Below are positions 1 through 64,000 of a stretch of DNA of 64,000 nucleotides, in pieces. Origin of the DNA: a virus. The stretch's first letter is position 1. Every line of letters starts with the position of its first letter. The translations under genes were made by a program, and so were the position numbers. The notes below the pieces were generated by a model, which saw only the letters and a program-made list of their open reading frames with translations, searched no databases and was not told where the DNA came from. The stretch is taken from positions 9,110-73,109 of the IMG/VR virus record IMGVR_UViG_3300029893_000003; one strand, written 5' to 3'.

Positions 1-142
1 CGATACTAGTCACATCTCCCTGACCATAATCAAGAGAGCCAGCAACCGCAAACCCATGAAACATAGGCGCGTGATCGTGTCTGGCTCGAAATTGGATCGT
101 GAAGATACGACTACTACCAGACTTTACAATTGTATCAGCCAT
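1..142 (-). CDS. Partial CDS running off the window edge (MADTIVKSGSSRIFTIQFRARHDHAP...), probably the N-terminus of a tail tube/structural protein
   Basis: ATG at 142 preceded by GGAG; open frame to the edge; lies downstream of the head-completion genes. Confidence 0.4.
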   Translation of the reverse strand, partial: MADTIVKSGSSRIFTIQFRARHDHAPMFHGFAVAGSLDYGQGDVTSI

Positions 143-450
143 TACCTATCTCCGTAGTAAGCCTGTTGGAACACACCAATAATTTGAAATATAGAAAGCT
201 TGAGTCCCAACGACTTGAGTAACTGCATTAACTCTTTTCGTCTCCCTAGTAGGGCAGGAGCATTGTACATCCCCTTCTCTACCAGCCCGTTATGTAGCCT
301 TTTGGTGTCTTCTTGTGACAGCCCCAAAACTGACAAATCGGGTGGTCCAGCTACAGGATATGCTAGTGGGCTTTGTCCTTCCTTTAGACTGTCAGGAACA
401 ATAGCAACCCACATAAATCCTTCGTTATCAGTATATATCATGTGCTTCAT
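142..450 (-). CDS. Hypothetical phage protein (102 aa)
   Basis: ORF tightly packed in the minus-strand operon; stop overlaps the next ATG. Confidence 0.7.
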   Translation of the reverse strand: MKHMIYTDNEGFMWVAIVPDSLKEGQSPLAYPVAGPPDLSVLGLSQEDTKRLHNGLVEKGMYNAPALLGRRKELMQLLKSLGLKLSIFQIIGVFQQAYYGDR

Positions 451-462
451 TAAGAAAAACTC

Positions 463-1692
463 CTAAGAAGTAAGTGGTGGTATAACTCTCCGCACCCCAT
501 CAGCATGAACCTGCGAGTAAAGATGGATAGCGGCGGTTGTTGTTCCAAACGGATTATGAAGAAGGGCATAAGGAAGCGTATAACTTCCGTCTCTTGTATT
601 ACGAGAACGGTCCTCAATCTGTTTCTTCCATATATTATGTGTGTTGGAACAGCCACAAATTTCTGTATCTAAGAAAGTCAAAGCGTAATAAACAATTGCC
701 CGTTCCCATTCGGGACTCATCTGGCGGGTGGGCATGGGGAGATCATTATTTACCAGCCCTGCCCTATAGTTGATTGTTGTACGAACTGGCCTACCTGCAA
801 TGGTACAGCCTAGATTAGTATAGGTTCCTGTCTTTTCATCCCACGTCCCTGTTTGATAGGTTAACAATCCTAGACGACTATCTTTTATAGTCATACAACC
901 TGTTTGAGTAGACTCAGTACAAGGCCCATCACAAGGAACAGGAGTATAGTAAAAGGTTACTTGCTGAGAGGGATCAGTCCATACACGATAAACATCTACT
1001 GAAACCTCATAGTTGCCCGGATCATCCCCATTAATGACTAGCGGCTCCCCGCGCACATCTACCATACGAGATACAAGCGTTCTGAGCGGGACTAGGTAAC
1101 GTGGAAATTCAATCGTTGCAATCCCCTCTGTAATCTCAATACTTTTAACAGGACGAATCTCTGAAGTATCTGCCCCGTTGGTGCCTGTGAAATAGATATA
1201 GAGTTCTTCCGGATCTGTTACGTCTGTTGCAACGGAAACTTGTGCTATTTCTTCAAACCCATCCCCATCGTAGTCAACAAAGGCGATTGGTACATCTTCT
1301 TGAACAAGTGTCTTTGTCTTTTTACCAGGGGCATACACATAACCATATCCCGATAAAAGAGACTTTGGTTTGCCTAGTGCATTATAGAGCGAAGTAGTCT
1401 CCGGTCGATAGTGCGTAGGCAAATGGACTTCTTCTTCAGTAACCCAATCAAGCACAGGAAACCAATTAAGCTGTCGGATTGTAACCTGCTCTGCCTGCCG
1501 CAAGGCATTGGCTAGACTTTCCCTTGACACCTTTCCGGCGTTTTGATAGTCATACTGAAACCATATATCATCACATGACTCATAGGCAGGTCGATGGCTG
1601 GTGACGATACCGTTGAAATGGTATGGATCGATACCCAGGTGGTATGCCACCCGATCCAGCGGAATGAGTGTTCTTGTGTCTGCCCAAGCCAT
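463..1692 (-). CDS. Putative virion structural protein (head-tail adaptor/neck-like)
   Basis: Likely start MAWADTRT at 1692, coupled to the upstream stop; about 409 aa; position in the late operon; no catalytic motif recognised. Confidence 0.5.
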   Translation of the reverse strand: MAWADTRTLIPLDRVAYHLGIDPYHFNGIVTSHRPAYESCDDIWFQYDYQNAGKVSRESLANALRQAEQVTIRQLNWFPVLDWVTEEEVHLPTHYRPETTSLYNALGKPKSLLSGYGYVYAPGKKTKTLVQEDVPIAFVDYDGDGFEEIAQVSVATDVTDPEELYIYFTGTNGADTSEIRPVKSIEITEGIATIEFPRYLVPLRTLVSRMVDVRGEPLVINGDDPGNYEVSVDVYRVWTDPSQQVTFYYTPVPCDGPCTESTQTGCMTIKDSRLGLLTYQTGTWDEKTGTYTNLGCTIAGRPVRTTINYRAGLVNNDLPMPTRQMSPEWERAIVYYALTFLDTEICGCSNTHNIWKKQIEDRSRNTRDGSYTLPYALLHNPFGTTTAAIHLYSQVHADGVRRVIPPLTS

Positions 1693-1982
1693 TAGACTAA
1701 TCTTTCTATTAAAATAGCTACCGTACTTGCTGCTAGTATATATAAAACAGGTGGGAAAATGAAATAGGTAAGCGTACAAAGAAGAGCAACCCACACGCTT
1801 AGGCACCAAAAACAGGAAAACAGTTCTCCTACAAAGTTGTCAGGATATTCTGTTACCTCTAACGTACTATCCCACTTCCCACCTGCCAGCCGCCTAACAA
1901 AACGGGCAATACCCTCTCGATGAATAATACTTGTTAGACGCCACGTAGCTAATGCTACTATCAAAGCATCTAACGATTCCAT
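1692..1982 (-). CDS. DUF1360-like small membrane protein
   Basis: ALATWRLT...C.WC.SVWVA pattern and hydrophobic helices. Confidence 0.55.
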   Translation of the reverse strand: MESLDALIVALATWRLTSIIHREGIARFVRRLAGGKWDSTLEVTEYPDNFVGELFSCFWCLSVWVALLCTLTYFIFPPVLYILAASTVAILIERLV

Positions 1983-4822
1983 TTCTTAACCGCTTCACGA
2001 ATCTGTGCCAGCCGAGAATCACCAATTCCCTTAATCGAAAGAAGTTCTGCATCAGACGCTTGCGACACCTGAAAGATATGGGTGTAATTCCGCCCCAAAA
2101 TCGTAATTACTTCTTCCGGCAGGTCTAGCTGGTCAATCTTTGCAGTATGAACGTCCTTCTGAGCAGACGGCTCTTTGAGAACTTCGTTAGTTGGCGCTAT
2201 AGGGGCCTCTTCCTGTTTAATGGTAACTGTTTGTGCAGGTCTGTGAGGCTGCTCCTCTGCCAAAACCAAATCCGGCGAAGACGTGAGCCATTCTACATCT
2301 TCAGGAAATACATTAATGAGTGTATCAACCCCACCAATCCGATACGTAACCCCCCTGTGTGATCGAGAAGGAATACGCCGAAATTGTTTTTGCTTGCCTA
2401 CATAACGTAGTGTAACCATCGAATCCCCCGATACTACAGACATAGTTTTAATAGTTGTACTTTTAGGAACAACCACAGTGGACTTCTTTCCACCACAGCT
2501 TTTGCACATATCATTTCCTTTTAACACATCAGAAATTAAATTAGCAAATTTATTACGTACATATTGTACCAAAGATGATGATTTTTCAAAATTATCCTCG
2601 CGCCGCATCCCGCTTTTCATGTTGTAGTAGAATAGTGGAGAGGCAATTCTTGTACCACAAATGCCCCTCTCCAACAGGGAAAGATGGAAAATCCAATCTT
2701 CCCAACCGGGAGCCTTTTGATCAAACCCCACTGCTTGCACATCTGCCGTTCTGTAAATGCCCGTAATAGCAGAAATGCTTTTACGAACTAGCCGTTCAGA
2801 ACTCCACTCTTCAGACGGTTGTTTAACTAATGTGCCGTTATTATCTTTGTATAGCCAGTCAGAATAGTACCAACCACAATTACTCCCCTCTATAGCAGCC
2901 AGGAAAATGTCTATTGCTTGTGGTTCTAATAGATCATCAGCATCCAAGAAAACAATATATTTCCCTCTTGCTGCCATAATCCCCTCATTACGAGCTTCGG
3001 CTACCCCACTGAGTTTGCCCTTATCAATAAGGGTCACAAAAGGAAACCCATTTAAATAATAGTCTAAAGGCTCTCCGGTATCATTAACAACTATTACTTC
3101 CCATTCTTCATTGGTTTGGGCCAGCAGACTATCCAAAGCCCCCTGCAAATAAGGACCATGCTTAGGTCCAACAGGGATTACAACCGATACTTTTGGATCA
3201 GAGTAGGCGGCTATTGGATAGCCAAAACCTTCATACTCAGTTGCTCCGGCAGGCATCAGTAAATCATTCTTACGCCAGGGAAACCAAGCCGTCCAATCCT
3301 CTCCCTGATTACTGTTACTTAAAGACTCTCTACGAATCCTATACAACAAGGTAGGATTTGAAGTAACCTGCTTTGCAGTACAGTTATATGAAAGTGCCCT
3401 CGTCCAAAAATCCGCATCTTCTACCCCGGTTCTAATTCTCCGCCGATACCCCCCAACAATCTCCCATACCTTACGACGATACATACTAGAATACATCAAC
3501 TGGTTACGCCGATTTAGTTGTTGTCGCAGACTTGTAGTAGCAGGGGGCCATTGTGAAACAAATGTCTTTCCTGTTTCATCAAACACCTGCATAGCCCCAT
3601 ATGCAATAGAGAGGGAACGATCCTCGTCAAGTGCCTTAGAAAGAATTTTAACCGCACCAGGAGCAAGACGATCATCGGCGTCTAAGGGTAGAATATATTT
3701 TCCTTTTGCTGCACGAATACCTATATTCCTGGCTTCTGCTACATGAACATTTTGTTCTAACGCAATTAAACGAATCTTATCTTTATAAGACTCTATAATT
3801 TCTAATGAGTTATCCGTAGAAGCATCATCCACTACAATCACTTCCCGATCCTCTTGTTCTAGAGCAGAATCAATAGCCTCTCCTACAAACTTTCCGAGGT
3901 TGTGATTGGTAATGATGATGGAAGTTTTGACTTCCGGTTTGTTGCTTATAGCTTCTTCGTACACAGTTCCATATTCTAAAGCAACGTCCTTCCACTGATA
4001 ACGATCTATAACTACCTGCCGAGCCGCTGCTCCTAGTCTTTCACGATGTTCGTAACAATATCTAATACCACGAATCATATCTCCGAAGGAGTCTGCTACA
4101 TAGCCCGTTTCTTTGTGGACAATTACCTCAGCAGTTCCCCCATCATTCCATGTCAGTACAGGTACCCCACAAGCCATTGCTTCCAACACACCGAAACAAG
4201 GGCCACCTGTTTCTTTGGCAGTGGCGAGATAAACTGCTGCCCCTTGTACCAGCCTCTTCATTTCTTGTGGAGTCTGTTTGCCAACTACTTTAACATTAGG
4301 GGCCTTATTTCCAAACGTAGTAACAAAAGTAGTTCCTGGAAAATGAGTTGCTAAGTCATTTACGATCTTTGGATCGCAAGCTATATCTGCCCTAGCTTTA
4401 TTCCACAACACATAGCGCCCATTCTCTCCTGGTACCCACTCATCTGTATCTATGCCATGATGAACCAACCGAGGAGAGAATAAGAAATTCCTCTCTATGG
4501 CATACTGTACCCAACGAGAAGGGACCGTTACCAAGTCTGCCATACGGAAAGCATCAATGATACTTCTATTTAAATGTGCGGTCCACCTTGCCCATCCCGG
4601 TTGATCTTTCGTCCAGTATAGTCCATGATTGCTTAGAACAATAGGAATATCTTTTGGATAAGAAGCTGGAAAGTTTGCTATATGAACATTTAGTACATCT
4701 GCTTTAAACGGATCATCAACTACCTCAATTCCCACACGCGGGAGCCAAGTGTGCTGTCCTTGTATGACACGATAAATACCGTCATTACCGTTCGGTATAG
4801 AGGGGGAAATATAAACCTTCAT
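1970..4822 (-). CDS. Multidomain glycosyltransferase: GT-B (GT4-like) + GT2 + GT2 + C-terminal helix-hairpin-helix domain
   Basis: GT4 motif ETGGPCFGVLEAMACGVP; two GT2 domains (VVDDASTD...LDADD; VVNDTG...LDADD); HhH LLSIKGIGDSRL at the C-terminus. Confidence 0.9.
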   Translation of the reverse strand: MKVYISPSIPNGNDGIYRVIQGQHTWLPRVGIEVVDDPFKADVLNVHIANFPASYPKDIPIVLSNHGLYWTKDQPGWARWTAHLNRSIIDAFRMADLVTVPSRWVQYAIERNFLFSPRLVHHGIDTDEWVPGENGRYVLWNKARADIACDPKIVNDLATHFPGTTFVTTFGNKAPNVKVVGKQTPQEMKRLVQGAAVYLATAKETGGPCFGVLEAMACGVPVLTWNDGGTAEVIVHKETGYVADSFGDMIRGIRYCYEHRERLGAAARQVVIDRYQWKDVALEYGTVYEEAISNKPEVKTSIIITNHNLGKFVGEAIDSALEQEDREVIVVDDASTDNSLEIIESYKDKIRLIALEQNVHVAEARNIGIRAAKGKYILPLDADDRLAPGAVKILSKALDEDRSLSIAYGAMQVFDETGKTFVSQWPPATTSLRQQLNRRNQLMYSSMYRRKVWEIVGGYRRRIRTGVEDADFWTRALSYNCTAKQVTSNPTLLYRIRRESLSNSNQGEDWTAWFPWRKNDLLMPAGATEYEGFGYPIAAYSDPKVSVVIPVGPKHGPYLQGALDSLLAQTNEEWEVIVVNDTGEPLDYYLNGFPFVTLIDKGKLSGVAEARNEGIMAARGKYIVFLDADDLLEPQAIDIFLAAIEGSNCGWYYSDWLYKDNNGTLVKQPSEEWSSERLVRKSISAITGIYRTADVQAVGFDQKAPGWEDWIFHLSLLERGICGTRIASPLFYYNMKSGMRREDNFEKSSSLVQYVRNKFANLISDVLKGNDMCKSCGGKKSTVVVPKSTTIKTMSVVSGDSMVTLRYVGKQKQFRRIPSRSHRGVTYRIGGVDTLINVFPEDVEWLTSSPDLVLAEEQPHRPAQTVTIKQEEAPIAPTNEVLKEPSAQKDVHTAKIDQLDLPEEVITILGRNYTHIFQVSQASDAELLSIKGIGDSRLAQIREAVKKWNR

Positions 4823-4824
4823 AG

Positions 4825-5511
4825 CTAGCCTACATCGGGAGCGACAGAGTTAAGCGAATAGTCCATACCTATGTTCTTAAAGGGAGAACATTGAAAATGA
4901 AAGGGCATATTACCAGGCCACAAGATTTCGGGTGCGTTATGCGTGTCGTTATACCGTTTGCACATTTCTAGTTCTTCTTCACCAGGAGAGACACCTTCTT
5001 GATGGTATCCCACGCTGTTGTAAAACCGTTCATGCCGGAAAGAACACTGACCGGAATAGACATAGACACCTGATCCTTGTTCTAACTTTAGGTATGTCAT
5101 GCTACTATACCCAACAAACGACGCTTTCATATCCGTAGACAGGTATCCACAACGAATTATACCAACAGACGGCTGTGTTAACAAAGTGTCTACATAAGGA
5201 TCAACATTAAGCGGCTCTACTAATACCCAATCATCTTCTGTCATAAAGACTATTGGCGAAACTAAAAACGCCTGCTTTAGTGCTAGGTTCTTCGATACAC
5301 CCACCCCACGACGATTCGCATTTGTAACAATAACCCTCTCTTGTGTGTCTATCAAAGAGGTTAGCTGATCGACATACCCATCAGGACTACCATCATCAGC
5401 AATAATCCATACCCGGTTCCCATATTTTAGGTTCTCTTTCAAAGAGAGCAAAGTTTGGGTAGCTGTGTGTAACCGATTATATGTTGTGATAATAATGCTT
5501 AGAGGTTCCAT
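4825..5511 (-). CDS. Family 2 glycosyltransferase
   Basis: SIIITTYNR, IADDGSPD, MTEDDW motifs. Confidence 0.85.
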   Translation of the reverse strand: MEPLSIIITTYNRLHTATQTLLSLKENLKYGNRVWIIADDGSPDGYVDQLTSLIDTQERVIVTNANRRGVGVSKNLALKQAFLVSPIVFMTEDDWVLVEPLNVDPYVDTLLTQPSVGIIRCGYLSTDMKASFVGYSSMTYLKLEQGSGVYVYSGQCSFRHERFYNSVGYHQEGVSPGEEELEMCKRYNDTHNAPEILWPGNMPFHFQCSPFKNIGMDYSLNSVAPDVG

Positions 5512-7572
5512 CTATACTCCATATAAAGCGTGTGTCGTGTCCAACATCTCTAGCAGTTCTTTGGCAGACAAAAACCTGCTAGGTTTGTCGCTGGTATACG
5601 AAAACGGCGCACTCTCGTTCCTAAATGAAGACGTGGGTGGGTGGATAAGATAGAAATTACCCTTATCTTCTGTATAAAAGGATTCCGCCTCGCTAACCAT
5701 TCCTTCATGGATTTTTTCGCCAGGACGCAAACCTATATCCACTATTGCTAAATCTTGTGCGAACTCCTTAGCAAAATCAATCATTAAAATACTAGGAGCC
5801 TTTGGAACCAATATAACTCCCGGCTCGGTTTGTAGGGACATAAGGACTTGATTAATGGCTTCATCTATTGACAGAAAGAAACGAGTCATACGACGATCTG
5901 TGATTGTAATCGGTCCACCAACCTTAGCCTGATGTTCCCACAAAACTGCCACAGACTGATTAGAAGCCAGCACGTTACCATAACGAGTAATATGGAAACT
6001 GGTAGCTCCATACTTATTAGCATCTTGAAACACATACTCTACCATCTTCTTGCCAACACCATAGGCGTTTTCAGGCGAACAATTATGTACTACCACACTA
6101 CCCGACACAAAAGTATGCGTATCTTCTACGTCAATACAATATACATCTCTTGATGGAGCTTTATATTCATTAAGAATGGGAGTATCTATATAACGTTCTG
6201 CTGTTCCTAAATCCCAAAAAGTAGGATCGTAATCTATATAGTCAATTTTATTAGACATTTCAGGCAATATTCCTGGTCTAATAAAATTGAATAGAGATTG
6301 AGTACCCTCAACAGTAAATCTAAGTTCAGGATAATATTTTCCGGCTACTTTAACTAATAAATAATTACACTCAAATCCCCTGTTTGTTAAAAACTCACAT
6401 AACCAAATAACTTCTTCCTCAGTAAACCCATGAGTAGCTAGACGCGCAGATGGTCTAGAGTTCCCCCCGTTATTATGACTAATACATCCATCATCCATAA
6501 ACCAAGCTGCCATAAGATAGGGAGAAAAATATTTTTCTAGTAAATGCTTGGGAACTATTTTCGCTTTATCCGAATAAAATGCCTCTCTTAGGTTTCCTAG
6601 TGTTGCATAGGCTCTGGAAGAGGATTTACAGAAATTATTTTTTCCCTTTTTACTTCTCGTTTTAATTTCGCTAAAAGTAAACCCCCGCAGGGCTGCTGTT
6701 TTCGTTTCTAGCCACTGTCGTTGTCTCTCCGAATGACCAATAGTCAGCCGACTGCGGCGACTTTGTGTTAGGCTGCTATCGCCTAATAAAGTACCTACAA
6801 GTAGTCCATACTGTTTAAAGTTTGGTTCTGGTTCATTAGTTATTATAAAATGATTGTCTGTTAAACTACCGGCAGGAATCCATCCTTTGGTTGTCAGAAT
6901 AAGATGATCTTCTGTAACTATAGTACCAGACAACTTACCCACATGCAGATATGCTCTACGGTAAGTAAGTCTATATCTTTTCCTGCCATCCAATTTATTT
7001 TTGTACCACCCCACCACTCGCCCTAACTTCTGTTCCCCCGTATTAGGATCAATAGTAACTACTTCGCCATCATAACGTTCTTTAACCAACTCGCCTATTG
7101 GCTTAGAGGTTCCGTCTGCCAACAAAACCCTAGCGTGCCAATCAAGACAGGCTTTGTCGGTGCTTGTCGTAACGACCTGAGACACTCCCATATCAATTGC
7201 GGCCTCAACAACCTGCTGAGAACCGTAGATATTTGTTTCTATCGTAGCAGCAATGTTGTTTTGAGCAGAGGGTACCTGTTTATAGGCAGCAAAGTGCATT
7301 ACTATGTCAACACCGCGCATGGCCCGTTTGAGATCATTATAACGAGTTATGTCTCCCAACACATATTGGTGTTCAGGAAACTTTTGACGAAGGATGCTTT
7401 GCTTTGTTTCGTCACGCGAAAAAATTACAAACTCTGCTCCCCAAGAATTTCGTCGGGCGCGAGTAAGCACAGCCTTTCCGAGAGTACCCGTTCCGCCAGT
7501 AATTAGTATTTTTTTACCTTCCAACATCTTCCCGTAAGGATCAGAATTTGTTATCCAGGTTTCCATCATCAT
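5512..7572 (-). CDS. UDP-N-acetylglucosamine 4,6-dehydratase (PseB/CapD-like SDR) interrupted by an intein
   Basis: ITGGTGTLG Rossmann motif, FSRDETKQ, HFAAYKQVP, STDKA|CSPENAYG, RYGNV, TDRRMTRF, GLRPGEKIHE. Confidence 0.85.
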   Translation of the reverse strand: MMMETWITNSDPYGKMLEGKKILITGGTGTLGKAVLTRARRNSWGAEFVIFSRDETKQSILRQKFPEHQYVLGDITRYNDLKRAMRGVDIVMHFAAYKQVPSAQNNIAATIETNIYGSQQVVEAAIDMGVSQVVTTSTDKACLDWHARVLLADGTSKPIGELVKERYDGEVVTIDPNTGEQKLGRVVGWYKNKLDGRKRYRLTYRRAYLHVGKLSGTIVTEDHLILTTKGWIPAGSLTDNHFIITNEPEPNFKQYGLLVGTLLGDSSLTQSRRSRLTIGHSERQRQWLETKTAALRGFTFSEIKTRSKKGKNNFCKSSSRAYATLGNLREAFYSDKAKIVPKHLLEKYFSPYLMAAWFMDDGCISHNNGGNSRPSARLATHGFTEEEVIWLCEFLTNRGFECNYLLVKVAGKYYPELRFTVEGTQSLFNFIRPGILPEMSNKIDYIDYDPTFWDLGTAERYIDTPILNEYKAPSRDVYCIDVEDTHTFVSGSVVVHNCSPENAYGVGKKMVEYVFQDANKYGATSFHITRYGNVLASNQSVAVLWEHQAKVGGPITITDRRMTRFFLSIDEAINQVLMSLQTEPGVILVPKAPSILMIDFAKEFAQDLAIVDIGLRPGEKIHEGMVSEAESFYTEDKGNFYLIHPPTSSFRNESAPFSYTSDKPSRFLSAKELLEMLDTTHALYGV
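6082..7149 (-). mobile_element. Intein with LAGLIDADG homing endonuclease (356 aa) in the dehydratase
   Basis: Starts CLDWHARV, ends VVVHN followed by Cys+1; LVGTLLGD and WFMDDG motifs; removal restores STDKACSP. Confidence 0.9.
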
Positions 7573-7588
7573 TCCTTATACAACAAAA

Positions 7589-7632
7589 GGGGTTACTGTA
7601 ATAATAGTATCACAGTAACCCAATCTTGTCAA
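7589..7632 (-). promoter_or_regulatory. Sigma70-type promoter for the glycosylation operon, overlapping the intrinsic terminator of the upstream gene
   Basis: Minus-strand TTGACA (7632-7627), 17 bp, TACTAT (7609-7604); inverted repeat GGGTTACTGT/ACAGTAACCC followed by TTTT. Confidence 0.7.
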
Positions 7633-7641
7633 GTATTTATT

Positions 7642-8826
7642 TTATTGTCCGTGAGTCCAGGTAGTATATCCCATCCCCTTACCTGGGGGGCCTATCGTAG
7701 TCTCAAAATCTGTACCTGCGTAGTAGTTCACTACATAAGGAATCCACATATCATCCCCACTTACAGGGAACTTGAACACTGGATCGTTTTGGCTAGCCTC
7801 TCCCAAACCATACACCATATTAAGTGCGCGAACAATTGCATTATCTCCTGCGTCAAAAGGCAACAAACCTGCTCGATGAAGAATGACAGCGGTTACAACA
7901 AGTCCTTGCAAACCTTCATGCATGTAACCGGACTTTGTGGGGGGCCATTTAAATTCCCCTCCCCTTCGCCAGTCTTCGGGCAAGACTCCACTCACAGAAA
8001 CGCCGTTGATAGTAGAGCCTTTTCGGTTTATTCCTGCCTTATTATCAGGATCAGCGTGCCACGTTGTGTTATCGTATTTAAATTTAGGATCGGGCACAGG
8101 CAGCCCTATCATTTCCTTTTGTGCATTAACCACGTCTTCTTTCCAATCGTCACGATCTAAATAGATAGCGGCAGCAGCCAAACTTGCCCTTGCATGTGCT
8201 CCCCAATTAGTCGCAGAATACAGGGCAGTTCCATACAACCCACTATCCCCTGGGGCAGAATGGTCAGGAATACCTGCTACAACTACTTCAGCCAACCACT
8301 CTTTAAAATCTGACTCAGTATACCCTATCAGATCAGCCGCTATTACGTAAGACTGCAATCCTCTAGACAGTTCCAACGAGCGATCAAGGCTGCTTTGCAT
8401 AGCGGATCGCAAACCTTCTACAACCTTGTTTCGCATATTAGCATCTTCTAGACGAACGGCTACCAAAGCGCCTGCCAGAGTCTTTACATCGTGCTGACTA
8501 TTATTATCCGCTAAATCAGCCCTTCCCCAATTGCTGTTAGCGGCCTCAAGAACCTGTTCCCAAGCTTTGCCCTCTGTAGGAAGCGCCATAATTTCTTCGG
8601 TAGACAACCAAATTCCCTCAGAAGTACCAGGAACTTCCGGTTCTTCGTCAGGCGGTTCTTCGTCAGGCGGAAGTTCTGGAATCTCATTCAACACATCTTC
8701 AATTGCAGTTACCCGATCTTCCAACCCCCTAACAGACGACTCTATTCTAGTTAGCGCCGCATCAATCTCGTCTAGCAAACTATTAATACGTTCAAATTCT
8801 TCTTCAGGAATTTCGAACAGTCCCAT
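7642..8826 (-). CDS. Protein with an N-terminal coiled coil/acidic Pro linker and an alpha-helical, alginate-lyase-like catalytic domain (tentative)
   Basis: Likely start MGLFEIP at 8826; heptad segment, PPDEEPPDEEP linker, TNWGAHARAS motif reminiscent of polysaccharide lyases. Confidence 0.4.
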   Translation of the reverse strand: MGLFEIPEEEFERINSLLDEIDAALTRIESSVRGLEDRVTAIEDVLNEIPELPPDEEPPDEEPEVPGTSEGIWLSTEEIMALPTEGKAWEQVLEAANSNWGRADLADNNSQHDVKTLAGALVAVRLEDANMRNKVVEGLRSAMQSSLDRSLELSRGLQSYVIAADLIGYTESDFKEWLAEVVVAGIPDHSAPGDSGLYGTALYSATNWGAHARASLAAAAIYLDRDDWKEDVVNAQKEMIGLPVPDPKFKYDNTTWHADPDNKAGINRKGSTINGVSVSGVLPEDWRRGGEFKWPPTKSGYMHEGLQGLVVTAVILHRAGLLPFDAGDNAIVRALNMVYGLGEASQNDPVFKFPVSGDDMWIPYVVNYYAGTDFETTIGPPGKGMGYTTWTHGQ

Positions 8827-8900
8827 TACACAATCTCCCACAATCCCTACTACCAACAATATATACATTATATCAAAAGTATCGCAGGCACTAAAGACTC

Positions 8901-8929
8901 TTGACAAATCCTAATTTTGCGCTTATAAT
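8901..8929 (+). promoter_or_regulatory. Consensus sigma70 promoter
   Basis: TTGACA-17 bp-TATAAT, exact consensus. Confidence 0.85.
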
Positions 8930-8952
8930 TAAGTGAAATAAGGAACGGGAAG

Positions 8953-9147
8953 ATGACAGCTAAACAGTTTTTATATGTGTTTATTGTTTTGCTTTTGATC
9001 ATAGCGTTTTTAGTGGGCATTACTGATGTTATTTTTGCTATTCTAGGATTCATGTTTGGCGGTGCTTTTATTATTTTAGACAGACAAGAAAAGATATGGG
9101 TTATGCGAATCAACACAGATGTTCACGAAAGGGGTAACGATGATTGA
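8953..9147 (+). CDS. Small membrane protein
   Basis: RBS-led 64-aa hydrophobic ORF downstream of the promoter. Confidence 0.6.
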   Translation: MTAKQFLYVFIVLLLIIAFLVGITDVIFAILGFMFGGAFIILDRQEKIWVMRINTDVHERGNDD

Positions 9148-9508
9148 CCAGTTGGAATGTCCCGTAGCAGCCCCCAAGCTGCTCAAGGCGAAATCAACTG
9201 TCGTGCTTTGCTCCAACTGCAAAGCGTGGATCACTCGCTATCCGACTTTTCTCGGATATGACGACATGGATCACTGTGAGCGATGCGGTTGCACCAGCGT
9301 CATTATGCGCGAGGGCCGTCCCTATGGTCCGAAATCGGGCTTGTGGGATTGGATCGTCGCTGAGTTTCGCGAAGTGTTCTCCCACCTCGACACGTGGGAG
9401 TTCGAGTCCGTTATCTGTGATCCGCCAATCGAGTCGCTCGACTGGAAGGCCATTGACGACTGGTTCAATGAAAACGACTTCCACCGTGCGCCTAGAACAG
9501 TGGAATAG
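9140..9508 (+). CDS. Hypothetical Cys-rich (zinc-ribbon-like) protein
   Basis: CSNC and CERCGC motifs. Confidence 0.55.
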   Translation: MIDQLECPVAAPKLLKAKSTVVLCSNCKAWITRYPTFLGYDDMDHCERCGCTSVIMREGRPYGPKSGLWDWIVAEFREVFSHLDTWEFESVICDPPIESLDWKAIDDWFNENDFHRAPRTVE

Positions 9509-9511
9509 GTT

Positions 9512-9763
9512 ATGCGAATAGGGGAACACGAAATGAACGCAGCAGAAATTGAACAAAAGCTTGAGCAGTTAGAGCGCAAGCTTGCCCAAGCAGAGTCGGA
9601 ACAAGAGAAACTAATCTCCATCATCATGCAAGAAACGGATGTATGCCTGTTTGGTGGCGGCGCTATGCGGGACGGACTCCCCCGCCGCAACAGTTGCCGC
9701 TTTGGGCATCCAGGCTGTGCGTGCGCTGATTGGATTGACGCGCACCGACCAGATAACGTATGA
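9512..9763 (+). CDS. Hypothetical protein
   Basis: ORF in the plus-strand cluster with coiled-coil N-terminus. Confidence 0.55.
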   Translation: MRIGEHEMNAAEIEQKLEQLERKLAQAESEQEKLISIIMQETDVCLFGGGAMRDGLPRRNSCRFGHPGCACADWIDAHRPDNV

Positions 9764-9791
9764 GAAGGCAGCTACCGGAAATCTATAGGAG

Positions 9792-10061
9792 ATGTGGTTA
9801 ATGCCCACCCTTTACTACCATCCCCGCCGAGGGGGAAAGGCGACGAAAGTGGCAGCAAACAGACTGGCAGTATTGGACACCATTCGAGAGCGCACAGAAG
9901 CAGAGACACCGCCGGAATGGATCAAGCCGCTGCTGATCATTGAGGCGCTGGTGACTGAGATTGACGCGCTCAAATCTGAGATCGAACTGCTGCGTGCCGA
10001 ACTGGGCAACCGTCCCGCCGAGGGCGCCAAGCCTGCGGACGTGTGGCCTGACCGCTGGTAG
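9792..10061 (+). CDS. Hypothetical protein
   Basis: AGGAG RBS; ORF in the cluster. Confidence 0.55.
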   Translation: MWLMPTLYYHPRRGGKATKVAANRLAVLDTIRERTEAETPPEWIKPLLIIEALVTEIDALKSEIELLRAELGNRPAEGAKPADVWPDRW

Positions 10062-10139
10062 CCGCATCTGTGCACAGTTCACACACAGCGCCCCGGTGTG
10101 TGCCGGGGCGCGTCACTTATCAGAATAGGAGTACTAAAC

Positions 10140-10637
10140 ATGAAAGGACTGGAGATGAAAAAGTACCAGCTTCGGCGGGCAATTCGGCAGACCTGCATTC
10201 TTTCGCCACCGCCGCCCCACAGCGAAACGGAGAAATACGACGCTTGGACGCTAGGGCGGCTGATCGACTACACAGCGAAGGAACTTGAGAAGCAGTTGCC
10301 CGCCTACGTCCGCAAGATGGAGTCGGTTGCTCATCCCGATCCGTCTCGCCCGCTGGTTGTCATGCCGCGAACTACATCCGCCATCCCGCTCACCGCCGAC
10401 GGATCGCCTGCCTTTCCCGAACCAGAACGGATACGCCGATACGACACGGTGCTGCCGAAACGGTTTGTTGTACGCTCCGGGGATGGCCCGGCGCTCAATG
10501 TCTTCATCGGCTATTCATCGCTCATGGAGACGGTCTACTTCTTTCGCGTCAAACGGTTACTCGACGAGGCGACGATCCGCCGCCCAACATGGAAGGGGCG
10601 CAAAACACCCCTCAACCGCGAACTGCCCTACGCCTGA
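10140..10637 (+). CDS. Hypothetical protein
   Basis: AGGAG RBS before MKGLEM; followed by a terminator. Confidence 0.6.
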   Translation: MKGLEMKKYQLRRAIRQTCILSPPPPHSETEKYDAWTLGRLIDYTAKELEKQLPAYVRKMESVAHPDPSRPLVVMPRTTSAIPLTADGSPAFPEPERIRRYDTVLPKRFVVRSGDGPALNVFIGYSSLMETVYFFRVKRLLDEATIRRPTWKGRKTPLNRELPYA

Positions 10638-10664
10638 CCGCATCTGTAAACAGTTGCCAGATAG

Positions 10665-10688
10665 AGCGCCCCAACCGGGGCGCTTTTT
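10665..10688 (+). terminator. Rho-independent terminator
   Basis: AGCGCCCC-aacc-GGGGCGCT-TTTT. Confidence 0.8.
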
Positions 10689-10745
10689 GCTTATGCGAAT
10701 CGACCGTTGCAAAACCCACCAGTCTCTTATGAGTGATGTCATCAG

Positions 10746-13148
10746 TTAACTCTCGCTGTAGGATACCCATGCGCTAATGAGAGATTGCAGCGTCGCAAAA
10801 TGTGCGTCTGCAATTGCCTGTTTCGTGCGAAGGTCCGCGATTGATGAGACAACCACCGCTCTAATCCCATCAATCGCCTCGCGGATTTGGTCAGTAGTGA
10901 CACCCAGGTTGGTGCTAAGGTCCAAGCTGGTCCATTGGGTCGGATTAGTGCCAGTGAGTTCTTTGGGTGACATAAAATAACTGTTCGTTACCGCAGAGGT
11001 CACAGAGCCGGTTAAAGAGCCGATTAGCGTATCGGTTATTGTCTGATTGCTGCCAGTGCCTGCCAGGACCGCGATCCCGGTACTCGACCATACAATATTT
11101 TTTTGAAAGGTGCCGTTGTCCCCATCAATGACCATGCCACACAGCACGTCGCCCAGGAAGTTTCCTCGCACCTTACCATAGGTAGGATCGTGCCAAAAAT
11201 GGATAGCATATCCCTCTCCGCCGATGAAGATATTTTCTTCGATCAGCGGCTCATCTTCCGCCTGGGTTATGTCATGATTAGTGTAATAAAGCGAGTGGTA
11301 ATGGACTCCGCTACCGCACTCAATGAAACGGTTGCGATAGATATGGACGCGGGTAAAGTCTGAACCAAGACACTCCCAAAAACCGAAGAAGGTGTTGTAC
11401 CGGACTACGCAATCAGGCTTTACATGCACGTGCTGGTTGGGGGTTGCAGGTGCAGCAGCCTTAGCTCCCCCGATCCAACACCCTTCCAGCGTCGCCCCGC
11501 TATTTACAACTACAGTGGGCGCATAGCCATCAGTGCGAGTGATTATGGGCTTTGCTCCTGCTGCTGCCTTGAGCGTGCCGCCCGCTGGAATGTTAATATG
11601 ATAGCCGTTTACCGTAGTGGCCGGGTCGAGGGCATAGATTCCGTCGGCAAGCTCTACGATTCCCCCTGCCGCCAATTCCGCATAAGGGAAAACTTGATCG
11701 CCAGTCACGGACATCGGCTCCATCAAGACGGGGTCGGGCTGGGAGACGCCGCTACCGGGGCCAAGATAAAGCTGTGGGTTAGCGTAGGCCGAAGACGAGA
11801 TCGGATAACTTTGCAACCCTTCAGGTGATGTTTCTGCCGGGTATACCGCCGCGATTGCCGTTGCGGTATCCTGGTGCGACACATCCAAGATAGCACCGCG
11901 CGACGTCACCGTTTTTCCTGAGCGCGATAAAAAGCGGTGTTGTGTGCCTTCGCACATCACGTCGATGCCGGTCGGCGTCCCCACGTTCAGCACATCGGTC
12001 CATCCAGCAGGCACAATTTCAGAGCCGCCAACAACTTGTCGCACACAATAATCCCAGGCCGTATTTGTCTCGTTGCGCCGTATAATGGCTCTCCACTTAT
12101 TATCTTGATCACCAATGCGGTAGTCGATGGATACTTCTTCGCCTGCCGATGGGGCGTCATTGAGTACAAACGTAAAACGATGTATTGCGTCGGCTGACGC
12201 TTCATACTGCGATCCAGACACTGGCTCGGTTTCGTAGACGGTGGCAAGCCCGGCGTCCGAATTGAACGGCGCTCCAAGAGCAAGCACCGCAATTGAATCC
12301 ATCTCGAATTTGTCGTTGGTAGATGTTACTCTGGTATACACATCTCCAAGGTTGTAATCATAGTATCGCGGTTTAATTAAGGTGAGTTTTGAGGTGGTGC
12401 AATTAATGTATAATACCAAAGTGTCGGTATAAATCACCGCAAACCGACGCTGGTCGCTGTAATAGCCAGAGAAAGTCTCTAAAAAGGAGAGATAGGATGG
12501 TGAGATACGGTCTACCGGCACTCCCAACTTTTCGTTGCTAAATCCAACGCGCATGTTAGACCCGCCAGCGGTATAGTTCGTGCTAAATAATAGAGCTAAC
12601 CCAGGGACAAATGGGGTTGGGCTTGCGGTAGTCACTGATATGTTGGTGGTGGCAGTTTTCGCCAGTTTGCCATTGGCAATCGAGAGGTCAGGCGCTCCCG
12701 CATCGGAAAATTCTAAGACGCCGGGACCGGGTTCACTTGTGCGTGGTGTCGTTATCGGAGCCGCATCAGCGGTTGTAAACTCATCACGCAAAATATAGAG
12801 ATCGACGGCAAGGCTAAACTGAGTTGCCGCCTTGTTGGCATTACCAGCGAGATCGGTACACACCGCAGCAGGAATGTCTACGGTGACTATGCCAACATCA
12901 ATCGTTGGTGTGATCGTCGCTGTCCAGACGGTGTTATCTGCCGTGACAAAGTTTGACATCACGCAGTTGCCGAGCTTCACATCGCTGTACGCAAATCCGG
13001 TAACTTCATCGTCAAACGTGATAATAATCGTAAACGGCCCTTTGGTGGGCGCAACCGCATCGCTCGTAATCGTTACGGTCGGCCCGCTCACCCCCTGCGC
13101 CCCCCGGAACGCCGGATTGTTCAGCAGCAAACCCATCATTCCCGGCAT
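10746..13148 (-). CDS. Ig-like domain plus right-handed beta-helix protein (tail fibre/spike or surface depolymerase-like)
   Basis: N-terminal Big-like domain (PTVTITS...WTATITP...DLAGN); C-terminal parallel beta-helix repeats (NTF, NRF, ENIF, GNFL). Confidence 0.65.
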   Translation of the reverse strand: MPGMMGLLLNNPAFRGAQGVSGPTVTITSDAVAPTKGPFTIIITFDDEVTGFAYSDVKLGNCVMSNFVTADNTVWTATITPTIDVGIVTVDIPAAVCTDLAGNANKAATQFSLAVDLYILRDEFTTADAAPITTPRTSEPGPGVLEFSDAGAPDLSIANGKLAKTATTNISVTTASPTPFVPGLALLFSTNYTAGGSNMRVGFSNEKLGVPVDRISPSYLSFLETFSGYYSDQRRFAVIYTDTLVLYINCTTSKLTLIKPRYYDYNLGDVYTRVTSTNDKFEMDSIAVLALGAPFNSDAGLATVYETEPVSGSQYEASADAIHRFTFVLNDAPSAGEEVSIDYRIGDQDNKWRAIIRRNETNTAWDYCVRQVVGGSEIVPAGWTDVLNVGTPTGIDVMCEGTQHRFLSRSGKTVTSRGAILDVSHQDTATAIAAVYPAETSPEGLQSYPISSSAYANPQLYLGPGSGVSQPDPVLMEPMSVTGDQVFPYAELAAGGIVELADGIYALDPATTVNGYHINIPAGGTLKAAAGAKPIITRTDGYAPTVVVNSGATLEGCWIGGAKAAAPATPNQHVHVKPDCVVRYNTFFGFWECLGSDFTRVHIYRNRFIECGSGVHYHSLYYTNHDITQAEDEPLIEENIFIGGEGYAIHFWHDPTYGKVRGNFLGDVLCGMVIDGDNGTFQKNIVWSSTGIAVLAGTGSNQTITDTLIGSLTGSVTSAVTNSYFMSPKELTGTNPTQWTSLDLSTNLGVTTDQIREAIDGIRAVVVSSIADLRTKQAIADAHFATLQSLISAWVSYSES

Positions 13149-13200
13149 ATCGTCACCTCGCCCTCGCCTTTATTCGTTATGAGAATGGTCATTCTAAACA

Positions 13201-13662
13201 TTAGCTAATCAAGCTGTATTGTACTAGCAAATCAGTCTGATCTTCATCAGCACCAGTCGCATCAACAAACAAAAGGCGTACATACGGGAAAGGAAAAATC
13301 TCTGCCCACAAAACAAGCGCATTAGGCTCTCCTGCAACAAGAGTCATTTCAAATGGTGCGTCATTTGCAGTATCCATCAACGTAGCAAAGTTCGCAGGAT
13401 TACCATCTGTTGAAACTTGAACACGAAGAACACTACCCGCAATAAAATCGCCCGCAATTACAACACCCACAGAAGCCCATCCACGCTTGTCAATTACATC
13501 TGATACAGCACCATTAACAGTCATCACATTGTAGGGAGACATAAGACGGGCGGGAAGAACCGTTGCAGCATCTAGCCCCTCTCCTACAGAAGTAGCTGTA
13601 ATGTCTCCTGATCCTACAATAGTTACAGGATAGGCGTTACCTGCCAAAGTACCTCTGCTCAT
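13201..13662 (-). CDS. Hypothetical structural protein (beta-rich)
   Basis: ORF coupled to its neighbours in the late operon. Confidence 0.65.
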   Translation of the reverse strand: MSRGTLAGNAYPVTIVGSGDITATSVGEGLDAATVLPARLMSPYNVMTVNGAVSDVIDKRGWASVGVVIAGDFIAGSVLRVQVSTDGNPANFATLMDTANDAPFEMTLVAGEPNALVLWAEIFPFPYVRLLFVDATGADEDQTDLLVQYSLIS

Positions 13663-14240
13663 TATTCTTCTTCCTTTTCAGGTTCATCAATCCGAACTAT
13701 ATACGTAGAAGAAAAACTTCCTTCTTTGATATGAGGAACAGCAGTCATCGTAGAAATAATATTACCCGTAGAATCTATAAATTGAATCACTAACCCATCT
13801 TCCGTCGCCGTTCCTATGGTTTCTACTTTTTCGCCTACCTGCCGCAACAAAGCATCCGTCTGATCCGCCCGTTCTCTAATAAGTTCTTCTAATGTGTCTA
13901 GCTTTTTGTCATAAGACGCAGTTACAGAGGTAATTAATCCAGTAAGCGCACCCAAATTTTCACTAACCGTACTTAATACTTTCGTGTTAGCTTGATAAGC
14001 TAACCGAACAAGCTTTCCTTCTGCTATACTTTCTGCCACCAAATCAGTGAGGGTTTGTTCTAGTCGAATCTGTTTTTCTTCTAGCCCTATTCTAGCAGAA
14101 TCCTCTTTACTTTTGCTGGTTGCTTGATGATAAATTGTTCTCGCCAACCACAGCATAATAACTACTAAAGCTCCCGCTAAACCCCCCTCTAAATTTGAAT
14201 CATCGATTCCCAAGAAGTGGTCGCCAAGTAGGAAATACAT
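13662..14240 (-). CDS. Membrane-anchored coiled-coil protein
   Basis: N-terminal TM helix (GGLAGALVVIMLWL) followed by a coiled coil. Confidence 0.6.
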   Translation of the reverse strand: MYFLLGDHFLGIDDSNLEGGLAGALVVIMLWLARTIYHQATSKSKEDSARIGLEEKQIRLEQTLTDLVAESIAEGKLVRLAYQANTKVLSTVSENLGALTGLITSVTASYDKKLDTLEELIRERADQTDALLRQVGEKVETIGTATEDGLVIQFIDSTGNIISTMTAVPHIKEGSFSSTYIVRIDEPEKEEE

Positions 14241-14251
14241 GAATAACTCCT

Positions 14252-14279
14252 AGAGGGGGGTAGTTTAATACCCCCCTCT
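14252..14279 (-). terminator. Stem-loop immediately downstream of the capsid gene (terminator or stabiliser)
   Basis: AGAGGGGGGTA...TACCCCCCTCT inverted repeat. Confidence 0.55.
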
Positions 14280-14296
14280 GATTACTAGATTTATAT

Positions 14297-15766
14297 CTAA
14301 CTCGTCAAGTTGTATGGCGCATTATCCCGAACCAACACACCACCATTCACAAAGTAGTGATCGTCAGGATGCGGCATACGCATTGCCTTGAGCGGCGTGT
14401 ACAGGACATTCTGTAGACGAGCCGCCAAGTGCGGAGTCTGAAGGCGAAGGCGCGGTTCAATCTTGGCAGTCCACGACACACACCAGTTGGTGCGGCTGAA
14501 CGTCCACAAGAACCGACCCCCATCCGTCCAAAATTCGTTGTTCAAACGCCCATCAGCAATACCCTGCATCACGCCATTAGCGGCAGAGAAGTCAAAGTAT
14601 TCAAAGTACAACACCGGACGAGAACCACGAACCGTAAACGGAAGCAGATAAATATCACTCGAAAAAGAACCAGCCGGAACATTCGCGTTTTCCGCATTAG
14701 TGTCAATAGGCATATAGTCATCGACAATCACCGGAATACGCATACCGTCAAGCTCAAGATAGTTCCCATTATACATTGCATCAGACATGGCACGCATCGC
14801 CATAGCATCAACATTGCTGCTAGGGGCACCATTGGGAAGATCGCCAGCCTGACCACAACGACCCGTCGCGTAAACGCAAGGCCAGTAATCAGTGAGAATA
14901 CGGAACAAAGCTTCTGGCATCACCAGCGCCCACTGTACCGGATTCATCCCCATCGTAGTCGCATTATGCTTTACATAGCGCCACATCGTTTGCAACGTAT
15001 AAAACAGACTATAAGTTGAATCTTCAGCTGAAGCGTAGTTGAAATCAACAATGTATGAGTCAAGCGACGGACAGGACGTTCCCGTAATCACATCGGTATG
15101 TCCCGTCTTCACCAACGATTCAAGACCAAAAAATTCCTTATAACCACCACCAGCTGTATTGTTAACCGGAGTACCCGTCCACAGCATCTTGCTAAGCTTG
15201 TTCTCAAACGCCACGCCAAGCATCAGCCAACGAGCAAGAACCTCTCGGTTCAATACTGAAGCAGTTGAGTTAGGAACACTGTCAGGAACGAAAAACCCCT
15301 GATCCAGAAGCGGATCGTTAACAAGCTGAAGGTCCATAAACTCGCCACGATTGGTGCGACGGCCCACGGTATTCAGTTCAAGAGGTTCTGTCTTGCGACT
15401 CACCCGCCCAAAAACCGTACCCTGCATACAGCTTTTAATCTCGCCAGCTTCCGGCGGCTCGTCACAGACACCGTCGGCTTCATCACCAGTCTCATCTGTA
15501 AAGCCAGTCAGATATGCCTGAATAGGATTGGTATCGACCGTACCGAACGAAGGAAGCACAGCGCCAAGCCCCGTCCCACGAACACGAGTCGAAAACACAT
15601 CCCGTTCGACACCCGGCACACCAAAAATTCCGGTTGGCCCGTGCATATAATTGGTCGTCAAACTAAATCCAGCAGGAAGATCGTGCTTGTAACCGACGCT
15701 CTTATCCTGCATCTGACTCAGTTTGGAAAATGCACTAGCCAGTTCCGCGTAATCAATGTTTCCCAT
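14297..15766 (-). CDS. Major capsid protein
   Basis: 489 aa; follows portal, head morphogenesis and protease/scaffold; biased high-expression codons; downstream hairpin. Confidence 0.75.
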   Translation of the reverse strand: MGNIDYAELASAFSKLSQMQDKSVGYKHDLPAGFSLTTNYMHGPTGIFGVPGVERDVFSTRVRGTGLGAVLPSFGTVDTNPIQAYLTGFTDETGDEADGVCDEPPEAGEIKSCMQGTVFGRVSRKTEPLELNTVGRRTNRGEFMDLQLVNDPLLDQGFFVPDSVPNSTASVLNREVLARWLMLGVAFENKLSKMLWTGTPVNNTAGGGYKEFFGLESLVKTGHTDVITGTSCPSLDSYIVDFNYASAEDSTYSLFYTLQTMWRYVKHNATTMGMNPVQWALVMPEALFRILTDYWPCVYATGRCGQAGDLPNGAPSSNVDAMAMRAMSDAMYNGNYLELDGMRIPVIVDDYMPIDTNAENANVPAGSFSSDIYLLPFTVRGSRPVLYFEYFDFSAANGVMQGIADGRLNNEFWTDGGRFLWTFSRTNWCVSWTAKIEPRLRLQTPHLAARLQNVLYTPLKAMRMPHPDDHYFVNGGVLVRDNAPYNLTS

Positions 15767-15792
15767 TAGTTATCTCCACCTATCGATCAGGA

Positions 15793-16905
15793 TTATTCAA
15801 TCCCTAGATGTTGCCAAAAACCAACCTGCAAAACGGACGGGGTATCAGAAGTTTCTTTTTCCTCTACCTTTCCCTCACGCTTTTGCTTGAGACGATCAAC
15901 AAGCTCCTGATCACTTTCCTCTTCTTTAGTAAAGGCTTGTGGCATATACTGACGCCATGAACGGGCCGTAAACGCCTCTGCAATCTTCTCGTCTTCAGAC
16001 TTACTCTGCTGCTTTTCGATAACAGCAATCTTTTCAGTAAGAGAATTAATTGCCTGCCCGTAGCTTTCTAGCACTTCAGCAAGCTCCTCAATATTGAGGG
16101 CCTTATAAACGCGAGTGTAGACAGCCTGAAAAGGCTCATCAGGAACTTCCTCTTCCGAAGGAGCTTCTTCTACAGAGTCATTAGCAACTTCCTCTGCCGG
16201 AGTCTCTTCGGCAACTTCTTCCGCGTCAGAACTTTCTTCCATTTCCTTGAAAGGAATAATACGATCCAAAATTTCGGAAGCCTGAATTAGATTCTCTTCC
16301 GCCATCTTTTCGTATTCTTCTCCAAAGATTTGACGCAACCAGTTCCGACGCGCCGAACTAAGCTCTTTCCCCATTACAAAATCTCCATAAAATGTTGGTT
16401 GTGTGAGGACGTTTGCCGCCCACTCATCCGGTAATATTGTGAACTCAAAGCTTCTATATTTCGAAATTATTTTATCATCAATTTCCAAAACAATAAAACC
16501 ATGAGACATACCTAATGAATATTCATTGTTTAGTAGCTTGTTTACAATAGGTTCTTGTTCTGGATATATCTTGCCTAATACCAGCGCAAAGCGCCCGAAA
16601 ACTTCTACCTGCAAAACCTCTCCAATAGAAAATCCTTTGAAGACAGTTTTTGTAAATTCATTAAATTCTTCAGTGGATAATGAACCAGACTCATGCAACA
16701 AAAATGCAGTGTACCAGATTCGATCCGGTATCTTAGGTGCGTGCATGATCGTGATCTGTGGGACAAAGCCTGTTTCTTCAATCCACTGTTTGTAGTTAAT
16801 GTGGGATTCCTGAGATAGAATATCCCCTTCTCGATCCACATAACTATTAGAGTAGATTCCTAGAAAATAGCTTTCGCCATTAACCTTAAATATAATAGGC
16901 CTCAT
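15793..16905 (-). CDS. Prohead protease with acidic/coiled scaffold-like C-terminus
   Basis: SNSYVDREGDIL and LGMSHGF motifs typical of HK97-like maturation proteases; directly upstream of the capsid gene. Confidence 0.7.
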   Translation of the reverse strand: MRPIIFKVNGESYFLGIYSNSYVDREGDILSQESHINYKQWIEETGFVPQITIMHAPKIPDRIWYTAFLLHESGSLSTEEFNEFTKTVFKGFSIGEVLQVEVFGRFALVLGKIYPEQEPIVNKLLNNEYSLGMSHGFIVLEIDDKIISKYRSFEFTILPDEWAANVLTQPTFYGDFVMGKELSSARRNWLRQIFGEEYEKMAEENLIQASEILDRIIPFKEMEESSDAEEVAEETPAEEVANDSVEEAPSEEEVPDEPFQAVYTRVYKALNIEELAEVLESYGQAINSLTEKIAVIEKQQSKSEDEKIAEAFTARSWRQYMPQAFTKEEESDQELVDRLKQKREGKVEEKETSDTPSVLQVGFWQHLGIE

Positions 16906-17438
16906 TTTAAAACCGCTTTCACTATGATTGTTTTAACTCCCAAAACCACCTGCTTATGAATCTTGTTGACAATAAACCCCTCAAAATCTCTTGCCTCAAT
17001 TCCAGGCCACCAAACAGAAGTTCGTCCTTTAACTACTGGACCATAGTATAGCCCACCCCCTGATATTCCCCAGCGACCCCCAGGCTGAGTCCTTGCTCGA
17101 TAACCCTGTTGGTAGATGAGATAGGGCGCTCTTCGTGCATAAATCTGGTGGCCTGCCACCCCACGACTGATATAGACCCACTTCATACGATTAAACCCGC
17201 CTACCGGATAGACGTAAATCGACATAAACGAGCCACCATAAAACGTAAAGGTGCTTCTAAAAAATGGCTTATTTCGCCAGCCCGTCACTGTCAGATATAA
17301 CCAGTTACGAATCAACTCCTTAACTGGTCCTTTGAGGTAGACAGCTAAATCCTTCTCTATCCGATCCCACTTTCTAGTAATATATCCAGCAGGTAGATAG
17401 ATAGGAATAATCGTAGCATTTTTAAGTCGTGAGGCCAT
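16902..17438 (-). CDS. Basic virion morphogenesis protein (neck/tail-completion-like)
   Basis: Basic protein with HQIYARRAPYL...WWPGIEAR pattern; operon position. Confidence 0.45.
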   Translation of the reverse strand: MASRLKNATIIPIYLPAGYITRKWDRIEKDLAVYLKGPVKELIRNWLYLTVTGWRNKPFFRSTFTFYGGSFMSIYVYPVGGFNRMKWVYISRGVAGHQIYARRAPYLIYQQGYRARTQPGGRWGISGGGLYYGPVVKGRTSVWWPGIEARDFEGFIVNKIHKQVVLGVKTIIVKAVLK

Positions 17439-18171
17439 GAACTTCTACCTTACTAAATGTATATGGGCTTTCTGCTTCATGATCTAAACAAACAACACAA
17501 TTTTCCGCCGAAGGATTTACGTTCCAATAAACGTAATAATTATCCTCATCTTCATCTACTTCCAACCAGCATTTGCACAACGATTTTCCAAGACAGTCGT
17601 CACCTGGGAGATAAGGCATCATAAAAGTAATATCGACAGGAATAGTGCCCGCTATAAACGGTGCTCTGGCATACCCATACAGAGAAGAACGCCACTGTAG
17701 ACGACCACTATAAATTACTCCGCTAGACAACGCCTCACGAATGTCTGCCTCAAATCCATCGAAGTATTCATATTCCCTCTCTAAACGCTGTTCTAAGATT
17801 TCCCTGTGCCGTTCAGTAAATTCCTCTCCTTGCAAACCCAACAGCATAAGATCAGAAAAATGGATACGCAGACGATCTCTAAACCGCTCCGAAAATTCCC
17901 TTATTGATAAGGCTCCCGACAAAACAGCGACCAGCAATTCCTGAAATTCTTGGGATGCCTCTTCACAAAGTTCTTCGTATTCCTGTTCGTCCCGCTCATC
18001 ATACTGCTTCTTTCCTTTACCAGCAGCATGTATGCACGCGAAAATAGCCTCTTCTTCAGACCCGCCATCTCTCAAAACCGCATTAGCGGCTCTGATACAA
18101 CGTTTCTTTTCTGAGACTGTCCAATTCTTAGCAACTTTTGGCACGTAATTGGGATAACGATAGGGACTCAT
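17422..18171 (-). CDS. Head morphogenesis/minor capsid protein with a ChaB/YdaT-like N-terminal domain
   Basis: N-terminal 'KNWTVSEKKRCIRAANAVLRDGGSEEEAIFAC'; C-terminal YWNVNPSAENCVVC and C..CKC, like Mu gpF-type proteins; follows the portal. Confidence 0.55.
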   Translation of the reverse strand: MSPYRYPNYVPKVAKNWTVSEKKRCIRAANAVLRDGGSEEEAIFACIHAAGKGKKQYDERDEQEYEELCEEASQEFQELLVAVLSGALSIREFSERFRDRLRIHFSDLMLLGLQGEEFTERHREILEQRLEREYEYFDGFEADIREALSSGVIYSGRLQWRSSLYGYARAPFIAGTIPVDITFMMPYLPGDDCLGKSLCKCWLEVDEDEDNYYVYWNVNPSAENCVVCLDHEAESPYTFSKVEVHGLTT

Positions 18172-20729
18172 TTCGTAACCAACTCACTTACTATCCTACG
18201 CGCTTCTTGTATGTCTTTAGCAGTTATTTTTTTGTAGCCCTTCCTCTCAGTATGAGAATCAATGCCACCAACAATCTGATCTGTTCCAAAGGTAATTTCA
18301 CTCGGCTGCTCCGTAGGCTGCGAAGATAAACGAGATTCGATCTCAGGTATCATCCATTCTGGTATATCACCTGACTCAACCGCCAACTGCCTTGCAGCAA
18401 TCGCATCAATCTCTCCACTACGAACTAACAAAGCACGTTCTTTAGCTCTAATAAATCTCGCCTCTGCCCGTTCCCTGTCAGACCGAATATCCTGTTCCTT
18501 AAACTCAAACCGAACATTATAAGGAAGATGAGAATTTATCTTATCTTCCAACATCGTCATAATCAGGGCAGGGCCTTTACCCCTCGTCTTGAGATGGAGA
18601 ATTTCAGACTGTCCAGATGATCCAAGATTACCGGACATGAGTGGGGCAAACTCTTGATAATCCACACCAAAAGCAAGCGCCAACTGTGCTATATACCATT
18701 TAAAGGTTGTGTCTTCGTTAAACGAATCTGGTAATGTTGCCAGATCAATGTGAACGTGACTGAGTGGGTGAGTAGGATCAACCCCAGGAATAATCACTGG
18801 TTGCGAAAAACGATATAAACCACGATTAAGGTTTTGTTCTTCTGCCAGCAACACCGCATCATCAATGTTTGATTTTGATACGCCACCGATAATATCAATG
18901 GCGCGAGTAAAGTTGCCGCCTACCTTTTCTTTCTTATAGATGGAAATGTCTCTAAGAATTTGGGCGGCGAGTAGGGCACGGGATGTAGCACAATATTGCA
19001 TGCCATACATTTCTTCGATGGGAGAAGGAAACTCTTCTAACGTTTCTACTCTCCACCAGGGCATTGCATGCTCTCTACCATAAAAGTCTCTATAAATAAC
19101 TGGATATTCTGGATCACCAGTTCGCCAACAACGTCCTGAGTCCAGGTGTGCAAAATTAATCACAGGAGAAGTAGGGTTATTATTATCAACCCTAATAATT
19201 TCCCAAAAGGCGCCATTATCCTGTGTGTTGTGAGAAACAAGATTTCCAGCAATAAAATTGCGAGTTTTGTCTACTCCAATATGATAGGTGGTTTCTACAA
19301 CCTTCCCGGTTGCTCCTATATAGTCTTTCTGTTCTATTTTTTCAATTTCATCAAAGTAGATTTTTGCAGGTTCCAACTCCCACACAGAAGGATTAAATGG
19401 TTTTGTGTGTTGTCCCATCTTATACTGCATAGACGGAATTATATATTCGCTGATATAGGACACCACTGCACGATAACCATCGGCAGTGAAACGAATCCTA
19501 TAATACTTGTCCTTTATCGGTTGCACCTTACAAGAAAAACCACGCGAGGTAAGTTCCTCAGCAAGCCATTCAACATCTTCTTTTTCAAATCCATCTGTGC
19601 ATAAAACAGCGTGTTCTGATTGATTGTTTGCTGTGGTAAGTGTTCTCTGGCACGCCCCGTCATCCATAAACCATATTGCAAGCATACGGGGAGAGAAGTA
19701 TTTCACAAAGTCTTCCCTATTAACTCGCTTCTTCCCGTCTGGATACCATCTATCAAACCAAGGAGATAGCCCCAAAGAAGCTAGCGAGTTTACTCCTATG
19801 ATGTGTGCTCCTTTTTCTGTGAGCCTAGAATTTTGCCCTGTCCAACCAAACTCTTTTAACAAAGACTTCTTAAATTCTAGATAATCAGACTGATCAACAG
19901 AGTGTCTAAAGCGGATAATTGCTCTCTTGGTAAAACGAGACATACTCATATCCCCAAGCAACCCGCCCACAAGTACCTCTGCCTGTTCTTCTGAAGGAAC
20001 AAGATCAGAAGTACCTATCTTATCAGTAGGTAGCAAGTCTTTAGCTTGTACCCAACCACGATCAGTTAGCATGGGATGATCTTCAGTTAAAAAGATTCCT
20101 CCTTGCTTTCCTCCATGACCATGATTAGTTGCTAGTTTAGTAGACAGGAAATACCATTTACGATTCCCTAGTGGCGTAGAATGCCATTCAGTAACCATCT
20201 GTTCTACCAAAGTTCCGTCAGAACCAACGCTAATCACAGGACCAGGATCACGATCCTTTACCATTCTTGCTATCGTCTTTGTTTTTCCTAGTCGATCCCC
20301 CCCTAGCTTAACTTTAGTATTACCAGCCAAGCAATAGAGGTCAATACAAGTTTTAAGAATTAAATCGTACCACCCCTTACCACGATTTGATCGCTGGATA
20401 ATCTCAGTAACCTTGTTAATTGTATTTTTAGGTCGCGGTTTAGTCTTGTCTGTGCCTTCAATATGCCACGCAAAACTGGCGTTACGAATTGAAACACCAT
20501 AAACCGCGCTTGCCAAAAGGGACTCTGTGTGCCAAAATTCCCGTAATTCCCTATCTCGTTTAACAGGATCTTTGCCCCAGGGCGTAATTGAATCGGCAGT
20601 TGTCGCCAGTTGTAAAATCAAGGGGCCAACACGCGGCGTCCTGTTATTAGGCGGCGTCTCAACAACAGAGTTTTCAAAAAGCTCTGGTAACAATTCTTTT
20701 TCTTCTACAAAATCACTACCGACTGCCAT
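18168..20729 (-). CDS. Portal protein interrupted by an intein
   Basis: Follows TerL; IDLY|TQDNGAFWEI, LDSGRCWRTG, ALAFGVDYQEF motifs. Confidence 0.8.
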   Translation of the reverse strand: MAVGSDFVEEKELLPELFENSVVETPPNNRTPRVGPLILQLATTADSITPWGKDPVKRDRELREFWHTESLLASAVYGVSIRNASFAWHIEGTDKTKPRPKNTINKVTEIIQRSNRGKGWYDLILKTCIDLYCLAGNTKVKLGGDRLGKTKTIARMVKDRDPGPVISVGSDGTLVEQMVTEWHSTPLGNRKWYFLSTKLATNHGHGGKQGGIFLTEDHPMLTDRGWVQAKDLLPTDKIGTSDLVPSEEQAEVLVGGLLGDMSMSRFTKRAIIRFRHSVDQSDYLEFKKSLLKEFGWTGQNSRLTEKGAHIIGVNSLASLGLSPWFDRWYPDGKKRVNREDFVKYFSPRMLAIWFMDDGACQRTLTTANNQSEHAVLCTDGFEKEDVEWLAEELTSRGFSCKVQPIKDKYYRIRFTADGYRAVVSYISEYIIPSMQYKMGQHTKPFNPSVWELEPAKIYFDEIEKIEQKDYIGATGKVVETTYHIGVDKTRNFIAGNLVSHNTQDNGAFWEIIRVDNNNPTSPVINFAHLDSGRCWRTGDPEYPVIYRDFYGREHAMPWWRVETLEEFPSPIEEMYGMQYCATSRALLAAQILRDISIYKKEKVGGNFTRAIDIIGGVSKSNIDDAVLLAEEQNLNRGLYRFSQPVIIPGVDPTHPLSHVHIDLATLPDSFNEDTTFKWYIAQLALAFGVDYQEFAPLMSGNLGSSGQSEILHLKTRGKGPALIMTMLEDKINSHLPYNVRFEFKEQDIRSDRERAEARFIRAKERALLVRSGEIDAIAARQLAVESGDIPEWMIPEIESRLSSQPTEQPSEITFGTDQIVGGIDSHTERKGYKKITAKDIQEARRIVSELVTK
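19227..20333 (-). mobile_element. Intein with LAGLIDADG endonuclease (369 aa) in the portal
   Basis: Starts CLAGNTKV, ends LVSHN followed by Thr+1; LVGGLLGD and WFMDDG motifs. Confidence 0.9.
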
Positions 20730-23469
20730 TTATGTATTTCTCCCCCAACTCAGGGAATTTCTGCCGGACTATTTGTGAGAAGGTTTCCAACTCAATTTCA
20801 CCCTTTGCTAACATCTGTAGTAAATCTTCCTTCTCAAATTCCCGATTGTCTAATTCCAATTCCATACATTTGTAAGCAGCCATCGACAAAGCAACTGCCG
20901 CGTCAATCTTGGCTTCTGGTGACAGCTTTTCTAGGCGTCTTTGCCGTCCCGAAATTACTGCCCCGGCTTGCCGAATATGCTGATATAGCGTATCTTCTTC
21001 TCTCCCAGGACCCCCCACATCCCCGATTGTAGTGGTTCGATTCCAAGTCAGTTGTCGGTGCATCACCATGTCATAAAGCTGTTTGTCAGCAATACCTCGC
21101 GCCGTATTTTGAGTGAAAGGATCGAACCAACCAAACCCATCCTTACGATAGTCTTGAACAAGTTTTGCCATCTGGTACGGATCATAAACCCAACATATAA
21201 CATTCCATCGGGAAGCCCATTCACGAATGGTATTACCAACTGTCTGTTCTTGGTCTATGTTACCACCTAACTTTTTAGGATTAAAAATCTTTACAGCCCG
21301 AACCGCAACACAAGTATCAGGGTTGATTGGATCGCGAGTTACAGCAACCATCGCCGCTAAGTCATTTGATACACTCATATCTATTGCAACCACAACAGGA
21401 GTCTTATCTCCCTGCTTAAGAACGGGCAAAGAAGGACTTTCACAATTATCCCACCATTGAGCCTCGATAAACGCACCCTTCGCACTCACCCAACGATTAC
21501 GATGGATACGTTCAAACTCCTCTGGTTCTAAGGTATTTTTCTGTTCTTCATAGTAATTAGTACCTAATTGCCAGGGCATCCGAGGTTCGGTGTCCCAATA
21601 CATAAACATACGAGAAGGCGCATGAGTATAAACCACTGGACCTTCTTCAGTATCAAGATAGGAAAAATCTGGATGGGGAGTTCCTTCTTTCTTTCCTGTG
21701 TTATAAAGAGATTCTAAAAGAATGGACACTCCGGTATATCCTGCATAGGATTCAACCCACTGCATTGCATATCCGTACAAAGTGGGCGGAACCGTAAGTT
21801 CTGTCCATAGCTGGCGTTTCTTAGGTGTATCAAATCCCCACAACTCACTGTTGCCCTGGATATGTACTTTTCCGTGTCGTCTAACTACTACAGTTTTGTT
21901 AGGTACTGTAGGACAGTGGATAATCCCTTCATAGTCTATCTTTTGCCAACGATCTTTTTTAATGTGAAGTATACGGCTCCCATCCCCCATTGGCTTAACA
22001 CTAACTGAATATAAAGGCCTTCCCCATCGCCTATCTTGATAGGTAGTTACTGTTACATATCTGCCCCGCCTAGCATAAATTTCTAACAAATCGTCTCGCA
22101 ATTTAGGAGAGTTTGTGCTATAAACAATATGCCCGTATTGAGTTACAGCATCACCAGTCTTGTATCCATCCCCACGCCAATAAGACTCTAATAACACGTC
22201 TAAATATTCATCTGGAAGTTCTTTAATCCATGCCGGTATATACTTTTCGTGTGCCAGCCCAAATTGCTTTAAATGTTTCGCTATACGAGTATCATAAAAC
22301 ACTAAAGCATCTGTACCCTTCCACACACGCGGAACATATCCGAGATCGGAGATTAGCGTTTTCAATTCTTCGTAATAAGGAGATACACTGCTCTGTGCTA
22401 ACAACACGGTATCGCCCTTATGGGTACATCCCTCAGACAAATACCACCCCAAAAACTTAAGGTACAGTTTTACAGGAATCTCAAGACTCGGCCTACGCTT
22501 AGTGCCTGGAATAGTCACAAATTCTGGTACATCTACTGGTTTCCTTTTTAGTCCCAAAGATTCTACTCGCATACCATACACCCCGGCTTCTATGGCGGAT
22601 TCTACGGAGCGCTTTTCAAATTGGGCTTTATTAAGGGCTATAGAACTAGAACCAAATTTACCATACAGCCTATGATTAGGAGACACGCACAAACTGTATC
22701 TGCTAGATTCTAATAGATACATAGGGCCTCCATACTGTGAGACATTTATATGAGTGGGATGTTGGTACTCTAGATACCCATCCGAACGTAAAGTTAAAAA
22801 CTGATCATCCATAGAATATTGATCATAGCGTTTCCACCCATCCCTAGTAAGTATCTCTGTGTCTTCGTCAAAACAAAAGACACTTAGCGTAGGTTCACCA
22901 CCAGCCTCACCTGCCGCGTCAACCGGAACAGCCTCAATCTTACAAAAATTAGGAAGGGTAACCTCGTATTCATACGGGTTTATATCCTTAAAGGGGCCTT
23001 GTTGCTGTCTATGGAGTCTATAATTTTGTTTTATAGGCGCATAGATACGGTCGTTCGCCTGTTTACCATCGTTTGCTACACACGCAATAAACCCATAAGG
23101 ACTATGATGAGCCACATAAGTAGCTACTGCCGCAGCAACCGCAGACTTTCCGCTTTTCTTTGGGGCACTATAAACTACCAAAGCATACTTAAATGTCCCA
23201 TCAGGATTCCGTGATAGGGCTTCATTAATCAAATGCTTTTGGTGATCGGTTAATTGAATCGGGCCAGCGGGAAGTATTTCGCCAGTCTTAGGGTTTCGAG
23301 GTCGAGGTACCCAAAAATATCGTTCAATCCAATCAGCCGGAAGAATTGCTTCCTGATTCTGTTCTTGCACTAAGTTGCGTGACAACTGCCGTAGTGCCTG
23401 ATCCAGCAGCGTCTTCGAGTCGCCTTGAGATGTAATCGACAACTGCTTCCCTAACGTGTGCATCATCAA
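20716..23469 (-). CDS. terL: Terminase large subunit interrupted by an intein (start uncertain, may be about 23400)
   Basis: QLTDHQ, Walker A APKKSGKS, SVF|SELWGF Walker-B region, nuclease AIDMSVSND and KIDAAVA. Confidence 0.85.
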   Translation of the reverse strand: MMMHTLGKQLSITSQGDSKTLLDQALRQLSRNLVQEQNQEAILPADWIERYFWVPRPRNPKTGEILPAGPIQLTDHQKHLINEALSRNPDGTFKYALVVYSAPKKSGKSAVAAAVATYVAHHSPYGFIACVANDGKQANDRIYAPIKQNYRLHRQQQGPFKDINPYEYEVTLPNFCKIEAVPVDAAGEAGGEPTLSVFCFDEDTEILTRDGWKRYDQYSMDDQFLTLRSDGYLEYQHPTHINVSQYGGPMYLLESSRYSLCVSPNHRLYGKFGSSSIALNKAQFEKRSVESAIEAGVYGMRVESLGLKRKPVDVPEFVTIPGTKRRPSLEIPVKLYLKFLGWYLSEGCTHKGDTVLLAQSSVSPYYEELKTLISDLGYVPRVWKGTDALVFYDTRIAKHLKQFGLAHEKYIPAWIKELPDEYLDVLLESYWRGDGYKTGDAVTQYGHIVYSTNSPKLRDDLLEIYARRGRYVTVTTYQDRRWGRPLYSVSVKPMGDGSRILHIKKDRWQKIDYEGIIHCPTVPNKTVVVRRHGKVHIQGNSELWGFDTPKKRQLWTELTVPPTLYGYAMQWVESYAGYTGVSILLESLYNTGKKEGTPHPDFSYLDTEEGPVVYTHAPSRMFMYWDTEPRMPWQLGTNYYEEQKNTLEPEEFERIHRNRWVSAKGAFIEAQWWDNCESPSLPVLKQGDKTPVVVAIDMSVSNDLAAMVAVTRDPINPDTCVAVRAVKIFNPKKLGGNIDQEQTVGNTIREWASRWNVICWVYDPYQMAKLVQDYRKDGFGWFDPFTQNTARGIADKQLYDMVMHRQLTWNRTTTIGDVGGPGREEDTLYQHIRQAGAVISGRQRRLEKLSPEAKIDAAVALSMAAYKCMELELDNREFEKEDLLQMLAKGEIELETFSQIVRQKFPELGEKYINGSR
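21850..22875 (-). mobile_element. Intein with LAGLIDADG-like endonuclease (342 aa) in TerL
   Basis: Starts CFDEDTEIL, ends HIQGN followed by Ser+1; FLGWYLSEG and YWRGDG motifs. Confidence 0.85.
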
Positions 23470-24136
23470 TGTACCTTTCCGTAGCCTCTTTCAATGCCCG
23501 TTGAACAACTGAAATAAGATACATCACCTGTTCCATCGTGATCATCAATTTCAGTTCTTTCATTACCTTCACTTGTGTAGAGGCTATTGTTTGTTGTGAT
23601 CCTGCTAGACTTACAATCTCTTGCCAGATTTCTTTTTCTGCATCGCTATGTTTCAAAGCCTCACTAATAAGGGATTCTGCTTCTAGCAAATTCCCACGCA
23701 TAAGTTCATGGTAAGCCTCGCTAACCATCCCCCAAGCTTCCTGCCTGCCAGGATGTTCTGAAAGTCTCTCCAACAACTCCCATTTACGAGCTTCTAACAA
23801 ATAAATATCAGAGCTACGATCTAGATAGCTGGGGTTATCAAGAACCACCTCTAGCTTTTCCCGTAAATTAATAGGAACAAGTTCCATCACATCTCTAGGA
23901 ACACGTCTTGGAGACTGCCCACCATGATACTTACAAACAAAATTCCCAGGCTCAGCAGGTTTACCACATTGTGCTTCAGGCCAAAAATCTTCTGCCGGGG
24001 AGTCCCAATCCCCCCGCTCTTCTCGCAGCTTGCGTAGACGAGTCTTAGAAACCCCCTGACAACGGATGGTTTTTCCATCCAACATAAACCTTACGCCAGA
24101 ACCCTCATTAAATCGTCGTTCACCAATTGTTGCCAT
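23333..24136 (-). CDS. terS: Terminase small subunit (HGGxSxG-type)
   Basis: C-x-G...C-G-K...CKYHGGQSP motif; immediately upstream of terL. Confidence 0.65.
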   Translation of the reverse strand: MATIGERRFNEGSGVRFMLDGKTIRCQGVSKTRLRKLREERGDWDSPAEDFWPEAQCGKPAEPGNFVCKYHGGQSPRRVPRDVMELVPINLREKLEVVLDNPSYLDRSSDIYLLEARKWELLERLSEHPGRQEAWGMVSEAYHELMRGNLLEAESLISEALKHSDAEKEIWQEIVSLAGSQQTIASTQVKVMKELKLMITMEQVMYLISVVQRALKEATERYIDDAHVREAVVDYISRRLEDAAGSGTTAVVTQLSARTESGSNSSG

Positions 24137-24180
24137 ATTAATCTCCTTCGTAAACCATATTACTATGATATGTAAGAATC

Positions 24181-24215
24181 AAAAAACCCCCATGAAGAAA
24201 TTTTCATGGGGTTTC
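24181..24215 (-). terminator. Rho-independent terminator
   Basis: Minus-strand AAACCCCATGAA...TTCATGGGGGTTTTTT. Confidence 0.7.
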
Positions 24216-24223
24216 TACATTTT

Positions 24224-24403
24224 TCATTTCTGTTGTGCAGTAATAATAGCAACAAATAAAGTGTTTATCGCTTCCTGTAATCTCGGTAGAGGAATCTCTG
24301 TATGAGTCTTTGTATTTAACCACTCTACTATGTCAGAAAACGAATCTAGTACCTGCTGTTGCTCTGCACGCTCCGCCAAAAGCGGATCAAGATACGACAG
24401 CAT
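24224..24403 (-). CDS. Small hypothetical protein (59 aa, MLSYLDPLLAER...)
   Basis: Manually translated; AGGAAGG RBS; ends just before the terminator. Confidence 0.55.
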   Translation of the reverse strand: MLSYLDPLLAERAEQQQVLDSFSDIVEWLNTKTHTEIPLPRLQEAINTLFVAIITAQQK

Positions 24404-24537
24404 TACACCCTTCCTAAAATCTTACGTGATACCTATAATGTCATTAGCGCAATAGATTCTAGGTAGAGACATTCCTAGAATCTATGTTTTTTCTTCTCTA
24501 TTATTACCCCACCAACAGGGCAGGGGGGTAGCAGACT

Positions 24538-25608
24538 TTACAAACCATTCAACAACCAATGTCTAGCATGGTTAATATTACGAGTCGCATAGACCTGATG
24601 ATTATTTGGATCGAAAACTAAGATAGGCCACTCAAAGACTCCGACACTCCAATTTTTGATCGTATAGGGATCAGGACCAGTCTTAGCAGTTCCAACCTGT
24701 ATTTTCCAAACAAACGGCGATGGACGATTGCCTGCTTCTACTTCCCACACATAATGAGTATCTTCCGCAAAGCCGTAAGTGTGCTTGTCTCCCTGCACTA
24801 TTACGTCAGCCATCGGAAAATTAAACAGCAGGGCGCGGGTATGTGGGTGCATCTTATTGTAGATAGAACTACCAGGAAACTCATGCGCCATAGCTATCTG
24901 ATAGGTCTGAGAACCTACATGAAGCTTTACATAAGCTTGACCATCAAAGAAGGGAACATCATGCTCTAGGTAGATTCGCTTAACAGGGTTGACCCCTGTC
25001 TTTCGACTATCCCAATCCCCGCCATGCTGAGAAGCTACGCCCCACAAAAGTTTTTGCTTAGAAGCTAGCCGATCCAACATCCCCGTTAGCAACTGCCACT
25101 GTTCGGGAAGAGTATAGATCATCTCCATCGAAGCACGTTTATCAAAGAAGTCAGGACGAAATCCCTCTATATCATCCCCCAACGGCCCCCAAAACAAGTT
25201 GGGAGTATCAAGAACCTGATCCATCAAGGCACGTATTTGTTTGTAGTAGGTATATCGACCGCCCAAATGGGCACAGGAAGGAAACAGGATTCCTACTGGT
25301 TTGTCTGTTTGGAACGTAATTTCTTCGTGTGTCAGTATCGGATCAAGCGTATTAAAATACCTAGCATGTTCATCTGCCCGATCCAACAACTCCTCGAATG
25401 TATAGATTTCCTCTGGACTTTCAATTTCCCTAAAATTTTTGTACTTAATTACTCTACCAGACGACTCTAGAACGCGGCCTTTCCATCTCCGCGCCGTTCG
25501 TGGGCTTGGAGCTAAACCTTTATTAAACAAACTTGTACCGGATACTTCTGGATTTCGTTTTACATATTCGATAAATGTATCTGGAATGTGCTGCATCATT
25601 AGCTCCAA
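24538..25608 (-). CDS. Calcineurin-like metallophosphoesterase with N-terminal putative DNA-binding region
   Basis: SCAHLG, LGDDIEG, SQHG, AHEFPG, GDKH motifs (slightly deviant from canonical DxH and GNH). Confidence 0.7.
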   Translation of the reverse strand: MELMMQHIPDTFIEYVKRNPEVSGTSLFNKGLAPSPRTARRWKGRVLESSGRVIKYKNFREIESPEEIYTFEELLDRADEHARYFNTLDPILTHEEITFQTDKPVGILFPSCAHLGGRYTYYKQIRALMDQVLDTPNLFWGPLGDDIEGFRPDFFDKRASMEMIYTLPEQWQLLTGMLDRLASKQKLLWGVASQHGGDWDSRKTGVNPVKRIYLEHDVPFFDGQAYVKLHVGSQTYQIAMAHEFPGSSIYNKMHPHTRALLFNFPMADVIVQGDKHTYGFAEDTHYVWEVEAGNRPSPFVWKIQVGTAKTGPDPYTIKNWSVGVFEWPILVFDPNNHQVYATRNINHARHWLLNGL

Positions 25609-25638
25609 TTAAAGGGCAGGTTTCGCCCTGCCCTGCCA

Positions 25639-26088
25639 CTATAGGTTTTTATTATCCAGACGTTCCCTAACGACCCGCGAGACTTCCCTACGAACTACAG
25701 CATCAACCACATCAACATCAACCTCTGGCTTTGTAGGAATTACTTCCTGATAACGGGTTCCGCTCGGTGGTCGTTCAGTCCATGAGTCGATGACTTTCAT
25801 TGCAACTAGCAACGAGATGATCCAAGGGACCAGCGTTTCCATCAAAAGCGCAATAGCAGCACCATCATCACCAGCAAGCTCACGGATACGAGCAAGAGTT
25901 TCCTCTTCTACTCCAAACACGCCTAGCAAAGACAAGATCACCACCGATGCCCCCGCCCAAAAGCGACGGTCAATCAAAACAGACCCTAGTTTGTTAATAA
26001 AAATCGTCAAACGTTCTTTCGTACTCATTTCTCTACTCCAAAGCTCTGTACAATAATCGAAAATCGTTCTAGTTGATCCATTAACCAA
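25639..26088 (-). CDS. Holin-like membrane protein
   Basis: Two hydrophobic helices (DRRFWAGASVVILSLL; VPWIISLLVAM). Confidence 0.5.
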   Translation of the reverse strand: MVNGSTRTIFDYCTELWSREMSTKERLTIFINKLGSVLIDRRFWAGASVVILSLLGVFGVEEETLARIRELAGDDGAAIALLMETLVPWIISLLVAMKVIDSWTERPPSGTRYQEVIPTKPEVDVDVVDAVVRREVSRVVRERLDNKNL

Positions 26089-26387
26089 TGCACCGCATCA
26101 GACTTTTGGTCAAAGCTTTCTTCTTCGTAGTGCATCACATACTGGTATATCCCTGCTATAGAATACTGCCCATAGTAACTCCCCTGAACACCTTCCTCTT
26201 CAAGCAGCGCATCTAGTACAGATGATTCTACAGCAAACCTCTCGCTAGATAAAAACGAGCCTGAAGGCGGAGACTTGTCCGGCTCAATGTAGTACAAACC
26301 CCCATCCGGCAAAGTTTTAGGATTCTGCCATACTAATTCAGCAGAAGTATTATTAATCACATACGCAAGTTGTTCTTCAAAATTCAT
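26025..26387 (-). CDS. Hypothetical protein
   Basis: Likely start MNFEEQL with GAGG RBS. Confidence 0.6.
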   Translation of the reverse strand: MNFEEQLAYVINNTSAELVWQNPKTLPDGGLYYIEPDKSPPSGSFLSSERFAVESSVLDALLEEEGVQGSYYGQYSIAGIYQYVMHYEEESFDQKSDAVHWLMDQLERFSIIVQSFGVEK

Positions 26388-26442
26388 AAGGCTGATGCCT
26401 CTTCTTTTTCTATCAAAATTGTCGTGTGACATATCCTGCACG

Positions 26443-27681
26443 GTGACTGCTCCCCACGGCTAAAGCCGGGGGCTTCTAGGACCGGAGTCCAGGCTCGCCA
26501 GCCCGCGAGCCAAAATGTTCAGAGATGCATTGAGATCGCGGTCCAGTTTCAGGCCGCAGTAAGGACAGTCGTGGACACGCACACTCAAGTCTTTCGGAAC
26601 CACCGCGCCGCAGCCGGAGCATTCTTGCGTTGTGCCTCTGGGGTTAACGCGCAGCACAGCACGACCGGCACTTTCAGCCTTGTACGTGGTGAACTGCACG
26701 AACTGGCCCCAGGCCACGTCCGCGATATTCCGGTTGACAACCCGGTTTCCGTTGGACTGCATGTCCGCGATGTCCAACTTCTCAAAGACGATCAGGCCGA
26801 AGCGGTTGACGAGCTTGCGGCTCTCCTGGTGCGCGAAGTCGGCGCGCCGGTTGGTGGCGCGCTGGTAGGCATGGTTGAGCGCGCGCAGCACCTTGCGGCG
26901 CTCCGGCGAGCCTTTAGCGAACTGTTCTTTCTTGCGCTGCAAGCGGGCGATGTCCGCCGCATCGCGTTTCATCCAGCACTGGCGCGGGATACTGTCGCCG
27001 GTACTCAGCATGGCGAACGTCTTCAGGCCGAGATCCACGCCCACCACTTCAGGCGACGGGGGCAGAGGCGCGGCGTCTACTTCGCACGAAAAGCAGGCGT
27101 ACCAGTTGCCTACGCTATCGCGCCGGATGATGACTGTTTTGGGTGTGCCTTCCAGGGGGCGATGCAGCTTGATTTTCACGGCTCCGATTTTCGAGAGCGT
27201 GAGCCGGTTACCGTCCAACTTCACCCCATTACCACACTGCGGATAGGTGAAACTGTCGTACCAGCCACGTCCCTTGAAGCGCGGGTAGCCGGGCTTCTCA
27301 CCTGCCTTGACGCGGCGAAAGAATGCCTGGAACGCCAGATCGACGCGTGTGCACGCTTCTTGAAGCGACTGCGAAAAGGCGTTATTGAGAAATGGCTGCT
27401 CGGCTTTCCAGCCGGGGATCAGCTTAATCGTATCGAAGCGCGTCAGCGTTTCGCGGTTAATGTCCCAGGCATCGCGGCGCACTTCAAGCGTCGTGTTGTA
27501 AACCCACCGACAAGCATCCAATGCGCGCAGCAAGGCGGTGCGTTGGGCAGAAGTAGGAAAGAGGCGGTACTTGTAGGTCAATCGCATAGCCCGATTATAC
27601 CATTTATGCTACAGGTTCACAAACATATGGCGCACCTTATATCCCCCTGCCTTCAGGCAGAGGTTTTACGGCGCTTTTCCG
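26443..27681 (-). mobile_element. IS200/IS605-family (IS1341-type, tnpB-only) element 1
   Basis: LE hairpin CCTCTGCCTGAAGGCAGGGGG after TTTAT; RE GAAGCCCCCGGCTTTAGCCGTGGGGAGCAGTCAC; higher GC than flanks; no tnpA. Confidence 0.85.
26460..27587 (-). CDS. tnpB: RNA-guided endonuclease TnpB
   Basis: YKYRLFPT HTH, VGVDLGLK RuvC-I, VFEKL, TTQECSGCG zinc finger, DRDLNASLNI. Confidence 0.95.
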   Translation of the reverse strand: MRLTYKYRLFPTSAQRTALLRALDACRWVYNTTLEVRRDAWDINRETLTRFDTIKLIPGWKAEQPFLNNAFSQSLQEACTRVDLAFQAFFRRVKAGEKPGYPRFKGRGWYDSFTYPQCGNGVKLDGNRLTLSKIGAVKIKLHRPLEGTPKTVIIRRDSVGNWYACFSCEVDAAPLPPSPEVVGVDLGLKTFAMLSTGDSIPRQCWMKRDAADIARLQRKKEQFAKGSPERRKVLRALNHAYQRATNRRADFAHQESRKLVNRFGLIVFEKLDIADMQSNGNRVVNRNIADVAWGQFVQFTTYKAESAGRAVLRVNPRGTTQECSGCGAVVPKDLSVRVHDCPYCGLKLDRDLNASLNILARGLASLDSGPRSPRL

Positions 27682-27761
27682 ATAAAGCTGAGTTCTCCCC
27701 AGGAGCATCATCACAACACGCCCAACAGGAAGCCCCACACACCGGACACTCTTCTACCACA

Positions 27762-28178
27762 TCACAACTCAACACTAACATTAATATTCCCTAGATAATT
27801 TCGATTGTACATATCCTGCAACAACCGCATACCAAAATACATTACCGCAAGTCTTGATAGAGTCAAATCTACCAAAACCTCGTTATTCACGTCCATAAGA
27901 ATGACATTGAACGTCTCCAACGAGTTGTGCCAGATAACGAGACGGTTTAGCGCGTCTCCCTCCCGAACAACTGTTTTCCCCTCAACGTGCGCAAGTGCAG
28001 CAGCAATAATTTTGACAACGAACCCCAACAAGCGTTCAGGTTCAATGTACAGCGTCTTTTCTAGCTTTCCTTCTGGCACCAGATACAGATGCAACCCGCC
28101 CATATTAGGATCAAACCGATACTGCAATGTGTCTGCAATTTTAGTTTTATTCTGTCTGCTAGCCGTAGTAACAATCAT
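27762..28178 (-). CDS. Hypothetical protein
   Basis: ORF in the minus-strand cluster. Confidence 0.6.
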   Translation of the reverse strand: MIVTTASRQNKTKIADTLQYRFDPNMGGLHLYLVPEGKLEKTLYIEPERLLGFVVKIIAAALAHVEGKTVVREGDALNRLVIWHNSLETFNVILMDVNNEVLVDLTLSRLAVMYFGMRLLQDMYNRNYLGNINVSVEL

Positions 28179-28386
28179 TCTGATCCTCTGGTAGATAGTG
28201 ATACACCTGGTTATTTTTAGCTACTAAAGCAAACGTCTTTGCCACGACCGGATCTTCATAGGCCATTTCATCAAACACATCTGCCAAAGTAGCAGACCAT
28301 GACTCAATTGATTTTCCTACCCAACGAATCTGAAGAAACAGTCCAAACTGAAAAACCAGCATAGCAATCAACAAGCCTAGTTCCAT
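28159..28386 (-). CDS. Small membrane protein
   Basis: Likely start MELGLL with GGAG RBS. Confidence 0.55.
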   Translation of the reverse strand: MELGLLIAMLVFQFGLFLQIRWVGKSIESWSATLADVFDEMAYEDPVVAKTFALVAKNNQVYHYLPEDQNDCYYG

Positions 28387-28485
28387 TGCTGTCTCCTGTC
28401 TCTGCAAGGAAGGAGAGGTTCGCCAAACGCACAAGCCATAAGGAGAACGGAAAAGGAAAGCGAACCTCTCACAAACACCAGTATA

Positions 28486-28776
28486 TCACGGAATGAAATG
28501 TCTGTCAATACCAAACAACAAACCTAGATTTCCATTATACCACACTACCATAGCATCTGTTTCTTGCAAAAAGAAAGCCAGCCCCTCTAACGATTCAATC
28601 TCTACAAACCAGCCTTCCCTTTCAGAATCATATTCTTCTACATCAAACCTCAAATCATCCAGCAGTTTGTAGTTATATCGTTTGGTTTGGTATACGTCCT
28701 TATAGGCCGGGGGAGCAGTACGCCGCTGGCTAGGATAGGGATAATCAATAGATCCTTCCAGAATAATAAATCTCAT
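28486..28776 (-). CDS. Hypothetical protein
   Basis: Coupled ORF. Confidence 0.6.
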   Translation of the reverse strand: MRFIILEGSIDYPYPSQRRTAPPAYKDVYQTKRYNYKLLDDLRFDVEEYDSEREGWFVEIESLEGLAFFLQETDAMVVWYNGNLGLLFGIDRHFIP

Positions 28777-29120
28777 TCAAGTCTCCTAATCTCGTCGTCA
28801 GGACAAACCATTGAAAAGAAACGTTCTTCCACCACCAAAAACTCACCGTAATTCAGTTTACGCCGATCTCCGTTAATCCAAACTTTTGAATTACTTATCG
28901 AATAAGGAAACCCAAGAATTGTTCCATCCGTTTGAGTAGTCTGTCCATAAAGATGCAACGACCAACATTCCGACGCTAAGTCATTGTATGTGGCAGAGTT
29001 CATCACCACCACAATACCAGGATTCTCTACCAGCTTTCCCTGGCTTTCTATAAAGCGGGGAACGGCATGTCGGTTGAGATAGGTTTCTATACTACTCAAA
29101 AAATCACTATAAAGACTCAT
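28773..29120 (-). CDS. Hypothetical protein
   Basis: Coupled ORF. Confidence 0.6.
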   Translation of the reverse strand: MSLYSDFLSSIETYLNRHAVPRFIESQGKLVENPGIVVVMNSATYNDLASECWSLHLYGQTTQTDGTILGFPYSISNSKVWINGDRRKLNYGEFLVVEERFFSMVCPDDEIRRLE

Positions 29121-29614
29121 ATTCCCAACACCTTCCCTAAAGACCCGCCCAAAACCTTTTGTAAAAGCGTATCTCTAGCGTCTGTGTATTGTTCTATTTC
29201 TTTCGTCTCTGCCGGAGATCGATCAACAGAAAAATCAAGATCAGAGATTTTAACGACAACTGCATGAGGGTTTTTTGATACCTGCTCAATATATTCAAAA
29301 TAAGATTGGTTAGGCTTTCTTGTTAGTGCAACTACCGCATCCACCACATCATCAGGGAACTCCTTACGCAACCGCTCTTCTGTAATGTCCGTTCTTTCTA
29401 AAATACCATGAAGCACCGCAATCGTAGACAGCTTTTCATTGTTCTTGATTGCTAGATTATTCATCACATCTATAGCATGAAGAATAAAGGGCCTTCCCCT
29501 CTCATCTTCATCACAATGATAAATAGCAGCGAACATAATGGCCCTAGCCAGCATCCGTTTTTCTCTCCACATAATATCTCCATTATACTTGTATCTGCCC
29601 ACAAAGTCAAGCAA
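29117..29614 (-). CDS. RelA/SpoT-type HD domain protein ((p)ppGpp hydrolase-like), HD motif degenerate
   Basis: ARAIMFAAIYH...GRPFILH...AVLHGILERT...VVALTRK...VVKISDL. Confidence 0.7.
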   Translation of the reverse strand: MLDFVGRYKYNGDIMWREKRMLARAIMFAAIYHCDEDERGRPFILHAIDVMNNLAIKNNEKLSTIAVLHGILERTDITEERLRKEFPDDVVDAVVALTRKPNQSYFEYIEQVSKNPHAVVVKISDLDFSVDRSPAETKEIEQYTDARDTLLQKVLGGSLGKVLGI

Positions 29615-29873
29615 TGTGGGATAACTTTGGCAAATGTGGGATAATGTGGGATTCCCCTAACAAAGACAAATAATGAGTCACTTACAGACTCTTTTACTTT
29701 AGATCATACACAGACTCTAAATACAGACTCTATAATAATAAATACTAGAATCTTTATATTATAAGTATTTATAAAGAGTCTTTTAGAGTCTTTAAGATTC
29801 AAAATTTTAGGGTTTTTCAAAATCCCACTTTCCCACTTCAGTATACCAAACTATCCCACATTTTACAAGACTC

Positions 29874-29902
29874 TTGACAAAAATTTACGTTTGTGTTATT
29901 CT
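29874..29902 (+). promoter_or_regulatory. Sigma70 promoter
   Basis: TTGACA-17-TATTCT with extended -10 TG. Confidence 0.7.
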
Positions 29903-29923
29903 GTATCTGAGGAGAAAAAAAAA

Positions 29924-30379
29924 ATGAAACGACACTGGATGTATTTTAAGTATGTTCTGAAACATAAGTGGTTTGTGTTTTTGGCAGGCAGGAAACTGAA
30001 CGTTCCTTTGTGGTGCTTGTTGTTACATGATTGGGATAAGTTTACTCCTGGTATGTGGATACCTTATGCCAGAACTTTTCGCAAACCCAATGGAGAAGGA
30101 CAATACGAACCTTCAGAGGAGTTTTATGCTGCGTGGAATGGGCATGAAAAGCGGAACAAACATCATTGGCAGTATTGGGTTTTGCTAAAAGATTCAGGGG
30201 AACTAGTGCCTCTTCCTATACCTGATAAGCACAGACGAGAGATGCTTGCTGATTGGATTGGGGCAGGCATGGCACTTGGAAAACCAGACACAAAACAGTG
30301 GTATCTTGATAATCACAGCAAAATGCACATTCACAAAGATACTAGGATGTGGATAGAAAAGCAACTTTCAATTATTTGA
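29924..30379 (+). CDS. HD-superfamily protein (DUF5662-like)
   Basis: KHKWFV...LLHDWDKF...HEKRNKHHWQYW...EMLADW. Confidence 0.7.
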   Translation: MKRHWMYFKYVLKHKWFVFLAGRKLNVPLWCLLLHDWDKFTPGMWIPYARTFRKPNGEGQYEPSEEFYAAWNGHEKRNKHHWQYWVLLKDSGELVPLPIPDKHRREMLADWIGAGMALGKPDTKQWYLDNHSKMHIHKDTRMWIEKQLSII

Positions 30380-30452
30380 GTAGATTATTATAAGGCATTG
30401 TACAATGGAGAAATACCACAGCCAACTATGACAAAAAGACTACTATAAACTT

Positions 30453-30833
30453 ATGGCAGAAGCGAATGGTTGGCCTATAGAGGAGGAAAAGATGGAAGAA
30501 GAACGTCTTACTTCTAAAGAAATTATCGATCTATCTAAATTGGTAGGCAAGGAACTAGGAAGCCGTTTTTCTGGTACTCTAGAGTATGTTTTTCAGAACG
30601 ATAAAATCAATATACGGGCAAGTGGTGGACTAGGGCCTTTTAGTCGCGTCCACATTGAATACTTGTATCGGGGAGAGTGGACTCCTGTATTTGATTATGA
30701 AGGACCGCTTATGCAGGTTACACGCTTTCGTTATGGTAAATGGGTAGATATTCTTGAAGAGTTAGGCGACAAAGCAGAACGCCGCATTGAGGAACGCGAG
30801 AACGAGTTCTTTGGAGATTTGGATGAAGACTAA
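30453..30833 (+). CDS. Hypothetical protein
   Basis: ORF track; operon context. Confidence 0.6.
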   Translation: MAEANGWPIEEEKMEEERLTSKEIIDLSKLVGKELGSRFSGTLEYVFQNDKINIRASGGLGPFSRVHIEYLYRGEWTPVFDYEGPLMQVTRFRYGKWVDILEELGDKAERRIEERENEFFGDLDED

Positions 30834-30957
30834 TTATGAGAATAAAAATTTTTTTAATTAAATTGTTATGGAAAATTTCTTGTTCGATTGAAAAGAAATG
30901 CTGGCATTGGGTTGTGGATCATGGGCTGGTATTAGAGTTGTTGGGTAAGGAGAAGGA

Positions 30958-31188
30958 ATGAGCGATAAAACTGTTGCAGTATCAGACGTTTTCAATCCCG
31001 ATGCGATTCTATTTGCAGCAGAAAAGGGAAGCTCAGATTGCCAACGGCTTGATGAGAATTGCGAATATCTTGGAACTTTTGATGGGTGTCGTTATTATAA
31101 AAACTCGCCAGCCAAAAGTAAGATTCCTGATCGATGGGAAATCTTTTCTAAGTGGAAAGAGAGTATTTTAAAGAACAAAGATGGCTAA
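30958..31188 (+). CDS. Hypothetical protein
   Basis: GGAG RBS. Confidence 0.55.
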   Translation: MSDKTVAVSDVFNPDAILFAAEKGSSDCQRLDENCEYLGTFDGCRYYKNSPAKSKIPDRWEIFSKWKESILKNKDG

Positions 31189-31402
31189 TCAAGCAGGAGA
31201 ACGAAGTTCTAGTACTTGGGTGTTTGTTTGTAGTGCGCCAGATGCTTATGCCGCGTTGTGGGAATTTATGGATGATAAAATTAAACGAGAACTAATCTCA
31301 AACGGCCCTATTCCCTGTGAAGGAACCTTGAAAACAGGACCGCATTGTATGGATTGCAGGTTTGGTACGGGAGAGTTGATCGATGAAGACTTTTTTGATT
31401 AG
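31181..31402 (+). CDS. Hypothetical protein
   Basis: Coupled ORF. Confidence 0.55.
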   Translation: MANQAGERSSSTWVFVCSAPDAYAALWEFMDDKIKRELISNGPIPCEGTLKTGPHCMDCRFGTGELIDEDFFD

Positions 31403-31505
31403 CTGGATTAAAAAGCGGATTCCTCTGTGGTTAGCCCTTTGGGGATATGAAAAAGTAAATCAAGAGGGATACTGGTACATCAAAGAGCAACAGCTAAGGA
31501 AACAG

Positions 31506-31859
31506 CTATAACCAGCATTTAGGTAGAAATATGAGTAAGGGCTTTCCGGCTTTGGCTGAGAGGCAGATCGTATGGTAGGTTCCTTTGGACTCACCGTCCC
31601 AAAAGGCCACTATACGATCTGCCTCATTCACTATGTCATTATTCCGTCTCATTCCTGCTGAACGCCCATACTTCTTCCAATCAGCAGGGAAAATCTTAGT
31701 TTCTAGTCCTCGCATCTTTGCTAGTTGTTCTGCCGCCCGATCTACCCCTATAGCTCCGCCGCTGATAACTACGGTTTCTTCATCCAAAGTGTCAATGAAG
31801 TTTTTAATTTTTAGTAAGTCTTTCCAATTTCTTGACCCTACTATTGCAATTTTATCCAT
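31506..31859 (-). CDS. SLOG superfamily protein (DUF2493/YspA-like)
   Basis: IAIVGSR, VISGGAIGVD, ADWKKYGRSAGMRRN, AFWDGESKGT. Confidence 0.85.
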   Translation of the reverse strand: MDKIAIVGSRNWKDLLKIKNFIDTLDEETVVISGGAIGVDRAAEQLAKMRGLETKIFPADWKKYGRSAGMRRNNDIVNEADRIVAFWDGESKGTYHTICLSAKAGKPLLIFLPKCWL

Positions 31860-32070
31860 TGTCGATCAAACTAATGAGATAATAAGTAGAGGACGCTATC
31901 ACAATAATCATTCCTAATACAGCTAGAAGATACGGAAAGAACACAATAGAGGCTGCTATTACAACAGGCACAACTACAAACCACGTAGATATTGCCCCTA
32001 GCAGCTTAACCTTATCAAACTCCCACGCATCAGCAATCCAATCTAAAAGCCGTTCTATTTTATCTAGCAT
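31852..32070 (-). CDS. Small membrane protein
   Basis: Two TM segments. Confidence 0.55.
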   Translation of the reverse strand: MLDKIERLLDWIADAWEFDKVKLLGAISTWFVVVPVVIAASIVFFPYLLAVLGMIIVIASSTYYLISLIDNG

Positions 32071-32116
32071 GTTAAATGTACTCCGTCTCTAACATATACC
32101 AGAACGCCACCAATCG

Positions 32117-32509
32117 TCACTCGATTTTCGCGTCAATGCCCCAGGCCTGCGCAATTTGCAGCAAGATTTCTGCTGCTGTGTCCCTGTGGCAGAACTTGCC
32201 CCGGCTGCAATAGCACGCCAGCGTCACGACGCCTTTGCCTTGCAGCCAATTACGTAACTCAGGCGCGTACTGCTTCCAGCGCGCCCGCAATAATTGTTTG
32301 TATGCTGCGACGTACTGTTCGTCGTCAATCGCCGCGTACTTCAGCGTCCACGACGGCGGTTGCTCGCCAGCCCTCTCCGCCGCCCAGCGCTTGTGCCCCC
32401 CGACGATTTCCCAGCTGGGCGCAAAGAAGCGCCCAATGCCTGTGCTCGATTTTACGGTCGTGTCAATTACTTCGGGTTCGCCAATTCTCCCTGTGCGTAT
32501 AATTAGCAT
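32117..32509 (-). CDS. DUF488-like protein
   Basis: FFAPSWEIV...Y..LL..R...VTLACYC....CHR; high GC relative to flanks. Confidence 0.5.
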   Translation of the reverse strand: MLIIRTGRIGEPEVIDTTVKSSTGIGRFFAPSWEIVGGHKRWAAERAGEQPPSWTLKYAAIDDEQYVAAYKQLLRARWKQYAPELRNWLQGKGVVTLACYCSRGKFCHRDTAAEILLQIAQAWGIDAKIE

Positions 32510-32980
32510 GCGCCTGCTCCTTTCGTAACCCGCGATGACACCGAGCGCGTTGCGGTGTAAAAAGAGAGTAGAAAAGCAAGCACTAGATTACGCATATCAA
32601 TAAGGAATTGTAGTCCTACATAAACCAAAGTAATAGCCATATATCCCCCATAAATAAGAAGAAATCAGAAACTATTCGAAAGATTAATCAGCATATCCCA
32701 ACTTAATTAACAAAAAAGCAAGGGCATATATAATCCCAAAAGCAGTCAAAAGCTCTAGCATAATGAGAGGAAAGCAAATAAACAAAACAATAAGACACAG
32801 AATACCGCCCACAAAGCAAGATACAAGAAGGGCCGAAAGAAAGTCGTTGTCTAACATCACACTCTCCTTTCTTACAAGTATACATTACAAGAGAAATAAA
32901 GTCAATAGACGATACAAGAGGGCCTACTAAGAAAAAGATAAGGGGTACATAAAAGAAAAGAGAGGAACGATATGGGTGGA

Positions 32981-33785
32981 TTAGTTAAGTTTAAGAGAAA
33001 AAAAAATAATTTAATGTACTTTACGTAATTTAACATATTTATGTTTGTAAAATTTTCCTACGGGGGTGAATCCTAAATCAAGCATGTTTTGATGTGTGAG
33101 ATTTACCTTACCCCGTTTACGGGTTTGGGAGATTCCATTTTTAGTATAAATCCATGTGGGTGTGGTTTTTCCTACGTAAGTCCAGCCTGAGCTTTTATAA
33201 ACTTCTCCGGTATGTCCTTGCCATGTGTCCGCATACGTAACAAGACATTTCCACCTTGTATCTAACATTTTTATAGATTTACTCAGCATAAAGGACGCAG
33301 AGTTTTTAGGGGCAGAAGGAATCAAAACCATTCGTGAAAGAGAGAGAACACGATTAGGTTCTTCATAAGTAGCCTCTGCCGCACGCCGAGTAGGGGGCAA
33401 CCACCAAGTTACTCCAAACAAAACATCAAACTCTTTATGAAACAATCCAAAACAAGCAACACACAGTTTACTAACACTTCTGGTATAGTGATGTTGAACT
33501 ATAAGAGTTCTTCCTAATGAGGGATCAATAGGACGTACTTCCCAGGACTCTTTATGTAAGGGGCCTACAGGCAACATATTTTTCTCCTTTAAAATTTCCA
33601 AGTAAATTTCTGAATATTTGGACTTTCTAGGTTCTGGTATATCTTCCTTGTTAATAATGGTAATCATTGTTTTTTTTTTCTACAGAAACGATATTTATCA
33701 ATATAGCACAGTACAATAAGAATGTCAATAATCAGGCGGTTTAAGTATGACTGAGGGTTAGTTAAGTTTAAGAGAAAAATAATTT
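32981..33785. repeat. Direct repeat TTAGTTAAGTTTAAGAGAAAAA(n)TAATTT flanking the mom-like gene
   Basis: Copies at 32981-33012 and 33758-33785. Confidence 0.8.
33011..33667 (-). CDS. Mom-like DNA adenine modification enzyme (GNAT fold)
   Basis: VQHHYT, LSLSRMVL, APKNSASFMLSKS, VTYADTWQGHTGEVYKSSGWTYVG; resembles Mu Mom family. Confidence 0.8.
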   Translation of the reverse strand: MITIINKEDIPEPRKSKYSEIYLEILKEKNMLPVGPLHKESWEVRPIDPSLGRTLIVQHHYTRSVSKLCVACFGLFHKEFDVLFGVTWWLPPTRRAAEATYEEPNRVLSLSRMVLIPSAPKNSASFMLSKSIKMLDTRWKCLVTYADTWQGHTGEVYKSSGWTYVGKTTPTWIYTKNGISQTRKRGKVNLTHQNMLDLGFTPVGKFYKHKYVKLRKVH

Positions 33786-34023
33786 CAAAAAAATTTTTTG
33801 TATAAAAATTGTCCAGCGCGCACATCACCGCCGCGAAACCGAACGCGGCTGGCGGGTTCGTTAGCTATTAGCACTAAGACTACAGTTACCATAATATGCC
33901 GTGTTCAGTTTAGAGTTAACTAAGAGTACAGACACCGTTATACTACCTCTTAAAAACCTATCCACACGTTCCCTAGAATCATAATTTTAGGAAGTGCTAA
34001 CCGGGAGATGGAATTTAGGAACA

Positions 34024-34262
34024 CCTAAAATAAAAATTAGGCAGACCAAAATAAAAATTAGGCAGACCTAAAATAAAACTTAGGATAATCTTATAACTAA
34101 TTTTGGTCTGATCCAATCAGAAGCTTTCGGCGCGCCGAATTGTCGCAAGTCTGTTTAATGCTCTATTTTCTTATTTTCTGCCATATTCCCTAACTTGATT
34201 TTTAGGTTTGCCTAATCCTCTTATTGGCTATTCCCTCATTTGATTCTTAGGTTTGCCTAATC
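34024..34262. repeat. Symmetric repeat array around a 14-bp palindrome (candidate origin or genome-end/packaging site)
   Basis: ATTAGGCAGACC at 34036 and 34057; TTCGGCGCGCCGAA at 34126-34139; inverted near-copies TAGGTTTGCCTAAT ending 34216 and 34261. Confidence 0.6.
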
Positions 34263-34593
34263 TTTAATACCTTATTATATTGCCAGTCTTTGGATAGTTC
34301 ACATGTGAACAGTATACATATACTCTATATCTCTATAAGGTTTAATTGGTTTAGATATAAACGATCTTATCGCGCTTTGGCGTTACAATCTGGCTATTAT
34401 CACGAGTCTTTATTTTCGAGAATAGGTTACGCTTTAACGCGGATAAAATCCTATTATCGATCCTGTGTTTTAACATTCGCAATTTTTGGGAATGGAGCAA
34501 ATTAGAATGTTAAAAAAGTTTGAATCTGCTAACCTTTGAGGGAAAAACGAATGTTAAAATGGTTTGAATCTGGTTAGAATATCTGTAAGATAC

Positions 34594-34623
34594 TTGAACA
34601 CCTAGCTAAATCTGTGATAGGAT
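34594..34623 (+). promoter_or_regulatory. Sigma70-like promoter driving the large ncRNA and early region
   Basis: TTGAAC-18-TAGGAT with extended -10 TG. Confidence 0.55.
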
Positions 34624-34629
34624 GTAAGC

Positions 34630-35318
34630 GCAATTGAGCAAGCGCACATTAAAAATAGCGCCGGCGCGAAAGTCTGGGGCGATGCAGGAAGCGCCAAGAG
34701 ATGAGCTTACCCTCAGGCGAGTAGCAATGACGCAATACGCATACGCAACCTTCGGGGGGCTTTCGTCTAGCCAACGAAAGCTGAGCCGTACGGGGGCTGT
34801 AGGAAACTAGTAGACTCGTCCAACCTGAGATCGCACGAGTCTAGAGTAAATCCTAATGGTTGGGGGCCGGGCGGCCCCTCGCTACTAACTGGATCCCATT
34901 AGCCTTACTCTACTAGCCAAGTGAGCAGATAGCCATATCTGTTATGTCACGCTTGGCTAGCCTAGTTTCCGGCGGCGCAAGCGATTAGAGACCTCTCTAA
35001 TACGCACGCGCACCTATAGCACGGCAAACCAAGCGCTGAAAACCTGTTAGGTCGATGAAAGCATACTACACTAGCCAATAGCAGAAGTCTAGACAAACAG
35101 CCTAGAATCGGCGGGATCGAAAGTAGCCTAATCAATGGCTAGCCTAGCCGATAGTGCATACTGGTGAAAGCGATGACAATGCTAGCTAGTGCAAGTGCCT
35201 AAACGCTGACAGTGATTAATCTAAGTGCGATGCTAAGCCTGGCTATAGTTGTTTTGCTTGTTTTCCCCAACACTCCTCGCAGATAAACCGTACCGCACGA
35301 TATTAGATGATCAATTGC
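34630..35318 (+). ncRNA. Candidate large ornate structured RNA (about 690 nt; ROOL/GOLLD-scale, class unassigned)
   Basis: No ORF of 60 aa or more; terminal helix GCAATTGA/TCAATTGC; nested helices GGAAACTAG/CTAGTTTCC, TAGACTCGT/ACGAGTCTA, CTAGCCAAG/CTTGGCTAG, ATTAGAGA/TCTCTAAT; GAAA tetraloop-like motifs; candidate pseudoknots. Confidence 0.65.
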
Positions 35319-35577
35319 TTAACTCCCGGCGGCTAGGTTATAGGCTATCCTATACCCCAGTCTAAGGGACCAAGTTAGGCATGAGAGACTCTATTATCTG
35401 GTATAGTCGACTCTGTTAGGTTATGCTAGGCCAAAGCTTAGCTGATCCGCTATAGTGGGATAGCACACTAGGATTAGTTAGGCTAGGCTAGTATCTCCCA
35501 TATCTTATAGTGCCGATAAAATAGGTTATCGGCACTTAGGCTATAGGAGACCATAACCATACAAAGGAGAAAGGGCG

Positions 35578-35817
35578 ATGAAGCTACAGAAGGTACAGAA
35601 GCTACTGACGGGCGAGTACCGGGAATTGTACGGGGGGCATGGTGTGTGGTGGGTATCCGTGAGGTGGGAAGAGGGGCGGCTCATCAGTGAGTGGTGGGCA
35701 GACGGATTACCGGCGGTGAGCAGACCGGTGACTAAGGCTGAGGGCGCGGATGATGTGGAGAGGATAATTCGGTCGGTGTGCGCAGACTTCCGCAAGGTGC
35801 GGGGTCTGGCTTGGTAG
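35578..35817 (+). CDS. Early hypothetical protein
   Basis: GGAG RBS. Confidence 0.6.
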   Translation: MKLQKVQKLLTGEYRELYGGHGVWWVSVRWEEGRLISEWWADGLPAVSRPVTKAEGADDVERIIRSVCADFRKVRGLAW

Positions 35818-35842
35818 ATAGATTAGCATACAGGAGATCAAA

Positions 35843-36100
35843 ATGGCACACTATTTGGTCGGTACGAATACCCGCGGGTATTTGCCCGTGGGCGATCCCA
35901 TCGAATGCGAGACATTGATCGAAGCTAAGCAAGCAGCACGACAGGAAGCCCTTTACTTGGCTGAAGAGACCAATAATAAGATCGAAGTTTGGTCATCTCT
36001 CAACAGTATCACCAAGCGCGATCTTGTGAACTATGGTGTACCGATTACTTACGCGGTAATCGGAGACATCGAAGTTTGGATCGCCATTGAGTCGGATTAG
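35843..36100 (+). CDS. Early hypothetical protein
   Basis: AGGAG RBS. Confidence 0.7.
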   Translation: MAHYLVGTNTRGYLPVGDPIECETLIEAKQAARQEALYLAEETNNKIEVWSSLNSITKRDLVNYGVPITYAVIGDIEVWIAIESD

Positions 36101-36178
36101 GGCAGTTAAGGCGTACAAGCGATCTTGTACGCCTTATAGTGTTCTAATCCCATAAGGGATCAAATAGGAGACTATGCT

Positions 36179-36508
36179 ATGAAACTCACGAATGAAGTAG
36201 CGGTATACGTCCCATCTACGCTTGGCGAGTCTAACGCCGATCCGGCGCTGATCTCACGTATCGTTGATCAGGCATTGACCGATCTTAGTGTCGTCAATGG
36301 CGGCGCTACTGTGACTAATGGGATCGGCGCATGGCTATCTCATGACGGTAAGCTCGTAAAGGAGTCTGTGACTATCGTTTCCAGTAATTGCGAGACGATC
36401 ACATTACAGACTCTTAGAACACTCGCAAAATTGCGAAAGACTATACGCGAATCGATGAAACAAGAAGCCGTTACTGTAAGGGTTAACGGTGTTCTCTATA
36501 TCCGATGA
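36179..36508 (+). CDS. Early hypothetical protein (DUF3574-like fold, tentative)
   Basis: GGATVTNGIGAW...LVKESVTIV...MKQEAV. Confidence 0.65.
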   Translation: MKLTNEVAVYVPSTLGESNADPALISRIVDQALTDLSVVNGGATVTNGIGAWLSHDGKLVKESVTIVSSNCETITLQTLRTLAKLRKTIRESMKQEAVTVRVNGVLYIR

Positions 36509-36584
36509 GACTAGCTAGTAGCCATAATGGGAATTATGGCTACAATGGTAGCCTTATCAATCATAGCCAATAGGAGAATCTACA

Positions 36585-36995
36585 ATGTTCCGTATGATCG
36601 ATGGATTAGATGACGTCCCAACGGGGGAGTATGCTTGGCAATATTTTAAGTATACGCCTGAATCGGCACCGATCCAATCGCAATATTGGATCGATCCATG
36701 GGGGAATGTCTACCCCGTTGATTGGCACTACGCGTCAGCACCAGAATTGATCATTCGGCACTTCGGCAAAGATAAGCTTGACTCACTTCGTGATGAAAAT
36801 GGATACTGGAAAATCACCCCGGTTGATTTTCTTGAAAATAATCGATGGCTCCACGTATCCTATATTGGCGTTTTTGGTGACTACACTCAACGAGGGTATG
36901 AGGCACTAAAAACATTGCACCAAAGGATGTCTGAAGCGAACGGTAGCGGCCGCGTACGGGATACTCTGAGGCATATTGCGGTGTATGTTACGTAA
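36585..36995 (+). CDS. Early hypothetical protein
   Basis: ATAGGAGAATCTACAATG start context. Confidence 0.7.
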   Translation: MFRMIDGLDDVPTGEYAWQYFKYTPESAPIQSQYWIDPWGNVYPVDWHYASAPELIIRHFGKDKLDSLRDENGYWKITPVDFLENNRWLHVSYIGVFGDYTQRGYEALKTLHQRMSEANGSGRVRDTLRHIAVYVT

Positions 36996-37066
36996 GTTAA
37001 GGACAGTTTCAATGCCCTACACTGTAGGGCATTGGCTAGTGTCTTTAACCTATAGGAGAATCTACA

Positions 37067-37432
37067 ATGACACGGCATGAAACGGGGGCGTACGGGGAAC
37101 AAATTGTACAGACTCTTACCGCTGGCAGGTTTGGTAAGCTAGGACGTGATTCGGATATTGTCCTGGCTAACGGCACTCAGATCGAAGTTAAGACCGCACG
37201 TAAAGGTAAAGATGGAAAATATCGGGCGCGATTGTACAAGCCCGGTAGCCAAGATCATCGAAAGTCTGATTTTGTCGTGTTTGTCCTGTTAGATGACGGG
37301 GTATACTTTTACGTGATCCCTACAGATGACATTAGAGATCGCGTGCAATTGACCATTACGAGCCATCCTAACACCTATAACGGCAAATATGCACAATACA
37401 GACAGGAGAGTCTGGCATGGTTAGCGCATTGA
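37067..37432 (+). CDS. PD-(D/E)xK nuclease-fold protein
   Basis: GAYGEQIV...SDIV...QIEVKT...DFVVFV. Confidence 0.65.
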   Translation: MTRHETGAYGEQIVQTLTAGRFGKLGRDSDIVLANGTQIEVKTARKGKDGKYRARLYKPGSQDHRKSDFVVFVLLDDGVYFYVIPTDDIRDRVQLTITSHPNTYNGKYAQYRQESLAWLAH

Positions 37433-37728
37433 TCATCAGCGTATCCCTGATCGTGGTGGTGAGTCTATTGCGGCGCATTAGACTCACTAATTATACTCTC
37501 GAACAATCTGAATCCGAACGACAACGTGCCTTAGTCCGCCTGGAAGAGTATCATCACGATCTCAAATTACTGTCATGTTTGACAGTCGAAGAGTCTGGTC
37601 AAGTGTCGTTTTTGGCACTTGTGCCAGATGATACCGCTACCATAAGGTTCAACGAATACGTGATCGACTACAAATCGCTACTGGAATTTGAACGCGGCGA
37701 TAGTGACTATATCACAGTCTATAACTAA
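37417..37728 (+). CDS. Membrane-anchored hypothetical protein
   Basis: N-terminal TM helix. Confidence 0.55.
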   Translation: MVSALIISVSLIVVVSLLRRIRLTNYTLEQSESERQRALVRLEEYHHDLKLLSCLTVEESGQVSFLALVPDDTATIRFNEYVIDYKSLLEFERGDSDYITVYN

Positions 37729-37819
37729 ATTGTAGATCAGTCTCACACACACAAGATCGCTTGTGTGTGTTGGCTGGCATACAATTTATAGGATATGCCA
37801 TAGCATAGGAGACAAAATC

Positions 37820-38386
37820 ATGAAGATATTAGAATTTCTTTATCGCTTGGATCGCATTTTCCCTAATGCCTACTTTAGTTTTGCTCCTGGCTGCAAGGAG
37901 CCGGGCTATGATGACAAACCAGTTATCATGGCGGATTGGAATAAAGTCCCAAAACACGTTTTTGACAAGTTAGAATCTCTTGGCTATGCCTGCGAATGGT
38001 TGGATGAATGGGCTACATGTGCTGAATGCAATAAAGCCGTTCGAACGAGTCCTAATTCGTATGACTGGACTTCAGCGTATGTTATCCAAGACGGTGATCT
38101 CTTGTGTCTAGATTGTGTCGATGCACAGGCGTACTACGAATCCATCGAAAATCGTTCTGATGTTGCTGCTAGTAATGAATTCGCCCACCATTACAAGCCG
38201 GAAGATTACGGCTATGTTAAAGTGAATGAAGATCATTACATTAATGGCCTTCACGGTATCGTAGATGATCCAAAGCAGATTCTAGGTGATCTTTTGAGCG
38301 ACGATCCTGAAGGACGATTCGTTTTTACACTGGACTATACGTCACAATTCGAAGTCGGGTTCAGTGTATACCGCAAAGTCGTTTAA
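37820..38386 (+). CDS. Hypothetical protein with CxxC motifs
   Basis: Start MKILEF after AGGAG; CAEC and CLDC. Confidence 0.7.
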   Translation: MKILEFLYRLDRIFPNAYFSFAPGCKEPGYDDKPVIMADWNKVPKHVFDKLESLGYACEWLDEWATCAECNKAVRTSPNSYDWTSAYVIQDGDLLCLDCVDAQAYYESIENRSDVAASNEFAHHYKPEDYGYVKVNEDHYINGLHGIVDDPKQILGDLLSDDPEGRFVFTLDYTSQFEVGFSVYRKVV

Positions 38387-38461
38387 TTAGTGTTTACTAC
38401 TTAGTGTATACTTAAATTTATTTTTCTTTGAATGTGTTCTGCTAAATCATAGGAGCGTATC

Positions 38462-38695
38462 ATGCTTAACATTTTCCGCCGTAAAAACAAATCAGTAACT
38501 AATAAGCCGATCTTTAAGGCGTCATTTGACACTACTGGCGTAATCACCTTACGCCACAATGGCGTAGTAGTTTGTCAAGGTGATATTCACGTCTTTAATC
38601 AATTCTTACGTGCCAATAAAATCCCGCGCGACCGCATCATCTGGGGCGAATATGACTCAATTAAAGAGTCATATTGGAAAAGTCGATACAATTGA
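38462..38695 (+). CDS. Hypothetical protein
   Basis: AGGAG RBS. Confidence 0.65.
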   Translation: MLNIFRRKNKSVTNKPIFKASFDTTGVITLRHNGVVVCQGDIHVFNQFLRANKIPRDRIIWGEYDSIKESYWKSRYN

Positions 38696-38927
38696 ACTAA
38701 TTAGAACACACAAACGTACCAGTGTAGCGATGCTTTGGGTGAGATTCCTATGCTACACTCCTGCCTTTCAGAGCGGCAGGGTATAGGTATCTGGTTTGTG
38801 TGTTTTGATTAGGCCCATCCTTATTGATAAGGAGTAGTAAGCTCATAATACTTAATTATACTTATATTTAATTTTTACTAGGGCATAGCGTAGCCTTTAC
38901 GCTAATAATCATATAAAGGAGAATACA

Positions 38928-39227
38928 ATGAATAACGAAGGCTTCAAGGGTGATAAACTTACCTATCCAGAAGGCACGACTCTTTGGGTACTGTGTAATG
39001 ACTCGTTTATGTCTGGATGGGGAAGGGCTGGGGGCGTTATTAATACCCTTATTTTCCCCTGCAAAGACCTAGCACAAGCGAACATTGTAGCCGATAATGC
39101 GAGACGCAGAGGCGATCAGAAATACGTGAGGATCGTAAGTCGCGCGCCCCGCCTGCGCGGCGGGCATTACTACCAAGTTAAAACCATTGACGAGTACCCT
39201 ATGTGGTACAAGTACGGGGCGTTTTAG
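38928..39227 (+). CDS. Hypothetical protein
   Basis: AAGGAG RBS. Confidence 0.7.
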   Translation: MNNEGFKGDKLTYPEGTTLWVLCNDSFMSGWGRAGGVINTLIFPCKDLAQANIVADNARRRGDQKYVRIVSRAPRLRGGHYYQVKTIDEYPMWYKYGAF

Positions 39228-39544
39228 TAGATCGATACTGTACATTACAAGTCCAGTAATGTACAGTAATGGGTCTATTATGGCGTTTATCTCGATTTGT
39301 TCTATACTGGCGAGAGTGACATTAAAATCGATAATGTGTCACTAGGCGCAAGTATCGGAGAAGGAGAGGGTACAATGTTAATGATGATTAACTACTCCAC
39401 TAGTACTGCGGTGATTATGTTCGCCGCGTACACTGTTATCGTGCCATATCGTATTGCTTCTAATTTATCCAGAAGCTTAGGTATGGCCAGTAATACATTC
39501 GCTACAAAGTCCGGTATCCTGCTAATTTGGCAAAGGAGTACACA

Positions 39545-39778
39545 ATGAATCGTATAGCCGTCTGTGAAGTATATTATCTAATCGAGGCGCTTTATAACGT
39601 CGGCGGGATCGTGCCCGAACGACCTTTAAATGCGCGACGTAGGGCACATCCCGAAAGCATCGGCGCACAATTAGCCCGTATGGGGTTTAAGCCCTCTCCG
39701 CTTCTCAGTATTGACCGACTGGATGAGGAACAACACAAATATTTCCGTACCCTATTATCGCGGTGGGGTATTAAATAA
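39545..39778 (+). CDS. Hypothetical protein
   Basis: Start MNRIAV after AAGGAG. Confidence 0.65.
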   Translation: MNRIAVCEVYYLIEALYNVGGIVPERPLNARRRAHPESIGAQLARMGFKPSPLLSIDRLDEEQHKYFRTLLSRWGIK

Positions 39779-39915
39779 TCTTACGTACATACTTATTACA
39801 TACTTATACTTACTTGTTTATACTTAAATTTAATTCTTTAATGGCGCGAAAAATCCGCCTATATATAGATACATTATACAAATCGGCGTATCCTGTTGGA
39901 TAAAAGGAGATTCAA

Positions 39916-40110
39916 ATGTACAACAAAGGTGATCAAGTTGAAGTCTTGCGTACCGGCTCTCGTATTTATGCTGGTACATGGAAAAAGGGAACCGTGATCG
40001 AATCTACTCCAAGCGCTACAGTAGTTAGCGTGGATTGTGGTAACAACCAAAGTCTGAAATATACGATCAAATCACAAGACGTTGATATTTATATTCGCCG
40101 TGTGAGTTAA
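39916..40110 (+). CDS. Small beta-rich (SH3/KOW-like) protein
   Basis: AAGGAG RBS; GDQVEV...GTVI pattern. Confidence 0.6.
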   Translation: MYNKGDQVEVLRTGSRIYAGTWKKGTVIESTPSATVVSVDCGNNQSLKYTIKSQDVDIYIRRVS

Positions 40111-40261
40111 GGAGAAAATAACGTGCCTAACCATCAAGCGAAAGACGATCCCGACAATCTCTTCCCGATCCTATGTATTTATGACTGGTATGACTAATCA
40201 TACCTACCTCTGCACATTGGAAATGGTGTGCAGTATTGGGATGAAAGTAAAGGAGTGTACC

Positions 40262-41185
40262 ATGCCTAAGAAAAATTCGGTTGAACGGCGTATCCTAGAC
40301 ACACTGATTAAAGCAGTCGAGTCTAGCGGATTGCTGCCCTGGCAACGTCCGTGGGTTGTTGCCCATCCTATCAATCTTGTGACATACAATGCTCACAAGT
40401 CCGAAGGCACACCGGAAGAAGTGTGTATTAAATACGGTTATAAGGGTATTAATCCCCTGCTCCTGTCACTGTCTGAATTTTCCAGCCCCTTTTGGTTTAC
40501 CTACAAACAGGCTACCGATTTGGGGTGGCAAATCCGCAAAGGTGAGAAGTCTTCTTTCATCGTTTACTGGAACATTTTTGAGAAGACTGTCACCGATGAT
40601 GACGGGGATGATCGTATCGTTAAAATCCCGTTCCTTCGGTATTATAACCTGTTTAACGTAGAGCAGGCCGATCCTGCTGAGGGTAAAGAACCTGCCCCTA
40701 TTCCTACGATTACAGATATTGATAAGACAGACCGCAAGCGTGATGATATTAAAGAACTACTTACAGCGTCATGGCTTGCGCCTACTACCTTTAAGGGTAC
40801 ACAAGCAGCGTACATCCCATCACAAGATCGGATCGTGATGCCCCCAGTGGATGCTTTTAAATCCTATGCTCATTTTTATTCGACGTGGGCGCATGAGGCA
40901 GTGCATAGTACCGGACACATCGACCGACTAGGGCGAGAGGGTGTTGTTAATCCTTCATTGTTTGGTAGTGAGAAATATGGGTTTGAAGAGTTGATCGCGT
41001 GTGTTGGTCAAGCGATGTTCTGTGCACGAGTCGGTGTGCAGAATGAGGACATGAATAAAAACGACGCAGCGTATCTCAAAAACTGGTTGCAAGTATTGAA
41101 AGATGATCCCCGCATGATCGTAAGGGCTGGATCACAAGCGCAACGTGCAATTGATTTTATCTTCGGTGACGACTCTCCCCGCTAA
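40262..41185 (+). CDS. ardC: ArdC-like ssDNA-binding antirestriction protein, C-terminus altered by IS insertion
   Basis: LPWQRPW, YKGIN, WFTYKQA...GWQIRKGEK, YNLFNVEQ, zincin AHEAVHSTGH, YGFEELIA. Confidence 0.85.
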   Translation: MPKKNSVERRILDTLIKAVESSGLLPWQRPWVVAHPINLVTYNAHKSEGTPEEVCIKYGYKGINPLLLSLSEFSSPFWFTYKQATDLGWQIRKGEKSSFIVYWNIFEKTVTDDDGDDRIVKIPFLRYYNLFNVEQADPAEGKEPAPIPTITDIDKTDRKRDDIKELLTASWLAPTTFKGTQAAYIPSQDRIVMPPVDAFKSYAHFYSTWAHEAVHSTGHIDRLGREGVVNPSLFGSEKYGFEELIACVGQAMFCARVGVQNEDMNKNDAAYLKNWLQVLKDDPRMIVRAGSQAQRAIDFIFGDDSPR

Positions 41186-42789
41186 AGCTAAAGCGGGGAG
41201 CTTCCCAGGGCACGCTCGCCGCAACCGGCCACGTTACGCTCTGGCGGCCCCGTCCGGGCCGGGTTGACCGCAAGCATCAGGATATTCCGAGGTTACACTG
41301 CCCATCACCGCGATCCATCCGTTGCAACAGCATCGCCGTTCTGAGCTTCGCGGGACACGTTTGACCCACTGGCCTGCGTTTCGTCCCGCGCGCCCGGTAC
41401 AGGCGCTTTCAACCCTAAGCGAAGGATGTTCTTCGCTGCGTTCACGTCGGCGTTTTCTTCATGCCCGCACGAAAGACACCGGAACCGCGCTTGTGTTTTA
41501 CGATTTTCGGCGTCCACTACGCCGCACTCGGAGCACGTTTGACTCGTGTACGCTGGCGGCACCTTGACCAACTGGACGCCGCGCTCGGCACACTTGTATT
41601 CGAGCAGTTGCCAGAAGGTCGCAAAGCCGGCATCGTGCGCGCTCATGGCGAGACGCTTGTTTTCGATCATGAAGTCCAGCGTCAGATCTTCGATGGCGAT
41701 CAGCCCGTAGGTGCTCGTGAGCCAGTCGGTGACGGTGTGCCAGAAATACCACCGCTGTTGTCTGATTCGGTCCTCCAGCTTGCGCAACTGGCGCTCGGTT
41801 TCCTGCATGCGCGTGGACTTGTGCCAGATGAACACGCCGGGTTTGGGCGTGCCGTCCGCATTGTAGTTCTGCGGGTTGTTGGCGCGGCGCTGGCGGTCCA
41901 GCTTGCGCATAAGCACGCGGCGCTTCTGCTGCCCTTCCCGATACCAGCGCGGGTTATCAATGGTCGTGCCGTCGCTGAGCGCCAGCAGGTAGACCATGCC
42001 CACGTCAATGCCAACGGCGGGCTTCTGTGAAGGTTCCGGCTCGGCGTCGGGTATTTCAAGCTGGAGGGCGGCGTACCACTGGCCGCGCCGGTTGCGCAGC
42101 ACGAGCACGTACTTGATGACGCTCAGGGGCGGCAGATCGCGGTGAAAGCGCAGACGGATGTCACCACAGTTGGCGATGCGCAGCTTAGCCCACCCGTCCG
42201 ACGTTTCGATGAGTTTGCACCCACTACCGTACTTGTAACCCAGGCTGCGGAAGTGGTAGCGCCCCTTGAAGCGCGGGAAGCCCGGTGTTTCGCCCGCCTT
42301 GACGCGGCGGAAGAACGCTTTATAGGCTTTGTCCAGGCGGCGCATAAGGTCATCTACCGTGTCATAGGGCAGCAGCCCGAACGTGTCCGGTTCCTCTTTG
42401 CGCAGTGCGCACCAGTGATCACGCAGGTCATACAGGCTGATGCTCTCGCCGCGTTCCTCATACGCTTCCTTGCGCATGGCGAGGGCACCGTTGTAGATTT
42501 TGCGCCCCTGCCACAGCAGGAAGTCGAACGTCCGCGCTTGCGCCCTCGTCGGATACAGCCGGTACTTGTACGTCCGAATCATCGCCGCCCCAGAACAGAA
42601 CACCCCGCCGAAGATTGTGTGTTGTCTAGGCACACGCGCGCGGCAGGGTGTTCCGTCCACAATCATAACGCACGTATCATGCCTAGACAACATTAGTATA
42701 CCGCACATTCGTTCGCAAAGCAAAATCAGAAAGGAGGCAAGCGCCATTCCCAACCGGGCTAAAACCCGGTGTCCCCTGGCGCAATTTCG
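41166..42789 (-). mobile_element. IS200/IS605-family tnpB-only element 2 inserted in the ardC 3' end
   Basis: LE CGAAATTGCGCCAGGGGACACCGGG after CCAT; RE GAAGCTCCCCGC...GCGGGGAGAGTCGTCAC; excision restores the ardC frame. Confidence 0.85.
41305..42582 (-). CDS. tnpB: RNA-guided endonuclease TnpB
   Basis: MIRTYKYRLYP, VGIDVGM, IAIEDL, YTSQTCSECG, NADVNAAKNI. Confidence 0.95.
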   Translation of the reverse strand: MIRTYKYRLYPTRAQARTFDFLLWQGRKIYNGALAMRKEAYEERGESISLYDLRDHWCALRKEEPDTFGLLPYDTVDDLMRRLDKAYKAFFRRVKAGETPGFPRFKGRYHFRSLGYKYGSGCKLIETSDGWAKLRIANCGDIRLRFHRDLPPLSVIKYVLVLRNRRGQWYAALQLEIPDAEPEPSQKPAVGIDVGMVYLLALSDGTTIDNPRWYREGQQKRRVLMRKLDRQRRANNPQNYNADGTPKPGVFIWHKSTRMQETERQLRKLEDRIRQQRWYFWHTVTDWLTSTYGLIAIEDLTLDFMIENKRLAMSAHDAGFATFWQLLEYKCAERGVQLVKVPPAYTSQTCSECGVVDAENRKTQARFRCLSCGHEENADVNAAKNILRLGLKAPVPGARDETQASGSNVSREAQNGDAVATDGSR

Positions 42790-42842
42790 ATGGGCACGTT
42801 AAGACATATGAGGATACAAGCGACAAAGAAGTTGAAGAATAG
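42790..42842 (+). pseudogene. Displaced native C-terminus of ardC (DGHVKTYEDTSDKEVEE*)
   Basis: Joining 41165 to 42790 gives in-frame ...DFIF-DGHVKTYEDTSDKEVEE-stop. Confidence 0.7.
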
Positions 42843-42846
42843 TTGC

Positions 42847-43047
42847 ATGATATTCACAGATAAGAAAACAAAACTATCCGTTGACGTATCGCCTAAGCTG
42901 GCGCAGGCATATCATATCTTGCGCCAGCATAACAAATATTTGACTATCGTCTCGGAAAACTATATACTACCAGAAAAAACGGCGTATGATATGCTAGCAT
43001 GTTTGGGGTATGAGTATGTAAATAATGGCTGGAATAGGTCGTCTTGA
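42847..43047 (+). CDS. Small hypothetical protein
   Basis: Likely start MIFTDKK. Confidence 0.5.
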   Translation: MIFTDKKTKLSVDVSPKLAQAYHILRQHNKYLTIVSENYILPEKTAYDMLACLGYEYVNNGWNRSS

Positions 43048-43086
43048 AAGCCTGCCTAAGCGGTGTTATACAAAGGAGAACAAATC

Positions 43087-44112
43087 ATGTTTTTCTTAAA
43101 CGGTCAAGAAGGAAATACAAAGAAAACGTGGGCTACTAATGAGTGGCCCCTTACTACTGTCGATGCGATTGCCGAAGTAGTCCGGCCCCTGTTGCCTTAT
43201 TCCTCTACTCTAGTAGACAAAATCTACACCGTTCTGGCGGCTATGCCCCTTGACATGCGCCCTGGTAAGGCATTTGCTAAGGCGTTCTATCAACACAATC
43301 AGATCAAACTGAGTGCAGAAATTAAAGCACAGATCGGCCAGCTTCTTTCATCTTTCGTAGACGAAAACCTAACGCTGCGTCTCACGTTGGGATGCCGCGG
43401 TTCTTCATGGGAGTATTACCACGAAGATAGTTGCTGGTGGGGCGACTTCGAAAGAAGCCGCGATGTATTGGAACACAACGGCGGGGGTGCGATTCGCGCC
43501 TATAATGAAGATGATGAACTAGTTGGAAGGGTATGGTTCTTGCCGTATGAGGATCATATCCTTTTGTTTAATAGCTACGGGAAGGGTGCGTTAGAACATA
43601 TTTATGCGTGGGGTGTTCTCGTAGAACAGGCGTTTGGGTGGAAATCCAAAAAAGTCTCTGCATATTTCAGTTGTGATAATTCCGATCTTTATGTCAACAG
43701 CCACACGATGGTGGTTGTTGGCCCTGAAATGTATGAAGGGGAAGGGCCTATTTACCCTAATATCGACGTAGATGCGCCGTATTATTACTCGTCTCCACCG
43801 GTGTATTGTTCTGGTTGTAATGAACGGGTAAGAGAAGAATATGCCTACTATCATAGACATGTGTATGGGATTGGCGAAGGGTATTTCTGTGAACCATGTC
43901 ATGAAGATATTGTAGATGTTACAGCAGGCCACTATGCCGGATATGAGGCGTTTTACAATGACGTATTTGAATTAGAGTATGGCGACTTTGCCACCTGTTT
44001 GGTGGAAGAAGTTGAATACAATGATCTTGGTAACGCCTACCTGCCAAAAGACGGTGTGGAAGTTGGGGGAAGGATCTATTCTCCAATTTCCCTTCCTCTA
44101 GAACAGGAGTAA
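43087..44112 (+). CDS. Paralog 1 of a tandem triplicated phage family (conserved SCWW...GGGA.RAY...GR.WFLPYED core; Cys-rich tail)
   Basis: Motifs shared with the next two ORFs. Confidence 0.8.
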   Translation: MFFLNGQEGNTKKTWATNEWPLTTVDAIAEVVRPLLPYSSTLVDKIYTVLAAMPLDMRPGKAFAKAFYQHNQIKLSAEIKAQIGQLLSSFVDENLTLRLTLGCRGSSWEYYHEDSCWWGDFERSRDVLEHNGGGAIRAYNEDDELVGRVWFLPYEDHILLFNSYGKGALEHIYAWGVLVEQAFGWKSKKVSAYFSCDNSDLYVNSHTMVVVGPEMYEGEGPIYPNIDVDAPYYYSSPPVYCSGCNERVREEYAYYHRHVYGIGEGYFCEPCHEDIVDVTAGHYAGYEAFYNDVFELEYGDFATCLVEEVEYNDLGNAYLPKDGVEVGGRIYSPISLPLEQE

Positions 44113-44117
44113 GTGCC

Positions 44118-45245
44118 ATGTTTTATGCAAACGGACAAAAGGGTAAGGCTGGGGCTAAGACTAACTGGCCTTACCCAACTATCGTAGAGGTCACAAAACT
44201 GGTACGAGAAGTGTCCTATCTGTACACGGACTCAATCAACTATCTACTAACAAACTGCCTCAATCCAAACATGAACATTGGTAAGGCGTTTGCTAGTGCC
44301 CTATATAAACAGTTTAAGGTGTCCTTACCAGAAGATACGAAAGCCAAGATCGGCTCCCTGCTGTCAGCGGTGCCGGATGAAGACACAGAAGTTGTCCTGA
44401 CATTGGGGTGTAAAGGTTCAGCACGTGACTACTATAACCCTGACTCCTGTTGGTGGAACGGGTATGCTCGTAGCCGTGATGTACTCGAATATAATGGGGG
44501 TGGGGCACTTCGCGCTTACAATGAGGATGGGACACTTATAGGACGTGCATGGTTTTTGCCTTATGAGGACTGGATCGTCGTGTTTAACTGTTATGGTGAT
44601 GGCAATCTACAACATGCCCAAACTTGGGCAAGCCTTATCAATAAGGCGTTCGGGTGGTATGCTGAGGTTGTTAAGACAGATGACTTCAGTATTGCTGTTG
44701 CTGATGAAGACCTGTTCGTAAACGATGCGGCAGGAGTCATTGTAGGAACCAAGCCCTACCCCAGAAAGAAAGTCCATGTTAGACCAGATGTAAATGCCCC
44801 GCATATTTACACTAGACCTACAGTTAAATGTGCTGTTTGTGGTTTACGAGTTAGTGTTCACAACATAACTGAAATTCATAGCCCTCTAATTCACTTAGAT
44901 AGTAACCTAGTATGTAATTACTGTCTCAACACTAACATAGATACCATTTCAGCAGGAAAATATGCTGGTCAACTAGCACTGTCTAGTCAGACAATATTTA
45001 TGAGCGACAATCGTACCTATTACTATAAAGACCCTGAAGTATACTGTGATCCGTTTGGTTGTTGGTGTTTTACAGAAGAGGCAATCAACGTAAATGGAAC
45101 ACTGTATGCTCCTTGTGTTATAGTAACGGATGTGTACGGGGGTGTTCATGTGCGTGGTATGGACACCTATCAGTATTGCCTCAGTTGCGGTAAGATTTTT
45201 CCAGCAGATGATCCACATTTTACGGAGGGCTGCAATGAAAATTGA
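44118..45245 (+). CDS. Paralog 2 of the tandem family
   Basis: IGKAFA, LTLGCKGS, SCWW, NGGGALRAY, GRAWFLPYED. Confidence 0.8.
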   Translation: MFYANGQKGKAGAKTNWPYPTIVEVTKLVREVSYLYTDSINYLLTNCLNPNMNIGKAFASALYKQFKVSLPEDTKAKIGSLLSAVPDEDTEVVLTLGCKGSARDYYNPDSCWWNGYARSRDVLEYNGGGALRAYNEDGTLIGRAWFLPYEDWIVVFNCYGDGNLQHAQTWASLINKAFGWYAEVVKTDDFSIAVADEDLFVNDAAGVIVGTKPYPRKKVHVRPDVNAPHIYTRPTVKCAVCGLRVSVHNITEIHSPLIHLDSNLVCNYCLNTNIDTISAGKYAGQLALSSQTIFMSDNRTYYYKDPEVYCDPFGCWCFTEEAINVNGTLYAPCVIVTDVYGGVHVRGMDTYQYCLSCGKIFPADDPHFTEGCNEN

Positions 45246-46434
45246 AGATGGTAAGACGGGTGTTACTACCTCGCGATCTGGTGCCTGGTGGACAATGTCC
45301 TTATTGCGACAACTTTATGACGCTTTACAAGTAGATGTCTCACCGCGGGATATCAGCCTCTCACCCTACAGTATCGAAGAAATTTTAGAAAATCTTGATC
45401 AGGATATGCGTCCTGGCAAGGCATTTGCTAAAACATTTTTCAAACTGCGGGGAATAAAACTGTCTCCCAAAACAATAGCCGAAGTAGGCAACCTCATTGC
45501 AGCACTACCAGAAGAGCCGCTTACCCTGCGTTTGACGTTGGGGTGTGATGGTACACGCGAAGAGTATTACAATGATCGAAGCTGTTGGTGGACGAATTTC
45601 CCTAGAGCGAGGGACATTCTGCATTTCAACGGTGGGGGTGCGATACGCGCCTATAAAAATGAGGAACTAATCGGACGTGCGTGGTTTTTGCCTTATGAAG
45701 ATTGGATTGTGTTGTTCAATTTCTATGGGCAGGGCGCTCTACAACACGCTCAAACGTGGATGACCGTTACCAGCCAAGCCTTTGGTTGGATTACGGCTAT
45801 TCAGAGTATAGATTTTGAATGTTCAAAAGAAGATTTATATGTTAACTCTCCTACTTGTGTGGTAGCAGGGACCGTCCCTGCCCCACGCATTTATGTCATC
45901 AAACCCGAACTAGATGTGCCCTATCTCTATTCTAAAAAAGAAATTTGCTGTGAGAATTGTGGGGACTGCTTTCCAGAAGAGAACGTGCGATTCATGGAAG
46001 ATACCCTGATAGAACCAGGATATTACTGTGAAAACTGTGAGCGAGACTTGCTCCAAATTACAGCAGGTAGTTATGTTGGGGAGTGGTGTTTCTACAATTC
46101 AGCAGTGTTTCTTGATGATGAGATTTACTTTCACGGCGATCAAGAGATCGTGCTTGATCCGTGCGGTGCTTGGTGCCGTTGTGCTGATGCAATTCGGGTT
46201 GGGGAATTTTACTATGCCCAACAGTCTCTAGTAATAGATGAATACGGTACACCACACCCGCGCAACGGGGGTACGTGGCAGCGGTGTGGGTGGTGTGGTA
46301 AAATATACCCTAGGGGGGATGAACATTTTGCACAATGCTGCCAACAACACCTAGCAAGACGACAGCAGCGTGCAGAGGTTAGACAGGGGTTGGAAGAACG
46401 CATTACTCAAAGACTTTACAATGATATGTTGTGA
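45235..46434 (+). CDS. Paralog 3 of the tandem family
   Basis: Start MKIEDG after GGAGG; RPGKAFAK, LTLGCDG, SCWW, NGGGAIRAY, GRAWFLPYED. Confidence 0.8.
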   Translation: MKIEDGKTGVTTSRSGAWWTMSLLRQLYDALQVDVSPRDISLSPYSIEEILENLDQDMRPGKAFAKTFFKLRGIKLSPKTIAEVGNLIAALPEEPLTLRLTLGCDGTREEYYNDRSCWWTNFPRARDILHFNGGGAIRAYKNEELIGRAWFLPYEDWIVLFNFYGQGALQHAQTWMTVTSQAFGWITAIQSIDFECSKEDLYVNSPTCVVAGTVPAPRIYVIKPELDVPYLYSKKEICCENCGDCFPEENVRFMEDTLIEPGYYCENCERDLLQITAGSYVGEWCFYNSAVFLDDEIYFHGDQEIVLDPCGAWCRCADAIRVGEFYYAQQSLVIDEYGTPHPRNGGTWQRCGWCGKIYPRGDEHFAQCCQQHLARRQQRAEVRQGLEERITQRLYNDML

Positions 46435-46622
46435 AACATTCTGTTCGAAGAAGAGAAAGAAGAATGATTGTTTACGTTCTCTTCCGTGTTGAGGACGGGG
46501 TGTTTACTACCGTCCTCAACATTTCTTACACCGCATTAGACAGCCAACGTGCTATCTTACAACAAACAGGTGAAGTTTGTCAGGTTATTCTATACCTAGA
46601 GGGGATTTTTGATGAAATTTGA
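46431..46622 (+). CDS. Small hypothetical protein
   Basis: Fills the gap between coupled ORFs. Confidence 0.4.
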   Translation: MKHSVRRRERRMIVYVLFRVEDGVFTTVLNISYTALDSQRAILQQTGEVCQVILYLEGIFDEI

Positions 46623-47613
46623 CTATGATATGCTCAAGACAGTCTGCAATCTTCCGATTGAGGACTTCCGTGGATTAGGGACTTACGTGCCCTATTCAAT
46701 CAATAGTGGGTATACATTCATTGACCGGGGTGCTAAAATCCTGGCCGTAGCACATTTGGATACGGTACAAGACAAAACTCATTTCTATGTTGAGTCGTAT
46801 GATGACGTTGGAGATGTGGTCTTTTCTCCACGTCTTGATGATCGACTCGGCGTTTACCTTTTGCTCGAATACCTGCCTCTACTCGGCTTTCAGTATGATA
46901 TCCTTTTGTGTGAGGATGAAGAATTTGGCATGAGTACAGCAGCAGGCTTTGATCCTTTTGATGATCAGATGCCTGAGTTTGGTAAGCGATATAACTGGAT
47001 GTTTGAGTTTGATCGGGGTGGATCGGACACCGTACTCTACCGCTACCACACAACAGAACTTGCCTCGTGGCTAAATCAGTGCGGTACTCAAGTTGGGTAT
47101 GGTTCCTATACTGATATTTGTGAGCTAGAGGACCTGGGTTGCAAGGGTATTAACTTTGCAACGGGGTACTACAGCTACCACCAGATCAATGCCTATGCCC
47201 TGATCGAAGAGACTCTAGCAGGCGTTGATGCGTTTAAAAATTTCTATCAACGATTCAGCCACAAACACCTGGATCACGTCAAGCTAAAGTATTCCTGGAA
47301 GTCTCGGTACGATAAGTGTGGCAAGTACGGAGAAAATGATAACGAGTATACATGGAATAAGTGGGGCACAGTGATGTGTCCTAACTGTAAGGGGCACTAT
47401 GATTCCGAAGATGAGCGGGTGAACATTGAAACCTTCGGGCGGTGTGGTGCCTGTATGAAATTTCTACCTGTAATCCACTCCGCTACCTGCCCTTTTTGCC
47501 AGCGTAAATATACATCGCAAGAACACATAAAATCAATCACAGATGCGGGTATGTGCCTAGACTGTATGGACGAAGCTCTAGAGGACATGTGGCGGCGGGG
47601 AGAAGAGGACTAA
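46612..47613 (+). CDS. M20/M28-family zinc peptidase-like protein with C-terminal CxxC repeats
   Basis: VAHLDTV, LDDRLG, EDEEFG, FEFDRGG, SYTDI, GYYSYH metal-ligand motifs. Confidence 0.75.
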   Translation: MKFDYDMLKTVCNLPIEDFRGLGTYVPYSINSGYTFIDRGAKILAVAHLDTVQDKTHFYVESYDDVGDVVFSPRLDDRLGVYLLLEYLPLLGFQYDILLCEDEEFGMSTAAGFDPFDDQMPEFGKRYNWMFEFDRGGSDTVLYRYHTTELASWLNQCGTQVGYGSYTDICELEDLGCKGINFATGYYSYHQINAYALIEETLAGVDAFKNFYQRFSHKHLDHVKLKYSWKSRYDKCGKYGENDNEYTWNKWGTVMCPNCKGHYDSEDERVNIETFGRCGACMKFLPVIHSATCPFCQRKYTSQEHIKSITDAGMCLDCMDEALEDMWRRGEED

Positions 47614-47903
47614 TCCTCTTTCTCTCCCACCACAAAAGCCACACCGTATCCGTGTTCGGGAAGGTAGTTGACGACAAACACAAAAGAAATGTCGGTGGTT
47701 TCGGCTGTCTCCTGTGCGTTCCTTAGCAGGGACAGCCCTAACCCCACCGCCCAGCCAACATGGTCCAGGCTGTCTTTTGTTAGGGTGTTGTACAAGGTCT
47801 TGCCCTCTAACAAAGCAGTCCTGGCTTGATTAAGTACCGAAATTTCTTCGTCTGTCAACAAAGAACGATCTGTAATCTTGAAAATGTCTGGTCTAACTGC
47901 CAC
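47610..47903 (-). CDS. Hypothetical protein
   Basis: GGTGGA RBS, GTG start. Confidence 0.55.
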   Translation of the reverse strand: MAVRPDIFKITDRSLLTDEEISVLNQARTALLEGKTLYNTLTKDSLDHVGWAVGLGLSLLRNAQETAETTDISFVFVVNYLPEHGYGVAFVVGEKED

Positions 47904-47959
47904 CTAAATCCACCTTTAACTAAGTCTGAAACGTATAATATTAATAGTTTAAAACTAAT

Positions 47960-48062
47960 GATCTGCTATAAGACTCTTCTTTGTTAGTTGATCTACTATA
48001 AGACTCTTCTTTGTTAGTTGATCTACTATAAGACTCTTCTTTGTTAGTTGATCTTTGTTAGT
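47960..48062. repeat. Tandem 30-bp repeat, three copies plus a partial (GATCTRCTATAAGACTCTTCTTTGTTAGTT)
   Basis: Units at 47960, 47990 and 48020; partial at 48050. Confidence 0.9.
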
Positions 48063-48321
48063 GTATTATATTTTCTTCTTCTTTGTTAGTGGAGTCTAGA
48101 TTCTTATATTAGAATCTTTTATATACTCCTACGGAGTATAAAAACAAGGCCATCCCGATCCCCGCCACCACCCACAATTATGTAGGATACTCAGGACTAA
48201 AAACTTTGTCAAGAGCAAATCAGGTTTTCTAATCTAATTCTAATGTTCTACTCATCTTCCATTAATCTTTTGCGGTATCCTAATAACGTGGTATACTGAA
48301 CAAAAATTTTGGAGATGAGAC

Positions 48322-50067
48322 ATGAGAAAATTGTTCCTGCTTTTGGTGGTGTTGTTTCTGTCGGGTTGTGTGGGTGGTCGCTATGTGTTCTACCAATCAC
48401 CAGACAATCCCGAACAGATTCCAACGGGTGTTTATGAGGATGCAGGGGTTGAAGTAGAAATACGTAATCTAGAAACAAACACACCGTACCCGACCTACAC
48501 GTCCTATCCAACTTACACCCCCCTGCCCACTTACACCGCCCAACCAGGACTGCCAGAGCCTACACAGGACAGCGGGATCACACCTTCGCCTACTAGTAGC
48601 GCTGGCAAGGCATGCCTAGCGACAAGCAGCACGGCCCTGAATTTACGAGCCGATCACACGGTTAATTCTGCGATCATCGACAACATCGATCCCGGCGTGC
48701 GAATGGAAGTTCTCAGCATTTGGGTGATCCGTGACGTAACCGACGAATGGCTTAAGGTCCGAGCGGAGACGCGATCCGGCGTCGTGCGTGAGGGGTGGAT
48801 ATTCCGAGGTTCAAGCGTCTATTTCGGGGTTGATGACACTTTGGATTTGTGTTGGGACGTGCCGCTCGATGGCCCTGGGGCGAACGTGCCGACGCCCGCG
48901 CCGACCGCGACACCCGTGCCGGGGCCGACCTGGACACCGGTCCCCACCGGCCCGGCGCCAACACAGTGCACGTATGTGCATCCGTCCGCCACAATGTCTA
49001 TCCGCTCGACCTGGAGCACGTCCGGCACGCGATTGGGATTACTGCCGCCGAACACGCGCGTTGTGGTCGGGCATATCTATCCAGACACTGCGCAAGAGCG
49101 CTGGGCGTATATCACCTATCAAGGTCTGACGGGCTGGGTGGCGGTGCGCGCGGGCGGTATCGAGTACGGGCGCCTGGAGGGTAACTGCGCACAAGTGCCG
49201 CGCTATCAGCCCCAGGTGCTAGTTGGCCCGCACCTGCTGGTTGGCGTGCAGGGTGATGTGGTGGGCTATGGCTGGGGCACGCTCAAGTGCCTCAACCACA
49301 CCGAGGCGCTGTGTTTGGCCGCCAAAGCCGCGCGCCCGCAGACGGTCATCGTCTACCGCACGCTGCACGTCAGCGATGGCATGCGGGACTGTCCCAGTTA
49401 CAATGAGTGGCTCAACCCGGACGACTGGTACCGCAAGGTCATCCCATTTTGGCCTGCTGGGTTTGACTACTACGAGGTCATCAACGAGTGCTGGCCGCCA
49501 TCGATGCGCGTGATGGTCGATTTTTCTATCCGCATCGCGCAGCTGGCGGCACGGGATGGGCGCGCCATCCTGGCCTTTAGCTGGTATCCGGGTGCGCCGG
49601 AGATTGCGGACTGGGATGTGCTATACGACTACCTGGCCTGGGCCGACGCCAATCCGCTGCCAGACGGGCGGCATCACGGCATTGCGCTGCACGCGGCGGG
49701 ATACGCGCCAGCGGACCAGGTGCCGCCGGGGTCGTGGGTCAACGACCCGTGGATCGCGGGGCGGCACGAGTTGGTCAACGCGCGGCTGTTGCAGACCAAA
49801 AACTATTCGCTCAAACAGTTTCAAGGGCCAATCGTCATCACCGAACTCGGATGGGATGATGGCTACCAGAGTACCTCTATGGGCGCGCTCGGCTGGGACT
49901 GCGCGGCATACGGGCGCGCGGTGGCGCGCACGATAGAGGTGCTGTCGCAACAGGGTCTTGTAGACGGGTTTCACGTGTGGAACTTCGGCAGCGGCGGGAC
50001 AACGAAGTGGGTGGACCTGTCGCGGTGCCTGCCGCAGATTGCGGCGGCAGCGGGGGGAACGGCATAG
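48322..50067 (+). CDS. Lipoprotein with PT-rich linkers, two SH3b-like domains and a C-terminal glycoside-hydrolase-like TIM barrel
   Basis: Lipobox LSGC; PTYT repeats; ALNLRAD and SIRSTW...GLTGWV SH3b; YYEVINEC and VITELGWD acid/nucleophile-like motifs. Confidence 0.7.
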   Translation: MRKLFLLLVVLFLSGCVGGRYVFYQSPDNPEQIPTGVYEDAGVEVEIRNLETNTPYPTYTSYPTYTPLPTYTAQPGLPEPTQDSGITPSPTSSAGKACLATSSTALNLRADHTVNSAIIDNIDPGVRMEVLSIWVIRDVTDEWLKVRAETRSGVVREGWIFRGSSVYFGVDDTLDLCWDVPLDGPGANVPTPAPTATPVPGPTWTPVPTGPAPTQCTYVHPSATMSIRSTWSTSGTRLGLLPPNTRVVVGHIYPDTAQERWAYITYQGLTGWVAVRAGGIEYGRLEGNCAQVPRYQPQVLVGPHLLVGVQGDVVGYGWGTLKCLNHTEALCLAAKAARPQTVIVYRTLHVSDGMRDCPSYNEWLNPDDWYRKVIPFWPAGFDYYEVINECWPPSMRVMVDFSIRIAQLAARDGRAILAFSWYPGAPEIADWDVLYDYLAWADANPLPDGRHHGIALHAAGYAPADQVPPGSWVNDPWIAGRHELVNARLLQTKNYSLKQFQGPIVITELGWDDGYQSTSMGALGWDCAAYGRAVARTIEVLSQQGLVDGFHVWNFGSGGTTKWVDLSRCLPQIAAAAGGTA

Positions 50068-50218
50068 GAATCAGAAAAACCTGCGCGGAAGCCCCCACCT
50101 AAGGGCGCGGGGAGTGTCACGCCTAGACAGCATCAGCATACCATACATTCAATCAGCAGAAGGAGGCAAGCGCCATTCCCTGCCGGGTTAAAGCCCGGTG
50201 TCCCCTGGCGCAATTTCT
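50068..50218. mobile_element. Nested IS200/IS605 end scars: plus-strand right end (to 50120) abutting a minus-strand left end of the element-2 family (50121-50218)
   Basis: GAAGCCCCCACCTAAGGGCGCGGGGAGTGTCAC; 50121-50222 is homologous to 42681-42793 including the CCAT motif. Confidence 0.7.
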
Positions 50219-50389
50219 ATGGAACGCATATTAGAAGTGGATCGTAAATGGAAGGAACGAAACGAGCGTATTCTAATGAGGAATGGACCGACTGCATTAG
50301 ATGAGTATCTAAGGCAGGAAGCGAGGCGTATAGAATCTTTGCGTAGGGAAATGGAAAAGCGTGGGCTTGAGGTTGATCAAGTCACTTGA
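50219..50389 (+). CDS. Small hypothetical protein (MERILEVDRK...)
   Basis: ATG coincides with the IS target motif. Confidence 0.5.
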   Translation: MERILEVDRKWKERNERILMRNGPTALDEYLRQEARRIESLRREMEKRGLEVDQVT

Positions 50390-50414
50390 CAATTAGTTAG
50401 TCTTGTGGTATGCT
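50386..50414 (+). promoter_or_regulatory. Sigma70 promoter
   Basis: TTGACA-17-TATGCT with extended -10 TG. Confidence 0.75.
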
Positions 50415-50452
50415 GGTCTAAGATAGGCCAGCATTTTTATTAGGAGAATGTT

Positions 50453-50599
50453 ATGAAAACCCTACTCGAATGGGTGTTAGGCATTTCTGTATGTTCGGTA
50501 ATTCTGTATGCTGGCTACGAGAATCCAAATAGTTATGTAATGTTGGGAATGGTTGTGACTGTGGTGGTGTCCAGTCTTTTGCTTACCAAACGGGCCTGA
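50453..50599 (+). CDS. Small membrane protein (48 aa), stop codon overlapping the mini-tmRNA 5' end
   Basis: AGGAG RBS; MKTLLEWVLGISVCSVILYAG...LLLTKRA*. Confidence 0.55.
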   Translation: MKTLLEWVLGISVCSVILYAGYENPNSYVMLGMVVTVVVSSLLLTKRA

Positions 50600-50679
50600 C
50601 AGGTTTCGATGGCGGGGAGTCTTGCAGTTGGGTGTTAGGCTCCCCGCTAGACCTACGTTCAATTCGTAGCAGGTCCACC
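50592..50679 (+). ncRNA. tmRNA-like RNA consisting only of the tRNA-like domain (no mRNA-like domain)
   Basis: Acceptor GGGCCTG/CAGGTCC with G3.U70 and A73; D-loop-like ACAGGTTTCGA; helix TGGCGGGGAG/CTCCCCGCTA; GAC linker; T-arm CTACG-TTCAATT-CGTAG. Confidence 0.75.
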
Positions 50680-50819
50680 CGTATCCTTATCAGTAAGGAG
50701 AGATGCAGAAGAAGATACCCGTACTGCGATGCGGGGTAAGCTGATTGACATCTTACAGGCAGCGCGAGAACACGGCTATGTCGTGGCTGTGGGTGGCGCT
50801 AAGTTCTAAGGAGAGCAGC

Positions 50820-51089
50820 ATGGTAATCGTCATGGTAATGAAGGGAAAGCCCGTACAGTATTTCTTGTATGAAGATCAGGGCGCAGCCGAAGATTGGGTA
50901 CGGGATAGAAAACGTGCCCTATTAGGGACACTGGTAGAGGATTGGTTGATCCCTACAGACTATGAAATCTGGAAGAAACGGGGTGATTTTCTTTTCCTTA
51001 CTGATAAGGAAGTTGATGAATTGTGGCCTCGGTTTGGTAAGTATTTCTCAGAAGACTTTATCATTCAGACAGCGGAGATTGTAGGATAG
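50820..51089 (+). CDS. Hypothetical protein
   Basis: AAGGAG RBS before 50820. Confidence 0.6.
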   Translation: MVIVMVMKGKPVQYFLYEDQGAAEDWVRDRKRALLGTLVEDWLIPTDYEIWKKRGDFLFLTDKEVDELWPRFGKYFSEDFIIQTAEIVG

Positions 51090-51090
51090 G

Positions 51091-51441
51091 ATGCAAATAA
51101 AAATTGTGCGGGTTGGTGCAGAGCCGTGTACTATTGAGGCACAAGTGAAGGGAGACTTTGCCTATCATCGAACTTACATTGAGGGTAAGGGAACCAGCCA
51201 TCGACAACACGACTGGTCAGTAACCTATGTTCCTAGTGGTCGCCTAGTTTTTCGTACAAAAACAAAGGCAGCGGCAAAGACTCTTGTAGATATGTTACAG
51301 CCTCTAGAATTACAAGATATTTTCACAGAGGATGAGGTACTCAAGAACGAAATTCGTTTACAGTTTTATAACATCATGAACGAGGCGCGAAAGAAGTTCC
51401 CTGTCGCGTTGGGTAGTGGTCCTTTTTATCCTGCTAAATAA
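51091..51441 (+). CDS. Hypothetical protein
   Basis: Coupled ORF. Confidence 0.65.
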   Translation: MQIKIVRVGAEPCTIEAQVKGDFAYHRTYIEGKGTSHRQHDWSVTYVPSGRLVFRTKTKAAAKTLVDMLQPLELQDIFTEDEVLKNEIRLQFYNIMNEARKKFPVALGSGPFYPAK

Positions 51442-51451
51442 GGAGAGGGTA

Positions 51452-51607
51452 ATGATGGTTGTGATCGTTTTAGGAGCGATTGTTGTCTATTTTGTAGCGG
51501 TCTATTTGTTTGTGTTGCGCTCACGTGATGGGGTCATTAATCTGTCTTTGCAAGAGTTGGATGAGTGGTTTAATGGCATCATTGATGACAACTTCGGGGG
51601 GCGCTAA
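51452..51607 (+). CDS. Small membrane protein
   Basis: AAGGAG RBS; TM helix. Confidence 0.55.
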   Translation: MMVVIVLGAIVVYFVAVYLFVLRSRDGVINLSLQELDEWFNGIIDDNFGGR

Positions 51608-52161
51608 TGAGTAAACTACTTGATCCTCAAGAGTTTTGGGAGTCTATTCGTAGTGAAGAGAGTGCAGCGTGGCCTGTTGTGTGTGTTGATTTGAATGGTG
51701 TGTTGGATATTCCCTCTCGTTGGAACGGGAAGGTAGAAAAGTATCCAGTTGCACCAGGGGCCTCGCTGTTTCTTTCCCGGTTGCGTCTTCATTTTAATAC
51801 GGTCGTTGTATTTACAGCTATTATGCCTGTTGAATTTGCTATAGAGTGGTTAGAAGAACACGATTTACTAAAGTATGTGCATTTCGTTACTAACTACAAA
51901 ATTCCCGCTGCTGTATATATTGACGACAAAGCCGTTTGTCATTACGGAAATTTTGATGATACGCTACAGCGTGCTATTCGTCATGTTCCGCATTGGCAAA
52001 ATCATAAACGCTTAGAGCGACCACAAGAGGTAGAACAATTTATTTCTATCTACGACAAAAAATCCCAAATCACTGGTGGGCATAACGTTTTAGAGTTTGC
52101 TGTTGTTCAGTACATTAGACAGCTAGAGGGAAAATTACATGACTTGGAGAGCGGTATATGA
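51607..52161 (+). CDS. HAD-superfamily hydrolase (5'-nucleotidase-like; motif I variant DLNG)
   Basis: VCVDLNGVL, VFTA, KIPAAVYIDDKA. Confidence 0.75.
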   Translation: MSKLLDPQEFWESIRSEESAAWPVVCVDLNGVLDIPSRWNGKVEKYPVAPGASLFLSRLRLHFNTVVVFTAIMPVEFAIEWLEEHDLLKYVHFVTNYKIPAAVYIDDKAVCHYGNFDDTLQRAIRHVPHWQNHKRLERPQEVEQFISIYDKKSQITGGHNVLEFAVVQYIRQLEGKLHDLESGI

Positions 52162-52738
52162 CAAGATTGGCTGTTTAGAAGAAGACGAATTACTATGGAA
52201 ACTAATCCTACATGAAAAGGATCGGTTTATGTGTACACTGGCACAAGCGTCGGATTTGTTGGAAGGGGAGCGGTATCTCGATCATACAGCACATGCAAAG
52301 GCTATGATGTATGCTGTTAATGAGGGGGAACAAGGAAAGCCACTAACTTTGTACACGGTGCTTAGAATACACCAACTTGCCTTTCCGTATGGTGGTCACT
52401 TTAGGAATTGTACTCCCATTATCTTTAATAGTTCCTTTGAGCCACCTGCCCCACCTATCGCTCCCCATGTACAGGATTGGATCAAACGCTATTGGGATGA
52501 TCCCCTTGCAAATGCAGACATAGAGTATTATGATATAGTTTTAGCACATATTCGGTTTGAAGAAATCCACCCGTTTGTAGACGGGAACGGTCGGGTGGGA
52601 CGGATTCTGAACAACTACATGTGCGCGTATGCGGGGCTTCCTTTGTTGAATATCTGTGATAGAGAAGCCTATCTAGACTGTATGCGTCGTGGGCATATAC
52701 AAGATTTAGTCCAGCTTTTTAGAAGGAGTGCGGTATGA
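52139..52738 (+). CDS. Fic/Doc family protein
   Basis: Canonical HPFVDGNGRVGR motif. Confidence 0.9.
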   Translation: MTWRAVYDKIGCLEEDELLWKLILHEKDRFMCTLAQASDLLEGERYLDHTAHAKAMMYAVNEGEQGKPLTLYTVLRIHQLAFPYGGHFRNCTPIIFNSSFEPPAPPIAPHVQDWIKRYWDDPLANADIEYYDIVLAHIRFEEIHPFVDGNGRVGRILNNYMCAYAGLPLLNICDREAYLDCMRRGHIQDLVQLFRRSAV

Positions 52739-53037
52739 GAACCTATGAAGAGAATAGACTAATTGCAATCAATATGGCAGGTATCATTTGGTTGCGAACG
52801 TTATTAAGTGACGTAGAATCTGATACAGATTTAATAAATAAAATGTTCAAAGATTTTCTAAAAGGTTTTTATTTATCGCTAGCCACAAGCGAAACATTGG
52901 ATATTGCCGAAGAACGTTTGGACGGGGTTTTTCAGTATATTGAATTAATGGGCGTAGATGAATCTGTACTTGAGGGGATGCAGAAAACCCTTAACCAGCT
53001 ACAAGAATGGCTAACCATACCGGAACTAGATGAATAG
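52735..53037 (+). CDS. Hypothetical protein
   Basis: Coupled to Fic. Confidence 0.6.
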   Translation: MRTYEENRLIAINMAGIIWLRTLLSDVESDTDLINKMFKDFLKGFYLSLATSETLDIAEERLDGVFQYIELMGVDESVLEGMQKTLNQLQEWLTIPELDE

Positions 53038-53335
53038 TGTGAGTGATTTTCTTTACTACTTATTACTTATTTTAGACTTCCTTATGCCAAAACGAACTGA
53101 CAACTACCAGGAATATCTACGATCTTCTAGGTGGAGAGGCATAAGGAAAAGGGCCTTGGAACGGGCGGGTTATCGGTGTCAGCTATGTAACTCGCCCACC
53201 AGACTACAGGTACACCATCGGACGTATGATCGACTAGGAAATGAACGGCTTGATGATCTTATTGTGCTGTGTCAAAAATGTCATACAGCGTTTCATGTAC
53301 ACAGGAAATTGCACAAACCTAGAAAAAGGGCTTGA
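53030..53335 (+). CDS. HNH endonuclease
   Basis: YLRSSRW...CQLC...LQVHH...LIVLCQKCHTAFH. Confidence 0.85.
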   Translation: MNSVSDFLYYLLLILDFLMPKRTDNYQEYLRSSRWRGIRKRALERAGYRCQLCNSPTRLQVHHRTYDRLGNERLDDLIVLCQKCHTAFHVHRKLHKPRKRA

Positions 53336-53360
53336 CAAAGGTTTTGAGGTATGCTATACT
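53332..53360 (+). promoter_or_regulatory. Sigma70 promoter for the ~350-nt ncRNA
   Basis: TTGACA-17-TATACT with extended -10 TG. Confidence 0.85.
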
Positions 53361-53367
53361 GTGTACA

Positions 53368-53716
53368 GTGAGACAGAAAGCTGCGTGGGTGGCGGCTAGG
53401 AAACCTTCAGTCGAATTGAGACGAGTTTTATTGTTAGTCCTTAATGCCGCCACCGACGAAGTTGAAGGGCTTGAAGTAGAGGCAACCAAACATTCATAGC
53501 GTACACTCTCCTTTTGGTTAGCCGATGAGAAAACTTTATCCTTAAAGGTTGCCTCTACTTCAAGCCTTTGCGACGGGCTTTGACCTAGACAATAGGAGTC
53601 CCCCTTTGTGCAGAGGGGAGTGCCGTAGGAGCGCAGGTAAAGGTTGCACAGCCATCCTACCTCTTGATGGTGGGCAGGAGTAAATATAATTTCATACTTA
53701 TATCCCACCTTTTTTT
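53368..53716 (+). ncRNA. Candidate structured RNA with two pseudoknots, class unassigned
   Basis: Bounded by the promoter and a GGTGGG/CCCACC-U8 terminator; stems GGTGGCGGC/GCCGCCACC and a ~23-bp stem around GGCTTGAAGTAGAGGCAACC; pseudoknot candidates TATTGT/ACAATA and TGTGCA/TGCACA. Confidence 0.65.
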
Positions 53717-53718
53717 TC

Positions 53719-53747
53719 TTGACAAGTTAAATGAAGTGTGTTAAAGT
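53719..53747 (+). promoter_or_regulatory. Sigma70 promoter for the Y RNA-Ro60 operon
   Basis: TTGACA-17-TAAAGT with extended -10 TG. Confidence 0.75.
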
Positions 53748-53749
53748 AA

Positions 53750-53818
53750 GGCTAGCGAACCGAAAAGGCGTGGTTATCCATGATCGAATACTCCACCCTT
53801 GTTTACTTGTTCGCTAAA
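53750..53818 (+). ncRNA. Y RNA-like RNA 1
   Basis: TAGCGAAC-CGA...CTT-GTTCGCTA, matching the Ro60-binding stem geometry (C-CGA / CUU-G) of Y RNAs. Confidence 0.7.
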
Positions 53819-53822
53819 ACAT

Positions 53823-53905
53823 GCGTGTCCAGGACTGGCAGGCGTTGGCCCTAAGCGAAGTTCAAGCCAACATCACCTGCGGGGGTTCAACTCCCTCGAC
53901 ACGCT
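53823..53905 (+). ncRNA. Atypical tRNA-like element (acceptor and T-arm, rudimentary D region, elongated anticodon-position arm)
   Basis: GCGTGTC/GACACGC acceptor; GGGGG-TTCAACT-CCCTC T-arm; GCAGG/CCTGC plus GTTGGC/GCCAAC arm. Confidence 0.6.
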
Positions 53906-53906
53906 C

Positions 53907-53979
53907 TATCGAGCCGAGGGGTTCAGGGTTACCTACATAGCGAATGTAAACCAATTCCCTACCCGCACCTTGCTCGATA
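53907..53979 (+). ncRNA. Y RNA-like RNA 2
   Basis: TATCGAGC-CGA...CTT-GCTCGATA stem with the same motif. Confidence 0.7.
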
Positions 53980-53992
53980 AAAACTAGTAATG

Positions 53993-54114
53993 ATGTGAGC
54001 CGAAGGAACTTGGTTATCGACTTGTAATCGACGGTTGCGGGTTCGAATCCCGTCCCTGCGGGGTAGCTTAATGTGGAAAAGCAGTAAAAAGCCAATTCCG
54101 TCCCTTGCTCACGT
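53993..54114 (+). ncRNA. yrlA: YrlA-type Y RNA with a permuted tRNA-like module
   Basis: GTGAGC-CGA...CTT-GCTCAC Ro stem enclosing TCGA-CTTGTAA-TCGA arm, T-arm GCGGG-TTCGAAT-CCCGT, loop-closed acceptor CCC-TGC-GGG and D-arm-like TAGCTTAATGTGGAAAAGC; adjacent to the Ro60 gene. Confidence 0.8.
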
Positions 54115-54227
54115 AATGTATGGACCGTTTTTGTCCGACTAGATAGGCGAGATAACAGAGTGGTTGGTTCCTGTTATTACTATCTGTGTCGGGCACATCG
54201 TCCGACACTTTTCATAAGGAGAATCTA

Positions 54228-55793
54228 ATGGATTACGGAAAGTATTTTAACACCCGCAAGACCCCTCAGAGCCAACCCCTTCCCAATCAAGTGCAGAATA
54301 ACGCTGGTGGTTATTCTTTTCAGGTCGATAAGTGGATGTTGCTGGATCGCTTCCTGATCCTGGGTACAGAGGGTGGATCGTATTACGTGGGGGAACAAGC
54401 TCTCACCGTTGAAAATGCGCGCGCTGCCTACGAATGTATTCAGGAAGACGGTATTCGTGTTGTGGATCGCGTAGTAGAAATTTCTGTTCAGGGACGTGCA
54501 GCTAAGAATGATCCTGCTCTTTATGTTCTAGCTATGGCAGCAGGGACAGGTAATCTAGCCACGCGACGGTACGCTTTATCATATCTTTCTGAGGTAGCGC
54601 GTACTGGAACACATCTATTTACCTTTGTTGATTACGTGCAGCAGTTTCGTGGGTGGGGTCGTGCCCTGAAAAATGCAGTTGGTAACTGGTATCTGGATCG
54701 CCCGATTGAGAAGTTGGCGTATCAGGCTATCAAGTACCGCAACCGTAAGGGCTGGACTCACGCTGATGTGTTGCGTAAGGCACATCCAAAAGCCCACAAC
54801 CAGCTTCAAAATGATCTGTTCAAGTGGATTGTAGATGGTGACGTGCCTAGTATCCAACTGGTACGGGCATTTGAGGCCGCTAAGACCGCTTCGGAAGATG
54901 ATCTTGTAGCTTTGATTGCACAGTATGATCTTCCTCGCGAAGCCTTGCCTACTGAAGCCCTGAACAGCCCGAAGGTATGGCGTTCTTTGTTGGTTCACAT
55001 GCCGTTGATGGCCCTGGTTCGTAACCTGGGTAAGCTGAGTAATGTTGGCGTGGTCGCTCCTGGTCGTTGGGTGGAAATTGAACACACGGTTGGGATGCTG
55101 ACAAACCGCCAAAAAATTCAGCAGTCTCGTATTCACCCTATTCAGGTACTTGCTGCGCTGACTACCTATTCTCAGGGACGGGGCGTACGTGGCAGTTTAA
55201 CGTGGGATGTGGTACCGGAGATTGTTGCAGCACTAAACACAACCTATGAAATGGCGTTTGATAACGTAGAGCCGAGCGGAAAAAAGACACTGGTCGCGTT
55301 GGACGTGTCCTCGTCAATGACATGGGGCGAAGTGTCTGGTGTTCCGGGCTTGACTCCGCGTGTGGCGGCGGCTGCAATGGCAATGATGACCATCAAGACC
55401 GAACCATATACCCTGCCGTTGGCGTTTTCTACTGAGCCTACGCCGATGAATCTGAATAAGTCTATGTCGCTGAATGAAGTAATCCGTGAGATGGAGCGTA
55501 TTCGGTTTGGTGGTACGGATTGCGCCTTGCCGATGCTATGGGCACTAGAGAACAAGGCTGAAGTTGATCTATTTGTGGTGTATACAGATAGCGAAACGTG
55601 GTACGGAAAGATTCATCCTGTTCAGGCATTGCAAATGTATCGTGAGCAGATGGGCATTCCCGCAAAGTTGGCTGTTGTAGGGATGCTGGCAAATAAGTTT
55701 TCGATTGCCGATCCGAACGATCCTGGTATGCTAGATTTTGTGGGCTTTGATACATCTGTTCCACAGGCACTAGCCGAATTTGCTAAGATGTAG
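54228..55793 (+). CDS. rsr: Ro60/Rsr TROVE-domain RNA-binding protein with vWA domain
   Basis: NNAGGYSF, LDRFLILGTEGGSYY, KYRNRKGWTHADVLRKAHP, MPLMALVRNLGKL, MIDAS DVSSSM, GGTDCALPM, YTDSETW, DPNDPGMLDFVGFD. Confidence 0.95.
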   Translation: MDYGKYFNTRKTPQSQPLPNQVQNNAGGYSFQVDKWMLLDRFLILGTEGGSYYVGEQALTVENARAAYECIQEDGIRVVDRVVEISVQGRAAKNDPALYVLAMAAGTGNLATRRYALSYLSEVARTGTHLFTFVDYVQQFRGWGRALKNAVGNWYLDRPIEKLAYQAIKYRNRKGWTHADVLRKAHPKAHNQLQNDLFKWIVDGDVPSIQLVRAFEAAKTASEDDLVALIAQYDLPREALPTEALNSPKVWRSLLVHMPLMALVRNLGKLSNVGVVAPGRWVEIEHTVGMLTNRQKIQQSRIHPIQVLAALTTYSQGRGVRGSLTWDVVPEIVAALNTTYEMAFDNVEPSGKKTLVALDVSSSMTWGEVSGVPGLTPRVAAAAMAMMTIKTEPYTLPLAFSTEPTPMNLNKSMSLNEVIREMERIRFGGTDCALPMLWALENKAEVDLFVVYTDSETWYGKIHPVQALQMYREQMGIPAKLAVVGMLANKFSIADPNDPGMLDFVGFDTSVPQALAEFAKM

Positions 55794-55818
55794 GGGGAGT
55801 AATCCCCCTTATTAATAA

Positions 55819-55891
55819 GGGACTGTAGCTCAGCGGTTAGAGCAACCGGCTCATAACCGGTCGGTCACAGGTTCGAATCCTGTCAGTCCCA
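55819..55891 (+). tRNA. tRNA with CAT anticodon (probably Ile2/lysidine type; elongator Met not excluded); CCA not encoded
   Basis: GGGACTG/CAGTCCC acceptor; D-arm GCTCAGCGGTTAGAGC; anticodon arm ACCGG-CTCATAA-CCGGT; T-arm ACAGG-TTCGAAT-CCTGT. Confidence 0.9.
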
Positions 55892-55920
55892 TGTTCGGTT
55901 AATAATTAAGGAGATATGAA

Positions 55921-56175
55921 ATGCCCCTAGCACAAGAAACAAAAGATAAACGAATTAAGGAACGCATCGACAGAATCCAACAGAAAGTTAATGCAGTAAC
56001 AGAAGTCCTACAAGAACTAGAAGAACACTTTGCCAGCCAATATGAGATTAGTCGCGCAGAGTGGAGTGAGTTGTTTAGTTCTCTCATCAAGCGTCGTGAT
56101 ACAGCGTTCCGTCAGCTAGAAGACAACTGTTATGACGAGTTTAAATTCTTACTAGAGCAGCTAGAGGAGAAATAG
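55921..56175 (+). CDS. Coiled-coil hypothetical protein
   Basis: AAGGAG RBS. Confidence 0.65.
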   Translation: MPLAQETKDKRIKERIDRIQQKVNAVTEVLQELEEHFASQYEISRAEWSELFSSLIKRRDTAFRQLEDNCYDEFKFLLEQLEEK

Positions 56176-56176
56176 C

Positions 56177-56425
56177 ATGAAGTATTTTCTTGTCTACAAC
56201 AGCGAACTTCACCCCTTTGCTACTGTTCAAGCCGCCGAAAGTGGCTTTTATAATCTGGCAGAGGATCATTGGCACAACATGAGCTTTCGTACCAAACAAA
56301 CCTTACAAGAGTTTATTCGTATTCAGCGTGCAACAATAGTAACACCAAGAGGATCGGAGCTTATTTTGATGAGCCAGCATCGACCGTTTCATGGTTGGGT
56401 ACGGACTCAAAACGCTATAAAATAG
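56177..56425 (+). CDS. Hypothetical protein
   Basis: GAGG RBS. Confidence 0.6.
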   Translation: MKYFLVYNSELHPFATVQAAESGFYNLAEDHWHNMSFRTKQTLQEFIRIQRATIVTPRGSELILMSQHRPFHGWVRTQNAIK

Positions 56426-56428
56426 TCC

Positions 56429-56457
56429 TTGACTTTTAGTTACCTCTATGCTATACT
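56429..56457 (+). promoter_or_regulatory. Sigma70 promoter for the replication operon
   Basis: TTGACT-17-TATACT with extended -10 TG. Confidence 0.75.
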
Positions 56458-56479
56458 CTAGGCACCAAAGGAGAATGAT

Positions 56480-59400
56480 ATGCCTGAGCCTACACAAGAA
56501 CAAGTTTCTATTATCAACTTCCCTGCTGATGAACATCTAGCTGTTGAAGCGGTCCCAGGTAGTGGGAAGTGTCTGGGTAAGGATACCCCCGTTATGTTAT
56601 TTGATGGGACGGTTAGAGCGGTACAAGATATAGTACCCGGCGATTTGTTAATGGGACCAGACTCAAAGCCTCGCACTGTTTTGTCTACTTCCGTAGGGTA
56701 TGGAAATTTGTACAAAATTGTACCTACCAAGGGAGATGCGTGGATATGTAATGAAGAACATATCTTAACATTGGTCTATTCGGGAAAGGAAGAAGTTGAA
56801 GACGTATCTCTGTCAGAGTATTTTACTAGGTCAAGAGCATATCGTGAAAGGGCTAAGCTGTTCCGTGTTCCTGTGGACTTTCCTAAAAAAGAACTTCCTG
56901 TTGATCCTTACTTGTTGGGAGTTTGGTTAGGGGATGGACATAGAGACAACCCAATAATCACTAATAAAGAACCTATTATACAAGAGTATTGCGTAGCAAA
57001 GGCTAATGAGCTAGGAATATCTGCTATTGTAGTAGATGCTCCTGAAATAAATAGCCAATATATTTATCTAACAAACAACTACAAAGGAAATCCGTTACGC
57101 AAATTTTTTGCTTCTTGTGTTACTGATGATGGAGAAAAATTTATCCCGCAGGACTATCTTACCAGCAGCAGAGAAGATCGTTTAGATTTGTTGGCAGCCC
57201 TATTAGATACAGATGGATATTATAATGGTGGGTCCTTTGAAATTACTACCAAATATAACACCCTGAAAGACAACATATTGTTTCTAGCCAGAAGTTTGGG
57301 CTTTGCTGCCTATGCAAAACGCAAAGTAGCTGCTATCAAATCTCTAGACTTTTCAGGAGAATATTGGAGAATATCAATTAGTGGGGATGTAAGTATTATT
57401 CCCAATAAGATTCCTCGTAAACAAGCGTTTCCGCGACGACAGATTAAAAATGTGTTGCGTACAGGGTTTTCTGTGGAAGGCATAGGGAAAGGAGCATATT
57501 ACGGATTTACACTAGATGGTGATGGCAGGTTTTTGTTGGGTGACTTTACTGTAACTCACAATACGTTTACCATTGCCTACCGAGTAAAGGCTTTCTTGGA
57601 TCAGGGGGTTGATCCTGCTAATATTCTGGTGTGTACGTTCTCTCGCTCACAGGCAGAAGATATGTCTCTCCGTATTCTATCCTTCCTAAAGCAGCACTAC
57701 CCTACTATCGGCCTATCTGCTTTAGCGAATGGGTTTGGCGAGGGCATAGGACAGATTACGACCATCCACGCTACAGCTAGACGTATGCTAATCCACTATC
57801 CCGAATACACTAAGTATTCAGAACTACAAGTTGCTCCTACATGGAAAGAGCGTAGCATTATTGAAAACTTTGTGGAAAGAATTAACTGGACGTACTACAA
57901 TGTCCGAGAGAAAAAAGAAGCTCTCGTTGGCTATCAGTCAATTTTATTCTACATTAACAACGCTAAAAATGCGGGTGTCAATCTTAATGTAGCAGAACTG
58001 ACTGAATACTACCTTAGTACGGGATTGGGTAGAGAACACGTTCGTAACTTGGTGTCTACCACCCTGCACTACCAACAAGAACTACAACGCAACAATATGT
58101 GGACGTTTGCTGATATGCTGTATGAGTGCGAGAAGCAGCTTCGAGAGGATGCGGCTTTCCGTTCGTACTGGCATGATCGGTTTACTCATGTGTTGATTGA
58201 CGAAGCACAGGACACTAATGGACAGGCTATGCGAATTGTCCATCTCCTTAATCCTAGTAGTATTACTGTGGTGGGAGACGCTGATCAAACGTTGTACGCT
58301 TTCAATGGAGCAACACCAGATACCAACCTGCGTACAGGTTTTGATCAGCGGTTTGGCGGCGGTCGTCTTTCTATGTCAGTTAATTTCCGTAGCCAACCTA
58401 ACATCCTGAAACGAGCAGGGCTTCTTATTCGTCATAACTATGACAGTGAAACGATCAAATATATGAAAAACCTACAGCCACGCGAGGGTGTAGCTGTTGG
58501 AGATGATGTAACCTTTTCGTGGTATCAAGACGCCGAAGAAGAGGCGCGAGGAGTTGTTGCTAATCTTGTTCAATACATGGAAGAAGGGCATGTCCCTGGT
58601 GACTTCTTTATCATGTCGCGCACAAACGCGCAGATGGCGTACTTTGAACTAGAACTTTTAAACCACAATCTGCCCTTTGTGAACTTGGGCGTATCTAGTT
58701 TCTTTAACCGTCCGGTGCCGCGTATGCTGCTTAACTACATGCGGCTGGCTGTTGATCCGACTGATTGGGAAGCTTTTGATATTGTCCACAACGTAGCTTC
58801 TTGTTGGATGACTAACAACCAAGGCAAACCAATCAACACACGGTTCTTAGGACAGAAATTCCTAGAGAGACTTTCCCGCACCAATGGCGATGGAACCCCT
58901 ACAAACTCTCTGGAAGAGGCGTATGCCCATAAATACGATACTGATCAACGTGGGTGGACACGCTGGCAGAGGGGTGTTCAGGACTTGCAGGATACTATGC
59001 AGGCTCTTGCTGGATATGAAATGTCGCACAACGCAGGATCGTTGGCCTCTGAGATTACACGGATTGTAGTAGATAAGTGGATTGAAAACGAGTTTGGTGT
59101 TGAAACAGACGCTTCTGACGGTGCGCGGGATGATCTTCAGGTGGTGTTGGCGTTGGCTAAACGGTTTACAGTGCGTGATTTTCTTGAGTATGTGCGCCAG
59201 CTAACCGCTACTAAAGACATTAAGCCAGAGAATATGACGGACTATATTCTAATTGGCACAATCTATAAGTTTAAGGGTTTGGAGCGTCCGATAGTTTACG
59301 TGGTTGGTGCCAGTCAGGGCCTACTACCACACCGTTTCAGTTTGGGGGAAACCCCCCCGACCGATGGCTTGCCCATTCCCTCTACCGGAAGTTTGTGGGA

Positions 59401-59533
59401 TGAGCGGAACGTCATGTATGTGGCAGTAACCCGCGCTAAAGACGTATGCCACATTTCGGGTATTCAGAACTGGGCAACTATCAAAGACCCGCTTGAGCCT
59501 TCTATCTTCGTACAGGAAATGGAGTTGTTGTAA
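56480..59533 (+). CDS. UvrD/PcrA-like SF1 helicase interrupted by an intein
   Basis: AVPGSGK|TFT Walker A, LIDEAQD, VGDADQTLYAFNGA, NFRSQ, TIYKFKGLE, ERNVMYVAVTRAK. Confidence 0.9.
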   Translation: MPEPTQEQVSIINFPADEHLAVEAVPGSGKCLGKDTPVMLFDGTVRAVQDIVPGDLLMGPDSKPRTVLSTSVGYGNLYKIVPTKGDAWICNEEHILTLVYSGKEEVEDVSLSEYFTRSRAYRERAKLFRVPVDFPKKELPVDPYLLGVWLGDGHRDNPIITNKEPIIQEYCVAKANELGISAIVVDAPEINSQYIYLTNNYKGNPLRKFFASCVTDDGEKFIPQDYLTSSREDRLDLLAALLDTDGYYNGGSFEITTKYNTLKDNILFLARSLGFAAYAKRKVAAIKSLDFSGEYWRISISGDVSIIPNKIPRKQAFPRRQIKNVLRTGFSVEGIGKGAYYGFTLDGDGRFLLGDFTVTHNTFTIAYRVKAFLDQGVDPANILVCTFSRSQAEDMSLRILSFLKQHYPTIGLSALANGFGEGIGQITTIHATARRMLIHYPEYTKYSELQVAPTWKERSIIENFVERINWTYYNVREKKEALVGYQSILFYINNAKNAGVNLNVAELTEYYLSTGLGREHVRNLVSTTLHYQQELQRNNMWTFADMLYECEKQLREDAAFRSYWHDRFTHVLIDEAQDTNGQAMRIVHLLNPSSITVVGDADQTLYAFNGATPDTNLRTGFDQRFGGGRLSMSVNFRSQPNILKRAGLLIRHNYDSETIKYMKNLQPREGVAVGDDVTFSWYQDAEEEARGVVANLVQYMEEGHVPGDFFIMSRTNAQMAYFELELLNHNLPFVNLGVSSFFNRPVPRMLLNYMRLAVDPTDWEAFDIVHNVASCWMTNNQGKPINTRFLGQKFLERLSRTNGDGTPTNSLEEAYAHKYDTDQRGWTRWQRGVQDLQDTMQALAGYEMSHNAGSLASEITRIVVDKWIENEFGVETDASDGARDDLQVVLALAKRFTVRDFLEYVRQLTATKDIKPENMTDYILIGTIYKFKGLERPIVYVVGASQGLLPHRFSLGETPPTDGLPIPSTGSLWDERNVMYVAVTRAKDVCHISGIQNWATIKDPLEPSIFVQEMELL
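56570..57562 (+). mobile_element. Intein with LAGLIDADG endonuclease (331 aa) in the helicase P-loop
   Basis: Starts CLGKDTPV, ends VTHN followed by Thr+1; LGVWLGDG and LAALLDTDG motifs. Confidence 0.95.
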
Positions 59534-59853
59534 TGGGAATTAAATCACTTAACAAACGTGTGCTATCTTTAATGGACTATCTAGAATGGAAGGGTAAAAA
59601 GGACTGGTCACAAGAGACAAACCTTGGAACTTCCGTTCTAGAATTTCAAGAGTGGTTGCGAAAGCATATCGACTTAATAGGAGAGGAATCTATTCGAAAG
59701 ATATTGACAGACTACTACTTTGGTGGTAAGATGGGGAACCAGAGTAAGGGATTTTATGTCAAGAGGGCATATGGTGACTCTATCCTTCTAGCAGTCTACA
59801 ATAAGGAAATTTCAAGAACCTATAGAGAGATGACTAATGAGCGACGAGCTTAG
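59533..59853 (+). CDS. Hypothetical protein
   Basis: Coupled ORF. Confidence 0.6.
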   Translation: MGIKSLNKRVLSLMDYLEWKGKKDWSQETNLGTSVLEFQEWLRKHIDLIGEESIRKILTDYYFGGKMGNQSKGFYVKRAYGDSILLAVYNKEISRTYREMTNERRA

Positions 59854-60148
59854 CATAGAGATTGAACAGAGCGCCTGTGATGGAAACTGGTGCCGACTCA
59901 AGGTCGAAAAGGTGAGTCTGCACGTCGAACGCCGCAAAGGAAACACTACTCGCGAAGCCTGGGTATCCTTTGTACCAGAGACGGGCATGAAACTAACCGT
60001 AGCTTTTGAGGAACACCCTGGTGCTGGTCCTCTACCAGAGGGAACCATCAGAGTTATTACGTTGGGTGATATGCTCAAGAACGCTCTTACTGAATTGCAA
60101 GACACTATTCTATTTGCAGAAGATAAAGAAGAAGAAGGAGAATGGTAA
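59837..60148 (+). CDS. Hypothetical protein
   Basis: Coupled ORF. Confidence 0.6.
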   Translation: MSDELSIEIEQSACDGNWCRLKVEKVSLHVERRKGNTTREAWVSFVPETGMKLTVAFEEHPGAGPLPEGTIRVITLGDMLKNALTELQDTILFAEDKEEEGEW

Positions 60149-61341
60149 TGGCAAAAAAGGGTTTTGGTGTGCTTGGCGACTTTAATAATGTCGAGAGCGG
60201 ATATGAAACAATAGACGATGGTGACTATACTGTAGTAGGAGTGGAAAGCGTCTTCTCTACTGACAAAAATGGGTATCCTGTTTTTGTGGACCAGAACGGA
60301 CGGGATGTGGCACGTATCCGCTTCCTGCTAGAGGACGGATCAACTGGCCCCGCGTTTAGTGGGACAAAACCGGAACTGGTCCTCTTGGCAGGGTTGTTTG
60401 GTGTTGATGTTCGGCAGCTACGTGGCAAGGAAGGAACTTCTTTCCTCTCCACTTTTCAGACAATTACTGCCGAAGCCCCTAACAAACTTAATGTCACAAG
60501 CAAAAACGGGTGGGTGAATCTTGATCTCCTTCCCCCTGAGAACCTTTATACAGTTAGGTTTGTAGGTGCCCACCGCCCTGATCGTGGGGATGGACTGTTG
60601 TGGCAACCTGGGGAGTACGGAGAAACCCTAGTCTTTGATTTTGAAATTGCGGGTGATGTGCTTGGTCGTCCTTCTTTGTATGATGAGTATCGGTTCGGTG
60701 TCTTTGTACGTAATCCGTTTGCTGAACCGAAGGATGGACAGCCCCGCTTTAAGCTGACAGACAGGGGCGCTACTCCGGTTGACACGGCCCGTATGATGAA
60801 GTTTGTTCAGATGTTTTGTCCGAACATGCTTGACGAATATGAGTGGGAAAGCGATCCACTTGAGAGTGTGTATGGTACGGATGAAACAGCAAATCCACAA
60901 ATTCCTATCATCCACGCCGCACGCAAACAAAAGAAGACTGCAATTGTTAATCTCAAGCACAAGACTACAAAGGCTGGTCGTAAGGTCATTGACATGGACC
61001 TGCTCGATTTGACTACGGCTGAACCTGACGCAGTTGATTACACAGATACGCCGACTCAGCCTGCCGAACTGTTGGATTTGATTACCTACATTGAGACACG
61101 TTGGCCTGATGAAGAAATCTTTGATCAGTCTTCGGATGATGATGAAGTGATCTTCACTGAGGCGGGTAAACAATGGGCCTCTGAGTACCTTACGGCCCCC
61201 TGGAAGGCGGCAGGACTGCCTGCGCGCAATCGCAATCTGGCGTCCCTTACCAATGAGCAGGTTGGTACTCTGCTACGAGAACTGAAATCTCTGTACGGAG
61301 AGATCGACCAGCCAGAAGAGTCTGAGGCTCCTAACTGGTAA
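60142..61341 (+). CDS. Replication-module protein of unknown function (possibly ssDNA-binding)
   Basis: 399-aa acidic ORF between the helicase and primase; no motif recognised. Confidence 0.6.
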   Translation: MVMAKKGFGVLGDFNNVESGYETIDDGDYTVVGVESVFSTDKNGYPVFVDQNGRDVARIRFLLEDGSTGPAFSGTKPELVLLAGLFGVDVRQLRGKEGTSFLSTFQTITAEAPNKLNVTSKNGWVNLDLLPPENLYTVRFVGAHRPDRGDGLLWQPGEYGETLVFDFEIAGDVLGRPSLYDEYRFGVFVRNPFAEPKDGQPRFKLTDRGATPVDTARMMKFVQMFCPNMLDEYEWESDPLESVYGTDETANPQIPIIHAARKQKKTAIVNLKHKTTKAGRKVIDMDLLDLTTAEPDAVDYTDTPTQPAELLDLITYIETRWPDEEIFDQSSDDDEVIFTEAGKQWASEYLTAPWKAAGLPARNRNLASLTNEQVGTLLRELKSLYGEIDQPEESEAPNW

Positions 61342-61712
61342 TGTTGAAGAGGGCTTATCACGAATCGTTTGGTGAGATAAGCCCCGAACAGGCCGATATG
61401 AGGTCGCTTAGTGGTGTGTCTTCGGATAATCCACTAAGCGACCTTTATAACCCGGCCAAGGTCGGGGATAAACCAACTGATTTGGTAACGTTTCTGCTGG
61501 CAGAGCAGCGTAAGGTGTATGGATATACCTACTTAGATAGATTACCTTACCCTGCCCTAGTGAAACATGCCAAACTACTGCTGAAAAAGTATTCTCCACA
61601 GCTTATTAAAAGAGGAATTGCTTTGTCGGTTAGATGGGGCAAGTATCCGGCATCATTTAAGTTTGTGGAAGGGTGTATATTAAGAATAATAAAGTCAACT
61701 ACCCCTGGCTAA
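61341..61712 (+). CDS. Hypothetical protein with C-terminus altered by an IS remnant
   Basis: Removing 61694-62023 restores ...RIIKSQFKSYEEAQAARKK* ending just before the primase ATG. Confidence 0.65.
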   Translation: MLKRAYHESFGEISPEQADMRSLSGVSSDNPLSDLYNPAKVGDKPTDLVTFLLAEQRKVYGYTYLDRLPYPALVKHAKLLLKKYSPQLIKRGIALSVRWGKYPASFKFVEGCILRIIKSTTPG

Positions 61713-62023
61713 AGCCGGGAGCTTGTAAGTCGATACCGCTAGGCGGTACTGCCTACGATTGGCGGGTTGACAGCCGCCCGGCGGGAGATGTTCACCGCCG
61801 CGAAGTGGTCAGCGTGGCCGACGCAGCCACACTCAACGCAGGAGAAGGTGCTTTGATCAGGACGGTTCCGTTTGTCGATACAGCCGCAAGCCGGACAGGT
61901 GCGCGAGGTGTTGCGCGGGTCTACCGCGACCACCGGCACACCTGCCAACCGCGCCTTGTACTCGACGTACCGGCGCAATTGAGAGAACGACCAGCTATGC
62001 AAGGTGGCGCGTCTAGCATGGTG
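61694..62023 (-). mobile_element. Internally deleted IS200/IS605 element (tnpB 3' fragment plus right end)
   Basis: Fragment LHSWSFSQLR...TSRTCPACG...ADHFAAVNI; RE GCTCCCGGCTTTAGCCAGGGGTAGTTGAC; TGAC at the left junction. Confidence 0.8.
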
Positions 62024-62074
62024 GTCACAGTTTAAATCATACGAAGAAGCACAAGCGGCTAGAAAGAAATAACT

Positions 62075-63319
62075 ATGCCTAAAGGATTTGGAGCTAAATA
62101 TCTTGTACCACTTGAAGCTATCCGTCCCATTCACATCGACCGCATTTTAGCCATGTTTGACATACCTAGCGAAGGTGTTTTAACAAGGTGCCCTTTCCAT
62201 GATGACGAACAGGCGTCTATGCAAATCAACGACACCTGGGTTTATTGTTATGGTTGCAACAAATCTTGGGATAACTTTGCCTTTGTGCGTGACATGCTTA
62301 TTCAACAAGGAAAACGTGCTACCTTTGATGCGGTACTTGATTGGTTTACAGATCATATTGATGATCTACCAGCATCAAGCTTCACAAAGAGGGAAAAAGC
62401 AGAATACGTTGGTCCTGTCGATCCATTCCTTGTAAACTATTGGCACGATTGCATACAGGCAAATGGACATATCGAACATCTCATGCAAGAACGGCTGTTG
62501 ACAGAGGAAACAATCAGCCGCTATAAATTGGGGTGGCGACCCGATATGTATGCATGGAGTATCCCGTTTTGGCGTGGCCTACCAGGAGAGAGTGAAGTAG
62601 ACATTCTCCAATTTCGGCATACCAAACCTAGTAAAACAAAGTACACTGGTCTGTCAGGCCACAACCGGGCATCCGTAATGAACGCACACCTCTTGTCAGA
62701 ACCACAAGAATATGTTATCATCCTGTTTGGAACGTTCGATCCCATTCTTGCCCTGCAAGACGGGCTACCAGCCGTAGGTTTTAATGGTGCCTCTCACTTT
62801 GTCTCAAGAGATAAAGAACGGCTGTTAGAAATGTTTGCTAGGCAAACAAGAATTTATATCGTACCCGACAACCAACCAGAGGAACTAAAACATGCTAAGC
62901 AACTCAGAAAGGTTTTGGGGGAACACCGAACATCCATCCGTACCTTTCCTGAAGGGTGTGCGGACAAAGAGGATTACATTTCATATCGTCATAAGTATAC
63001 TGTAGAAGATTTTTTAATCGACGTACTCAGAATAAAACCCATTCGTTCAGTAAATGAACAGCTAGTTATCAACCTGTATGAACTTCTTCGGGTAGGAGAT
63101 GGGTATGATCTTGCTCCGCTACATCTTTCGTTCTATCAGGGTACGGTAGTGGCAGACGTGGCACGATCTCTTGCCTATCAAAAACGGTTTGATAACTATT
63201 CTCCTGAAAGTTGGGTTGCTTTACAGGACGATTTTTGTTCAGTCCGTTGTTTAGAAGAGTTTGAGTCTGTTTATAAGAAGTGGGCCAACCACTCATATAC
63301 CCTGTTAGGAGGGTGGTAA
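62075..63319 (+). CDS. DNA primase (CHC2 zinc finger plus TOPRIM-like)
   Basis: CPFHDDEQASM...YCYGC; IVPDNQPE; TOPRIM acidic motif atypical (LFGTFD). Confidence 0.8.
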   Translation: MPKGFGAKYLVPLEAIRPIHIDRILAMFDIPSEGVLTRCPFHDDEQASMQINDTWVYCYGCNKSWDNFAFVRDMLIQQGKRATFDAVLDWFTDHIDDLPASSFTKREKAEYVGPVDPFLVNYWHDCIQANGHIEHLMQERLLTEETISRYKLGWRPDMYAWSIPFWRGLPGESEVDILQFRHTKPSKTKYTGLSGHNRASVMNAHLLSEPQEYVIILFGTFDPILALQDGLPAVGFNGASHFVSRDKERLLEMFARQTRIYIVPDNQPEELKHAKQLRKVLGEHRTSIRTFPEGCADKEDYISYRHKYTVEDFLIDVLRIKPIRSVNEQLVINLYELLRVGDGYDLAPLHLSFYQGTVVADVARSLAYQKRFDNYSPESWVALQDDFCSVRCLEEFESVYKKWANHSYTLLGGW

Positions 63320-64000
63320 TGTTATCTCCGTATGACATAGAGAGAATAGTAATCGGGCTGACAGTACGCTATGGTAAGGAGCCTGCTACTATTTTAATGC
63401 CTGATCTAACACCCGATAAATTTGTGTTTGATGTAGATGGAAGCTTTGGTAAGGATCATTTAATTATCTGGTCTGCTATTTGTGAAACTTTTCTGGAAGA
63501 TCGCAAGCCACCTACCTTTCTAGAGTTGTCAAGCAACCTATCAGAAAACTATCTGGACTATGTACGCCAGCTTGTTCAGTCGCTAGAAAAGGACTACCTG
63601 ATTACAACGTATGATCCACAACAAACAGAGGAATATGGAATCCTGGTAGACAAACAGGGCGTCCTGTATAACTTTGCACAAATCTCAAAAGAGAATGGGA
63701 ACATTACAGCCACAGAAGACGCCTTCACCCGTAAAGTTAAATCAGTCAAAGATATTGAGGCGTGGGTATCCCAACAACTAGAACGCTACCACAGCCTGTT
63801 AAAGCTAGGAACGGGCGGGTATACTCATATTTCAAGCGCAGTAGAAAACACGCTTGAAAACTGGCGGCGCATGCGGCAAGGAGAACAGCTTGTTATTCTA
63901 CCATGTGGCATCCCCTCACTGATTGCCCACCAACTCTTTCCACTGGGCAAGATTGCGGTTATTCATGGTTTGTCTAGTGGCGGTAAGAGTGCTTTTGTGC
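63319..64000 (+). CDS. Replicative DnaB-like helicase, partial (runs off the window)
   Basis: Manual translation MLSPYDIERIV...CGIPSL...VIHGLSSGGKSAFV (Walker A); follows the primase. Confidence 0.7.
   Translation, partial: MLSPYDIERIVIGLTVRYGKEPATILMPDLTPDKFVFDVDGSFGKDHLIIWSAICETFLEDRKPPTFLELSSNLSENYLDYVRQLVQSLEKDYLITTYDPQQTEEYGILVDKQGVLYNFAQISKENGNITATEDAFTRKVKSVKDIEAWVSQQLERYHSLLKLGTGGYTHISSAVENTLENWRRMRQGEQLVILPCGIPSLIAHQLFPLGKIAVIHGLSSGGKSAFV

What the first reader, a model, noticed from the sequence alone, without database searches (positions are those of the whole stretch)
53368..53716. Stand-alone pseudoknotted RNA of about 350 nt just upstream of the Y RNA-Ro60 operon
Seen: its own near-consensus promoter (53332-53360) and a U8 terminator (about 53669-53716) with no RBS-led plus-strand ORF between them. 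Stems include CTGCGT/GCGCAG, GGTGGCGGC/GCCGCCACC, a near-perfect ~23-bp stem and TCCCC/GGGGA. Two pseudoknot pairings are TATTGTTAG with CTAGACAATA and loop TGTGCA with TGCACA. It matches no class I recognise: it lacks the RNase P conserved regions and tmRNA ends. Inference: a possible Ro60 client, a ribozyme, or a decoy for dsRNA or structured-RNA sensing defences.
Basis: partly seen in the sequence, partly recalled or inferred. Interest (0 to 1): 0.75.

Follow-up and report, generated by a model that had tools for sequence, protein, structure and literature searches.

The report
Orphan structured phage RNA beside Ro60
An uncultured phage carries a real, non-coding, strongly folded RNA gene of about 350 bases with its own promoter, just ahead of its Y RNA-Ro60 genes; it matches no known RNA family, occurs only in this one phage lineage, and its job is still unknown.

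Summary
The flagged unit is real. It has a near-consensus extended -10 promoter (53332-53360), about 350 nt with no conserved ORF on either strand, and a hairpin plus U-run (53669-53717).

- **Relatives:** fifteen full-length relatives from other samples are at least 95% identical.
- **Antisense ORF:** it is broken by 2-nt and 1-nt indels, and its substitutions show no third-position bias.
- **Fold:** the fold statistic (z -5.7) comes from a 9-12-bp GC stem enclosing a 77-nt 5' domain and a 27-bp stalk carrying a 59-nt open, CU-rich loop.
- **3' region:** the "pseudoknotted" part folds no better than shuffles. Both proposed pseudoknots are at chance level. One pseudoknot and the proposed closing stem meet uncompensated changes. 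There is no covariation, because the relatives are too close.
- **Family searches:** no Rfam match, no canonical Y-RNA handle (the three neighbouring Y RNAs have one), no RT or tmRNA features, and no homolog beside 82 other phage Ro60 genes.
- **Link to the Y array:** in two relatives the second promoter has lost its -10 element, so the Y RNAs and Ro60 there must be read through from this RNA.
- **Insertion:** some relatives carry a TnpB right-end fragment in the apical loop.

Verdict: a new orphan ncRNA that heads the Y RNA-Ro60 cluster. Its function is inferred, not shown.

The parts
53332..53360 (+). Promoter P1: TTGACA, 17-nt spacer, TATACT, with TG upstream (extended -10). Predicted start near 53367.
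   Evidence: 11 of 12 matches, TG present. Invariant -35 in 15 relatives. The only changes are 53354 C>T (keeps TGn) and 53357 T>C in one relative.
53367..53717 (+). The non-coding RNA, about 350 nt, from predicted start to the end of the U-run.
   Evidence: MFE -131.9 kcal/mol, z -5.7. No Rfam hit. 0.3-3.5% substitutions against 1.6-7.5% in the adjacent HNH gene in the same relatives.
53384..53458 (+). 5' domain. A GC-rich stem GGUGGCGGC/GCCGCCACC (53388-96 with 53446-54) is extended by CGU/ACG and encloses about 50 nt.
   Evidence: z -4.8 on its own. The stem is invariant. Only 2 variable sites in 77 nt, both outside the stem: 53387 in a bulge and 53426 in the weak inner fold.
53455..53461 (+). 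GACGAAG, a match to the Ro60-contact motif GNCGAA(N0-1)G, at the junction of the 5' domain and the stalk.
   Evidence: Motif definition from PMC4201824. The match is at chance level: 30 hits on the plus strand of the 64-kb window, about 0.17 expected per 350 nt.
53461..53574 (+). Long hairpin. A 27-bp stalk (53461-87 with 53547-74, one bulged G at 53570) carries a 59-nt apical loop.
   Evidence: The only change in the arms is G-U to G-C (53567). The stalk is long enough to be an RNase III substrate (inference).
53488..53546 (+). Apical loop, essentially unstructured, with the CU-rich tract CUCUCCUUUU (53506-15). It is the least constrained part.
   Evidence: z -0.1. It holds 5 of the variable sites seen across, a 2-nt CU deletion in 7 relatives, and the insertion site.
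53539..53541 (+). Site where some relatives carry a 75-nt insertion (54 nt in L009). The insertion is a TnpB-element right-end fragment.
   Evidence: The insertion is 96% identical to window 26517-26442 (minus strand), the last 75 nt of the tnpB element at 26460-27587.
53575..53668 (+). Conserved 3' region with small hairpins: GGGCU/AGUCC, CCUA/UAGG, UCCCC/GGGGA and GUAGGA/UCCUAC.
   Evidence: z +0.35, so the fold is not above chance. Variable sites lie in predicted loops or linkers (53590-94, 53621-24, 53639).
53669..53717 (+). Terminator-like hairpin (6 GC-rich pairs closing a 29-nt AU-rich loop) followed by a U-run.
   Evidence: -13.3 kcal/mol, z -3.1. The U-run varies among relatives. An alternative CCUACC/GGUGGG pairing costs only 3.7 kcal/mol.
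53719..53747 (+). Promoter P2 of the Y RNA-Ro60 unit: TTGACA, 17-nt spacer, TAAAGT, with TG upstream.
   Evidence: It is conserved in most relatives, but its -10 element is removed by an 8-nt deletion in L012 and L105.
53753..54114 (+). Array of three Y RNAs (53753-53816, 53907-53979, 53993-54114), each with an 8-bp stem, then CGAR ... CUU, then the other strand of the stem. A tRNA-like spacer lies between them.
   Evidence: handle scan. (partial YrlA match, E 5.7e-5, at 54033-54082). Compensatory G-C to A-U change in Y RNA 1.
54228..55793 (+). Ro60 gene (TROVE plus Ro60-type vWA domains).
   Evidence: PF05731 at 4e-38, PF25045 at 4e-67.
53319..53708 (-). Antisense ORF of 129 aa. It is not a gene.
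   Evidence: No Pfam hit. The only database 'homologs' are ORFs called on the same RNA locus. Frameshifts in 9 relatives and an 8:6:2 codon-position spread of substitutions.

Best explanation
This is a genuine gene for a structured non-coding RNA of a new, very narrowly distributed family. It is the first unit of the phage's RNA cluster: this RNA, three Y RNAs, a tRNA-like spacer, Ro60 and tRNA-Met.

Shown. The host-type promoter P1 points into about 350 nt that no strand needs as protein. Sequence change avoids the two strong helices. The unit ends at a hairpin plus U-run whose strength varies. In relatives that have lost the next promoter, the unit must be co-transcribed with the Y RNAs and Ro60.

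Inferred. The transcript folds into a stable stem-enclosed 5' domain, a 27-bp stalk presenting a 59-nt open CU-rich loop, and a sequence-conserved 3' region. The stalk is a textbook RNase III substrate. The primary transcript is therefore probably cut into a 5' domain, a loop-derived small RNA and a 3' piece. The products act in trans as stable RNAs, co-expressed with, and probably serving, the phage's Ro60/Y RNA module. They do not act as a Y RNA, a ribozyme or a protein-coding message.
For: - **Transcription signals:** promoter with 11 of 12 consensus matches plus TG, conserved in relatives. Terminator-like hairpin with a U-run.
- **Not coding:** no conserved ORF on either strand.
- **Fold:** z -5.7 for the whole unit and -4.8 for the 5' domain.
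- **Substitution pattern:** 19 variable sites, of which only 6 lie in MFE-paired positions although 65% of positions are paired (binomial P 0.003). The two changes inside well-supported helices are G-U to G-C and A-U to G-U.
- **Rate:** the RNA changes about half as fast as the neighbouring HNH gene in 11 of 11 comparisons, and more slowly than the Y array (3.4-3.7% against 7.9-8.4%).
- **Co-transcription:** the -10 element of P2 is deleted in two independent assemblies, which also carry the shorter UUUUAUU tract.
- **Tolerated changes:** a 75-nt or 54-nt insertion and a 2-nt deletion are both tolerated in the apical loop only.
- **DNA-level reading:** the GC-skew turning point is elsewhere, which argues against an origin of replication.
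Against: - No expression data.
- No compensatory base change in any helix, because all relatives are at least 95% identical.
- The antisense strand folds as well (z -5.5), so the energy evidence fits a DNA inverted repeat too.
- The 3' region is not thermodynamically special.
- The link to Ro60 rests on adjacency within a single lineage. Nothing similar sits beside 82 other viral Ro60 genes.
- RNase III processing and action in trans are inferences only.
- Relatives carrying a foreign 75-nt insertion could mean the RNA is dispensable.
Confidence: 0.55

Rival explanations
1. It is a cis-acting leader or attenuator of the Y RNA-Ro60 operon. P1 transcripts either stop at the 53669-53717 hairpin or read through, depending on an alternative fold. 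The long structured part acts as the sensor, or as a put-like element that modifies the RNA polymerase.
For: - The -10 element of P2 is lost in L012 and L105, so read-through must feed the Y RNAs and Ro60 there.
- The U-run is variable and often interrupted.
- Segments GUAGGA, UCCUACC, GGUGGG and CCCACC can pair 1:2, 2:3 or 3:4. The anti-terminator form is only 3.7 kcal/mol above the MFE.
Against: - P2 is a good promoter and is conserved in most relatives, so the downstream genes do not normally depend on P1.
- No riboswitch, T-box or other cis-regulatory family matches.
- Alternative pairings of this size are easy to find.
- The 3' region shows no thermodynamic signal.
Confidence: 0.2
2. It is an oversized Y-like RNA: a direct Ro60 ligand bound through the GACGAAG motif, with the usual tRNA-like module replaced by other domains.
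For: - It lies next to three Y RNAs and Ro60.
- GACGAAG fits the motif GNCGAA(N0-1)G.
- A weak handle exists: CCACCG-a-CGAA ... CUUga-UGGUGG.
- Another Ro60 phage locus (L043:2489-2811) has a canonical 8-bp handle spanning 323 nt, so large Y-like RNAs may exist. Earlier scan notes report the same, but these are unchecked.
Against: - The canonical handle (an 8-bp stem directly flanked by CGAR and CUU) is present in all three neighbouring Y RNAs and absent here. The weak version is expected 0.25 times per 350 nt by chance, and it competes with the 5' stem and the terminator.
- The motif match is at chance level.
- There is no tRNA-like module.
- No homolog sits beside 82 other Ro60 genes.
Confidence: 0.12
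3. It is a DNA-level element, not an RNA. The 27-bp and 9-bp inverted repeats would serve as a protein-binding, recombination or replication site that happens to lie behind a promoter.
For: - Both strands fold equally well by z-score.
- The region attracts mobile DNA: HNH upstream, HNH_3 in L004, and the TnpB right-end insertion.
Against: - A strong promoter points into the unit, and the U-run exists on the plus strand only.
- The plus strand is 11 kcal/mol more stable.
- The polymorphism in the stalk is G-U to G-C, which is neutral in plus-strand RNA but a mismatch in DNA or the minus strand.
- The cumulative GC-skew minimum lies at window 30-35 kb.
- There is no integrase or replication-initiator gene next to it.
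Confidence: 0.07
4. The antisense ORF 53319-53708 (129 aa) encodes a small protein, and the 'RNA structure' is incidental.
For: The ORF is open in the window. Gene callers predicted it in five protein clusters, and the 75-nt and 54-nt insertions happen to be in frame.
Against: - A 2-nt deletion occurs in 7 relatives and a 1-nt insertion in 2.
- Substitutions fall 8:6:2 on codon positions 1, 2 and 3.
- There is no Pfam family and no homolog outside this locus among 5.8 billion proteins.
- No minus-strand promoter lies downstream of it.
- Its GTG start lies inside the terminator stem.
Confidence: 0.02
5. It is a self-cleaving ribozyme, or an RNA decoy against host dsRNA-sensing or structured-RNA-sensing defences.
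For: The only support is a long perfect duplex and conserved sequence. The phage context is full of RNA mimics: a mini-tmRNA, Y RNAs and a tRNA-like element (unchecked notes).
Against: - No ribozyme family matches at E up to 10.
- The candidate pseudoknotted core is not supported.
- No defence target is known, and none can be tested here.
Confidence: 0.04

Closest known systems
Bacterial and phage Y RNAs (YrlA/YrlB, Yrn1/2; phiLo Yrl1/Yrl2) with Ro60/Rsr (PMC4201824, PMC12135203)
   Same: Structured non-coding RNA encoded on the same strand just upstream of Ro60. It is co-transcribed with Ro60 in some relatives, contains a GNCGAAG word, and carries a long hairpin with a pyrimidine-rich loop, as described for YrlB-type RNAs.
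   Different: It has no terminal stem carrying the CGAR/CUU handle that the three adjacent Y RNAs have. It has no tRNA-like module. It is 3-4 times longer. It is absent next to 82 other viral Ro60 genes.
Orphan large structured phage RNAs such as ROOL and GOLLD (Rfam RF03087, RF01998)
   Same: Phage-borne and gene-sized. It lies among tRNA-like genes, is sequence-conserved, and has no known function.
   Different: No match to either model. It is smaller (350 nt against 580-800 nt). Much of it is a plain stalk and an open loop rather than an ornate multi-junction fold. It is known from one lineage only, with no covariation support.
RNase III processing hairpins of phage early transcripts (the T7 R sites) and the short promoter-proximal lambda PR' '6S' transcript. 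This comparison is from my own knowledge.
   Same: A strong host-type promoter is followed by a long duplex, and/or a short terminated transcript lies ahead of downstream genes. Read-through can join it to them.
   Different: Those elements are short and sit inside mRNAs. Here a further conserved 77-nt 5' domain and a 94-nt 3' region flank the stalk. Neither processing nor antitermination has been shown.
TnpB/IscB guide RNAs (omega RNA; HEARO, RF02033)
   Same: Some relatives carry the last 75 nt of a TnpB element's right end, in sense orientation, inside this RNA. An HNH gene lies directly upstream.
   Different: The RNA itself has no similarity to the phage's tnpB ends and no HEARO match. 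The HNH protein is a 101-aa stand-alone enzyme, not IscB. The insertion is a polymorphic passenger.

Membership tests
Y RNA (Ro60 partner RNA) | Encoded close to Ro60 on the same strand | tested here: met
   The RNA ends 511 nt upstream of the Ro60 start, with the Y array in between.
Y RNA (Ro60 partner RNA) | Terminal stem from the 5' and 3' ends, with a GNCGAA/CGAA bulge facing CUU (the Ro60-binding handle) | tested here: not met
   The handle scan finds 8-bp handles for Y1, Y2 and Y3. In this RNA it finds only a gapped 6-bp version, expected by chance about 0.25 times.
Y RNA (YrlA type) | tRNA-like module (T-arm, D-arm mimic) | tested here: not met
   No tRNA or YrlA match inside 53366-53716 at E up to 10. 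ARAGORN finds nothing there.
Y RNA (Ro60 partner RNA) | Physical binding to Ro60 | not testable with these tools
   This needs a pull-down or a gel shift.
Any Rfam 15 family (ribozymes, riboswitches, RNase P, tmRNA, 6S, ROOL, GOLLD, HEARO, T-box) | Covariance-model match | tested here: not met
   No hit at gathering score. At E up to 10 the only hits are plant-miRNA-like hits on the long hairpin. The insertion-bearing allele also gives nothing.
tmRNA | tRNA-like ends and a tag reading frame | tested here: not met
   ARAGORN finds none. No tag-like short ORF in any of the three frames.
Retron or DRT template RNA | Adjacent reverse transcriptase | tested here: not met
   No RVT_1 match anywhere in the 82-kb phage record.
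Independently transcribed bacterial-type sRNA gene | Own sigma-70-type promoter, no ORF, and a hairpin plus U-run at the end | tested here: met
Structured RNA supported by covariation | Compensatory base changes in helices | tested here: inconclusive
   0 of 108 and 0 of 68 pairs show double changes. There are only 19 variable sites in 15 near-identical relatives. Substitutions do avoid helices (P 0.003).
Transcription attenuator or riboswitch | Mutually exclusive terminator and anti-terminator folds coupled to a sensor | tested here: inconclusive
   An alternative pairing exists at +3.7 kcal/mol. No sensor family was identified.

The most novel reading that the evidence does not exclude
The RNA is a new kind of large Ro60-associated RNA. 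It would be a phage-made scaffold or protected client that is co-expressed with three Y RNAs, lacks their handle, and, after RNase III processing, redirects the Ro60/Y RNA/host exonuclease machinery or delivers a CU-rich small RNA. That would be the first defined non-Y RNA component of a bacterial-type Ro60 system.
Probability: 0.12. Interest if true: 0.75.

Novelty: new member of a known kind. Interest (0 to 1): 0.45.

Why it matters
What phage Ro60 does, and which RNAs it handles besides Y RNAs, is an open question. A conserved, separately promoted 350-nt RNA that can be co-transcribed with the Y RNAs and Ro60 is a concrete candidate to test in pull-downs.

It also adds to the growing set of gene-sized structured phage RNAs without a function. 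In addition, it shows a TnpB right-end fragment landing inside an RNA gene without destroying the rest of it.

Its narrow distribution and the lack of covariation limit what can be learned without experiments.

Tried and rejected
- **Known RNA families:** Rfam at gathering score and at E up to 10, on the window and on an insertion-bearing allele, gave nothing.
- **Public sequence collections:** BLAST against phage and plasmid collections gave no match.
- **Exact-word scans:** IMG/VR gave none. JGI metagenomes gave three, all near-identical. GTDB genomes gave one 20-mer hit in a Nitrosomonas MAG.
- **The Nitrosomonas hit:** it extends to 27 of 28 nt inside a czcC/TolC-like gene. 121 Nitrosomonas genomes show no other similarity to the phage. 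I treat it as probable chance, not as a host or a target.
- **Finding relatives:** Ro60-based and orf100-based locus searches found no close relatives in IMG/VR. Relatives came from protein clusters of the spurious antisense ORF and of orf100.
- **Covariance models:** Two domain models found nothing in 82 other Ro60 loci. nhmmer found nothing in two others.
- **Antisense targets in the phage genome:** only 10-12-nt chance matches.
- **Other readings rejected:** retron or DRT (no RT), RtcB-linked repair operon (none), tmRNA tag (none), origin of replication (skew minimum elsewhere).

Full report
**Context.** The window is part of an 82-kb IMG/VR phage record. Around the finding, all on the plus strand, lie:
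- a HAD-like ORF, a Fic gene, a 100-aa ORF and a 101-aa HNH gene (53030-53335);
- the flagged stretch;
- a second promoter, then three Y RNAs with a tRNA-like spacer;
- Ro60 (TROVE plus Ro60-type vWA, 54228-55793) and tRNA-Met.

**The observation.** The promoter scan gives TTGACA-17-TATACT with an upstream TG at 53332-53360, 11 of 12 matches. This is the best promoter-like site in the 4 kb scanned. A start near 53367 follows from it. The unit ends in GGUGGG/CCCACC (53669-74 with 53704-09) closing a 29-nt AU-rich loop, followed by U8 (-13.3 kcal/mol, z -3.1). The simple terminator scan missed it only because of its large loop.

The long one is 27 bp with one bulge. The whole unit folds at -131.9 kcal/mol, with z -5.7 against dinucleotide shuffles. 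No Rfam family matches at gathering score, or even at E up to 10.

**Where the fold signal comes from.** I folded the parts separately.

| Part | Coordinates | z-score |
|---|---|---|
| 5' domain | 53384-53460 | -4.8 |
| Apical loop of the stalk | 53488-53546 | -0.1 |
| 3' region | 53575-53668 | +0.35 |
| Terminator | 53669-53717 | -3.1 |

The signal is therefore the GC-rich stem enclosing the 5' domain plus the 27-bp stalk. The antisense strand scores z -5.5, so folding energy alone cannot choose the strand. The promoter, the one-sided U-run and an 11 kcal/mol advantage choose the plus strand.

**Relatives.** Nucleotide searches of phage and plasmid collections and of IMG/VR found nothing. 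Searching the spurious antisense ORF and the upstream 100-aa protein against 5.8 billion proteins recovered contigs of the same phage lineage from about 19 samples. One metagenome word scan added two more. A 97%-identical Ro60 gave a contig that starts inside the hairpin.

Fifteen relatives cover the whole RNA. All are at least 95% identical in it. The family is therefore real but very narrow.

**Coding test.** It fails as a gene for these reasons:
- a 2-nt deletion (53506-07) in seven relatives and a 1-nt insertion near 53590 in two shift its frame;
- its 16 substitutions fall 8:6:2 on codon positions 1, 2 and 3;
- it has no Pfam family and no homolog outside this locus.

The plus-strand ORFs either start upstream of the transcription start or are broken by the same indels.

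**Structure test.** There is no compensatory double change in any helix, because there are too few differences. Still, of 19 variable sites only 6 fall in MFE-paired positions although 65% of positions are paired (P 0.003). Of those six:
- two lie inside well-supported helices and are G-U to G-C (53567, in the stalk) and A-U to G-U (53594);
- three break only weak inner hairpins of the MFE;
- one is an alignment artefact next to the insertion in L009.

- CTGCGT/GCGCAG takes an uncompensated G-to-A change in seven of the 14 full-length relatives (three of the six).
- Pseudoknot 1 (TATTGTTAG with CTAGACAATA) takes an uncompensated A-to-U change. The competing local hairpin CCUA-loop-UAGG places all that variation, including a length change, in its loop.
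- Pseudoknot 2 (UGUGCA with UGCACA) is invariant and so uninformative, although the A-to-U change at 53639 fits it better than the MFE alternative.
- Shuffled sequences contain about 15 six-bp helices each, and 72% contain a 9-bp helix with one bulge. These pairings are not above chance.

**Constraint.** In 11 of 11 relatives the RNA has fewer substitutions per site (0.3-3.5%) than the adjacent intact HNH gene (1.6-7.5%). It has fewer than the Y array (7.9-8.4% against 3.4-3.7%) and far fewer than third codon positions of Fic and the 100-aa ORF. Phage mosaicism blurs this, but the direction is consistent.

**Link to the Y RNA-Ro60 unit.** A handle scan ([stem]-CGAR ... CUU-[stem]) recovers three Y RNAs with 8-bp stems at 53753-53816, 53907-53979 and 53993-54114. 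The third overlaps a partial YrlA match. Y RNA 1 shows a G-C to A-U compensatory change among the same relatives.

The 350-nt RNA has no such handle. It has only a gapped 6-bp version at chance frequency, and a GACGAAG word at chance frequency (motif from PMC4201824). Two covariance models, one of the 5' domain and one of the 3' region, find nothing within 4 kb of 82 other viral Ro60 genes.

In L012 and L105, which are independent assemblies, an 8-nt deletion removes the -10 element of promoter P2. These alleles also carry the weaker UUUUAUU tract. There the Y RNAs and Ro60 must be transcribed from P1 through this RNA. The unit is thus the head of the cluster rather than strictly stand-alone.

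**Mobile DNA in the loop.** L007, L008, L014 and L004 carry 75 extra nucleotides (L009 carries 54) between 53539 and 53541. These are 96% identical to the last 75 nt of the tnpB element at 26460-27587 of the same phage, in sense orientation and ending in the element's right end. The rest of the RNA is unchanged in these alleles (one substitution in 344). The apical loop is therefore tolerant, or the insertion is recent.

**Mechanism.**

*Shown:* a promoter-led, non-coding, constrained unit with two strong helices, an open loop, a leaky end, and occasional obligatory co-transcription with the Y RNAs and Ro60.

*Inferred:* a 27-bp perfect duplex is a standard RNase III substrate. The transcript is probably cut into a stable 5' domain, a loop-derived CU-rich small RNA and a 3' piece, and these act in trans alongside the Ro60/Y RNA module.

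*Rivals:*
- a cis leader or attenuator, since an alternative CCUACC/GGUGGG pairing costs 3.7 kcal/mol;
- an oversized Y-like RNA. L043:2489-2811 in another Ro60 phage has a canonical handle spanning 323 nt, and earlier scan notes report two large RNAs beside Ro60 (unchecked);
- a DNA-level repeat, though the skew minimum is at 30-35 kb, not here;
- a ribozyme or a decoy, for which there is no evidence.

Retron or DRT, RtcB-operon and tmRNA readings fail.

**Limits.** Because all relatives are near-identical, the fold of the 3' region and any tertiary contact remain open.

**Verdict.** This is a real orphan structured RNA gene of a new, narrowly distributed family. It is of moderate interest, mainly as a testable candidate partner of phage Ro60.

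Noticed in passing
window 53539-53541; L007:339-413 (minus strand), L014:1760-1832, L004:1-36, L009; source copy at window 26442-26517 (minus strand): A 75-nt fragment (54 nt in L009) is polymorphically inserted in the RNA's apical loop, in sense orientation. It is the last 75 nt of a tnpB element, including its right end ...GCAG(T/C)CAC. The flank CTTTAAAGGTTGCCTCTACT therefore sits in the guide position of an omega-RNA remnant. The phage has three TnpB genes.
   Followed up: partly
window 53733-53740 (the -10 element of promoter P2); L012 and L105: An 8-nt deletion (GTGTTAAA) removes the -10 element of the Y RNA-Ro60 promoter in two independent assemblies. The Y RNAs and Ro60 there depend on read-through from the upstream RNA's promoter.
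   Followed up: partly
L004:260-997, equivalent to window 53765-53993: In the relative whose Ro60 is 97% identical, an HNH_3 homing-endonuclease gene (166 aa, L004:490-990) replaces most of Y RNA 1, the tRNA-like spacer and Y RNA 2. The Y array is therefore variable in copy number.
   Followed up: no
window 53768 and 53797 (Y RNA 1 upper stem): There is a compensatory G-C to A-U change among the relatives: AAAAGGCGUGG...CCACCCUU against AAAAGACGUGG...CCACUCUU. This supports the fold of Y RNA 1.
   Followed up: partly
window 53546-53572; L017:7907-7934 (Nitrosomonas MAG JAJFJI010000213.1): The 3' arm of the stalk matches 27 of 28 nt inside a czcC/TolC-like outer-membrane efflux gene, so that arm is antisense to the gene's mRNA. 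Weaker matches occur in two other Nitrosomonas species. There is no other phage similarity in 121 Nitrosomonas genomes. One exact 20-mer hit is expected by chance in 596 Gb, so this is probably coincidence.
   Followed up: partly
L043:2489-2811 (IMGVR_UViG_3300035698_035366): Upstream of another viral Ro60 gene, a canonical Y handle (GCUGGAU-CGAG ... CUU-GUUUAGCG, 8 bp) encloses 323 nt. This is a candidate very large Y-like RNA. It is unrelated in sequence to the RNA studied here.
   Followed up: no
window 53506-53515 and 54216-54222: The CU-rich tract of the apical loop (UCUCCUU) is complementary to the Ro60 ribosome-binding site AAGGAGA over 7 bp. It would be equally complementary to any strong Shine-Dalgarno sequence, so this is not specific.
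   Followed up: no

What the first reader, a model, noticed from the sequence alone, without database searches (positions are those of the whole stretch)
53823..53905. Atypical tRNA-like spacer punctuating the Y RNA array
Seen: a perfect 7-bp acceptor and a T-arm, but only an 8-nt D region and an elongated, bulged arm in place of the anticodon arm. It begins about 5 nt after Y RNA 1 and ends 1 nt before Y RNA 2. Established: RNase P and RNase Z recognise the acceptor/T-arm elbow (tRNA punctuation, as for mascRNA). Inference: a processing signal that releases the Y RNA ends, or an anticodon-nuclease decoy. Its topology echoes the mini-tmRNA at 50592.
Basis: partly seen in the sequence, partly recalled or inferred. 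Interest (0 to 1): 0.6.

Follow-up and report, generated by a model that had tools for sequence, protein, structure and literature searches.

The report
tRNA-shaped cut signal between Y RNAs
In this uncultured bacterial virus, a non-decoding, tRNA-shaped piece of RNA sits between two small Ro60-partner RNAs. It most likely gets the host's tRNA-trimming enzymes to cut them apart, a known trick seen here in an unusually stripped-down and swappable form.

Summary
The element is real: a 7-bp acceptor stem plus T-arm (53823-53905), an 8-nt D region and a bulged arm. It lies 6 nt after Y RNA 1 and 1 nt before Y RNA 2, upstream of a phage ro60 gene. Near-identical phages (Ro60 about 97-98%) carry three different alleles in this slot. 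Between alleles A and B, 12 substitutions in 23 pairs break no pair (5 compensatory). Allele C has no long arm and keeps only an imperfect acceptor/T stack. All alleles keep U at -1, G at +1 and the same distance to Y2. There is no anticodon loop, no consistent anticodon, no Ro60 helix and no tmRNA identity, so the decoy, intron-tRNA and tmRNA readings are poorly supported. Best reading (about 0.6): a t-element-like signal for host RNase P (Y1 3' end) and probably RNase Z (Y2 5' end). No cut is shown. Precedents: D. radiodurans Yrn2-tRNAAsp-Yrn1 and plant mitochondrial t-elements. Unrelated Ro60 loci show the same layout, and this scan noted tRNA-flanked Y RNAs before on other DNA (e1-5406826). 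New variant of a known kind.

The parts
53719..53747 (+). sigma70-type promoter (TTGACA-17-TG-TAAAGT); predicted start about 53753-53755 coincides with the Y1 5' end
   Evidence: kept in relatives (L008 has TTAACA)
53753..53816 (+). Y RNA 1, simple hairpin with bulged-C Ro60 helix
53817..53822 (+). 6-nt single-stranded leader ending CAU; U at -1 in all three alleles
53823..53829 (+). acceptor stem 5' strand; predicted RNase P cut 5' of G53823
53830..53837 (+). 8-nt D region containing GG; 17 nt with a hairpin in allele B, a different hairpin in allele C
53838..53880 (+). long arm: 5 bp, 1x4 internal loop, 6 bp, 16-nt loop; structure kept in allele B by 3 compensatory changes, absent in allele C
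53881..53897 (+). T-arm, identical over 17 nt to the T-arm of Chloroflexota tRNA-Ser(UGA) genes near ro60 (L093, L113)
53898..53905 (+). acceptor 3' strand and discriminator U73; no encoded CCA (followed by CUA); predicted RNase Z cut after 53905 or 53906
53907..53979 (+). Y RNA 2, simple hairpin with bulged-C Ro60 helix
53994..54114 (+). Y RNA 3, YrlA type (T-arm, short closed acceptor, D-arm)
   Evidence: Rfam RF02553 33 bits, below gathering 69
54186..54208 (+). terminator-like hairpin ahead of the ro60 ribosome-binding site
54228..55793 (+). ro60/rsr gene, 521 aa (TROVE + vWA_Ro60)

Best explanation
One transcript starts at the Y1 5' end and runs Y1 - spacer - Y2 - Y3, folding as four independent domains. 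The spacer is a former tRNA (probably; its T-arm matches class II tRNAs) that lost decoding but kept the 12-bp acceptor/T stack. Host RNase P measures that stack and cuts at 53822/53823, giving Y1 its 3' end. Host RNase Z cuts after base 73 or 74 (53905/53906), giving Y2 its 5' end at or next to its first paired base. The released piece is a by-product, possibly CCA-tailed. Shown: the structure, its conservation by compensatory change, the fixed spacing, and the loss of an anticodon. Inferred: transcription, both cuts, the enzymes, the host (Chloroflexota likely), and the tRNA origin. The RNase P cut is more secure than the RNase Z cut.
For: Three alleles occupy one slot between Y1 and Y2. Spacer A vs B is 66% identical while the flanking Y RNAs and ro60 are 91-98%, yet 0 of 23 pairs break: 5 compensatory, 2 one-sided; 51 in 2 million random placements do this (one search agrees). 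Allele C (L005) drops the long arm and keeps a 12-position acceptor/T stack; pair 4-69 is U-A, C-G, G-C in the three alleles. U-1, G+1 and a 2-nt gap from position 72 to the Y2 stem are invariant. In other Ro60 loci 24 Y hairpins (23 distinct) follow a tRNA-like 3' end within 14 nt, 13 of the 23 at a gap of 2-3 nt (binomial 1e-6 against uniform; loci not fully independent). L070/L071 and L144 hold unrelated anticodon-less spacers between two hairpin Y RNAs. Literature: RNase P measures the T/acceptor stack and the D-loop is dispensable (PMC4919913); RNase Z cuts CCA-less precursors after N73 (PMC3161902); D. radiodurans makes Yrn2-tRNAAsp-Yrn1 as one precursor (PMC4201824). Three Chloroflexota genomes carry RNase P RNA and an RNase Z-like gene at 265-274 bits, just under the 293 cut-off; the phage encodes neither.
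Against: No RNA data; no cut is mapped. The Y2-Y3 junction here, and the two-Y arrays of the next-closest Ro60 phages (L006, L007), have no tRNA-like spacer, so Y RNAs can be separated, or used, without one. The long arm is under structural selection in A and B, which a bare cut signal would not need. C74 follows base 73; from memory this slows B. subtilis RNase Z (paper not held). There is no RCCA for the RNase P L15 contact. Allele C is a weak mimic (6-bp acceptor, C-C mismatch in the T-stem) and was read from one contig. The structure was drawn from these same sequences, and A vs B is a single comparison. Most of the 338 loosely detected Y hairpins have no tRNA-like neighbour.
Confidence: 0.62

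Rival explanations
1. The spacer is cut out but is itself the product: a stable, perhaps CCA-tailed, non-decoding tRNA mimic that binds Ro60, PNPase or a translation factor, like D. radiodurans RNAs a and b.
For: The long arm is kept by compensatory changes in A and B. D. radiodurans RNAs a and b lie upstream of rsr, have T-arms and bind Rsr weakly (PMC4201824). The phage also carries a stand-alone tmRNA tRNA-like domain.
Against: Allele C lacks the arm. Loop identity between A and B (10 of 16-17) is no higher than the overall 66%. No bulged-C Ro60 helix compatible with the fold. Base 73 and acceptor pairs differ among alleles, so there is no fixed aminoacylation identity.
Confidence: 0.14
2. 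The transcript is not cut here; the spacer is a rigid insulator or protective domain in a long multi-Ro60 scaffold RNA.
For: The whole transcript folds as independent domains. The Y2-Y3 junction has no such signal. A nuclease-protective role was proposed for tRNA-like modules of Y RNAs (PMC4201824).
Against: An insulator needs no 12-bp stack, T-loop consensus, U-1 or fixed 2-nt gap. A 7-bp acceptor was enough for RNase P cleavage of M. smegmatis YrlA (PMC4201824).
Confidence: 0.1
3. A decaying tRNA pseudogene with no current role.
For: It diverges much faster than its flanks; T-arm like that of class II tRNAs.
Against: No broken pair among 12 paired-site substitutions; slot and spacing kept in all 11 independent-looking sequences read (1 A, 9 B, 1 C). 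One B copy from a low-coverage contig (L173) has a damaged T-arm along with other homopolymer losses, probably errors.
Confidence: 0.07
4. An intron-containing tRNA. Removing 11 nt (A) or 12 nt (B) after position 32 leaves a C-U-UCA-R-G loop that would read UGA.
For: ARAGORN at 95% threshold calls A a SeC-type tRNA with an 11-nt intron; the matching excision in B (L008) also gives UCA. A weak bulge-helix-loop can be drawn in A. Rfam tRNA-Sec 16 bits.
Against: No call at default threshold; relaxed calls give UCA, UAG and AGC for three sequences and none for C; many other excisions also pass. The bulge-helix-loop is absent in B and is one of several chance matches. Too short for a self-splicing intron; no splicing endonuclease or RtcB in the phage; host is bacterial. 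A has no U8 and no D-stem. The Sec score is a third of the gathering score.
Confidence: 0.04
5. A decoy that soaks up host anticodon nucleases.
For: Phage context with Ro60; other Ro60 phages carry RNA ligases.
Against: These nucleases recognise a 7-nt anticodon loop (own knowledge); here the loop is 16-17 nt, has no constant anticodon, and is missing in allele C.
Confidence: 0.03

Closest known systems
D. radiodurans Yrn2-tRNAAsp-Yrn1 polycistronic precursor, and RNAs a/b upstream of rsr (Chen et al. 2014, PMC4201824)
   Same: A tRNA-shaped unit between two Y RNAs on one transcript ahead of ro60/rsr; non-Y RNAs with T-arms in the same locus.
   Different: There the middle unit is annotated as a tRNA-Asp; here it cannot decode, varies among near-identical phages and can shrink to about 57 nt.
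Plant mitochondrial t-elements (Forner et al. 2007, PMC1920247)
   Same: Non-canonical tRNA-like structures with an intact T-arm and acceptor whose ends coincide with the ends of neighbouring RNAs; RNase P and RNase Z implicated.
   Different: Organelle mRNA ends, with mapped cuts; here a bacteriophage ncRNA array, cuts not mapped.
mascRNA/menRNA (Rfam RF01684; summarised in bioRxiv 10.1101/312249)
   Same: A tRNA-like module cut by RNase P to make the 3' end of the upstream RNA.
   Different: No homology (11.7 bits on the T-arm only, gathering 42.5); vertebrate lncRNA context; no downstream RNA released.
tmRNA tRNA-like domain (mini-tmRNA at 50592)
   Same: Three-way topology: acceptor, stemless D region, long arm, T-arm.
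   Different: No G3-U70, no A73/ACC end, no tmRNA D-loop consensus, no 3-4 nt linker before the T-arm; 7.8 bits with the spacer model.
YrlA and tRNA-shaped Y RNAs (RF02553)
   Same: tRNA mimicry next to Ro60; tRNA-order Y RNAs with a Ro helix in place of the anticodon arm are common in related loci (about 55 of 161) and often directly precede a hairpin Y RNA.
   Different: The spacer's arm has no Ro60 helix; similarity of the arm to Y2 is weak (p 0.014 for A, 0.2 for B; six tests).

Membership tests
canonical tRNA | 7-bp acceptor and 5-bp T-stem with TTCRANY loop | tested here: met
canonical tRNA | U8, D stem-loop | tested here: not met
   C8 and only 8 nt in allele A
canonical tRNA | 5-bp anticodon stem with 7-nt loop; ARAGORN/Rfam call | tested here: not met
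   16-nt loop; no default call
intron-containing tRNA | conserved bulge-helix-bulge/loop or a self-splicing intron, and one consistent anticodon | tested here: not met
   the UCA coincidence between A and B remains unexplained
Y RNA (Ro60 ligand) | bulged-C GNCGA helix | tested here: not met
   found in Y1, Y2, Y3; in the spacer only single chance matches that conflict with the fold and differ between alleles
Y RNA (Ro60 ligand) | binds Ro60 | not testable with these tools
   needs EMSA or pull-down
tmRNA tRNA-like domain | G3-U70, A73, CCA, D-loop consensus | tested here: not met
   G3-C70, U73, CUA; 7.8 bits
t-element / tRNA punctuation signal | intact acceptor/T stack with degenerate D and anticodon parts | tested here: met
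t-element / tRNA punctuation signal | ends abut the ends of the neighbouring RNAs | tested here: met
   6 nt and 1 nt from predicted Y stems, kept in all alleles; ends are predicted, not mapped
t-element / tRNA punctuation signal | cleaved by RNase P and RNase Z in vivo or in vitro | not testable with these tools
   no RNA data available

The most novel reading that the evidence does not exclude
Phage and bacterial Ro60 operons carry a recurrent, exchangeable class of non-decoding tRNA-shaped cassettes that both release Y RNAs and persist as CCA-tailed mimics with a role of their own, carried by the conserved long arm (for example as a Ro60/PNPase ligand or translation-factor decoy).
Probability: 0.18. 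Interest if true: 0.65.

Novelty: new variant of a known kind. Interest (0 to 1): 0.4.

Why it matters
How bacterial and phage Y RNAs get their ends is little studied in the papers I could search. This locus offers a natural allelic series (83, 93 and 57 nt) in an otherwise near-identical operon, which makes the punctuation model directly testable with three short templates and commercial or recombinant RNase P/Z. It extends t-element logic from organelles to a bacteriophage ncRNA array and flags a class of elements that tRNA scanners and Rfam miss. The principle itself is known, so the surprise is moderate.

Tried and rejected
Three DNA-pattern scans of viral contigs gave nothing or chance hits only. 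BLASTN against cultured phages matched only Y3 and tRNA T-arms, not the spacer; seven cultured Ro60 phages showed no atypical spacer by my scan. Covariance model R1 found no A/B-type homolog outside this phage group; next hits were class II tRNAs at 20-30 bits. ARAGORN at 70% threshold was pure noise. attP remnant rejected: the 5' acceptor strand covaries with the 3' strand and only the 17-nt T-arm matches host-type tRNAs. Degenerate tRNA-shaped Y RNA as origin: not excluded but weakly supported. A self-complementary loop (GAACGUUC in B, imperfect in A) could allow kissing dimers; no test possible. Reviews by Sim and Wolin and Pellegrini 2003 were not held.

Full report
Setting. The window lies in an 82-kb virus record, about 95% complete. 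A cell-wall protein whose nearest clusters are mostly Chloroflexota, and Ro60 hits led by Anaerolineae, suggest a Chloroflexota host; this is inferred. A sigma70-type promoter at 53719-53747 precedes three RNAs with the bulged-C Ro60 helix: two simple hairpins and a YrlA-like RNA. The ro60 gene follows. The whole transcript folds as four separate domains.

Observation. The spacer has a perfect 7-bp acceptor, U73, an 8-nt D region, a 5+6-bp arm with a 1x4 internal loop and 16-nt loop, and a normal T-arm. A strict acceptor+T-arm pattern occurs three times in the genome, always at a real tRNA-like gene, and never in 100 simulated strands.

Comparative evidence. Ro60 proteins about 97-98% identical led to further contigs. 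The slot between Y1 and Y2 holds three alleles: A (this phage, 83 nt), B (nine contigs, 93 nt, with a 17-nt D hairpin) and C (L005, 57 nt). A and B are 66% identical, against 91-98% for the flanking Y RNAs and ro60. The 12 substitutions in their 23 pairs give 5 compensatory and 2 one-sided changes and no broken pair; random placement does this 51 times in 2 million. Slid-register controls fall to 40-59% pairing. Caveats: the structure was drawn from these sequences and this is one pairwise comparison. A model built from A and B finds C in the same slot at 21.9 bits, with the long arm deleted. C keeps six acceptor pairs and an imperfect T-stem, 12 stacked positions in all. In L005 the Y1 and Y2 interiors also differ (63-70%), so C comes with a different block. 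What all alleles share is CAU before G+1, the acceptor/T stack, a T-loop, and base 73 followed by one C and then the Y2 stem.

Wider pattern. Among 161 more distant Ro60 loci, ordinary tRNAs stand shortly before a Y motif in 18 loci, and tRNA-shaped Y RNAs (Ro helix in place of the anticodon arm) occur in about 55. Where a closed Y hairpin follows a tRNA-like 3' end within 14 nt, the gap is 2-3 nt in 13 of 23 distinct cases, as here. L070/L071 and L144 carry unrelated anticodon-less tRNA-like units between two hairpin Y RNAs. The detector is loose and most hairpins have no such neighbour. The next-closest phage arrays (L006, L007) lack a spacer altogether, as does the Y2-Y3 junction here. The device is therefore optional.

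Mechanism. RNase P measures the T/acceptor stack and does not need the D-loop (PMC4919913). RNase Z cuts CCA-less precursors after base 73, and a chloroplast enzyme cuts after C74 (PMC3161902). Y1's 5' end is the predicted transcription start, so these two cuts would supply the two missing ends. The phage encodes neither enzyme; three Chloroflexota genomes carry RNase P RNA and a near-threshold RNase Z homolog. Both cuts are inferred. The RNase Z step is the weaker one because of C74 (inhibitory for some enzymes, from memory).

Rivals. An anticodon decoy or spliced tRNA needs a constant anticodon loop. Relaxed ARAGORN gives UCA, UAG and AGC for three sequences and nothing for C; the phage has no splicing endonuclease or RtcB; splice-like motifs are not shared. 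One oddity remains: matching excisions in A and B both leave a C-U-UCA-R-G loop, perhaps a trace of the ancestral tRNA. The T-arm equals that of Chloroflexota tRNA-Ser genes near ro60. The mini-tmRNA resemblance is only topological. The long arm's conservation in A and B leaves room for a role of the released RNA, as for D. radiodurans RNAs a and b.

Prior knowledge and verdict. D. radiodurans transcribes Yrn2, tRNAAsp and Yrn1 together, and M. smegmatis YrlA with a 7-bp acceptor is cut by RNase P (PMC4201824). Plant mitochondrial t-elements set RNA ends through RNase P and Z (PMC1920247). The passages I retrieved from the phiLo Ro60 paper describe two phage Y RNAs and do not mention RNase P (PMC12135203). 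In the held literature I found no description of non-decoding spacers in Y RNA arrays, but key reviews were not available. Earlier notes of this scan reported tRNA-flanked Y RNAs in other phages. It works like a t-element; it is not a tRNA, a Y RNA or a tmRNA by the features tested. New variant of a known kind, interest 0.4.

Noticed in passing
window 50592-50679: tmRNA tRNA-like domain without a tag region (G3-U70, A73, ACC end); conserved in L008 2150-2234; no Rfam hit.
   Followed up: partly
window 53366-53716: About 350-nt structured non-coding RNA with its own strong promoter (53332-53360), a roughly 23-bp helix, folding z -5.7, no meaningful Rfam match; nearly identical in relatives.
   Followed up: partly
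L013 2159-2280, L016, L020, L037, L061, L151, L163 and others: tRNA-order Y RNAs: acceptor, D-arm, capped Ro60 helix in place of the anticodon arm, T-arm; about 77 copies in 55 of 161 Ro60 loci by a loose filter.
   Followed up: partly
L005 490-990: An HNH_3 endonuclease gene is inserted between Y2 and Y3 in the allele-C phage.
   Followed up: no
window 55793-55891: Hairpin then a CCA-less non-initiator tRNA(CAU) directly after ro60; RNase P cleavage there could also set the ro60 mRNA 3' end. In L005 this tRNA has an insertion in the variable region.
   Followed up: no
window 56480-59533: UvrD-like helicase carrying an intein with homing endonuclease; intein absent in L005, L174, L175 (686 aa).
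   Followed up: no
window 61694-61798: Weak HEARO match (22 bits, gathering 83) beside a short TnpB-like C-terminal fragment on the minus strand.
   Followed up: no
L070 1819-1937; L144 943-1085; L077 1800-1868; L019 2294-2347: Other anticodon-less tRNA-like units next to Y RNAs: a Leu-like body with rebuilt arms, a tRNA with a very long AT-rich hairpin, one with a shrunken anticodon arm, and a 53-nt minimal form.
   Followed up: partly
L006 3875-4891; L007 2211-3227: The two next-closest Ro60 phages carry a T4-type RNA ligase near ro60.
   Followed up: no
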